From Phycisphaera mikurensis NBRC 102666 (GTDB lineage Bacteria > Planctomycetota > Phycisphaerae > Phycisphaerales > Phycisphaeraceae): a stretch of 32,000 nucleotides of DNA. The position numbers were made by a program, and so were the translations under genes. Under the pieces are notes generated by a model. That model saw only the letters and a program-made list of their open reading frames with translations, made no database searches and was not told the DNA's origin. How positions within the stretch are numbered: the first letter of the stretch is position 1; the number at the start of each line of letters is the position of its first letter. Location of the stretch: contig NC_017080.1 in the NCBI RefSeq assembly GCF_000284115.1, positions 2,370,001 to 2,402,000 on the forward strand. The letters run 5' to 3'. Below are positions 1-32,000 of the stretch, in pieces.

Positions 1-761
1 TCGTCTACGTGAACCTCGGCTCGCTGCTGCAGGCTGAAGCGCTGCTGCCGGGGCTGATCGCGAGCCAGTGGATGATCCTGGTGCCGATCGCCGTCGGTGC
101 GCTGTGGCTCTTCAAGGTGGACGTCGCGGCGAGCTTGAAGCTGCGGCTCCCGCGGCCCGGAGCGATCGCTGGAGCCGTGCTGATGGCGTGCGGCGGGCTG
201 GTGCTTTCGCAGCAGCTGGCGTGGGTGCAATCCTTCGTCCTCGACGTGCCCGAGGCCTTCGCCGGCGGCACGGCGCCGATCGTCGAGCACCCCTCGCTGG
301 CGCTTGTGCTCTTCGCCGTCGCCGTGTCGCCCGCCGTCTGCGAGGAGGTCTTCTTCCGCGGGACGCTGCTCGCCGGGCTCGAGGAGAAGCTGCGGCCGTG
401 GGTCGCCATCGTGCTCGCCAGCCTGCTGTTCGGCCTCTTCCACCTCTACCTGCACCGCATCCTCATCACCGCCGCACTGGGCATCGCCATCACCTGGGTC
501 GCCTGGCGGAGCCGGTCGATCTGGCCGGGGATGCTGTTCCACCTCATCAACAACGGCGTCGCCGTGCTGGCCGTGCGGGAGGTTCTGCCGCCGGGGCTGA
601 TGGGCTGGCTGGAGCGGGTGGCTCCGGTCGAGAACGGCTACCCCTGGCCGGTCGTGGCGGCAGCGGCGGCCGTGTTCGCCGCCGGGGCCGCCGTCGTCGC
701 GAGGCTTGGCCGACCCCGCGCTGCCTCCTCCCTCCCGGGTGCCACGCCCGCTCGGGCGTGA
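1..761 (+). CDS. CPBP family intramembrane metalloprotease (CAAX/Abi type), probably 5'-truncated by the window edge (alternative GTG start at 9)
   Basis: The reading frame of ORF 9..761 stays open to the window edge. All three CPBP signatures are visible: EEVFFRG (EExxxR), FGLFH (FxxxH) and FHLINN (HxxxN). The protein has several hydrophobic helices. Confidence 0.8.
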   Translation, partial: VYVNLGSLLQAEALLPGLIASQWMILVPIAVGALWLFKVDVAASLKLRLPRPGAIAGAVLMACGGLVLSQQLAWVQSFVLDVPEAFAGGTAPIVEHPSLALVLFAVAVSPAVCEEVFFRGTLLAGLEEKLRPWVAIVLASLLFGLFHLYLHRILITAALGIAITWVAWRSRSIWPGMLFHLINNGVAVLAVREVLPPGLMGWLERVAPVENGYPWPVVAAAAAVFAAGAAVVARLGRPRAASSLPGATPARA

Positions 762-912
762 GCACCGCCTCCGACGCTGGTTCCTCCACCTCCTGGAAGG
801 CTCGACCTTCAGCTCGCCCGTGCAGCGCTTCGCTCTTCCACGACGAAGGCAGAAGACCGGCCAGAGAAGGCAGAGAGAAAAAAGCGTTTCCCTTCCGTCG
901 GCCGAAGAGGCC

Positions 913-1418
913 GGTGGCTCACCGCCTCCGGCGGTGTAGGTCGGGCGGAGCCCGAGCCGGTGGCTCACCGCCTCCGGCGGTATAGGTCGGGCGAAGCCCG
1001 AGCGGGTGGCTCACCGCCTCCGGCGGTGTAGGTCGGGCGGAGCCCGAGCCGGTGGCTCACCGCCTCCGGCGGTGTAGGTCGGGCGGAGCCCGAGCCGGTG
1101 GCTCACCGCCTCCGGCGGTGTAGGTCGGGCGAAGCCCGAGCGGGTGGCTCACCGCCTCCGGCGGTGTAGGTCGGGCGAAGCCCGAGCCGGTGGCTCACCG
1201 CCTCCGGCGGTGTAGGTCGGGCGAAGCCCGAGCGGGTGGCTCACCGCCTCCGGCGGTGTAGGTCGGGCGAAGCCCGAGCCGGTGGCTCACCGCCTCCGGC
1301 GGTGTAGGTCGGGCGAAGCCCGAGCGGGTGGCTCACCGCCTCCGGCGGTGTAGGTCGGGCGAAGCCCGAGCCGGTGGCTCACCGCCTCCGGCGGTGTAGG
1401 TCGGGCGGAGCCCGAGCG
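913..1418. repeat. Tandem array of 11 copies of a 46-bp unit (REP-like, non-coding)
   Basis: The unit is GGTGGCTCACCGCCTCCGGCGGTGTAGGTCGGGCG[G/A]AGCCCGAGC[C/G]. Copies start at 913, 959, 1005, 1051, 1097, 1143, 1189, 1235, 1281, 1327 and 1373, an exact 46-nt spacing. Each unit holds two short hairpins (CACCGCC-TCC-GGCGGTG and TCGGGC-GRA-GCCCGA) separated by GTAG. The period is not a multiple of 3. TAG on the plus strand and TGA on the minus strand in each unit place stops in all frames about every 138 nt. Confidence 0.95.
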
Positions 1419-2184
1419 GATCTTGGAGACGCCGACGCATCCGCTGCGCGGACCCCGCACCGCCGGGGGCGGTGAGCCACCTGCGGACCCGCGGGCCAAC
1501 CGTCGGCAGCCTTCTCCTCGTCGGTCCCCAGCCCCGCGCCGAGCGCGAGATTCGGCAGCCGACGCCATCTGCCGGCCGGAGGCCGAGCCGGTGGCTCACC
1601 GCCTCCGGCGGTGTAGGTCGGGCGGAGCCCGAGCGGGTCTTGGAGACGCCGACGCGTCCGCTGCGCGGACCCTACACCGCCGGGGGCGGTGAGCCACCTG
1701 CGGGCCCGCGCCCCAACGGTCGGCAGCCTTTTCCTCGTCGGTCCCCGGCTTCGCGCCGAGCGCAAGATTCGGCAGCCCACGCCATCTGCCGGCCGAGGCC
1801 CGAGCCGGTGGCTCACCGCCTCCGGCGGTGTAGGTCGGGCGGAGCCCGAGCGGGTGGCTCACCGCCTCCGGCGGTGTAGGTCGGGCGGAGCCCGAGCGGG
1901 TCTTGGAGACGCCGACGCGTCCGCTGCGCGGACCCCACACCGCCGGGGGCGGTGAGCCACCGGCGGGCCCGCGCCCCAACCGTCGGCAGCCTTCTCCTCG
2001 TCGGTCCCCGGCTTCGTGCCGAGCGCAAGATTCGGCAGCCCACGCCATCTGCCGGCCGAGGCCCGAGCCGGTGGCTCACCGCCTCCGGCGGTGTAGGTCG
2101 GGCGGAGCCCGAGCGGATCTTGGAGACGCCGACGCGTCCGCTGCGCGGACCCCACACCGCCGGGGGCGGTGAGCCACCTGCGGT
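1373..2184. repeat. Higher-order ~217-bp composite repeat (46-bp unit + spacer + inverted partial copy + ~105-bp tail), 3 full and 1 truncated copies
   Basis: Composite units start at 1373, 1590, 1853 and 2070 (217-nt spacing), with an extra lone 46-bp unit at 1807. Each contains TACACCGCCGGGGGCGGTGAGCCACC, the reverse complement of the unit's 5' end with 1 mismatch. This gives a ~26-bp stem around a ~55-nt loop. The last copy stops just after the inverted arm. Confidence 0.9.
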
Positions 2185-2280
2185 CACCCGGTTGCGGGGG
2201 CCTGGCCGCCGTCGACGATCGTCAGGTCTGCGCCCCCCGTGGCTGACACGGCGTGTCAGCCCGACGGGAGCAGCGTTCGC

Positions 2281-3015
2281 TTAGACGGCGTCGCGGGCGT
2301 TGCGGAAGTAGCGGAGGCCGGCGGGATCCTGCTTGCCGCTGGTCCAGGCGGGGTGGTGCAGCGGGTCGGTCCAGCGCTCGGGGTGGGGCATGAGGCCGAA
2401 GACGCGGCCGGTGGGGTCGCAGATCCCCGCGATGCCGCGGTCGCTGCCGCTGGGGCTCTCGCCGGCGTAGCGGAGCGCGACCTGGTGGTTCTCCTCGAGC
2501 GCGTCGAGCACGGCGGCGGGCGCGGTGAACCGTCCTTCCGCGTGAGCACTGGGCAGCTCGTGCTCCCCGAGGCCGCGGGTCCACACGCACGGTGATTCCT
2601 CGTCGGCGGCGACGTGGTGCCACGCGTCGTGGAAGATCCCGCTGCGGTTGCGGGCGAGCGTGGTGATCTGCACCGCCGCGACCGGGTCGGGCAGCAGGCC
2701 GAGCTTGACGAGCACCTGGAAGCCGTTGCACACGCCGAGCACCAGCATCCCGCGCTCGATGTTCTCCTGAAGCGCGGGCAGCAGGTCCTGCCGGAGCCGG
2801 GCCGCGAGGATCCGCCCCGCGGCGATGTCGTCGCCGTGGCTGAAGCCCCCGGGCAGGCCCAGCGCGGCGAAGCCGGCGAGCCGGCCGGGCTCGCCGGCGA
2901 GCGCATTCACGTGGACGGTCTCGGGCGTGAAACCGGCCAGCGAGAAGGCGTGCGCCATCTCGGCGTCGCAGTTCGTGCCGGCCGTGCGGAGGATCAGGAC
3001 GCTGGGAGAAGCCAT
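2281..3015 (-). CDS. purQ: Phosphoribosylformylglycinamidine synthase subunit I (glutamine amidotransferase PurQ)
   Basis: The N-terminus VLILRTAGTNCD, the nucleophile elbow GVCNGFQ and the C-terminal MPHPER are typical of FGAM synthase I. The ATG at 3015 (MASPSVLIL) is preferred over the ORF-track start at 3054, which adds 13 aa. Confidence 0.9.
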   Translation of the reverse strand: MASPSVLILRTAGTNCDAEMAHAFSLAGFTPETVHVNALAGEPGRLAGFAALGLPGGFSHGDDIAAGRILAARLRQDLLPALQENIERGMLVLGVCNGFQVLVKLGLLPDPVAAVQITTLARNRSGIFHDAWHHVAADEESPCVWTRGLGEHELPSAHAEGRFTAPAAVLDALEENHQVALRYAGESPSGSDRGIAGICDPTGRVFGLMPHPERWTDPLHHPAWTSGKQDPAGLRYFRNARDAV

Positions 3016-3022
3016 GACAGAT

Positions 3023-3068
3023 CCGCGGACCGTGGAGCCAATCGATCGAAACAAGCCACGGTCCGCGG
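3023..3068 (-). other. Perfect 13-bp inverted repeat (stem-loop) in the 55-bp gap between the oxidoreductase stop and the purQ start; terminator/attenuator or operator candidate
   Basis: CCGCGGACCGTGG (3023-3035) and CCACGGTCCGCGG (3056-3068) are exact reverse complements. The 20-nt loop contains the palindrome ATCGAT. Confidence 0.35.
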
Positions 3069-3070
3069 CT

Positions 3071-4204
3071 TCAGTCCAGGAGCCCGTCGGGCAGCTCGGC
3101 CGGCAGCGGCGTGGGCCGCTCGACGGTGCTGCTCATCGCGATGAACTCGCCTCTCTCGCCCGAGTCCAAGAAGGACGCCATCGCGTCGAGCACGTGCTGG
3201 CCGAGGTCGCCCGAACAGCGGTGGTCGCGGCCGGTGGCGATGGCCTGGGCCATGTCGGCGAGGCCGACGGCGCGGCCGTACCCCTCCGGCGTGGCGTAGG
3301 GGAGGTCGCGGAACTCGTCGTCGCCACGGCCCTTGAACCGGACCGTGCGGTCGAAGACGTTGGGGTCCGGGATCTGCAGCGCCCCCTCGGTGCCGTAGAC
3401 GGTGATCGGCCGCCGCCAGTCGTGCCCGCCGCCGACCTTCGTGGCGAAGGAGGTGGTGAGCGTGCCGGTGACGCCGGCGTCGAACCGCACGATGCCGGTG
3501 TGGTGGTCGGGGATCTCGATGTCGAACGTCTGCCCGTGCTTCGAGCCGGGCATGTCTCTGTCGTGCGTGATCGTGCGGGTCGGGATCTTCTTGTCGGTGA
3601 AGGCCGCGACGCGGTCGATCGACCCGAACAGGTGCACCAGCGCCGTCAGGTAGTAGGGCCCCATGTCGAACATGGGGCCGCCGCCGACCTCGTAGAAGAA
3701 CTTCGGATTCGGGTGCCAGGCCTCGGTGCCGCCGGAAAGCATCTGCGCCGTGAAGTGCAGCGGCTCGCCGATCAAGCCGTCGTCGATCGCCTTCCGCGCC
3801 GTCTGCTGGCCGGCGCCCAGGAAGGTGTCCGGTGCGGTGCCGACCCGCTTCCCGGCGGCCTCGGCGTCGCGGATGAGCTCCGCCCCCTCGTCGCGGTCGA
3901 TGCCCAGCGGCTTCTCGCCGTAGACGTGCTTGCCGGCGGCGATCGCCCGACGCCCCATCTCCACGTGAGCCGCGGGGATCGTGAGGTTCAGGATGCAGTC
4001 GACGTTCTCGGCGGCGATCAGCGCGTCCACGTCCATCACGTCGGGGACGTTGAACTCTTTTGCCGCCGCCTCGGCGGCTTCCCGCCGGAGGTCGGCGCAG
4101 GCGACCATTTCGAGGTGGTGGAATCGACCGGCGGCCTTGAAGTACTGCTTCGCGATGTTCCCGCAGCCGAGCACACCGACGCGAAGAGGTTGGATCTCAG
4201 GCAT
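3071..4204 (-). CDS. Gfo/Idh/MocA family NAD(P)-dependent oxidoreductase
   Basis: There is an N-terminal Rossmann motif (LRVGVLGCGNIAKQY) and a typical Gfo/Idh/MocA C-terminal alpha/beta domain. The start is the ATG at 4204. The longer track ORF (to 4705) runs through the tRNA gene and is Arg/Pro-rich junk. Confidence 0.85.
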   Translation of the reverse strand: MPEIQPLRVGVLGCGNIAKQYFKAAGRFHHLEMVACADLRREAAEAAAKEFNVPDVMDVDALIAAENVDCILNLTIPAAHVEMGRRAIAAGKHVYGEKPLGIDRDEGAELIRDAEAAGKRVGTAPDTFLGAGQQTARKAIDDGLIGEPLHFTAQMLSGGTEAWHPNPKFFYEVGGGPMFDMGPYYLTALVHLFGSIDRVAAFTDKKIPTRTITHDRDMPGSKHGQTFDIEIPDHHTGIVRFDAGVTGTLTTSFATKVGGGHDWRRPITVYGTEGALQIPDPNVFDRTVRFKGRGDDEFRDLPYATPEGYGRAVGLADMAQAIATGRDHRCSGDLGQHVLDAMASFLDSGERGEFIAMSSTVERPTPLPAELPDGLLD

Positions 4205-4247
4205 ACAAGCAGCAGTCTCGTCGGCGGGCGGGGTGGGGGAAGGCGAC

Positions 4248-4321
4248 TGGGCCTGGGTGGACTCGAACCACCAACCGTCGGTTCCGAAGACCGGTGCTCT
4301 ATCCAATTGAGCTACAGACCC
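4248..4321 (-). tRNA. tRNA-Arg (anticodon TCG)
   Basis: Hand-folded cloverleaf: acceptor GGGTCTG/CAGGCCC (one G-U pair), D arm GCTC-AATTGGATA-GAGC, anticodon loop CTTCGGA (anticodon TCG), T arm GGTGG-TTCGAGT-CCACC, discriminator A. No CCA is encoded. Confidence 0.9.
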
Positions 4322-4454
4322 GCGAGGGAGCCGGAGCATACCGGCCTGCCGGAACGCCGGTACACGCCGCGGCCGCCCGGCTCGGGCCGGTCGCGGGTGG
4401 GCGCCGCGCCGCATCGCGTCTCGGCCTGACCGCTCCCTAGATCCGGCCGCGGCC

Positions 4455-6347
4455 TCACCGGATGACGATCGCCGCCGGGTGCAACAGCAGCACGGGCTCG
4501 GTCCGGAGCTGCATCGCCGCGTCCAGCCAGCCGGCCGCGGCCGTCCAGGCGGCGGGGCCGAGCAGCCGCCGGGCGGCCGCCGCCGCCGCGGGCAGCGTCG
4601 CCTTCTTCGCGGCGACCGCCGACACCTGCGCGCCGCCGAACATCGCCGAGATCGCCTCGGGGAACGGCAGCGGCTCGGGCAGGTGCTCCACCTCGTAGCC
4701 GGCACCCAGACCCGCGGCCGAAGCCGCCGCGGCGATGGCCTGCGGCAGCCCGCCGACGGCGTCGATCATGCCCTTCTCCAGCGCCTGCTCGCCGGTGAAC
4801 AGCCGCCCCGCGTCGACCTCGGCCAGCTCGCCCAGCCGCTCGCCGCGGCCTCCGGCGACGCGCTCCTTGAAGAGGTCGTAGATCTTCACCATGGAGGCCC
4901 GCACCCGCTCCCGCTGGGCGTCGGTGAAGGGCTGCGTGGAGTCCAGGTAGCCGGTGTTGGGGCCGCGCGAGCGGCGGTGGATGCCGACGCCGAGCTTCTC
5001 GTACAGCCCGCCGAGCGACATCTTCCCGCCGACGACGCCGATGGAGCCGACGATCGCGGTGGGCTCGGCGTAGATCGTGTCGCCCGCGACGGCGAGGTAG
5101 TAGCCGCCGGAGGCGGCCATCGATCCGATCGACACGAGGACCGGCTTCACGGCCGCGAGGTCCTCCAGCGCCTGGAACATCATCTCCGAGGCGTGGGCCG
5201 AGCCGCCGGGCGAATCGAGCCGGAGCACCACCGCTTTGACGCGTTCGTCGGCGGCCAGCTCCGCCGCCTGCTCGACCACCGAGTCCTGCCCGATCGACGC
5301 CGAGGAGAACAGCCCGTCGTCGCTGCCCGACTCGCCGGCGCCGATGGGCCCGTTGAGGTGGAGCACCGCGACGCCGTCCCGCTTCATCCCCCGGGCGGGC
5401 GGGTTCATCAGCTGCGCGAAGAGCGCGAAGGGGCTGGTGGGCATCGCCGAGCCGCCGGCGCGGCCGAGCTGCGTGTCCCAGGCGAAGTCTTCGCCGAACA
5501 GCGACGAGGTCTCCTCGGTGAGGCCCCGCTCGACGGCGGCATCGATCAGCCCCCGCTCCACCAGGCCGGCGTCGTCGAGCAGCCAAGCGTCCGCCATCGC
5601 GGCCTCGGCCTCGGCCCGGTCCATCCCGCGGCCCGCCGCGATGCCGCCGAGCAATCCGCCGTAGAGCCCGTCGAGCAGGCCCTCGATGTTCTCGCTCCAC
5701 GCCTCCGAAGGGCCGGTCCGCGTGAAGGTCTCCTCGGCGCCCTTGAAGCGGCCGACCTGCATCAGGTCGGCCTCCACGCCGACCTTCTCGAGCATCCCGG
5801 CGAGGTACATCTCCTCCACCGCGATGCCCTGCAGCTCCAGCGACCCGTTGCGCTGCAGCAGCAGGCGGTCGGCGACGCTGGCGAGGTAGTAGCCCGTGGT
5901 GTCGTAGGCGGCCGCGAAGACCACCACCGGCTTGCCGGCCGTCTTCAGCCGCTCCAGGCCCCGACGCAGGGCGCCGGCCTGCGAGAGGGAGAGCTCCGGC
6001 CCCTTGAGGTGGACGACCAGGCCGGCGTGGTCGTCGCTGGTCTCGACCCGCTCGATCTGCGCGAGCACGTCCGAGAGCGACGGCGGCAGGTCGGCGGGAT
6101 CCAGGAAACTGAAGGGCGCGGGCCCTTGCCGCAGCGAGCCCTCGATCTCCAGCCAGCCCACTTGGCTCGCCTCCCGGCCCGCCGCCGCGGGCGCCACCGA
6201 TTCTTCCGCCGGCTCCACGGGCAACGCCTCGACGGCCTGCTCGGCGGCGTCGGCCACGTCGTCGGTGGTGACGGGGGCGACGGCGGCGGACGCGGGACAG
6301 GCGGCGGCCAGCGCGAGAGCGGCCGGCAAGAGGCGGAGCATGGGCAT
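4455..6347 (-). CDS. sppA: Signal peptide peptidase SppA, 67K (two-domain S49) type
   Basis: The protein starts at MPMLRLLPAALALAAACPASA (signal/anchor). It has two ClpP/crotonase-like S49 repeats, and the catalytic-serine context SIGSMAASGGYYLA lies in the second. The upstream 1038 codons of the 1668-aa track ORF are antisense to the next gene. Confidence 0.88.
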   Translation of the reverse strand: MPMLRLLPAALALAAACPASAAVAPVTTDDVADAAEQAVEALPVEPAEESVAPAAAGREASQVGWLEIEGSLRQGPAPFSFLDPADLPPSLSDVLAQIERVETSDDHAGLVVHLKGPELSLSQAGALRRGLERLKTAGKPVVVFAAAYDTTGYYLASVADRLLLQRNGSLELQGIAVEEMYLAGMLEKVGVEADLMQVGRFKGAEETFTRTGPSEAWSENIEGLLDGLYGGLLGGIAAGRGMDRAEAEAAMADAWLLDDAGLVERGLIDAAVERGLTEETSSLFGEDFAWDTQLGRAGGSAMPTSPFALFAQLMNPPARGMKRDGVAVLHLNGPIGAGESGSDDGLFSSASIGQDSVVEQAAELAADERVKAVVLRLDSPGGSAHASEMMFQALEDLAAVKPVLVSIGSMAASGGYYLAVAGDTIYAEPTAIVGSIGVVGGKMSLGGLYEKLGVGIHRRSRGPNTGYLDSTQPFTDAQRERVRASMVKIYDLFKERVAGGRGERLGELAEVDAGRLFTGEQALEKGMIDAVGGLPQAIAAAASAAGLGAGYEVEHLPEPLPFPEAISAMFGGAQVSAVAAKKATLPAAAAAARRLLGPAAWTAAAGWLDAAMQLRTEPVLLLHPAAIVIR

Positions 6348-6431
6348 CCCCAAGCGTACGCGACGGCCGCGGGGCGCAGCGTCCCGCCGCCCCGCGGGCC
6401 GAGGCGGGCGGCCCGTCGCGTAAACTAGACC

Positions 6432-9400
6432 ATGAGCATCGCCCCCTCGCCTGCGCGGGTTCCCGCGGCCTCGCCCGTGCTGACCGACACCGACGAGGCG
6501 GATGCCTTCGTCGGCGAGCTCTCCCGCCGCTGCCGCGGCGAGGTGCTCACCGGCCGGACGCTCCGCGGGATCTACGCCACGGACGCGTCGCTGTACCAGC
6601 AGTTCCCGCGGGCGGTGCTGGTGCCCCGCGACGAAGCGGACGTGGCGGCGGCGGTCCGCGTCTGCGCTGCGCACCGGGTGCCGATCACGCCGCGGGGCGG
6701 CGCGACCAGCCTCTCGGGGCAGACCTTCGGGCCCGGGCTGGTGCTCGACTTCTCGAAGCACATGGACCAGGTGATCTCGGTCGATGCCGAGGCGGGCACC
6801 GCGGTGGTGCAGCCCGGCGTCGTCCGCGACCGGCTCAACGCGCAGGTGGCCGAGCACGGCCTGCACCTCTCGCCCGATCCGGCGACCGGCAGCCGGGCGA
6901 CGGTGGGCGGGATGATCGGCAACAACACCTGCGGCACGCGCAGCGTCGTGTACGGCAAGACGATCGACAGCGTGATCTCGCTGCGCTGCGTGCTCGCCGA
7001 CGGGACGGTCGCCGACTTCACCCCCTGCGACGACCAGACGTGGCAGGCGCGGGCACGCGGCGAGGGCGTGAGCGAGACCGAGGCCCGCCTCTACCGCGGC
7101 GTCCGCGACCTCGTGCTGAAGCACCAGGACGCGATCCGCACCGGCTACCCCGAGGTGCTGCGTCGTGTCTCCGGCTACAACCTCGACGAGTTCGTCGACG
7201 GCGCCGGCTACACCGGCGACATCGGCCCCCGTCGCGAGCACAACCAGGGCCACCGGACCTGGAACCTGGCGAACCTCATGGTGGGCAGCGAGGGCACGCT
7301 GGGGCTGATCACCGAGGCGACCGTCCACCTGGAGAAGCTTCCCGAAGCGACCGCGCTGGTCATCGTGCACTTCGACTCGCTCGACGCGAGCCTCCGCCAC
7401 GTCGACGCGATGCTCGAGCACAAGCCCAGCACCGTCGAGCTGCTCGACGACATCGTGATCCGCGAGGCGAAGGTGAACCCGTCGACCAAGGCGATGTGCA
7501 ACTTCGTCGAGGGCGAACCGGCGGCCGTGCAGCTCGTCGAGTTCTTCGGCGACACGCCGGAGGAAGCCGCGGACCGCGCCGAGAACTTTGCCCGCGACAT
7601 GGCGGTCCGCGGGATCGGCTACGCGCACCCGATCCGCACCGATCCCAAGGGCATGGCCGACGTGTGGAACACGCGGAAGCTCGGGCTCGGGCTCATCTCC
7701 AACAACTACGGGCCGCTCAAGGGCAAGGACTTCATCGAGGACGCCTGCGTGCCCACGCGGCACCTCGCCGACTACATCCAGAAGATCCAGAAGCTCTGCC
7801 AAGAGAACGGCATCGACCGCCTCGCGCTCTACGCCCACGCCTCGGTGGGCGTCGTCCATGTGGTCCCCGCGCTGGACCTGCACCACGACGACCAGGTGGA
7901 GACGATGGAGCGTGTGGCCGAGCAGGCCTTCGCGTGGGTGATGGAGTACGGCGGCAGCTGGTCGGGCGAGCACGGCGACGGGCAGCTCCGCGGGCAGTTC
8001 CTGCCGAAGATGTTTGGCCCGGAGCTGTACGGAGCCTTCCGCGAGGTGAAGTCGCTGTTCGATCCGCACAACCTCATGAACCCCGGGAAGGTGGTGGACG
8101 CGGATCCGATGTCCGAGGGCCTGCGTTACCAGGTGCCGGGTTACAACAAGCGGATCGCGGAAGTCCGCACCCTGCACCACCACCGCTCGCAGGGCGGCTT
8201 CCAGCTGGCCGTCGAGCAGTGCAACGGGGTGGGGGCTTGCCGCAAGCTCGGCAGCGGCACGATGTGCCCCTCCTACATGGCGACGCGGAACGAGAAGGAC
8301 ACCACCCGCGGCCGGGCCAACGCCCTGCGGCTGGCGATGTCCGGGCAGCTCGGTCCCGACCCGATGGCGGCGCTCGCCGGCGACGGCGTGAAGGGCGTGT
8401 TGGACCTCTGCCTCTCGTGCAAGGCCTGCAAAACCGAGTGCCCCAACGCGGTGGACATGGGCAAGATGAAGGCGGACGTGATGCAGATCCGCCACGACCG
8501 CTACGGGGCGAGCCTGGGGTACAAGCTGCTCGGCCGCATGCCCGATGCGGCCGCCAGAATCGCCGGGCCGCTGGCGCCGCTGATCCAGCTGCCGCTGAAG
8601 ATCCCCGGCGTCCGCTTCGTGATGGAGAAGCTCACGGGCATCGACCGCCGGCGGCCGCTGCCGGCCTTCAGCTCCACCACGCTGGCGCGGGAACTCGGAG
8701 GCCGCCGCCCGCGGAGCGAGGTCGAAGCGCCGCGGGGCCCGGTGGTCCTCTTCGACGACACGTACGCCAGCTACATGGAGCCGGGGGTCGGCGTCGCGGC
8801 GGTGGAGCTGCTCGAGGCCGCCGGCTTCCGCGTGACGCTCGCCGACGCCGGCTGCTGCCAGCGCCCGCGGCTGTCCAAGGGCCTCGTCCGCGAAGCCAAG
8901 CAGTTGGGGACGCAGACCCTCCGCAACCTCGACGGCTTCGCCCGCGAGGGCCTCAAGATCGTGTGCCTGGAGCCCAGCTGCGCTTCGGCCCTGGTCGACG
9001 ACCTCCCCGACCTGTGCGACGACGGCGAGGAGGCGGAGATGGGCCGGCGGGTGGCGGAGCAGGTCCGCATGATCGACGTCTTCCTCGACGAGGAGGGCGT
9101 GGAGCTGGAGTCCTCCGTCGGCGACACGCTGCTGCACGGCCACTGCCACCAGAAGGCGATGTTCGGCACCGCCTCGACGAAGAGAGCGCTGGGCGCCGGC
9201 TGCACCGAGGTCGACAGCGGCTGCTGCGGCATGGCCGGTAGCTTCGGCTACGAACACATGAACGTGAGCGAGAAGATCGGCGAGGACCGGCTCTTCCCTG
9301 CCGTGCGGGGAGCCGCCGCGGCGGGCAAGACGATCGTGGCGCCGGGTCTCTCGTGCCGGCACCAGATACTCGACTTCCTCGGTGTCGAGGCGAAGCACTT

Positions 9401-9497
9401 CGTGCAGGCGGTGCGGGTGAGGGGAGCCGCCACCGGGGTGGCGAGGACCACAGCAACGCAAGATTCGAGCGAGGCTGCCGGTCGCGCCCCCGCGTGA
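6432..9497 (+). CDS. FAD-binding oxidase fused to Fe-S/CCG domains (YdiJ-like, GlcD+GlcF-type; putative 2-hydroxyacid dehydrogenase)
   Basis: The N-terminal FAD PCMH domain contains PITPRGGATSLSGQ. There are 4Fe-4S motifs (CNGVGACRK...CP and CLSCKACKTECPN) and C-terminal CCG motifs (GCCQRP, SGCCGMAGSFG). At 1021 aa it is similar in size to E. coli YdiJ. Confidence 0.85.
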   Translation: MSIAPSPARVPAASPVLTDTDEADAFVGELSRRCRGEVLTGRTLRGIYATDASLYQQFPRAVLVPRDEADVAAAVRVCAAHRVPITPRGGATSLSGQTFGPGLVLDFSKHMDQVISVDAEAGTAVVQPGVVRDRLNAQVAEHGLHLSPDPATGSRATVGGMIGNNTCGTRSVVYGKTIDSVISLRCVLADGTVADFTPCDDQTWQARARGEGVSETEARLYRGVRDLVLKHQDAIRTGYPEVLRRVSGYNLDEFVDGAGYTGDIGPRREHNQGHRTWNLANLMVGSEGTLGLITEATVHLEKLPEATALVIVHFDSLDASLRHVDAMLEHKPSTVELLDDIVIREAKVNPSTKAMCNFVEGEPAAVQLVEFFGDTPEEAADRAENFARDMAVRGIGYAHPIRTDPKGMADVWNTRKLGLGLISNNYGPLKGKDFIEDACVPTRHLADYIQKIQKLCQENGIDRLALYAHASVGVVHVVPALDLHHDDQVETMERVAEQAFAWVMEYGGSWSGEHGDGQLRGQFLPKMFGPELYGAFREVKSLFDPHNLMNPGKVVDADPMSEGLRYQVPGYNKRIAEVRTLHHHRSQGGFQLAVEQCNGVGACRKLGSGTMCPSYMATRNEKDTTRGRANALRLAMSGQLGPDPMAALAGDGVKGVLDLCLSCKACKTECPNAVDMGKMKADVMQIRHDRYGASLGYKLLGRMPDAAARIAGPLAPLIQLPLKIPGVRFVMEKLTGIDRRRPLPAFSSTTLARELGGRRPRSEVEAPRGPVVLFDDTYASYMEPGVGVAAVELLEAAGFRVTLADAGCCQRPRLSKGLVREAKQLGTQTLRNLDGFAREGLKIVCLEPSCASALVDDLPDLCDDGEEAEMGRRVAEQVRMIDVFLDEEGVELESSVGDTLLHGHCHQKAMFGTASTKRALGAGCTEVDSGCCGMAGSFGYEHMNVSEKIGEDRLFPAVRGAAAAGKTIVAPGLSCRHQILDFLGVEAKHFVQAVRVRGAATGVARTTATQDSSEAAGRAPA

Positions 9498-9550
9498 CCC
9501 GCACCCGCCCGGCGCTCTCGCTGTTTCCTGCCCGCTAGCTTGGCACCGCC

Positions 9551-10348
9551 ATGCCCTCCCAGAGCCCCCCTGGCTCCAGCCTCGACGGGGGCCTCGCCGC
9601 CTTCGCCCGCAGCGTCGCGCTCTGGCCCCCGCCCGCGGACGGTCCGGAGAATCCGTCCTTTCCGCTCACGGTCCGCGACGCCTGGGCCGATCTGCACCGC
9701 ATGCACCGCGAGCCGGCGCCGCAGCCGCGGCCGCTGGTGCTGGTCGGCGGCTGGCTCGACCCGCTCGTGGGGATGCGGTGGGTGCAGCGGCGGCTGGGGA
9801 AGTGCTTCGCGCGGCCGCGGATCCTGCTCGTCCACCACGCGATCTTCGCGACGCACCGGGCGTACCGCGACCGGCTGGTCGCCGCGGTGGACGCGGCGTT
9901 CCCCGGTGAGGAGGTCGACGTGGTCGGCCACTCCATGGGCGGGCTCCTGGCTCGCTACGCGGCGAGGCCGGTCGAGGGGGCGAAGCGGATCCGGATCCAC
10001 AGCCTCTACACCCTCGGCACCTGCCACCGCGGCGCCGCGATGGCCCCGCTGGTCCCCCTCGAGCCACTCGCCCGGGCCATGCTGCCGGGCAGCCCGCACC
10101 TGCGGATGCTCGACGACGCCCTGCCCGCCGCGGAGTACCGGCTCGTCTGCTACGCCCGGCTGCAGGACGAGCTGGTCGGCACCGACCGCTGCGCCCCCGC
10201 CGCTCACCCGCTGCACTGGGTCCCGAACCGGCGCTTCCAGCGGGCCCACCGGCGCTGCCGCGACGACGCCCGGCTGATCGCCGACGTCGCGCGGCGGATC
10301 CGCGGCGAGGAGCCCTTCGCGAAGGAGCCGGCAGCGCCTCTGCCCTGA
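9551..10348 (+). CDS. Alpha/beta hydrolase (lipase/esterase-like)
   Basis: The nucleophile elbow GHSMGG (VDVVGHSMGGLLARY) is preceded by LVLVGGW, an oxyanion-region-like strand. Substrate is unknown. Confidence 0.7.
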   Translation: MPSQSPPGSSLDGGLAAFARSVALWPPPADGPENPSFPLTVRDAWADLHRMHREPAPQPRPLVLVGGWLDPLVGMRWVQRRLGKCFARPRILLVHHAIFATHRAYRDRLVAAVDAAFPGEEVDVVGHSMGGLLARYAARPVEGAKRIRIHSLYTLGTCHRGAAMAPLVPLEPLARAMLPGSPHLRMLDDALPAAEYRLVCYARLQDELVGTDRCAPAAHPLHWVPNRRFQRAHRRCRDDARLIADVARRIRGEEPFAKEPAAPLP

Positions 10349-10427
10349 GCGAGCGTCCGGAACGGATCGCTCTCTTCCTCGCGGCTCCTCCGCCCGTTTG
10401 CTGCGGTCGGCTCCCGTACCTTGCGGC

Positions 10428-11177
10428 GTGCCCACCGCCCTCTCCGTCAACATCAACAAGATCGCCCTGCTGCGGAACGCGCGGCCGGGCAACGTGCCCG
10501 ACCCGGTCGGCTTCGGCCGGCTGGCCCTGGAGGCCGGCGCCCAAGGCCTCACCGTGCACCCGCGGCCAGACGAGCGTCACATCCGCCGCGGCGACGTCGA
10601 GAGGACCGCCGCCCTCCTCGCCGAGCCGGCCTGGGCCGCGGCCGAACTCAACGTCGAGGGCAACCCGCTGCTTCCGCACTTCCTGCCGATCGTCCGCGGC
10701 GTGCGGCCCGACCAGGTGACGCTCGTGCCCGACGGTCCGGACCAGAACACCAGCGACCACGGCTTCGACGGCCGCGACGCGGAGCAGGCGCCGCGGCTCC
10801 GCGACCTGACGGCGGAGCTGAAGGCCCTCGGCTGCCGCGTTTCCCTCTTCGTCGACGCGGACGAGGCGGCGATGGAGCCGGCCGCCCGCCTCGGCGTAGA
10901 CCGGGTCGAGCTCTACACCGGCCCCTGGGCGGAAGCCTTCGGCACCGGGTCGGAAGCCGCGTCGCTGGGCCGTTTCCAGCGCGCCGCCGCGGCCGCGGCC
11001 GACGCCGGCCTCGGCGTCAACGCGGGGCACGACCTCAGCCTCGCCAACCTCGGCCGGTTCCTCTCGATCGGGGGCATCGAGGAGGTCAGCATCGGCCACG
11101 CCCTCTGCGCCGAGGCGCTGGAGCACGGCGTGGCCGAGACGGTGCGGCGCTACCTCCGCCTCTGCTCGGGGCGCTGA
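10428..11177 (+). CDS. pdxJ: Pyridoxine 5'-phosphate synthase
   Basis: Motifs LSVNINKIALLRNAR, LTVHPRPDERHI, NVEGNP, VTLVPD, ELYTGPWA, VNAGHDL and VSIGHAL match PdxJ along its whole length. The GTG at 10428 is preferred; the track's TTG start at 10398 adds 10 aa. Confidence 0.9.
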   Translation: MPTALSVNINKIALLRNARPGNVPDPVGFGRLALEAGAQGLTVHPRPDERHIRRGDVERTAALLAEPAWAAAELNVEGNPLLPHFLPIVRGVRPDQVTLVPDGPDQNTSDHGFDGRDAEQAPRLRDLTAELKALGCRVSLFVDADEAAMEPAARLGVDRVELYTGPWAEAFGTGSEAASLGRFQRAAAAAADAGLGVNAGHDLSLANLGRFLSIGGIEEVSIGHALCAEALEHGVAETVRRYLRLCSGR

Positions 11178-11192
11178 AGGCCGCCCGATCGA

Positions 11193-12320
11193 TCATCGCC
11201 CGGCTCCGGCCGACCCGCCGATCCGTGCCGCCGACTCCTCCAGCAGCTCCAGCACGCGGCGGATGGACTCCGCCGCCGGCAGCCCCGCGCCCACCGCCAC
11301 GGCCGCCCGCAGCCCCAGCGTCGCCGGGTCCTCCACCTCCACCCGCCCGCACAGCGCCACCACGGGCACGCCCGCGGCGGCCGATCGCCGCGTCACCGCC
11401 GCGACCGCCTTCCCGCTGCCGGTCTGTCCGTCGAGCATCCCCTCGCCGGTGACGACCAGGTCGAAGCCGCCGAGCCGCCGATCGAAGCCCACCGCGTCCA
11501 GCAGCAGGTCCGCGCCGGGCACCAGCTCCGCGCCCAGCAGCGCCACCGCCCCGCCGCCGAAGCCGCCCGCGGCGCCGGCACCCGCCCGCGTCGCCACGCT
11601 CACGCCCAAGCCCTCGCGGAACACGCGCTCCAGGTGACACAGCCCCGCGTCCAAGGCCGGCAGGTCCGCCTCCGCCGCCCCCTTCTGCCGGGCGTACACG
11701 CGAGCCGCGCCCGCCGGACCGGTCATCGGGTTGGCGACGTCGCACGCCACCCGCAGCCGCACGCCCGCCAGCCGCGGGTGGAGCCCCCCGAGCGCGATGC
11801 CGCTCACCGAGGCGAGGTCCGCCCCCGTCGGCTGCGCGACCCGCGAGCCGTCTCCCCGCAGCACCGCCGCCCCCAGCGCCGCCGCCGCCCCCAGCGCCCC
11901 GTCGTGCGTGGCGGAGCCGCCGATGCCCAGGACGATCTCCTCCGCTCCCGCGTCCAGCGCCGCCGAGAGCAGCTGCCCGGTCCCGTAGGTCGACGTCTTC
12001 CACGGGTCTCGCTCCGCCTCGTCGAGCCGCTCCAGGCCCGAGGCCTCCGCGAGGTCCAGCACCGCGTGTCGGACGCCTCCGACGCTGCCGATCCAGAAAC
12101 GCCCGCGGACCGGCCGCCCCAGCGGGTCGAGGGCCTCGCGGTCCGCGGCCTCCAGGCCCGCGGCGGCGGCGTACGCCGCCGCGAAACCCTCGCCCCCGTC
12201 CGCGATCGGCCGCTCCACCGCCTCGTGGCCCGCCCGCCGCAGCCCCGCCGCGATCGCACCGGCCGCCTCGGCCGCGGTGCAGGCGTCCTTGAAGCCGTCG
12301 GGGCACACGAGCACGCGCAT
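11193..12320 (-). CDS. Glycerate kinase family protein
   Basis: MRVLVCPDGFKD, PIADGGEGF, GIGGSATHDGALG and VVTGEGMLDGQTGSGKAV are hallmark glycerate kinase (GlxK/GarK) motifs. Confidence 0.88.
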   Translation of the reverse strand: MRVLVCPDGFKDACTAAEAAGAIAAGLRRAGHEAVERPIADGGEGFAAAYAAAAGLEAADREALDPLGRPVRGRFWIGSVGGVRHAVLDLAEASGLERLDEAERDPWKTSTYGTGQLLSAALDAGAEEIVLGIGGSATHDGALGAAAALGAAVLRGDGSRVAQPTGADLASVSGIALGGLHPRLAGVRLRVACDVANPMTGPAGAARVYARQKGAAEADLPALDAGLCHLERVFREGLGVSVATRAGAGAAGGFGGGAVALLGAELVPGADLLLDAVGFDRRLGGFDLVVTGEGMLDGQTGSGKAVAAVTRRSAAAGVPVVALCGRVEVEDPATLGLRAAVAVGAGLPAAESIRRVLELLEESAARIGGSAGAGR

Positions 12321-12337
12321 CCCGTCAAGCTACCCCG

Positions 12338-12862
12338 GTGAGCGAGCACGACGAACCCATGATGCGCCACGCGCTGCGGCTCGCGGCCGAAGCGGCCGCC
12401 CTCGGCGAGGTGCCCGTGGGGGCCGTCGTGCACCGCGACGGGGAGATCCTCGGGCGCGGCGCCAACCGCCGCGAAGCGCGGGCCGATCCCACCGCCCACG
12501 CCGAGGTCCTCGCCCTCCGCGCCGCCGCCGCCCGCCTGGGCACGTGGCACCTGGAGGGCTGCGACCTGGTCGCCACGCTCGAACCCTGCCCGATGTGCGC
12601 CGGCGCGGCCATCAACGCCCGCGTCGCCCGCGTCGTCTACGCCGCCGCCGACCCCAACGCCGGCTGCTGCGGCAGCCTCATGGACCTCTGCGCCCACACC
12701 CGCTTCAACCACCATCCGCGGGTGACCGGCGGCGTGCTCGCCGAGGAGGGGGCCGCCCTGCTGCTCGCCTTCTTCCGCTCCCGCCGGAAGAAGCCGCCCG
12801 CCGCCGCCGCACCCCCCGCCGGCCCCGACGGGCGAGCCCCCAACCGCCAAGCGCCGGGCTGA
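12338..12862 (+). CDS. tadA: tRNA adenosine(34) deaminase
   Basis: CDA zinc motifs HAE (PTAHAEVLAL) and PCxxC (LEPCPMCAGA) are present. The N-terminus (MRHALRLA) is TadA-like, and there is a Pro/Ala-rich C-terminal tail. Confidence 0.88.
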   Translation: MSEHDEPMMRHALRLAAEAAALGEVPVGAVVHRDGEILGRGANRREARADPTAHAEVLALRAAAARLGTWHLEGCDLVATLEPCPMCAGAAINARVARVVYAAADPNAGCCGSLMDLCAHTRFNHHPRVTGGVLAEEGAALLLAFFRSRRKKPPAAAAPPAGPDGRAPNRQAPG

Positions 12863-12931
12863 GAAACGCGGGCGGGCACGCTCCGGCGCCCCGGGGGCGG
12901 CGGCCCCCGACGCGGGTACACTCTTGCCCCC

Positions 12932-13004
12932 GGGCCTGTAGCTCAGTTGGGAGAGCGCTGCCTTTGCAAGGCAGATGTCGTCGGTTCGAGCCCGTCCAGG
13001 TCCA
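12932..13004 (+). tRNA. tRNA-Ala (anticodon TGC)
   Basis: GGGCCTGTAGCTCAGTTGGGAGAGCGCTGCCTTTGCAAGGCAG...GGTTCGAGCCCGTCCAGGTCCA. It has the G3:U70 alanine identity pair, anticodon loop TTTGCAA and T loop TTCGAGC. No CCA is encoded. Confidence 0.93.
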
Positions 13005-13010
13005 TCTCAG

Positions 13011-13051
13011 GGTGCGAGGAGGCTCGCACCGGCTCGCCCGCGGGGCGAGCC
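13011..13051 (+). terminator. Two abutting GC-rich hairpins immediately after tRNA-Ala (terminator/processing-site candidate)
   Basis: GGTGCGAG-GAGG-CTCGCACC (13011-13030) and GGCTCGCC-CGCGG-GGCGAGCC (13031-13051) each have perfect 8-bp stems. No U-tract follows. Confidence 0.35.
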
Positions 13052-13221
13052 TCCCGCGGCGGCGGACCGGATGAGGATCCGCTGAGGGTCGCCGCGGGCG
13101 AGGCTCGCTCCGCCGGGCTTGGGGAACACGACGGAGCCACGCGAATGCCTGCCGCCCGGACAGCCCGACGCACCCGCCCGCGTGGCCGTATCCCGCTCAC
13201 GCCCCACGCCGGTGCGCCGTC

Positions 13222-14208
13222 GTGACGCTCACCTACCGCACCGTCTTCGTGAGCGACGTGCACCTGGGCTGCCGCGCCGCCCGTGCGAAGGCCCTGAACC
13301 GCTTCCTCAAGCACCTGCGTTGCGAGCGGCTGTACCTCGTCGGCGACGTGATCGACATGTGGCGGCTGAAGTCGAAGTGGCACTGGCCCGAGAGCCACAA
13401 CCGGGTGCTCCGCCGCCTGCTCGACCACAGCAAGCACGGCACCGAGGTCATCTTTCTGCCCGGGAACCACGACGAGGCCGCCCGGCAGTTCATCGGCGCC
13501 GAGTTCGGCGGCATCCACGTCCGCGCCCTCGACGTCCACGAGACGCTCGACGGCCGGAAGCTGCTCGTCACCCACGGCGATCAGTTCGACATCGTGGTCC
13601 GCAGCGGCCGGCTCCTGCCGATGCTCGGGGCCCAGGGGTACAACCTGCTCCTCGCCGCCAACCGGCCCTTCAACGCGATCCGGCAGAAGCTCGGCCTGCC
13701 CTACGCCTCGCTCTCCAAGCGGGTCAAGTACAGCGTCAAGCGTGCCTGCACGCACATCTCCAACTTCGAGGAGCTGCTGATGCTCGACGCCCACAACCGG
13801 GGGCTCGACGGCGTCGTCTGCGGCCACATCCACCACCCCGCCTTCCGTCCCCGGAGCCTCTTCCCGCAGCAGTTGGTCGACTACTACAACTGCGGCGACT
13901 GGATGGAGGGATCTTCCGCCCTGGTCGAGCACCTCGACGGACGCCTCGAACTCATCGACGCGGAGGCGGTGGTGGAACAGCACCGGGCGCAGGCGGAGGA
14001 GGAGGCCGACGAAGCGGCGACGGACGAAGCTCAGCCGTCGCTCGTGGAGCTCATCGCGTACGGCCGCATCTTCGCTGAAGCGGGAGGATCGCCGCCCGTC
14101 GCGGACCGCACGGACCCCGCGGATCCCGTGGTGGGGGTCATCCGCCCCGCGACCGAGCCCGGCGGCGACCGCCCCGCCACCCCCGACGACGCGCCAAATC
14201 GAGCGTGA
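13222..14208 (+). CDS. Metallophosphoesterase of the LpxH (UDP-2,3-diacylglucosamine diphosphatase) family with an acidic/Pro-rich C-terminal tail
   Basis: Calcineurin-like motifs run in order: VSDVHLG, LVGDVIDMW, LPGNHDE, THGDQFD, VCGHIHHP. The roughly 80-90 C-terminal residues are low-complexity. Confidence 0.75.
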   Translation: MTLTYRTVFVSDVHLGCRAARAKALNRFLKHLRCERLYLVGDVIDMWRLKSKWHWPESHNRVLRRLLDHSKHGTEVIFLPGNHDEAARQFIGAEFGGIHVRALDVHETLDGRKLLVTHGDQFDIVVRSGRLLPMLGAQGYNLLLAANRPFNAIRQKLGLPYASLSKRVKYSVKRACTHISNFEELLMLDAHNRGLDGVVCGHIHHPAFRPRSLFPQQLVDYYNCGDWMEGSSALVEHLDGRLELIDAEAVVEQHRAQAEEEADEAATDEAQPSLVELIAYGRIFAEAGGSPPVADRTDPADPVVGVIRPATEPGGDRPATPDDAPNRA

Positions 14209-14606
14209 AGCCACGCCCGCTTCGCGGGATTGTGACCGCCCCGAACGCGGCTCCTCGGTGCTTTTGCGTGGGTTAGAGCACCCCTGTCTGTTGCCCGACC
14301 CATGAGGCGTCGGCACAAGCCCGCTCGCCTCGGCACGATTGCATTATTCCAGGTGTCTGACACAAGTGTCGTTTCCACCGTCCGCAGCAGATCTCGACGC
14401 CGGAGGTTCAGCCGAGCCTCGCCGGCGCCTCCGCCGCGACGGCGGCCCGCCCGGCGAATCTAACTTTCCAGCTGTCAAAGCGTCTTCAGCAGCTCCTGGG
14501 GGCTTCAAAGCCGCTCCCGACGCCGATAGACTGCGCTCACCCCCGTCCGCGTCCTGCCGCGGGGGGATCCCTCGACCGACGCCTCCTCTTCAACCCCACG
14601 CGCTCC

Positions 14607-16343
<1,737 letters not shown>

Positions 16344-16477
16344 ACCCACCTCCCGACGCCGCCACGCGGCGTTGCGACAACCGGGGTTCCTGCGAGATCG
16401 CGGGCCCCGCCTCCCCACCCGCCCTTTCGTTTCACGCGCTTCCCTCCCTGTGACCAGCCCACCCGGCTGGAGGTCCC

Positions 16478-17779
16478 ATGCCCACCTACGCATTCCAAGC
16501 CCTCAACGACGCCGGCAAGCCCCAGAAGGGCACGATCAACGCCGCGGATGCCGACGAGGCCGCCGCGCGCATCAAGAGCCAGGGTTTCTTCCCCACCGAG
16601 ATCCGCGAGCAGAAGTCCAAGAAGGGCAAGAAGGGCGGCGGCGGGGGCGGTGAGCCCGGCGCGAAGAAGAAGAAAGGCGGGCTCGGCTCGATCTCCATCG
16701 GCGGCGTCAAGCAGAAGCAGCTGACGGTCTTCACCCGCCAGATGTCGACGCTGCAGGACGCCGGCCTCCCCATCCTGCGGAGCCTCTCGATCCTCGAGCA
16801 GCAGCAGAAGCCCGGCCCGCTGAAGTCGGCGCTCGAGGAGATCCACGAGGACGTCTCCGCCGGCTCCGCGCTCTCCGACGCGATGTCGCGCCACCCCAAG
16901 GCGTTCAACAAGCTCTACGTGAAGATGATCGCCGCCGGCGAGGTCGGCGGCGTGCTCGACCTCATCCTCCAGCGGCTCTCCGAGTTCATGGAGAAGGCCG
17001 CGAAGCTCAAGGCCCGCATCATCTCCGCGATGATCTACCCGGCGGCGGTCATCTCCGTCGCCGGCGTGATCGTGCTGGGCATCATGCTGTTGATCGTCCC
17101 GAAGTTCATCGAGATCTTCAACGACTTCGGCACCGAGCTGCCCGCCCTGACCACCTTCCTGATCGAGTCGGCGAAGTGGCTTGCGGGGCCGCTGCTGCCC
17201 GAGGACCAGCGGGGCACGATGCCGATCCCCGGCGTCATCCTGCTGCTCTTCGTGCCGTTCCTGATCTTCTTCGCCTTCAAGTTCATCCGCAAGACCACGA
17301 TCGGCAAGAACGTAACCGACCGCGTCCTGCTGATGATCCCCGTCGCCGGGCAGCTGATCCGCAAGTCCACGATCGCCAAATTCACGCGGACGCTGGGCAC
17401 CCTGGTGAACGCCGGCGTTCCCATCCTCGACGCGATCACGATCACCTCCGAGACCACCGGCAACGCGATGTACTCCAACGCGTTGATGGCCGTCCACGGC
17501 AGCGTGCGGCAGGGCGACTCGTTCGCCGAGCCGCTCCGGAAGGCCAAGGTGTGCGACCCGATCGTCGTGAACATGATCGACGTCGGCGAAGAAACCGGTG
17601 ACCTCGACAAGATGTTGCTGAAGATCGCCGACAACTACGACGAAGAGGTCGATGTCGCCGTCGCCGGCCTGGTTTCGCTGCTCGAGCCGATCATGGTGGT
17701 CGTGCTCGGCGGCATCGTCGGCTTCATCGTGGTCGCGCTGTTCCTGCCTCTCGTGAAGCTGATGAGCTCGCTCATGTGA
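16478..17779 (+). CDS. gspF: Type II secretion system F family platform protein (GspF/PilC)
   Basis: Two T2SSF repeats are present (FTRQMSTLQDAGLPILRSL and FTRTLGTLVNAGVPILDAI) with three TM segments. A GGAGG Shine-Dalgarno sits 5 nt upstream of the ATG. Confidence 0.92.
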   Translation: MPTYAFQALNDAGKPQKGTINAADADEAAARIKSQGFFPTEIREQKSKKGKKGGGGGGEPGAKKKKGGLGSISIGGVKQKQLTVFTRQMSTLQDAGLPILRSLSILEQQQKPGPLKSALEEIHEDVSAGSALSDAMSRHPKAFNKLYVKMIAAGEVGGVLDLILQRLSEFMEKAAKLKARIISAMIYPAAVISVAGVIVLGIMLLIVPKFIEIFNDFGTELPALTTFLIESAKWLAGPLLPEDQRGTMPIPGVILLLFVPFLIFFAFKFIRKTTIGKNVTDRVLLMIPVAGQLIRKSTIAKFTRTLGTLVNAGVPILDAITITSETTGNAMYSNALMAVHGSVRQGDSFAEPLRKAKVCDPIVVNMIDVGEETGDLDKMLLKIADNYDEEVDVAVAGLVSLLEPIMVVVLGGIVGFIVVALFLPLVKLMSSLM

Positions 17780-17876
17780 TGCGGGCGTGGGCGGAAAATG
17801 ACCGCATTTCGTTGTCGAATCGTTGATTCAGCCTGTCGATTCATCTAAACTAAGACTCTTGCGAAGGAGACGAATC

Positions 17877-18530
17877 ATGCCGCGGATCATCCTCCCTTTA
17901 TCCGAACTTCGGCGACGGTCCGCGGGCTTTACGCTCATCGAGTTGCTCGTCACCATCAGCATCATCGCGATCCTCGCGGGCATTTCGATTCCTGTCATCA
18001 CCTCGATGCTCAAAGCCGCCGATTCCGGCCGCATGAAGTCTTCGCTTGCCGGCCTCCGCGCCGCTGCGGAGGAGTACCAGGTGATGACCGACAGCAACGT
18101 CGACCACACACTGGCCCGCTTCCCGAGCTTCCCTTCGCTTCAGGTCGAGGCGAAAGACGTACCCGGCAACAACACGATCCAGCTTTTCGTTTACGAGGCC
18201 GGCAAGGTTCCTTCGGTGGCGTCGCTGCTGGTGAGCAGCGCCCGCAAGGACCTCAAGATCTTCGACGGCACCGACTTCGTCGTGCTCGCCGATCCCACGC
18301 TCATCACCGATCCCGCCGCGGTGCAGCTGCTCGACGCGTTCGGCAACCCGGTCCGGTACGCGGCCTTCGTCGACAAGGGCGACGCGTTCACCGACGACGA
18401 CTACCTGCCGGCGCATCCCGGCCCCTTCTTCGCCTCCGCGGGGCCCGACGGCCTCTGGGGCACCGTGAACCGCAGCGGCGAACCCGACGCGGACGCGGAA
18501 GACAACCTCTACAGCTTCGACGACCTATGA
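17877..18530 (+). CDS. gspG: GspG-like major pseudopilin (prepilin-type N-terminal cleavage/methylation domain)
   Basis: The leader ends ...RRRSAG|FTLIELLVTISIIAILAGI, with Glu at +5. The GspG-type C-terminal motifs DAFGNPVRY and SAGPDGLWGT...DADAEDNLYSF are present. AAGGAGA lies 6 nt upstream of the ATG at 17877; the track start at 17823 was rejected. Confidence 0.85.
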   Translation: MPRIILPLSELRRRSAGFTLIELLVTISIIAILAGISIPVITSMLKAADSGRMKSSLAGLRAAAEEYQVMTDSNVDHTLARFPSFPSLQVEAKDVPGNNTIQLFVYEAGKVPSVASLLVSSARKDLKIFDGTDFVVLADPTLITDPAAVQLLDAFGNPVRYAAFVDKGDAFTDDDYLPAHPGPFFASAGPDGLWGTVNRSGEPDADAEDNLYSFDDL

Positions 18531-19543
18531 GCCGCCTCCTCCCACCCCGCAGGCGGACCGGCTTCACGCTCATCGAGTTGCTGACGTCGATCTTCCTGAT
18601 CAGCCTGATCCTGGGGATCTCCTTCCCCTTCCTCCGCTCCACGGTGCGGTCCAGCAGCATCGACATGGCCGTCGGCCAGGTGAACAGCGGCGTTGCCGCC
18701 GCCCGGGTCTACGCCACCCGCACCCGCCCCTTCCTCACCGCCCGCCGCGTGGGCGCCTCGGTCCGCACCGCCTCCGCCAACGGCGACGGCTTCAGCGGCG
18801 CGATCTGCCTGTTCACGCCCGCCGGCGCCCTCCGCGTCCTGGAGAACGACGAGAACGCCCGCGACAACCGGCTGCCCACCGGTGACGGCTGGCTGGAGAT
18901 GCAGTCGCCGCCGCTGAACGGCTACCGGGCCGTGGAGGGCCTCGACGAGATCCGCCTCCCGGGCCGGGCGATGTGCCTGGGCATCGTGCGCACCGGCGGC
19001 GGGCCCTACGAAGTGCAACTCGTTCCTCCGCCCTTCGCCATCCGCTTCTCGGCCGGGGGCACGCTCTCGATGGGCCAGGATCTGTCCGGCTTCAGCCCCT
19101 TCAGCGGCGACGATGATTTCCGCTACGTCTTCGTCAGCGCCGACGAGACGGTCGCCCGCCCCACCGGAACCGGCTCCTCCGCCCTGCTCGCCCCGGCACT
19201 GCAGTACGACGTCGACGAAGACCGCACGCGGCTGGCCGGCGGTTTGATCGACCTCGACGACTTCGGCCGCGGCGGCACCGAACGCAGCGACAGCGGGCGG
19301 ATCTCGCTGCCTTTCTCGGTGATAGAGACGGTTTCCGGCGTCCTGATCCTCGATCCCGATCAGGTGCCCGAGTCGTTCGCCCACCCGGGCACGGGCACGG
19401 CGACCGACACCGACTTCGAGATCGACCGCGTGAGCGCGTACGACCCCGACGAGAGCGCCGCGATCCTCCACTGGGCCACCGACTCCTCCGTCGGCCGGGT
19501 CCTGCTCTTCAACCGCACCACCGGACAGGACCTGACCCGATGA
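18527..19543 (+). CDS. Prepilin-type N-terminal domain protein, enlarged minor pseudopilin in the GspH position
   Basis: The N-terminus is RRRTG|FTLIELLTSIFLISLILGI. The start overlaps the upstream stop (ATGA). I recognise nothing in the rest of the protein. Confidence 0.75.
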   Translation: MSRLLPPRRRTGFTLIELLTSIFLISLILGISFPFLRSTVRSSSIDMAVGQVNSGVAAARVYATRTRPFLTARRVGASVRTASANGDGFSGAICLFTPAGALRVLENDENARDNRLPTGDGWLEMQSPPLNGYRAVEGLDEIRLPGRAMCLGIVRTGGGPYEVQLVPPPFAIRFSAGGTLSMGQDLSGFSPFSGDDDFRYVFVSADETVARPTGTGSSALLAPALQYDVDEDRTRLAGGLIDLDDFGRGGTERSDSGRISLPFSVIETVSGVLILDPDQVPESFAHPGTGTATDTDFEIDRVSAYDPDESAAILHWATDSSVGRVLLFNRTTGQDLTR

Positions 19544-20616
19544 GCCTGCCCCGCCGCCCCGCCGCCGACCGCCGCCGCCGCCGCGCCTTCACCCTCACCG
19601 AGGTGCTGATCGCGCTGGGGATCCTCGCCATCGGCCTGGTCTCGGTCGCCTCGCTCTTCCCCGCCGGCCTGCTGATGCAGAAAGAGGCCGTCGACGCCAC
19701 GCTCCGGCAGAGCCACATCCGCTCGATGGACGCGATCCTCACCGGGATGAACCTCGACAACGGGGTGTTGCTCCGCTTCACGGAACTGGTGGAGAGCGGC
19801 GGGTCGGCTGCTGCGGCTTCGCGTTCGGCCGCGGGCGTGAAGGATCCAATCTTCGACGTCTTCGCGGTCGCCGAAGTCGATAGCACGATCGACGGCAGTT
19901 CCAGCCCTCCCTCGGACGTCGCCAACACAACCGACGTCGATGGCGCGACGCCCAACGGCTCGATGACCGCGGCATCGGAGTACGAGGCTGAAGATTCTTA
20001 CCTCGCGAGCTTTCCGCTTGGCTCTCGCTGCTTGCCCACAGCCACGCCCCCAGCTCCTCCGCCGTCGCCGGTTCCAGCTGGCTACGACCCCAACTACGCC
20101 TTCCGCGAGGTCTACTGGGTGCCGCTGATCCGCCGCGGCCTGGAAGCCAGCGAGCTCTACGCCGATTGGTCCGTCTACGCCTTCGTGCTCCAGCCACCGG
20201 GTGACCTCCGCGACAGTGGCGGCTATGCCTTCGGCAGCTACCCGAGCTACTTCACCGACGAGGTCTGCGCCAACCCGTACGACCCTTCCTACTTCCCGAA
20301 GGTGTTCCGCCTCGAGGTGGAGAACGTGCCCGACGACGAGAGCGAAGCGGAATTCAAGGACCCCGCCATCCTCAACATGGCCGCCCACGTGAAGGTCGGC
20401 GACCCCGTGCTCGGCGACAACGGGACCATCTACACGATCACCCGCGTCTCCGGCCGCGTCGTCGGCCTCAACGCCGACCGCAACTACCTGCCGCTGAACC
20501 AGCGCGACCTGCGGGCGCTCTGGCTCGCCCCCACCCTCGACGGCGGCGACAACAGCCCCGTCGCGGAGGTCCGCTTGCTGAGCAACGCGGTCGTCCGCGT
20601 CAACAGCAGCCTCTGA
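19540..20616 (+). CDS. Prepilin-type N-terminal domain protein, enlarged minor pseudopilin in the GspI position
   Basis: The N-terminus RRRRRA|FTLTEVLIALGILAIGLVSVASLFP is the GspI-style FTLxEVLxAL helix. The start overlaps the upstream stop (ATGA). Confidence 0.75.
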   Translation: MSLPRRPAADRRRRRAFTLTEVLIALGILAIGLVSVASLFPAGLLMQKEAVDATLRQSHIRSMDAILTGMNLDNGVLLRFTELVESGGSAAAASRSAAGVKDPIFDVFAVAEVDSTIDGSSSPPSDVANTTDVDGATPNGSMTAASEYEAEDSYLASFPLGSRCLPTATPPAPPPSPVPAGYDPNYAFREVYWVPLIRRGLEASELYADWSVYAFVLQPPGDLRDSGGYAFGSYPSYFTDEVCANPYDPSYFPKVFRLEVENVPDDESEAEFKDPAILNMAAHVKVGDPVLGDNGTIYTITRVSGRVVGLNADRNYLPLNQRDLRALWLAPTLDGGDNSPVAEVRLLSNAVVRVNSSL

Positions 20617-20633
20617 TCCCCCGGGAACCCGTC

Positions 20634-22532
20634 ATGCCTTCCGCACCTCTTCACCGCCGGGCCGCCGCTTTCACGCTCATCGAGCTGCTGGTCGCGATCT
20701 CGGTGCTGTCCCTGATGATCCTGCTCGCGAACCGCGTCTTCCTCGACGCCCGCAGGCTGGTGTCCCGCGGGATGGAGACCAGCCAAATCATCGCCTCCGA
20801 GCGAGCGATCTCCGATCCGCTCCTGAAGGACGCCCGGGCGATGCACGTCGCGGAGTCCGGCCAGGGCAACAACACGCCGGGGTTCCTGCTGATCGTGCAG
20901 GATCTGATCGTGCCAAGCGCAGCCGGACCGACGCCCTCGGGGATCCGCTTCCCTCCGCCAGAAGGAGATGTCGGCGGGGTAGAGGATTGGAGCCGCGATC
21001 AAGATGGTGACGGCAACCTCGACATTAACGACGCGGTGCGAAGCGATCAGCTTGTCTTCTTCAGGGATGCGAAGAATCTGGATTCGCTGACCCCAGGCGC
21101 TGACGGAACATCCGACTCCTTGGCGAGCGTGAAGACCGCACGGGTCTGGTACGGGCACACCAGCCCCAGGGTGACGGGTTCATCGCTTGATCCTGGCAGG
21201 CCCGGCAACGACATCGCCAACGACCTCGTCCTCGGCCGGCAAGCGTTGCTTCTCGTGGAGCAGACCGCAGCGACGAGCTACCCAGACGGCACTGCGGGAG
21301 ATGTCTCGCCTCAGCCTTCGCCGAACACCGACAACCGATTCGCTCAAGATCGTGGCACCACAACGGTCGATCAAGAGCTCTCCGAAGGAACGCACGACGT
21401 CTTCTCTCTGGCCGTGGGCTACGAGCCGCAGGCAGGATTCACCGTCACCACGTACGACGACGGCGGCGGAATCCCGTCAACGGGCCCAGCGCTCTTTCGC
21501 TCACCCGGCTGGCAGGACCCCGCTTCTCTGACCCCTCCAGGATCGCACAGCTACTTCGAGCGCTTCCTTGTGCGAAACAACGCTGGTCTGGCGACCGCCC
21601 CAGCCGCGAACCAGCCGGTTGGAGGCTTCGCATCCCCCAGCAGCTGGCCGGCGGATGCGCGGCTCCCCACGGCCGATTACGCGGCAGCCGCCTTGGAGTG
21701 GGCGTTCGCTCGCAACAATGCAGCAGACGGGAACCACCGACTTCAGACCGACGTCTCGCTTCGCGACGACTTCTCGGCAGGCATCTTCACACGCGACCAG
21801 ATCGCCTCGCTGCACGCGGCGTTCTTGCCCCACGTCGCTGATTTTGCGGTTGACTTCGCAGCAGATTTCGTCGACGAACTAAGCATCGACGCGGCGACAG
21901 GCGTCACGACGGGTTCGGCAGCATCGCCGGATCCTGATGGCCTGCCCGACCTTGAGCCCGATCGAGATCTCAGCGGGAACATCAAGTGGTACACCGGCAC
22001 GTACCCGAACCCCGACGAGAACAGCTACCCAGGCGGGGTACGCACCGCTGGCGCCGATGGCCTTGGCGACGTCCGGCTGGATCGACCAGTGACCTGGCCC
22101 GTCCCTGACCTCCCCCCCGCGCTGCGCCCGCAGGACCTCGGCACGCCTGCCGTGCAGATCAGCGCTCCTGCAGGCATCTCAACCTTCGATGGCTCGGGAT
22201 CCGGCACTCTCAGCGGGAACCCCTTTCTGTACGTGATTCCGCCGTTTTCGACGCTGCTCAGCGACTTCTTGCCGCCCACAAACTGGCCGCGAGTCGTTTT
22301 CATCTTTGCCCACAGCGGCGACGACCCCGAGACCGACGCAAGCACACACAGCTCCAGCGAAAACGTCATCGAGGGCAGCGGCAAGTACTGGCCGTACCTC
22401 CTCCGCGTCCGCTACCGCCTGATGGACGGACGCGGCAAGTACCGCTCGATCGATCCCGTCTCCGGCGAGCCTGTCGTGGGCCGCTGGTTCGAGCAGATCA
22501 TCCCCGTGCCGCGCCCCACCGGCACCTTCTGA
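20634..22532 (+). CDS. Prepilin-type N-terminal domain protein, very large minor pseudopilin in the GspJ position
   Basis: The N-terminus is RRAAA|FTLIELLVAISVLSLMILL. The 632-aa protein has a DQDGDGNLDIND Ca-binding-like loop. Its central part has visibly lower third-position GC. Confidence 0.75.
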   Translation: MPSAPLHRRAAAFTLIELLVAISVLSLMILLANRVFLDARRLVSRGMETSQIIASERAISDPLLKDARAMHVAESGQGNNTPGFLLIVQDLIVPSAAGPTPSGIRFPPPEGDVGGVEDWSRDQDGDGNLDINDAVRSDQLVFFRDAKNLDSLTPGADGTSDSLASVKTARVWYGHTSPRVTGSSLDPGRPGNDIANDLVLGRQALLLVEQTAATSYPDGTAGDVSPQPSPNTDNRFAQDRGTTTVDQELSEGTHDVFSLAVGYEPQAGFTVTTYDDGGGIPSTGPALFRSPGWQDPASLTPPGSHSYFERFLVRNNAGLATAPAANQPVGGFASPSSWPADARLPTADYAAAALEWAFARNNAADGNHRLQTDVSLRDDFSAGIFTRDQIASLHAAFLPHVADFAVDFAADFVDELSIDAATGVTTGSAASPDPDGLPDLEPDRDLSGNIKWYTGTYPNPDENSYPGGVRTAGADGLGDVRLDRPVTWPVPDLPPALRPQDLGTPAVQISAPAGISTFDGSGSGTLSGNPFLYVIPPFSTLLSDFLPPTNWPRVVFIFAHSGDDPETDASTHSSSENVIEGSGKYWPYLLRVRYRLMDGRGKYRSIDPVSGEPVVGRWFEQIIPVPRPTGTF

Positions 22533-22544
22533 AGCGAGTTTCTC

Positions 22545-25500
22545 ATGAACCCCTCCTTCACCCCCACCGCATCCCGCACGCCGCGAGCCCGGACCGCCGG
22601 CCGCCGCGGCTCCGCCCTGCTGCTCGCCGTCATCATCGTCGTCCTCATGACGATGATGGGCGCCGCGTACCTCCAGGTCGCCCGCACCGACCGGCGCACC
22701 AGCGTCGACGTCGACACCCGGGCCGACGTCGACAACAGCTCGATCCTCCGCTACATCGCCCTCGAGCTCGCGGGCGACGTGCCCGTGGAGGTCGGCGCGA
22801 CCGAGCCCGAGCCTTACGACTTCCCGTGGACGCGCAGCGTCGCGCCGGCCTCCCTGCCCGCGAACGACCGCTGGGTGGTGCTGGATCGCTTCGCGCCGAC
22901 CACGGTGCCGGGCCCGCAGCCGGACTTCAACTCCGAGAACAACAACCAGCCGGCGCGCCCGCCGCGGGCGGACGGGAACCTGAACGACGCCGCGGGCAAC
23001 CTCTACGCCGTGTCCGGCCCCGGCGACGACACCTGGCTCGCATCCACCGAGCCGGTGTTCACCGGCCCCAACGCCGGCAGCTGGCCGCACCTCACGAACC
23101 TGATGGGGATCTACCTGGACCTCCAGCCGGGTTCGCTCATCACCGACGCCGACGGCAACATCTACCCGCGGCAGTACCTGTCCACCGCCGACGACCTTAA
23201 CAACAGCGGCGACACCGGGGTCGACCTTGGTTTCATGCAGACTGACCTGCTCGCCGCGACGGGCGTCAACAAGGGTTCCCGCTTCGCCGACGCCGACGGC
23301 GACGGCATCGCCGACAGCCGCTGGACGTGGGCGCCGCTGCCCTCCGACGGCGGGCTGGCGTACGTCATGGCCGTCCGCATCGTCGACAACTCGGCGCTGG
23401 TGAACCTCAACGCCTGGACTTCCCCGGGGCTGCCGAACACCGACGACGGCGCCCGCTGGAACTGGCCGGGCGAGCTGAGCCTGGAGCTGTCGACCGACGC
23501 GCTGATCGCCCGCGCCGGCGGCGGCGCCGGGCCGCACGGCTTCGACGGCCAGGTGCTCACCGACGGCACCGCGCGCGACATGGCCGGCAGCAACCGCGAG
23601 CAGCGCTACGAGAACTGGCTCACCACCACGAGCACCCGCGGCGGCAACCCCGGGAACCTCGGCGATTACGAGACCATCGGGCCCTACCTCGAGCGGGAGG
23701 CGACGCCGGCGGTGGCGGGCGGACCGGAGAACCTTGGCCCGATCACCGGCGACGACGAGAGCCTCCCCGTGCGTGTGGAGGAGGTCGAGCTCCGCTGGAA
23801 GAACGGCCTGGACCGCAGCGACGACGGGATCGTGCCCAACGCGGGCACCCCGCTGGAGGACCTGCGGACGGCGCTCTTCCGCGCCGGCAAGCCGGCCGCG
23901 GAAGCCGACTACGCCGACTCGGGGTACACCTCGCTGCAGGCCTTCTTCGAGAACGAGCCCCGCAAGCAGATGACCGTGGTCAGCGGCTCGAGCAACGCCG
24001 CCCGCCGCAACCTGAACACCGCCGACCTCGGCGAGATCGCCAGCGCGTTCACCGGCCCGCTGTCGTACGGCGGCGGCACGCCCCGCAAGCCCGCGCTCTT
24101 CGACGCCGCCGGCTGGGAAGACTACTTCGCCAGCGGCGACGCCAACGCCGACTTCAACGACGCGGCGGAGGCCTTCGGCAACCAGTTCGCGGCGCTGGTC
24201 GAGGACTTCAAGGACGACGACAGCCACTTTACGCTCGTCAACAACGCCTACGGCATGGAGCGGGTCCCGGTGATCTCCGAGGTCTGGTCGCAGGCCCGCT
24301 ACCAGGCCACCGACGTCACCGCCGACCCCGGCCCGCCCGCCGAGGACCTCGTCGACTGGACCTACCAGGACCACGCCGTCGTCATCGAGCTGGTGAACCC
24401 CTGGCCGGTGCCGACCGTGGTGACCGGCGTCGAGCTGGTGGTCGGCGACGAGAGCTGGGGCGAACTCGACGCGCTGCTGGCCAAGGACGTGATGGACGGG
24501 CACGAGATCGCGGTGATCCGCCGCCCCGACGCCCTCGCTGGTGCCGCCGGGCCCGCGCAAGCGCCGATCACCGCCGCCGGCGTCGACTCCGACCACGCCA
24601 AAACGCCCGCCCCCGACGACTTCCGGATCTCGCCGGCGGGCCCGCTGGAGGCCTTCGACATCACCCTCGTCGCGGAGGACAACGACGGCAACGAGGTGCC
24701 TTACCAGCGGCTCGCCGTCCTGAGCTTCCCCGAGGAGGTGCTCGACGAGCGCTTCGCCACCGGCGGCGTCACCCTCGGCGAGACCCGCTACCGCTTCGCC
24801 CGGCGCGTCGGCACCGCCAACGGCCTCAACGCGCTCGCGGCCCGCAGCGTGGACTTCAGCACCGAGGTCCCGACGCCGGTTCCCACGGGCACCGTCCCGC
24901 CGACGAACACCGTCTTCGTGCCCGCCGGCAACGCACCCGGCGACCAGTTCGGGACCGCGTCCAAGAGCGTGACCTCGGGCGCCACGGACGTCTCCGGCCC
25001 CCTCGCCGACCTCGACAACCGCGTCGCGGACGTGCCCGACCTCGACACCGCCGCGGCGCCGGGCCAGGAGCCCTGGACGATCGGCGACGTGGGCCGGCTG
25101 ACGCGGACCGGCGACATCCTCCGCCTCGTCTTCGTCGGCCCCCGGCCGACGACCGGCGACGTGGAGCCCATCGCGGAGGCCTGGATCCGCTCGCGGCTCG
25201 CGGCGGGGAGCTCCTCCACCGCGCTCCAGCTGGCCGACCGCATGATCGACCTCGCCGGCACCGAGTTCGTCGCGGCGGGCGCCGACGCGCCCGACAGCAT
25301 CAACTTCGCCGCGTCCTGGCTGCAGCGCTTCACCACCGACGTGCCCGCGAGGACGTCCCTGGTCCCCGGGCGGATCAACCTCAACACCGCCCCCGAGCGG
25401 GTGATCGCCTCGGCCCTGCCGATGCCCGGCGCGGCCGAGCGGGACGCCATCGCCGCCCGCGTCGTCGCGGCCCGGGAGAACCCCTCGGTGCTCGGCGCCA

Positions 25501-25919
25501 CGACCAACCGCAGCGGCCGCATCGGCCTCTCCGCGACCGGCGAGCTCGCCGGCGACGCCGGCGTCTTCCTGAACGCCACGACGAACAACGCCCAGCTCGC
25601 GGACTTCAACGAGGCGGAGCTCGAACCGCTCGCCGGCGCGTGGCAGAACGCCGGCCTCGACCGGGGCGACCCCGCGGACGACGGCTACCTGCAGGACCGC
25701 GAGGAGCGGGACCGCCTGATGAACTACCTCAACCAGGTGGCCTCGACGCGGTCGGACATCTTCACGGCCTACGTGCTGGTGCGTGCCTACCCGGTGGCGG
25801 ACTTCTCGGCGGCCCCCGTCGACGAGTACCGCCTCCTGGCGGTCTTCGATCGCTCGACCGTCAGCGGCAGCAACCCGCTGGCCCGCCTGCTGGGCGTGGT
25901 AAAGCTCGACGACGACTGA
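22545..25919 (+). CDS. Giant GspK/PilX-like pseudopilus tip protein (1124 aa)
   Basis: The N-terminus RRGSALLLAVIIVVLMTMMGAAYLQVARTD is a GspK/PilX-type helix without Glu+5. It has a DADGDGIADSRW loop and two (N/I)LNTA helix-hairpin-helix-like motifs (RRNLNTADLGEIA, GRINLNTAPERVIASALPMPG), as in the GspK family. The opposite-strand 1248-aa ORF is a Gly/Arg/Val-rich shadow. Confidence 0.75.
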   Translation: MNPSFTPTASRTPRARTAGRRGSALLLAVIIVVLMTMMGAAYLQVARTDRRTSVDVDTRADVDNSSILRYIALELAGDVPVEVGATEPEPYDFPWTRSVAPASLPANDRWVVLDRFAPTTVPGPQPDFNSENNNQPARPPRADGNLNDAAGNLYAVSGPGDDTWLASTEPVFTGPNAGSWPHLTNLMGIYLDLQPGSLITDADGNIYPRQYLSTADDLNNSGDTGVDLGFMQTDLLAATGVNKGSRFADADGDGIADSRWTWAPLPSDGGLAYVMAVRIVDNSALVNLNAWTSPGLPNTDDGARWNWPGELSLELSTDALIARAGGGAGPHGFDGQVLTDGTARDMAGSNREQRYENWLTTTSTRGGNPGNLGDYETIGPYLEREATPAVAGGPENLGPITGDDESLPVRVEEVELRWKNGLDRSDDGIVPNAGTPLEDLRTALFRAGKPAAEADYADSGYTSLQAFFENEPRKQMTVVSGSSNAARRNLNTADLGEIASAFTGPLSYGGGTPRKPALFDAAGWEDYFASGDANADFNDAAEAFGNQFAALVEDFKDDDSHFTLVNNAYGMERVPVISEVWSQARYQATDVTADPGPPAEDLVDWTYQDHAVVIELVNPWPVPTVVTGVELVVGDESWGELDALLAKDVMDGHEIAVIRRPDALAGAAGPAQAPITAAGVDSDHAKTPAPDDFRISPAGPLEAFDITLVAEDNDGNEVPYQRLAVLSFPEEVLDERFATGGVTLGETRYRFARRVGTANGLNALAARSVDFSTEVPTPVPTGTVPPTNTVFVPAGNAPGDQFGTASKSVTSGATDVSGPLADLDNRVADVPDLDTAAAPGQEPWTIGDVGRLTRTGDILRLVFVGPRPTTGDVEPIAEAWIRSRLAAGSSSTALQLADRMIDLAGTEFVAAGADAPDSINFAASWLQRFTTDVPARTSLVPGRINLNTAPERVIASALPMPGAAERDAIAARVVAARENPSVLGATTNRSGRIGLSATGELAGDAGVFLNATTNNAQLADFNEAELEPLAGAWQNAGLDRGDPADDGYLQDREERDRLMNYLNQVASTRSDIFTAYVLVRAYPVADFSAAPVDEYRLLAVFDRSTVSGSNPLARLLGVVKLDDD

Positions 25920-25984
25920 GCCCATGCTCCCCCGTGGCCGCCGAGCGACGCGACCCAGCGGGAGCGGCGCTCTAGCTTCGCGGC

Positions 25985-26407
25985 ATGACGATCTTCGAAC
26001 GCATCATCACGGGCGAGCTGTCCTGTCACCGGCTCCACGAGGACGAGGAAACCTTCGCCTTCCTCGACAACGGTCCGATCGTGGAGGGGCACGCTCTGCT
26101 GATCCCCAGAACCCCGGCGGCGACGCTGGACGAGCTGAGCCCCGAGGCGGGGGCGAGACTCGGGAGCGTGCTGCCGCGGCTGGCGCGGGCGCTCAAGGAG
26201 GCGACCGGCTGCGGGGGGATGAACGTCCTGCTCAACAGCGGCGCCGAGGCCGGGCAGGAGGTGCCGCACCTGCACTTCCACCTGATCCCGCGGCGGGCGG
26301 GCGACGGCGACCACGGCGGGCCGATGCGGCGCTGGAGGCCGGGCTCGCTGGACCACGAGAGAGCAACGCTGCTCGCGACGAGAGTGCGCGAGGCGATGCA
26401 GGCGTAG
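25985..26407 (+). CDS. HIT family (histidine triad) nucleotide hydrolase
   Basis: The histidine triad HLHFHLIPR is present, with a HINT-like N-terminus (IFERIITGEL) and a length of 140 aa. Confidence 0.88.
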   Translation: MTIFERIITGELSCHRLHEDEETFAFLDNGPIVEGHALLIPRTPAATLDELSPEAGARLGSVLPRLARALKEATGCGGMNVLLNSGAEAGQEVPHLHFHLIPRRAGDGDHGGPMRRWRPGSLDHERATLLATRVREAMQA

Positions 26408-26513
26408 ATCCGAACCACCGCCCGGACGTGCCGCCGCGGGCGGCAGCGTTGCGGGTTGACAACGCGTGCGGGTCGTTGGACCTCGGCGCACCGCGTCGCG
26501 CGATGGCGCTCGC

Positions 26514-27101
26514 CTAAGCCGGATCGGCGTGGTTGCCGCGGGCGGCGGCGTCGGCGAGACCGGCGGGCGCCGGCGTCTCGACCACGCCGACGCCGGCCAG
26601 CCGCCGCTGGAAGGAACGCTCGCCGCGCGCCAGCGCCGCCTCCAGGCCCGAGATCATCCGCGTGTGGTACTTCCCGGGCAGCGGCTGAAAGCGGCGCGGC
26701 GGGCCGGCCTCGCGGAAGACGCTCGCGTCGACGCCGTCGGGCTCGGGCAGCCGATCGACCACGGCGGGGTCGACGGCGACCGCGTCGCACGCGAGCAGGA
26801 GCAGCCAGCCGGGGCCGGCCTGCGCCTCGCGGTGCCGCAGGCCCGCGAGCAGGCCGGCCAGCGGGCCGGCCCCGGCATGCTCGGTCGGGTCGGTGATCGT
26901 CGGCAGGCCCCACGCGTCGAAGGCACCCGCCGCGCGAGCGACCGCGAAGGGTCGCGGATCCGCGGACCGTGCGATGAAACGCCGCGAAACGGCCACGGTC
27001 CGCGGGAGCCCGCCGCCGGCGTCGGCGAAGGCCTTGTCGCCGCCGAAGCGGCGGCTTCGGCCGCCGGCGAGCACGCAGATCCAGGAGGGCTCCGGCGTCA
27101 C
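26514..27101 (-). CDS. mobA: Molybdenum cofactor guanylyltransferase
   Basis: The N-terminal nucleotide-binding motif is VLAGGRSRRFGGDKA. At 195 aa it is typical in size, and its GTG start overlaps the moaC/moaB stop (GTGA). Confidence 0.85.
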   Translation of the reverse strand: MTPEPSWICVLAGGRSRRFGGDKAFADAGGGLPRTVAVSRRFIARSADPRPFAVARAAGAFDAWGLPTITDPTEHAGAGPLAGLLAGLRHREAQAGPGWLLLLACDAVAVDPAVVDRLPEPDGVDASVFREAGPPRRFQPLPGKYHTRMISGLEAALARGERSFQRRLAGVGVVETPAPAGLADAAARGNHADPA

Positions 27102-28150
27102 ACCCGGCCGTGCCCGGGGTGGGACGCGGCGGCGGCCGGCCCCTGGAGCGTCGCGATCGCGTGGGGCAGCACGTCGGCGAGCGCCTCCAGCGTCTCCACC
27201 GCGCCCTTGGGCGAGCCGGGCAGGTTCACGACGAGCGTCGGACCGGCCACGCCCGCGATCCCACGGGAGAGCACCGCCAGCGGGAAGGAGGCGCAGCAGC
27301 GGGCCCGCGCCAGCTCCATCAGCGCCGGCGCCGGCCGATCGACGACGGCGGCGGTGGCCTCGGGCGTGAGGTCCCGCGCCGCCAGGCCCGTGCCGCCGGT
27401 GGTCAGCAGCAGGTCCGGCTCCTCCGCGAGCAGGTCACGCAGCGCCCGCTCGACCGCCTCCCGCCCGTCCGCGGTCGACGCCGTCCGCACCACCGCCCCG
27501 GCCCCGAGCATCCGCTCGGCCGCCGACGCGACCGCCGGGCCGCCGAGGTCCTCCCGCTCGCCCGCCGCCACGCCGTCGCTCACGGTCAGCACCGCGACCT
27601 CGGCCGATGCCGAGCCGGACCCGCGGACCGTTGCCGCCTCCGCCGCTTCCGGCTCGCGTTCCGCGGTGCCGAAGTCGCCGCTGCGCCCGCCGGACTTCGC
27701 GAGCAGCCGCACCTCCTGGATCCGGCAGTCCCGCTCGATCGCCTTGCCCATGTCGATCACGGTGAGCGCCGCCGCCGTCGCGCAGGTGAACGCCTCCATC
27801 TCCACGCCCGTCTTCCAGACCGTCGTCACCGTCGCCTCGATGCCCACCTCGCCGGCGGGCTCGTCGAGAGCGAGCGTGACCTCCACGCCGTCGATCGGCA
27901 GCGGGTGGCACAGCGGGATGAGGTCGGCCGTCCGCTTCGCCGCCGCGATGCCGGCGAGCTGCGCGGTGCCCAGCACGTCGCCCTTGCTCACCTCGTTCGC
28001 GGAGATCGCGCGGGCGAGGGCGGGACCCACCGCGACCACCGCCCGCACCGTGGCGGAGCGTGGCGTGAGCGGCTTGCCGCCCGCGTCCACCATGCGGACG
28101 CCGCCGGGACCGGTGTGGGTGAAGCCTCGCTCTTGGTCGGTCTCCGGCAT
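27098..28150 (-). CDS. moaC: Bifunctional cyclic pyranopterin monophosphate synthase MoaC / MoaB(Mog)-like molybdopterin-binding protein fusion
   Basis: The N-terminal half is MoaC (LTPRSATVRAVV, AKRTADLIPLCHPLPI, KTGVEMEAFT). The C-terminal half is a MoaB/MogA domain (VLTVSDG, LLLTTGGTGLAARDLTPEA, NLPGSPKGA). Confidence 0.88.
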   Translation of the reverse strand: MPETDQERGFTHTGPGGVRMVDAGGKPLTPRSATVRAVVAVGPALARAISANEVSKGDVLGTAQLAGIAAAKRTADLIPLCHPLPIDGVEVTLALDEPAGEVGIEATVTTVWKTGVEMEAFTCATAAALTVIDMGKAIERDCRIQEVRLLAKSGGRSGDFGTAEREPEAAEAATVRGSGSASAEVAVLTVSDGVAAGEREDLGGPAVASAAERMLGAGAVVRTASTADGREAVERALRDLLAEEPDLLLTTGGTGLAARDLTPEATAAVVDRPAPALMELARARCCASFPLAVLSRGIAGVAGPTLVVNLPGSPKGAVETLEALADVLPHAIATLQGPAAAASHPGHGRV

Positions 28151-28338
28151 CTCTCCAAGCTACGCAGGCACGGCGAGGGGTGGCGGCTAAACGACCGAAT
28201 CAATTCCAGCCCCAGCCCCAGCCCCAGCGGTGCACCCTCGAGGTCGGATGCCCGAGCATGCCCTCCGCCGCTGCGAGGCGACGCGGCAGCAGAGCCGGCA
28301 GCCTGTGCGCGCCGGCGGGCGCAGCCCGCGGAGCGAAA

Positions 28339-29697
28339 CTAGAACGCCAGCGTCAGGTCGAACGTCAGGCGGGTCACGTCGGGCCGGCCGTTCTCGCCGA
28401 AGAAGTAGGCGGCCTTGCCGCCGACGGTCAGGTTCTCGGTGAGCTTCTGCGTGAGGACCGCGTCGATCTCGCTGCCGTAGTCGTCGCTGCCCTCGTCGGG
28501 CTGGAAGAGGTGGTACGCGACGAGCGCATTGGTGCCCTTGGGCAGGAAGCCGGCCTTGGCGTAGAAGTAGATGTCCTGCAGGCCGGCCGCGGGCGTCACG
28601 AGGAACTGGTCCGCGAAGCCGTTGAACTTGTGGTTCGTGCCCAAGGGCGTCTGGAAGGCGGCGACGCCGTCGTCGCTGCCGAGCAGCTCGTAGCCGGCGC
28701 CCAGCGTGCCGATGTTCTTCACCGCGAGGGCGACGTCGCCGAGCGCGTAGTTGGCGGTGTAGCCGACGGGGTTGTCGCCGGCCTCGCTCTGCGTCGCCCA
28801 GCTCGCCTGGTAGAGCAGGCTGACGCTGTCGTCGAGCGGCAGCTTGCCGGCGAGGCGGACGCCGAAGGTGTCGCTGGAGGCGCCTGCGCCGTTGTCGAAG
28901 TCGAGCAGGTAGGCGAAGCCCGAGAGCTTGCCCGGACTCTTCTTCCCCCCGGGGATCGCGTACGAGACGTTGATGAGGTGGCTGTCGCTCTGGAAGTCGC
29001 GCTCCTCGGCAAAGATCCGGTTCACCTGGTTCACGTAGCCGTAGAAGAGCTGCAGGCCGTCGAGCCCGAGGTCGGTGGTGAAGGTGCCCGCGTCGAAGGT
29101 CTGGTTGTCCTGCCGCCAGCCGACGTGCCCGACGAAGCGCTGGTCGTCGAGCACGATCACCTGCCGGCCGGCCTTGGCGTTGAGCGCGATCGGCGAGCCG
29201 CCCTCACCGGCGGGCAGCGCGTAGCCCAGCCACAGCTCGTTGAGCTCGGTGACCTCCGGGTCGGCGATCACCGGTCGGCCGGCGACGCCGTTGAGGCCGG
29301 CGGCGTTGTAGATGTCGTAGTTCCCGCTGCGGATGTCCTCGAACTCGATGTACCCCTGCAGCCCGAGCCAGTCGCCGGTGAGGTAGCCGATGCGGGTGCG
29401 GACGGTGGTGGCGTTGGATTGCTCGGGCAGCGTGCTGAACTCCGCGTACTCGTAGCGGCCGCGGACGTTGACCTTCACCTTGCCGTTCTTGAGGGCGTCG
29501 AACGCATCCGGCTCGACCACCGGCTCCTCCGGCGGGAGGGCGAGCGGATCGGCGGGGCCCTCGGGCGTGGGCACGCTCTCCTGGGGCAGCTCGGTGATCG
29601 GCCCGGAGGTGGCCGGGGTCTCCACGGCGGGCTGCCCGAGCGCGGGCGTGGAGGCGCAGGCGGCGGCGAGCAGGAGCGTGCGGGCGGGTGTGTTCAT
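28339..29697 (-). CDS. Outer-membrane beta-barrel porin, alginate-export (AlgE-like) family
   Basis: A signal peptide MNTPARTLLLAAACASTPALG is followed by a Pro/Glu-rich linker. The family motifs RGRYEY and GRQVIVLDDQRFVGHVGWRQDNQTFDA are present, with alternating beta-strand pattern and a C-terminal LTLAF. The ATG at 29697 is preferred over the track's TTG at 29703. Confidence 0.8.
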   Translation of the reverse strand: MNTPARTLLLAAACASTPALGQPAVETPATSGPITELPQESVPTPEGPADPLALPPEEPVVEPDAFDALKNGKVKVNVRGRYEYAEFSTLPEQSNATTVRTRIGYLTGDWLGLQGYIEFEDIRSGNYDIYNAAGLNGVAGRPVIADPEVTELNELWLGYALPAGEGGSPIALNAKAGRQVIVLDDQRFVGHVGWRQDNQTFDAGTFTTDLGLDGLQLFYGYVNQVNRIFAEERDFQSDSHLINVSYAIPGGKKSPGKLSGFAYLLDFDNGAGASSDTFGVRLAGKLPLDDSVSLLYQASWATQSEAGDNPVGYTANYALGDVALAVKNIGTLGAGYELLGSDDGVAAFQTPLGTNHKFNGFADQFLVTPAAGLQDIYFYAKAGFLPKGTNALVAYHLFQPDEGSDDYGSEIDAVLTQKLTENLTVGGKAAYFFGENGRPDVTRLTFDLTLAF

Positions 29698-30037
29698 CTT
29701 CAACAGTTTCCTGGGGAGCGGGCCCCGGCGGGATCCACGAGCGCGGAACAGGACGGCCTCCGGCGACCCGCTGGCCGCCGGAGACGCCGTTGTCTCCGCA
29801 GAGCCCCGCGCACGCGGCGGGGCACCGAATCGGGATGGACTTCAAGACCGGCGGCGGCGTTGCCGCGGATCGGCCGTGCGAAGTGCAAACCATGTGCCGG
29901 CGTATCGGCCGGCAACGGCCGCTCCGCGGGCGGCCGGTGCCTCCGCCGCGGGCATCGAGCCGCCGGATGCCGCCGCCGTGCGCAAGGGGCAAGCGGCTCT
30001 CCTGCGCATGGCCCATCGGTCGGCCAAGAACATCTCC

Positions 30038-30276
30038 GGGTGCCACGCCGCTTGCGGGGTGGCGAGGGCGGGAGGTCGCCGCGACGCGGCCACCCCGCAA
30101 GCGGCGTGGCACCCGGGCATCGGGGGGTGGCGAGGGCGGGAGGTCGCCGTGACGCGGCCACCCCGCAAGCGGCGTGGCACCCGGGCATCGGGGGGTGGCG
30201 AGGGCGGGAGGTCGTCGCGACGCGGCCACCCCGCAAGCGGCGTGGCACCCGGGCATCGGGGGGTCTTGGAAGACCC
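30038..30276. repeat. 3 x 68-bp tandem repeat preceded by one inverted arm (26-bp perfect inverted repeat) in the nasS-porin intergenic leader
   Basis: Units start at 30058, 30126 and 30194 (68-nt spacing) and differ by single bases in the loop segment. GGGTGCCACGCCGCTTGCGGGGTGGC (30038-30063) is the exact reverse complement of 30089-30114. The array ends with the hairpin GGGTCTTGGAAGACCC. Confidence 0.9.
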
Positions 30277-30316
30277 GGCTGCTCGGCGCCGCCGGCGGAG
30301 GCACGGATCGCCCGCG

Positions 30317-31558
30317 TCAGCCCGCGTTGGCGGCGAGCAGCTCGGGCAGCGGGACGCGCAGGCGGTGGAGGCCGCAGCCGGCGAGGTAGTCCAGCGGCCG
30401 GGCGGGGTCGGGGCCGCGGCCGTCGAAGAGGCGCAGCGTGGCCTCGGCCACGGCGTCGCCCCCGGCGGGCGGCCGCGGCGCCTCGCCGGTCGCGGCGTCG
30501 AAGAGATCGTCTCGGTAGACCTCGGCGGCGACCCGCCCGACGTCCAGCGGTCGCTTCAGCATCCCCCACCGCAGCAGCTCCAGCAGGAACCACACGGCGT
30601 GCCGGCGGTCCGGTCGGTTGACGCCCTCGCCCGCGAAGACGTGGAAGCTCGCATCGGGCGTGGGCGGAACCCCCAGCGGCTCGCGGCCGGTGCGGAAGCG
30701 CCCGCGAAGCGAGCGGGCGATGATCTCGGCCGGCTCCCCCACGTACTGCGGCTGCGCGAGGATCTCCGCGGTCCGGTCGCGGTTCTCCTCCGCCTGCACC
30801 CAGCGGGCGGCCGCGACGATCGCCCGGATCAGCGCGGCGTGCGTGGCGGGGTGGCGCTCGGCCCAGCCGGCGGTGACGCCGAGCACCTTCTCGGGACCGG
30901 CCCCCTGCAGCTGCCGCTTGGTTATGGCGACGCGGCCGACGCCCTCGGCCACCGCCACCGAGTTCCAGGGCTCGCCGACGCAGAAGCCGTCGAGCTCGCC
31001 CGCCGCCAGCGCCGCCGCCATCCGCGGCGGCGGCACGACGATGAGCTCGACGTCGTGATCGGGGTCGACGCCCGCGGCGGCGAGCCAGTAGCGCAACTCG
31101 AACTCGTGCGTGCTGCCGCCGAACACGATGCCGAAACGCAGGCGAGGGCGGTCGTCCCGCTCGCGGCGTCGCACCTCCGCGAGCACCCCCTCGGCCGACA
31201 GCGGGGCCGTGCCGGCGGTCGCCGGCGCCGCGGCCTCCACGGCCTCGGACAGCGCCACCGACAGCGTGACCGCGTTGCCGTTGAGGCCCAGGCTCACGCC
31301 GGTGAGCAGCGGCCGCCGCACGCCGTTGACGCCCAGCGTCGTGGCCAGCAGCATGGGCGCGATCATCTGGGCGCCGTCGAGCACGCCGTAGGCGACCTTG
31401 TCGCGCACGGCCGCCCAGGAGCGCTCGCGACTGGTGGTCACGCGGAGGCCCTCGTCCGCGAAGAAGCCGCGCTCGACGGCCACGGCCAGCGGGGCGCAGT
31501 CGGTCAGCGGGATCAGGCCGAGCACGACGTCGGCGCGTTCGGGGGCGGAGCGGATCAT
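30317..31558 (-). CDS. nasS: NrtA/SsuA-type periplasmic-binding-fold protein, NasS-like nitrate/nitrite sensor
   Basis: The motifs LGLIPLTDCAPLAVAVERGFFADEGL and FCVGEPWN are typical of the NrtA/NasS family. No signal peptide is present. The start overlaps the stop of the upstream ANTAR regulator (ATGA). Confidence 0.75.
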   Translation of the reverse strand: MIRSAPERADVVLGLIPLTDCAPLAVAVERGFFADEGLRVTTSRERSWAAVRDKVAYGVLDGAQMIAPMLLATTLGVNGVRRPLLTGVSLGLNGNAVTLSVALSEAVEAAAPATAGTAPLSAEGVLAEVRRRERDDRPRLRFGIVFGGSTHEFELRYWLAAAGVDPDHDVELIVVPPPRMAAALAAGELDGFCVGEPWNSVAVAEGVGRVAITKRQLQGAGPEKVLGVTAGWAERHPATHAALIRAIVAAARWVQAEENRDRTAEILAQPQYVGEPAEIIARSLRGRFRTGREPLGVPPTPDASFHVFAGEGVNRPDRRHAVWFLLELLRWGMLKRPLDVGRVAAEVYRDDLFDAATGEAPRPPAGGDAVAEATLRLFDGRGPDPARPLDYLAGCGLHRLRVPLPELLAANAG

Positions 31559-32000
31559 CGAGATCTCCTCGGCGCGGCGGGGGAGGGTTCAGGAGGCGGA
31601 GCGGTCGTCTGCCGAGAAGCGGGGTTGGAAGCCGCAGCGGGGGCGAGCAGCGACGCGGCGGCGAGCATCCCCGCCGCGACCTCGCCGACCCGCTGCTTGC
31701 GGTCCATCGCGGCCTTGCGGAGCACGGCGTAGGCCTCGGGCTCGGTGATGCCGCGGCCGGACATGAGCAGCGCCTTGGCGCGGTCCACGTGCTTGCGCTC
31801 GTCCAGCGTGCTCTTGGCGTGCTCGAGCTCCCGCCGCATGGCCTGCTGCTGGCGGAAGTGCGCGATCGCCACGTCGATGATCGGCTTCACACGGGCGGAC
31901 GCCAGCCCGTCGACGATGTACGCGGACACGCCCGCCTCGACGGCGCGGGCGATGGTGCCCTCGTCCTCGTCTTGGCTGAACATGACCACGGGCCGGGGCA
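31555..32000 (-). CDS. nasT: ANTAR-domain response regulator (NasT-like), N-terminus outside the window
   Basis: The ANTAR helix region is LDERKHVDRAKALLMSGRGITEPEAYAVLRKAAMDRKQRV. It is preceded by the end of a receiver domain (VVMFSQDED...AGVSAYIVDGL). The frame is open to the window end. Confidence 0.8.
   Translation of the reverse strand, partial: PRPVVMFSQDEDEGTIARAVEAGVSAYIVDGLASARVKPIIDVAIAHFRQQQAMRRELEHAKSTLDERKHVDRAKALLMSGRGITEPEAYAVLRKAAMDRKQRVGEVAAGMLAAASLLAPAAASNPASRQTTAPPPEPSPAAPRRSR

Follow-up and report, generated by a model that had tools for sequence, protein, structure and literature searches.

A 46-bp sequence repeated eleven times head to tail, without spacers, lies near the left end of a 32,000-nt stretch of the Phycisphaera mikurensis NBRC 102666 genome (the window) and raises the question of what such an array is and how it arose. 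An earlier note had described it as a distinct element reminiscent of the REPs recognized by RAYT transposases. Here, we place the array in its surrounding sequence, compare the same site in related genomes, assess the hairpins formed by its units and weigh the explanations for its origin.

The array within a nested repeat block

Tandem Repeats Finder reported a period of 46, 11.0 copies, 96% matches, 0 indels and a score of 953 at 910-1417. A 43-nt unit pattern allowing up to three mismatches matched 15 times in the window, always on the + strand (shuffles expect 0), and 11 of these matches were contiguous at 913-1415. Both searches bore out the eleven spacerless copies, which we place at 910-1415. 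The variant table contained exactly the three variable positions stated before: C or G at unit position 3, a single G>A at position 27, giving GTATAG in unit 2, and G or A at position 39, in a triloop. In units 5-10, the combinations (C,A) and (G,A) alternate three times, so that the 92-bp dimer register from which expansion by dimers had been proposed is visible. Stops were found in all six frames (longest open stretch, 138 nt), in agreement with the view that the array cannot encode protein. Head-to-tail non-coding repeats of 10-100 bp are classed as VNTRs or minisatellites, and the array is such a repeat. Since repeat-finder, pattern and variant results agree, the earlier description of the array was accurate; it stopped too early, however, and missed the rest of the block, including the remaining four matches to the unit pattern, which start at 1590, 1807, 1853 and 2070.

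Seen in full, the repeat is nested and spans 1.28 kb (910-2181), of which the array makes up just the left part. Each module starts with a forward arm (F), which a 27-nt spacer separates from an imperfectly matching inverted arm (I; 42 nt, complementary to F at about 83%); a 102-nt linker follows. The module occurs four times, with 92-97% matches and a period of 217 bp that lengthens to 263 bp with a doubled F; modules 1 to 4 carry 11, one, two and one copies of F, a total of 15 F and four I arms, and module 4 stops after I4, without a linker. The array is thus not a free-standing element, as had been thought, but the amplified arm of a palindrome inside this block. The features of the locus are:

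9-761, + strand: 3′ part of an ABC2-membrane/CPBP (Rce1-like) fusion gene, stop codon 759-761, converging on the repeat (Pfam; gene call in draft contig L001)
910-1415, + strand: forward arm F, eleven head-to-tail copies of 46 bp, GCSGGTGGCTCACCGCCTCCGGCGGTRTAGGTCGGGCGRAGCCCGA (Tandem Repeats Finder, pattern search, variant table, DNA fold)
1416-1442, + strand: 27-nt spacer, apical part of palindrome 1
1443-1484, + strand: inverted arm I1, imperfectly reverse-complementary to F (about 83%) (repeat search, nhmmer)
1485-1586, + strand: linker 1, 102 nt, repeated together with the palindrome; no significant fold, as judged on the linker 2 stretch
1587-1701, + strand: palindrome 2, consisting of F (1587-1632), spacer and I2 (1660-1701) (repeat search, fold)
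1702-1803, + strand: linker 2
1804-1964, + strand: palindrome 3, consisting of two F (1804-1895), spacer and I3 (1923-1964) (Tandem Repeats Finder, repeat and pattern searches)
1965-2066, + strand: linker 3
2067-2181, + strand: palindrome 4, consisting of F (2067-2112), spacer and I4 (2140-2181); end of the repeat block (repeat and pattern searches)
2281-3015, − strand: purQ (GATase_5), stop at 2281, converging on the repeat from the other side (Pfam)

Divergence among the four modules was 1.1% for F, 4.3% for the spacer, 3.6% for I and 9.2% for the linker, the palindromic parts diverging less than the linkers (Fisher p 0.01-0.05). Between modules 1 and 2, for example, there were 4 differences in 115 positions of the palindrome versus 13 in 102 of the linker (p = 0.02), and F alone had none in 46 (p = 0.01). 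The lower divergence of the palindromes is compatible with constraint or with gene conversion among the repeats, and the homogeneity of the F arms could reflect selection or an enzyme-driven process instead of neutral concerted evolution.

The block fills the gap of 1519 bp (762-2280) between the convergent stop codons of the ABC2-CPBP gene and purQ, which matches the gene-free gap of about 1.5 kb given previously. No ORF in the gap had the GC3 signature of the genes in this window (71.6% G+C), and three repeat ORFs had no Pfam match. No Rfam family matched the repeat at the gathering threshold, and only sub-threshold, miRNA-like hairpin noise appeared at E<=10. No sigma-70-like promoter was detected, and a simple scan of 600-2500 revealed no intrinsic-terminator pattern. 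The other genes of the window are housekeeping genes (oxidoreductase, S49 peptidase, pdxJ, glycerate kinase, a type II secretion/pilus cluster, moaC and nasS/nasT-like genes), with no transposase or cas gene among them. The only Rfam matches in the window at the gathering threshold are two tRNA genes, at 4248-4321 (−) and 12932-13004 (+). In addition, a 1124-aa ORF (22545-25919, +) without a Pfam match directly follows four pseudopilin (N_methyl) genes and the T2SS E/F genes. A general role of such repeats as convergent-gene terminators was ruled out: the 17 inverted repeats in 2200-32000 all lie away from convergent junctions, and the pdxJ/glycerate kinase junction, the one other examined, is too short (15 bp by ORF coordinates).

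The array was compared with a draft assembly, GCA_014207395.1 (contig L001), which apparently represents the same strain and carries PurQ. Its flanks are 100% identical to the window. It reproduces array units 1-8 with the same variants, followed by a gap of 99 N in place of 91 bases of the window (1275-1365) and by the last unit. It is one 263-bp module shorter (window 1633-1895), with the junction inside identical sequence. A Logan short-read contig breaks inside I4, and the Logan contigs of SRR12223476 stop at both repeat loci of the window. That the array is an over-expanded or mis-joined repeat, a possibility raised earlier and one towards which the gap, the missing module and the broken contigs might point, is barely credible, because units 1-8 and the last unit were independently reproduced in the same variant order between identical flanks, the gap estimate nearly matches, and the variants are arranged unlike what collapse or duplication of a consensus would produce. 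We conclude that the array is real. The length difference between the assemblies is not distinguishable from short-read collapse, and array length may be regarded as roughly corroborated.

The same spacer in relatives and a second palindrome

Relatives were contigs of PurQ homologues (84-93% identity) with the convergent purQ/ABC2-CPBP pair; where named, these homologues were assigned to Phycisphaera, Phycisphaeraceae or Planctomycetota. The spacer between the two genes contained:

L081: empty; spacer length roughly 55-60 bp, read directly from the sequence
L073: one palindrome, arms CGGCACAC-TCC-GTGTGCCG
L079, L080: the palindrome type of L073 and another palindrome
L074: a palindrome homologous to that of the window and a second type, arms CCCCGTAGG-GTGCGTC-TG-GACGCAC-CATG
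L075: the second type of L074 in three 264-bp tandem units, 6746-7537
L076-L078 (Logan SRR268316xx): contigs that stop 46-105 bp beyond purQ, within a short palindrome that has a related hairpin, CACCACC-TTCA-GGTGGTG

The L074 homologue, from a metagenomic genome, is single-copy, and its relationship to the palindrome of the window is clear (alignment score 46, compared with 21.7 +/- 2.9 in shuffles; nhmmer E = 6e-11). Compensatory changes preserve its stems around a GCGNAGC core that does not vary, but GTAG is not preserved. The 264-bp unit of L075 consists of a 152-nt nested palindrome, with arms of the form CCGTAGG-hairpin-CATG, and a duplicate of the 3′ end of the CPBP gene; these repeats are called as 81-aa ORFs by gene finders. 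A similar derivation of the window's linker from adjacent gene ends was considered and rejected, as alignment scores were only 17-18 and shuffles of the left flank average about 20. The L076-L078 contigs are three independent contigs with a PurQ identity of 86%, and they end in CCGGTKCCACCACC-TTCA-GGTGGTGAGT...; since all three end inside the palindrome, the element may be repeated or variable in that genome as well. Of the features of a MITE, inverted arms are present; no target-site duplication was recognizable against the (diverged) empty site of L081, and no cognate IS was seen.

Given the contents of the same spacer across relatives, the ancestral state is a single palindrome or none. The 1.28-kb block is a lineage-specific expansion, and the purQ/ABC2-CPBP spacer is a hotspot for the gain and loss of palindromic elements.

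A second palindromic element was detected near the right end of the window. Hereafter, the palindrome of the array is referred to as type C and the second one as type E:

30036-30275, no strand assigned: type E, left arm CCGGGTGCCACGCCGCTTGCGGGGTGGC, then loop and right arm as a 68-bp unit in three head-to-tail copies (Tandem Repeats Finder, repeat search)

The tripled arm of type E is identical in the window and the draft assembly, and one Logan contig ends within the element. L073 has homologous arms (4373-4574; z = 11.7) at a different, non-orthologous locus. In the window, the element lies in a nitrate-assimilation cluster, between a nasS-like NMT1_2 gene/ANTAR response regulator and a porin gene, a position suggesting that it could be part of an ANTAR-regulated leader. 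Types C and E have no detectable relationship (z = -0.8); a shared GGTCTTGGA(A)GAC motif was dismissed as a single weak coincidence. Because the type-E arm is tripled too, arm amplification looks like a recurrent event in the palindromes of this genome, which leaves room for an enzyme-driven process.

Palindromic elements are frequent in the relatives' loci, with four to five per 12 kb and several families common to different contigs, compared with about one per 10 kb in the P. mikurensis genome. Two further palindromes of this genome, about 6-7 kb past the right end of the window (L082, 3811-3946 and 4827-4954), have arms made of runs of the octamer AGCGAAGA and are located between nitrate ABC-transporter genes. 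Similar elements in relatives have arms of 7-8-nt direct repeats (GGTCTAG, CGCAGATG, CACGGAGG), and the draft contig contains (AGAGACGA)x5.4 at L001 16366-16408. The octamer-armed elements look like a separate, undescribed family of inverted-repeat elements.

Hairpin structure of the arms

Palindrome 2 (F, spacer and I; 1587-1701) folds into one 115-nt hairpin with three small apical hairpins (dG -96.7 kcal/mol, z -8.5), and the opposite strand folds similarly. Thus, F and I, two inverted repeats separated by 27 nt, form a single long hairpin, as expected of a REPIN. The stretch around linker 2 (1700-1810) had no significant fold (z -0.3 and -0.45 on the two strands).

For a single unit, the centroid structure calculated with DNA parameters contains the two triloop hairpins that had been seen next to GTAG, CACCGCC-TCC-GGCGGTG and TCGGGC-GRA-GCCCGA, 4 nt apart, and the G of GTAG doubles as part of the stem of hairpin 1. 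The minimum-free-energy DNA fold retains the second hairpin and draws the first one differently. As DNA, the unit is unusually stable (z -3.5; none of 200 shuffles was equally stable), and with RNA parameters it is unexceptional (z -1.5 on the + strand, -2.4 on the − strand). Stems of 7 bp (CACCGCC-TCC-GGCGGTG) and 6 bp (TCGGGC-GRA-GCCCGA) correspond to the short palindrome expected of a REP (stem of 6-9 bp within 20-40 nt). The distribution of GTAG is different from that of a REP tag, which should be unpaired and present in more than 90% of members: GTAG was found in 14 of 15 F arms, one of four I arms and neither arm of the L074 homologue, which has GCAG and GTGG instead. It is therefore not the conserved tag of the element that it had appeared to be from the array.

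Conservation of the hairpins was assessed in an alignment (A2) of three arm lineages, F, I and L074. All 78 cells of both hairpins pair across these arms, with both-sided changes in 5 of 13 pairs. The covariation score was 0.436, compared with 0.144 +/- 0.044 in shuffles, and collapsed when partners were slid. In quasi-palindromes, template-switch correction can generate compensatory changes without selection. As this process can mimic compensation, the covariation is no proof of function.

The core G-C and C-G pairs and the GNA loop, together GCGNAGC, are invariant across F, I and L074 arms. GCGNAGC is known as the "mini-hairpin DNA" motif, which is of extraordinary stability, and d(GNA) loops are stable when a C-G pair closes them (PMC13037366, PMC3201870). 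Together with the difference between DNA and RNA z-scores, this motif points to a structure formed in single-stranded DNA and not in RNA.

Origin of the array and competing explanations

The array is a known kind of bacterial "junk" or structural repeat cluster and not a new system, namely a lineage-specific, VNTR-type amplification of one arm. There is direct support for the anatomy of the block, its homology to a single-copy element in a relative, the conservation of the hairpins, the lineage-specific expansion and the second arm-amplified locus. With regard to its origin, the array is probably a locally amplified arm of a REPIN/BIME-like or MITE-like extragenic palindrome, expanded by slippage or unequal recombination. 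A single ancestral palindrome would have occupied the short intergenic stretch where purQ and the ABC2-CPBP gene converge with their 3′ ends. The 217-bp unit of palindrome and linker would have been tandemly duplicated to four copies, and the F arm would then have been amplified head to tail, to 11 copies in unit 1 and two in unit 3, with the last rounds occurring in 92-bp dimer steps. Slippage is classically promoted by hairpins of high stability on the template or the nascent strand. We infer that amplification most likely proceeded by replication slippage or unequal recombination, favored by the stable ssDNA hairpins of each unit. The finding that type E is also arm-amplified supports local expansion. 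No function is implied for the array beyond REP-like hairpin roles at transcript 3′ ends; candidate roles would be a barrier to read-through or exonucleases, or a topological (supercoil) buffer between the convergent genes.

Several described repeats share parts of this organization. It has been reported that the REPINs of Pseudomonas fluorescens SBW25 consist of two inverted, hairpin-bearing repeats that form a long hairpin of about 100 nt (Bertels & Rainey 2011, PMC3116915), and in that genome REPs also stand in direct tandem arrays, of up to 12 members, and REPIN clusters are repeated in tandem together with flanking DNA (PMC3116915), so the earlier claim that REPs form no direct arrays was wrong. 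Tandem REP/REPIN clusters including flanking DNA also have a precedent in PMC3733652. In the direct arrays of SBW25, however, REPs are 72-112 bp apart, whereas the 46-bp arms described here abut without spacers. The GTAG REP super-family (Di Nocera et al. 2013, PMC3733652) has GTAG beside a GC-rich stem-loop, with reported stems of 6-9 bp compared with 6-7 bp here, and its inverted dimers are 20-100 bp apart, as is the inverted pair of the window. In most GTAG REP families, head-to-tail dimers are absent or rare (PMC3733652), unlike the 11 head-to-tail arms of the array, and spacerless, arm-only arrays of 11 are not typical of described REP clusters. The block as a whole, [F-spacer-I-linker] x4, has the alternating-orientation repeats and conserved linkers in tandem that characterize BIME-2. 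Mycobacterial MIRUs are likewise intergenic, head-to-tail repeats of a GC-rich genome, with units of about 40-100 bp, subject to slippage or recombination, with difficulties in assembly and likely copy-number instability; they differ in occupying many loci and in not being palindrome arms, whereas the unit here is half of an inverted-repeat element. CRISPR arrays also have direct repeats, of about 46 bp and with internal dyad symmetry, and were ruled out, as the units abut without spacers, there is no leader and no cas genes are present in the 32-kb window.

An alternative to slippage or unequal recombination is that the palindrome belongs to a REP/REPIN family maintained by a RAYT-type (HUH Y1) transposase and that the array results from cleavage and rejoining by the enzyme at ssDNA hairpins. 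GTAG followed by a triloop hairpin with a 6-bp stem in 14 of 15 F arms, the REPIN-like hairpin of the inverted pair, the density of palindromes in relatives and the amplification of arms at two loci would all fit this explanation. So would the inverted CCGTAGG-hairpin-CATG pairs of relatives at the same site, with L079 having the same frame and a different stem. GTAG REPs and RAYTs have been reported in Planctomycetes (PMC3733652), and a model in which RAYT processing gives rise to complex REP arrays is cited in that paper. In view of the inverted partner 27 nt away and the relatives' GTAG-hairpin inverted pairs at the same site, the resemblance to REPs noted earlier is a reasonable lead.

Other properties of REPs, by contrast, are lacking. 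GTAG is missing in three of four I arms and in both L074 arms. Hundreds of dispersed copies and RAYT genes, as in SBW25, were not found in the sequence searched: no further type-C arm was detected outside 910-2181 in the 32-kb window, nor in the adjacent 8 kb and 9.5 kb (17.5 kb), and type C was seen only at the window locus and the orthologous L074 site. Exact 35-nt and 28-nt cores had no matches in one-genome-per-species GTDB contigs, where diverged copies would escape, and the 28-nt core had none in JGI metagenome contigs. Cores of types C and E had no matches in viral contigs, and blastn against plasmids found none. The 20-nt half containing GTAG and its hairpin had 70 metagenome matches, all of them single chance matches and mostly to one conserved coding gene, and in none of the 70 was the rest of the unit present. 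A spurious 150-aa ORF of the repeat, taken as a stand-in for copies at other places, was compared with 1.84 billion protein representatives and yielded one unrelated low-complexity match. Finally, gene calls and scans covering about 50 kb of the genome revealed no Y1_Tnp (PF01797), RAYT or other transposase. Architecturally, the element resembles a REPIN cluster; conservation of the GTAG tag, dispersed copies and a RAYT were not found where they were searched for. With GTAG missing in most I arms and in L074, and with no further copies or Y1 transposase in about 50 kb, membership in the REP/RAYT family is not established, and we consider maintenance by such an enzyme unlikely.

A bolder and rather improbable explanation is that Phycisphaera-type planctomycetes possess an undescribed palindrome system whose arms are defined by GCGNAGC instead of GTAG and are concatenated by a single-strand-specific enzyme, which might be a divergent HUH/RAYT-like protein or another nuclease. 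Such a system would explain the arm-only amplification of two unrelated palindromes in one 32-kb window and the greater uniformity of F arms relative to linkers; the arrays might then be selected, for instance as topological or transcriptional barriers.

The array might instead work as RNA, with 3′-UTR hairpins terminating or stabilizing the CPBP or purQ mRNA, or as the precursor of a unit-length small RNA. Its position directly downstream of two convergent genes and the conservation of the hairpins with compensatory changes would be consistent with such a role, and REPs stabilize upstream mRNA according to the introductions of PMC3733652 and PMC3116915. We give this explanation little credence: no Rfam match and no promoter- or intrinsic-terminator-like site was found, a single unit is far less exceptional as RNA (z -1.5) than as DNA (z -3.5), the invariant GCGNAGC is a DNA-specific stability motif (PMC13037366), and relatives manage without any such array.

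BIME-2 arrays of alternating REPs bind gyrase. By analogy (a topological-insulator reference is cited in PMC3733652), the strict 46-bp phasing, the near-identical units and the location between convergent genes, where positive supercoils accumulate, might indicate a putative double-stranded protein-binding array, with gyrase or nucleoid-protein sites or centromere-like iterons, but this is very doubtful, as no ParB/ParR-like or other partner gene is nearby and the array is absent from the same site in close relatives.

Together, these observations document several REPIN/MITE-like palindrome families in genomes of the Phycisphaera clade, with fast turnover at orthologous intergenic sites. Such palindromes can grow into kilobase-sized nested tandem repeats that break short-read assemblies. 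The practical value is modest, although the locus would be a good VNTR marker and is a natural test case for the expansion of hairpin units. Should an associated enzyme be found, REP/RAYT-type biology would reach into a deep-branching class of planctomycetes, in which the recognition motif differs.

Follow-up and report, generated by a model that had tools for sequence, protein, structure and literature searches.

A nested tandem array of inverted palindromic units in Phycisphaera mikurensis, probably a cluster of the REP/BIME type

In Phycisphaera mikurensis NBRC 102666, a single nested tandem array fills the space between two convergent genes, at positions 913-2184 of the window, i.e., the whole stretch of 32,000 nucleotides analysed here (NC_017080.1, 2,370,001-2,402,000, forward strand), to which the coordinates below refer. 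The question raised by this locus is what kind of element builds such an array. The initial annotation regarded its 217-bp units as REPIN-like and took them for either a nursery of such elements or a long, modular structured RNA. The answer favoured here is that the array is probably a non-coding palindromic cluster of the REP/BIME type, BIME-2-like or tandem-REPIN-like, that grew by slippage or unequal recombination.

The stop of the permease/CPBP gene lies 137 nt before the array, and that of purQ, which converges on it, approximately 97 nt beyond its end (Table 1). In a second assembly, Pfam ABC2_membrane and Rce1-like matches fall on the same permease/CPBP gene. The array was confirmed in an independent draft assembly (GCA_014207395.1) and is not an assembly artefact; this draft, which contains an N gap, lacks one 263-bp block. 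A coding function was rejected: neither period, 46 or 217, is divisible by three, each unit contains TAG (+ strand) or TGA (- strand) so that no frame stays open for more than 138 nt, and the products of the listed ORFs are low-complexity and repeat-derived. A CRISPR array was also rejected, because the would-be spacers B and C recur in each unit and at other loci; the real CRISPR-like array of this genome is found elsewhere (768789-772775).

Table 1. Features of the array and of its flanking genes, in window coordinates.
Feature	Position	Strand	Basis or components
ABC-permease/CPBP intramembrane protease gene, 3' part	3..761	+	ORF; NCBIfam NF041647 ABC_perm_CPBP, E 2.7e-54
Array left edge, degenerate hp2'-type hairpin TCGGCCGAAGAGGCC	898..912	+	read from sequence
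11 tandem copies of 46-nt module A	913..1418	+	
Higher-order unit 1	1373..1589	+	A 1373-1418; B 1419-1457, with hp2* 1439-1453; A' 1458-1481; C 1482-1589, closing with hp2' 1571-1589
Higher-order unit 2	1590..1806	+	A 1590-1635; hp2* 1656-1670; A' 1675-1698; C to 1806
Extra single module A	1807..1852	+	gives unit 3 two A modules
Higher-order unit 3	1853..2069	+	A 1853-1898; hp2* 1919-1933; A' 1938-1961; C to 2069
Higher-order unit 4, truncated	2070..2184	+	A 2070-2115; hp2* 2136-2150; A' 2155-2178; then TGCGG
purQ (phosphoribosylformylglycinamidine synthase subunit)	2281..3015	-	ORF; NCBIfam PurQ, E 4.6e-50; PF13507

The repeat is organized at two levels. Its 46-nt module A consists of the heptamer GGTGGCT, a first hairpin termed hp1 (CACCGCC/TCC/GGCGGTG), a GTAG tag, a single G, a second hairpin termed hp2 (TCGGGC/GRA/GCCCGA), and a terminal GC[C/G], with GCG and GCC endings alternating in copies 5-10 to produce a 92-bp sub-period. 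Forward copies of this module (GGTGGCTCACCGCCTCCGGCGGTG) begin at 46-nt intervals from 913 to 1373, with further ones at 1590, 1807, 1853, and 2070. At the higher level, module A is followed within each 217-nt unit by linker B, the inverted arm A', and finally tail C. The 11th copy of the 46-bp array doubles as module A of unit 1; the array, described initially as lying upstream of the 217-bp units, is not separate from them but is the amplified module A of that unit, and the four successive units contain 11, 1, 2, and 1 copies of the module. Moreover, the left edge of the array is an element of the type that closes tail C before each module A. As the initial annotation had described, the 46-bp unit recurs within the 217-nt units with an inverted arm bearing one mismatch, a lone copy is intercalated at 1807, and the last unit is cut after its inverted arm, the family homology stopping at approximately 2184, the same point at which the 1846k sister array stops. 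Tandem Repeats Finder reported the 46-bp array at 910-1417 (11.0 copies, 96% matches), a 217-bp period at 1356-1855 (2.3 copies, 92%), and another of 263 bp (217+46) at 1573-2116 (97%).

The inverted arm (CACCGCCGGGGGCGGTGAGCCACC, at the four A' positions) matches, as reverse complement, the initial 24 nt of its unit, apart from a single central mismatch (T opposite G). The A:A' stem measures 24 bp, or 26-31 bp with flanking bases, and encloses a loop of 57-61 nt in the four units of the window and 11 elsewhere, which retains the pairing proposed earlier and adjusts its dimensions (a stem of ~26 bp and a loop of ~55 nt). Likewise, the inverted copy of the first 26 nt is present but extends further than had been noted: linker B also contains the second small hairpin in inverted and diverged form (hp2*) and, thus, whole composite units of ~44 nt are inverted. 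This composite palindromic unit comprises GGTGGCT, hp1, the GT[AG]G tag, and a second hairpin of 6 bp whose loop has 3 nt, and it exists in two oppositely oriented variants. Variant Y corresponds to module A, and variant Z, whose second stem is a different one and whose loop is GGG/CCC, to the inverted A' plus hp2*. The short linker B and the long linker C lie between Y and Z, and the succession Y-B-Z-C is iterated in tandem, with ~3.5 repeats in the window and 2.5-4.5 at sister loci.

The second hairpins hp2 (6-bp stem, 3-nt loop), hp2* (in unit 2, GTCCGC/TGC/GCGGAC followed by the tag CCCTAC), and hp2' have three perfectly complementary 6-bp stems in a common tag-stem-loop architecture. Of the 15 window copies, 14 carry GTAG 1 nt 5' to hp2, and GT[AG]G adjoins hp2* on the opposite strand in three of four. 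The tag is 3' of the hairpin in hp1 and 5' only relative to hp2; it sits between two hairpins, and its assignment to one or the other is ambiguous.

The elementary unit of the repeat is not the long hairpin but a shorter module, namely GGTGGCT followed by a 7-bp hairpin with a TCC loop and GT[AG]G. A stem-agnostic census of the genome identified 125 perfect hp1 hairpins at ~33 sites, with a GGTGGCT-like 5' flank in 125/125, the TCC loop in 104/125, and a T[AG]G 3' flank in 119/125. Four self-complementary stems are represented, i.e., CACCGCC (42), CATCGAC (46), CATCCAC (35), and CACGCAC (2), and a perfect 7-bp hairpin comes next after 119 of the 168 exact copies of the 9-mer GGTGGCTCA. Within hp1, 95.6% of cells are paired, both sides change in four of the seven pairs, and the covariation score reaches 0.434 versus 0.149 ± 0.019 after shuffling (attained by 0/500) and at most 0.063 with partners slid, a signal that rests on about four stem lineages; copy counts overstate the independent events, because copies inside arrays are recent duplicates. 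In the long A:A' stem, the score is 0.058 versus 0.051 shuffled, the stem being almost invariant and its variable positions mostly breaking the pairing (unpaired cells 9/15 and 3/15). Compensatory change keeps the small local hairpin paired, not the long 26-bp stem, and the preservation of pairing across copies that had been proposed as a check holds, accordingly, for hp1 and not for the long stem.

Besides these ~125 core hairpins, the census of A-B-A' doublets also suggested initially returned 15, all of them within tandem arrays at four to five loci (the window, 350k, 1844k/1846k, and 3712k), and no dispersed single doublet was found in the genome. The lack of other copies combined with disrupted pairings had been named as the grounds for abandoning the initial finding; this combination does not apply, since copies exist elsewhere in the genome. 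The 350k and 3712k loci have flanks in common, and two of the doublet loci represent one segmental duplication. Between loci, identity amounts to 97% in A, 96% in A', 56% in B, and 68% in C, i.e., the palindromic units are near-identical while the linkers diverge. Moreover, the units are mosaic, because one 3712k unit bears a window-type tail segment. The ~200-bp arrays at 350k, 1846k, and 3712k contain A-B-A' units identical to those of the window in the same intergenic setting, and the amplified 46-bp A-module array is restricted to the window locus. Hence, the alternative of a nursery is not sustained, given the absence of dispersed doublets and a monomer array unique to this locus. The 30-nt hp1-type module also makes unrelated arrays with periods of 139, 140, 112, and ~200 bp. 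Those of 139 bp (~678k and 3477k) carry the module with CATCGAC/CATCCAC stems in the same intergenic setting, although their linkers are unrelated to those of the window and their two arms are just 6 nt apart. Two diverged A-like modules also occur amid other repeats in a gene-poor region (C1:1344400-1352100) that was inspected for a putative master copy.

All the arrays are intergenic. According to crude GC3-based ORF calls, ~6-7 of 13 arrays have convergent neighbours, 6-7 co-directional ones, and none divergent ones, every array being downstream of at least one gene, and the orientation of the arrays relative to the neighbouring genes varies between loci. Cumulative GC skew places the replication origin at ~0.08 Mb and the terminus at ~2.08 Mb; replication-strand bias is absent, with both replichores carrying mixed array orientations. 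The ends of the arrays fall at different unit phases at different loci, and these ends show no terminal repeats or target duplications.

The hairpin family is species-specific and restricted in range. A degenerate pattern search gave no match in 40 relatives, and none in a collection of genomes from 185,579 species; a covariance model (R1) with 120 matches in its own genome had none in 60 other genera of the family. Altogether, the module family was not detected in ~75 genomes of other genera or in two public collections. A metagenome search produced eight single-copy matches, considered to be chance because they are non-hairpin and located in lower-GC contigs.

Both REP/BIME elements and TnpA-REP are reportedly treated in Ton-Hoang 2012. 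Among known repeats, the GTAG REP super-family (Di Nocera et al. 2013, PMC3733652), as far as its general description extends, comprises GTAG/GTRG-tagged REPs with 5-13-bp stems and short loops, complementary stem sub-families, head-head or tail-tail dimers, and tandem clusters in which dimers are reiterated with flanking DNA, and has families in Planctomycetes. The hairpins of P. mikurensis resemble it in all these traits: hp1 is a short, extragenic stem-loop present in high copy number (7-bp stem, 3-nt loop, 125 copies), an unpaired GTAG (GTRG) occurs at one hairpin end, and alternative complementary stems exist (four in hp1, three of hp2 type), a likeness that relates to the general description of the super-family and not to a consensus-by-consensus match with GGTGGCT + hairpin + TCC loop. 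Compared with the REPs so described, the tag of P. mikurensis differs in its ambiguous position between two hairpins. Small perfect palindromes beside GTAG have also been described in group 3 REPs (Corneloup 2021, PMC8266576).

The arrangement is close to that of BIME-2 in E. coli, built of Y and Z2 units (PMC8266576), since in both cases two small palindromic variants alternate in orientation with two kinds of linker, head-to-tail in tandem, at extragenic positions at gene 3' ends and with a GTAG-type tag adjoining the hairpin. However, the P. mikurensis unit is a two-hairpin composite with a conserved 7-nt 5' flank, its linkers are much longer (~31 and 108 nt), its half-unit A has undergone amplification of its own into a 46-bp repeat, none of the RAYT genes is flanked by the array family, and the G+C content of the planctomycete host is 73%. 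Similarly, Pseudomonas fluorescens SBW25 has ordered tandem REPIN clusters of several hundred bp that include flanking sequence (Bertels & Rainey 2011, PMC3116915) and in which inverted REP doublets, i.e., long hairpins, are tandemly repeated as in P. mikurensis. Unlike in the latter, the REPINs of SBW25 occur mostly as dispersed singlets, with a cluster beside the RAYT of every REPIN group, while no P. mikurensis doublet adjoins a RAYT-like gene. The array is probably a new, species-specific member of the REP/BIME/REPIN class and, otherwise, an ordinary kind of bacterial repeat.

An active REPIN-RAYT system, in which the A-B-A' doublet would be a non-autonomous element copied by a Y1 (RAYT) transposase and the array its by-product or source, is decidedly unlikely. 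The geometry of the inverted doublets, two inverted REPs forming one long hairpin with a 26-31-bp stem, and the small perfect hairpins adjoining GT[AG]G tags agree with such a system, and the genome encodes three RAYT-like proteins. Two of these genes (C1:3005658-3006344 and C1:3573575-3574336) match PF01797, with NF047646 scores of 64 and 58 bits that are below the cut-off of 80, and the third, near C1:2185510-2186060, is divergent. However, the window hairpin family flanks none of the three, all of which have other hairpins of their own at their flanks; from the first two genes, the distance to the closest GGTGGCTCA copy is 57 kb and 25 kb. The REP flanking RAYT-1 (AATCGGTGGCTGTCACC) and the conserved hp1 flank have the 8-mer CGGTGGCT in common, which is a weak lead only. 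The heptamer TTCTTGG common to linker B and the RAYT-1 REPs was discarded as uninformative (291 genomic occurrences); its co-occurrence with GGTGGCT is confined to the linker B and RAYT-1 REP families, plus chance cases. Moreover, unlike typical REPINs, all 15 doublets reside in tandem arrays and the monomer array occurs in the window only, and the unit that spread was at least 200 nt long, not the doublet alone, because tail C is homologous between loci. Thus, the REPIN-like anatomy of inverted REP doublets chained in tandem is retained from the initial annotation, while a REPIN-RAYT system in the strict sense is not.

The second proposal of the initial annotation, that of a long and modular structured RNA, is very unlikely, also when extended to small RNAs in an array or to 3'-UTR modules; either way, the hairpins would be selected as RNA of one strand. 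The predicted folds of a 234-nt unit are very stable and equalled by 0/200 shuffles, the arrays are always downstream of a gene, and the single mismatch of the long stem in the window is a T opposite G on the + strand, as this reading would allow. However, the + strand (-152.1 kcal/mol, z -5.25), the - strand (-155.6 kcal/mol, z -5.09), and DNA (-86.2 kcal/mol, z -5.26) fold equally well, and the hp1 mismatches show no RNA-strand wobble asymmetry (13 G.T versus 13 A.C). The variable orientation towards neighbouring genes, the long stem devoid of useful covariation, and the fast-diverging linkers also argue against it. Searches found no sigma-70-like promoter or intrinsic terminator, and no Rfam family matched apart from two chance miRNA hairpin matches (34 and 21 bits, where the gathering score is 100). 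A plain minisatellite, i.e., neutral tandem duplication with incidental hairpins and no hairpin-specific recognition or function, is extremely improbable, since the higher-order periodicity that unequal crossing-over typically leaves (here 92, 217, and 263 bp), the locus-dependent end phases, and the 263-bp block missing from the gapped draft are set against a single 30-nt module with constant flanks and loop and four compensated stems in unrelated arrays at ~33 sites, and against arms that are conserved between loci far better than the linkers.

As regards the origin of the probable REP/BIME-type cluster, its anatomy suggests growth by local slipped-strand mispairing or unequal recombination, which may have duplicated entire blocks of 217 or 263 nt. 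The 28-nt hp1 segment is bracketed by 18-nt direct repeats belonging to hp2' and hp2 (16/18 identical, 46 nt apart), and slippage between them could generate the 46-bp A-module repeat in its different copy numbers per unit. The monomer array, therefore, looks derived from the higher-order unit and not ancestral to it.

The single-stranded parts of the module, i.e., the 5' flank, loop, and tag, are constant and the stem covaries, a signature of recognition as a folded hairpin. A protein that discriminates by sequence as well as by structure would read the unit in its folded, single-stranded form, and an HUH/Y1 enzyme of RAYT type acting in trans is the best candidate class for it. REP and BIME elements have been reported to serve as mRNA stabilisers, terminators, and sites for handling supercoils. 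The clusters sit downstream of genes and, thus, the hairpins are probably located in the 3' ends of converging transcripts, which they would, by analogy, stabilise or terminate, if they do not act as supercoil-handling sites. On a tentative and rather unlikely further reading, GGTGGCT-hairpin-GT[AG]G is the putative docking site of a hairpin-reading protein, either an orphan or trans-acting Y1 enzyme or a non-RAYT protein, and the arrays are kept for an intergenic task; for instance, they may be insulators that act in both directions on transcript ends or handle supercoils, with a strength set by copy number. Were this the case, a REP-like system would be kept without a linked transposase.

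These results settle the annotation of this array, one among numerous intergenic tandem arrays in the P. mikurensis genome, and unite the 46/217-bp and 139-bp arrays in one super-family based on a single 30-nt module. The nested copy number of the A module is a candidate variable-number marker for strain typing, and the module itself provides a concrete probe for the protein that services REP-like repeats in Planctomycetota.

The genome comprises a chromosome (C1) of 3.80 Mb and a second replicon of 81 kb, with a G+C content of 73%; the window corresponds to C1:2370001-2402000, and the array occupies a 1.5-kb gap separating two converging genes. The initial annotation described a 46-bp array, its recurrence every 217 bp and inverted arms, all of which are present according to Tandem Repeats Finder and the in-register positions of the copies; the lone 46-bp unit at 1807 and the truncation directly after the final inverted arm (~2184) were also correctly recognized.

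Features of the array, its flanking genes and the RAYT-like regions (plain positions refer to the window, C1 positions to the chromosome)
Feature	Position	Strand	Details
ABC-permease/CPBP protease gene	ends 761	+	
purQ	2281-3015	-	
46-bp tandem array	910-1417		11 copies, 96% matches; Tandem Repeats Finder
217-bp period	starts 1356		Tandem Repeats Finder
263-bp period (217+46)	1573-2116		Tandem Repeats Finder
Forward module GGTGGCTCACCGCCTCCGGCGGTG	913, then each 46 nt to 1373; 1590, 1807, 1853, 2070		
Inverted arm CACCGCCGGGGGCGGTGAGCCACC	starts 1458, 1675, 1938, 2155		
RAYT-1 region (L001)	C1:3005464-3006481		Y1 transposase gene, 228 aa; own inverted hairpin repeats GGAAAAGGTGACAGCCACCGATT either side
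Second RAYT-like region (L002)	C1:3573481-3574304		Y1 transposase gene, 253 aa; own inverted hairpin repeats GAAGGTGTCAGGTACATTC either side

Each 217-nt unit is composed of module A (46 nt), linker B, inverted arm A' and tail C. Module A contains, in order, the conserved flank GGTGGCT, the 7-bp hairpin hp1 (CACCGCC/TCC/GGCGGTG), the tag GTAG followed by G, a second hairpin with a 6-bp stem, hp2 (TCGGGC/GRA/GCCCGA), and GC[C/G]. At its end, linker B carries GTCCGC/TGC/GCGGAC and then CC[CT]AC; read on the opposite strand, this is GT[AG]G-G, a stem of 6 bp and a loop of 3 nt, and thus an inverted hp2 with a different, fully complementary stem (hp2*). Therefore, every unit combines Y (= A) with Z (= hp2* + A'), two composite palindromic units that measure ~44 nt each and point in opposite directions, while a third hairpin of this type, hp2' (TCGGCC/GGA/GGCCGA), closes tail C directly ahead of the next A. 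The whole array is best summarised as [hp2'] A(11) B Z C / A(1) B Z C / A(2) B Z C / A(1) B Z; the simple 46-bp array is thus the result of amplification of module A in higher-order unit 1. The predicted fold of one unit is a 28-31-bp stem around a multiloop with three small hairpins, and its energy is ~5 SD better than that of shuffled sequences, whether computed as RNA of the + strand (z -5.25), RNA of the - strand (z -5.09) or DNA (z -5.26).

A search fixing only the stem detected 125 perfect hp1 hairpins in the genome with four stems, CACCGCC (42), CATCGAC (46), CATCCAC (35) and CACGCAC (2), which share a GGTGGCT-like 5' flank in every copy, a TCC loop in 104 and a T[AG]G 3' flank in 119 of the 125. 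Conversely, the exact 9-mer GGTGGCTCA is followed by a perfect 7-bp hairpin in 119 of its 168 genome copies. Across 42 distinct hp1 sequences, pre-filtered for at least 5/7 pairs, 95.6% of cells are paired, both sides change in 4/7 pairs, and the covariation score, whose events represent about four lineages, reaches 0.434 versus 0.149 +/- 0.019 in shuffles (0/500 reach it) and at most 0.063 with slid partners. In contrast, the long A:A' stem is near-invariant across the 15 doublets (19 of 28 pairs lack any variation) and scores 0.058 versus 0.051 in shuffles; where it varies, pairing is mostly broken, with unpaired cells in 9/15 and 3/15. Moreover, the two arms of the 139-bp family carry unlike stems, CATCGAC versus CATCCAC, so that the local hairpins are all perfect, but two mismatches would arise in a long stem between the arms. 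Thus, the constrained unit is the small hairpin, including flanks and a loop that are fixed, and the long hairpin is a consequence of the inverted arrangement. Conservation between loci is also uneven, with 96-97% identity in the arms, 56% in linker B and 68% in tail C.

A genome-wide census of A-B-A' doublets (module A, linker and inverted arm), proposed in the earlier reading, revealed further copies: the window holds 4 of 15, and sister arrays named by chromosomal position hold the others, with 2 at 350k, 1+4 at 1844k/1846k and 4 at 3712k. The 350k and 3712k arrays have both flanks in common, which indicates one segmental duplication that carried the array along; the two loci (C1:349900-350650 and C1:3711800-3712900), oppositely oriented, also share a neighbouring paralogous gene of 345 aa. 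The window and the 1846k locus have homologous C tails, and a tail segment of the window type also occurs in one unit at 3712k; the units are thus mosaic, and the stretch that spread comprised no less than an entire unit of ~200 nt. The stems CATCGAC and CATCCAC make up 139-, 140- and 112-bp arrays at ~10 other loci, which together with the window-type arrays constitute one super-family of ~33 sites. The 1846k array (C1:1846633-1847110), oriented as its upstream gene, has a linker B shorter by 18 nt, and hp2 is followed by GGTTTTTGAGG, a combination of hairpin and T5 that resembles an intrinsic terminator and is rare at 73% G+C. Two diverged copies of complete module A (CGTGGCTCACCGCCCTCGGCGGTG...GTCGGGCGCAGCCCGAGC) are found in C1:1344400-1352100, ~7.7 kb without gene-like ORFs and with many 336-bp repeats and other hairpin families.

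Regarding the origin of the array, hp2' and hp2 are identical at 16/18 positions and form direct repeats 46 nt apart that flank the hp1 segment on both sides, an arrangement naturally prone to slippage, whose product would be precisely a 46-bp repeat. The hp2' of units 2-4 appears from its sequence to be a chimera of hp2' and hp2. Copies 5-10 of module A show alternating GCG/GCC ends and hence a sub-period of 92 bp, as is typical for unequal exchange. The cluster therefore probably grew via slippage or unequal recombination. An independent draft assembly of this species (L060; GCA_014207395.1, JACHEL010000001.1) contains the same array in the region matching window 700-2340, with a run of N within the 46-bp repeat and without one 263-bp block (217+46), a hybrid unit lying at the junction; this absence reflects either short-read repeat collapse or genuine copy-number variation.

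The comparison with REPINs holds for the inverted units chained in tandem, but not for RAYT linkage or for dispersed doublets, since all 15 in the genome lie within tandem arrays. The two Y1_Tnp matches in the genome are RAYT-like, both under the NCBIfam cut-off, and their regions look like classical REPtrons, with ~24 genome copies of each flanking repeat. A third, divergent RAYT-like gene has its own hairpins CCGGACCGCCACGCGGTCCGG on either side. None of the three is bracketed by the hp1-module family, the closest copy lying 57 kb from the first gene and 25 kb from the second. The 8-mer CGGTGGCT common to the REP beside RAYT-1 and the hp1 flank is only a lead. A role as a nursery for such elements is disfavored, as free doublets are lacking and the monomer array, found only at the window locus, appears derived. 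Similarly, a long structured RNA is disfavored by the lack of an Rfam match to the array, of strand asymmetry and of a uniform orientation, which is mixed relative to both genes and replication direction. Both strands fold equally well and have equal numbers of wobble mismatches (13 vs 13), and a search for promoter-like and terminator-like sites found none.

Other repeats occur in the same genome. An unrelated second hairpin array at 30056-30264 (68-bp period, 3.1 copies, 97% matches) is of the type GGGTGCCACGCC...GGCGTGGCACCC, a family that forms arrays of 96-181-bp period at no fewer than 12 other loci. The motif CCGCGGACCG-N26-CGGTCCGCGG, distinct from the 46-bp unit though both span 46 nt, has 477 exact chromosome copies, four of them in the window (3023-3068, 7567-7612, 12103-12148 and 26960-27005), and single words like its arms, e.g., CCGTCCGCGG, occur in tail C of sister arrays. 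In addition, a CRISPR-like array (C1:768789-772775; 66-bp period, ~60 copies, constant ~36-nt repeat GTTTCGATCCACGCCCGCGTGGAGCGGGCGAC...) adjoins a RAYT-1-type REP copy at ~768710.

Outside this genome, a pattern search for the hp1 module gave no match in 40 relatives or in a collection of 185,579 species genomes, and a covariance model with 120 matches in its own genome had none in 60 further genera of this family; eight metagenome matches were judged to be chance. The GTAG-tagged REP super-family, also found in Planctomycetes, is characterised by GTRG tags, 5-13-bp stems, sub-families with complementary stems and dimer clusters that include flanking DNA (PMC3733652), all of which fit the window cluster; Group 3 REPs, too, are small perfect palindromes adjoining GTAG (PMC8266576). 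The cluster differs from known REP-type systems in its composite two-hairpin unit with a fixed 7-nt flank, its long linkers and a half-unit that has undergone nested amplification, and it lacks both dispersed doublets and RAYT linkage. Thus, the array is a real, non-coding REP/BIME-like cluster of a known kind, although a new and species-restricted member. According to crude GC3-based ORF calls, about half of the 13 arrays that contain two or more modules lie between convergent genes, the others between co-directional genes and none between divergent genes; the lack of divergent contexts fits the REP/BIME habit of location at 3' gene ends. The folded hairpin may be recognised by a protein, and the arrays may play a role at transcript 3' ends.
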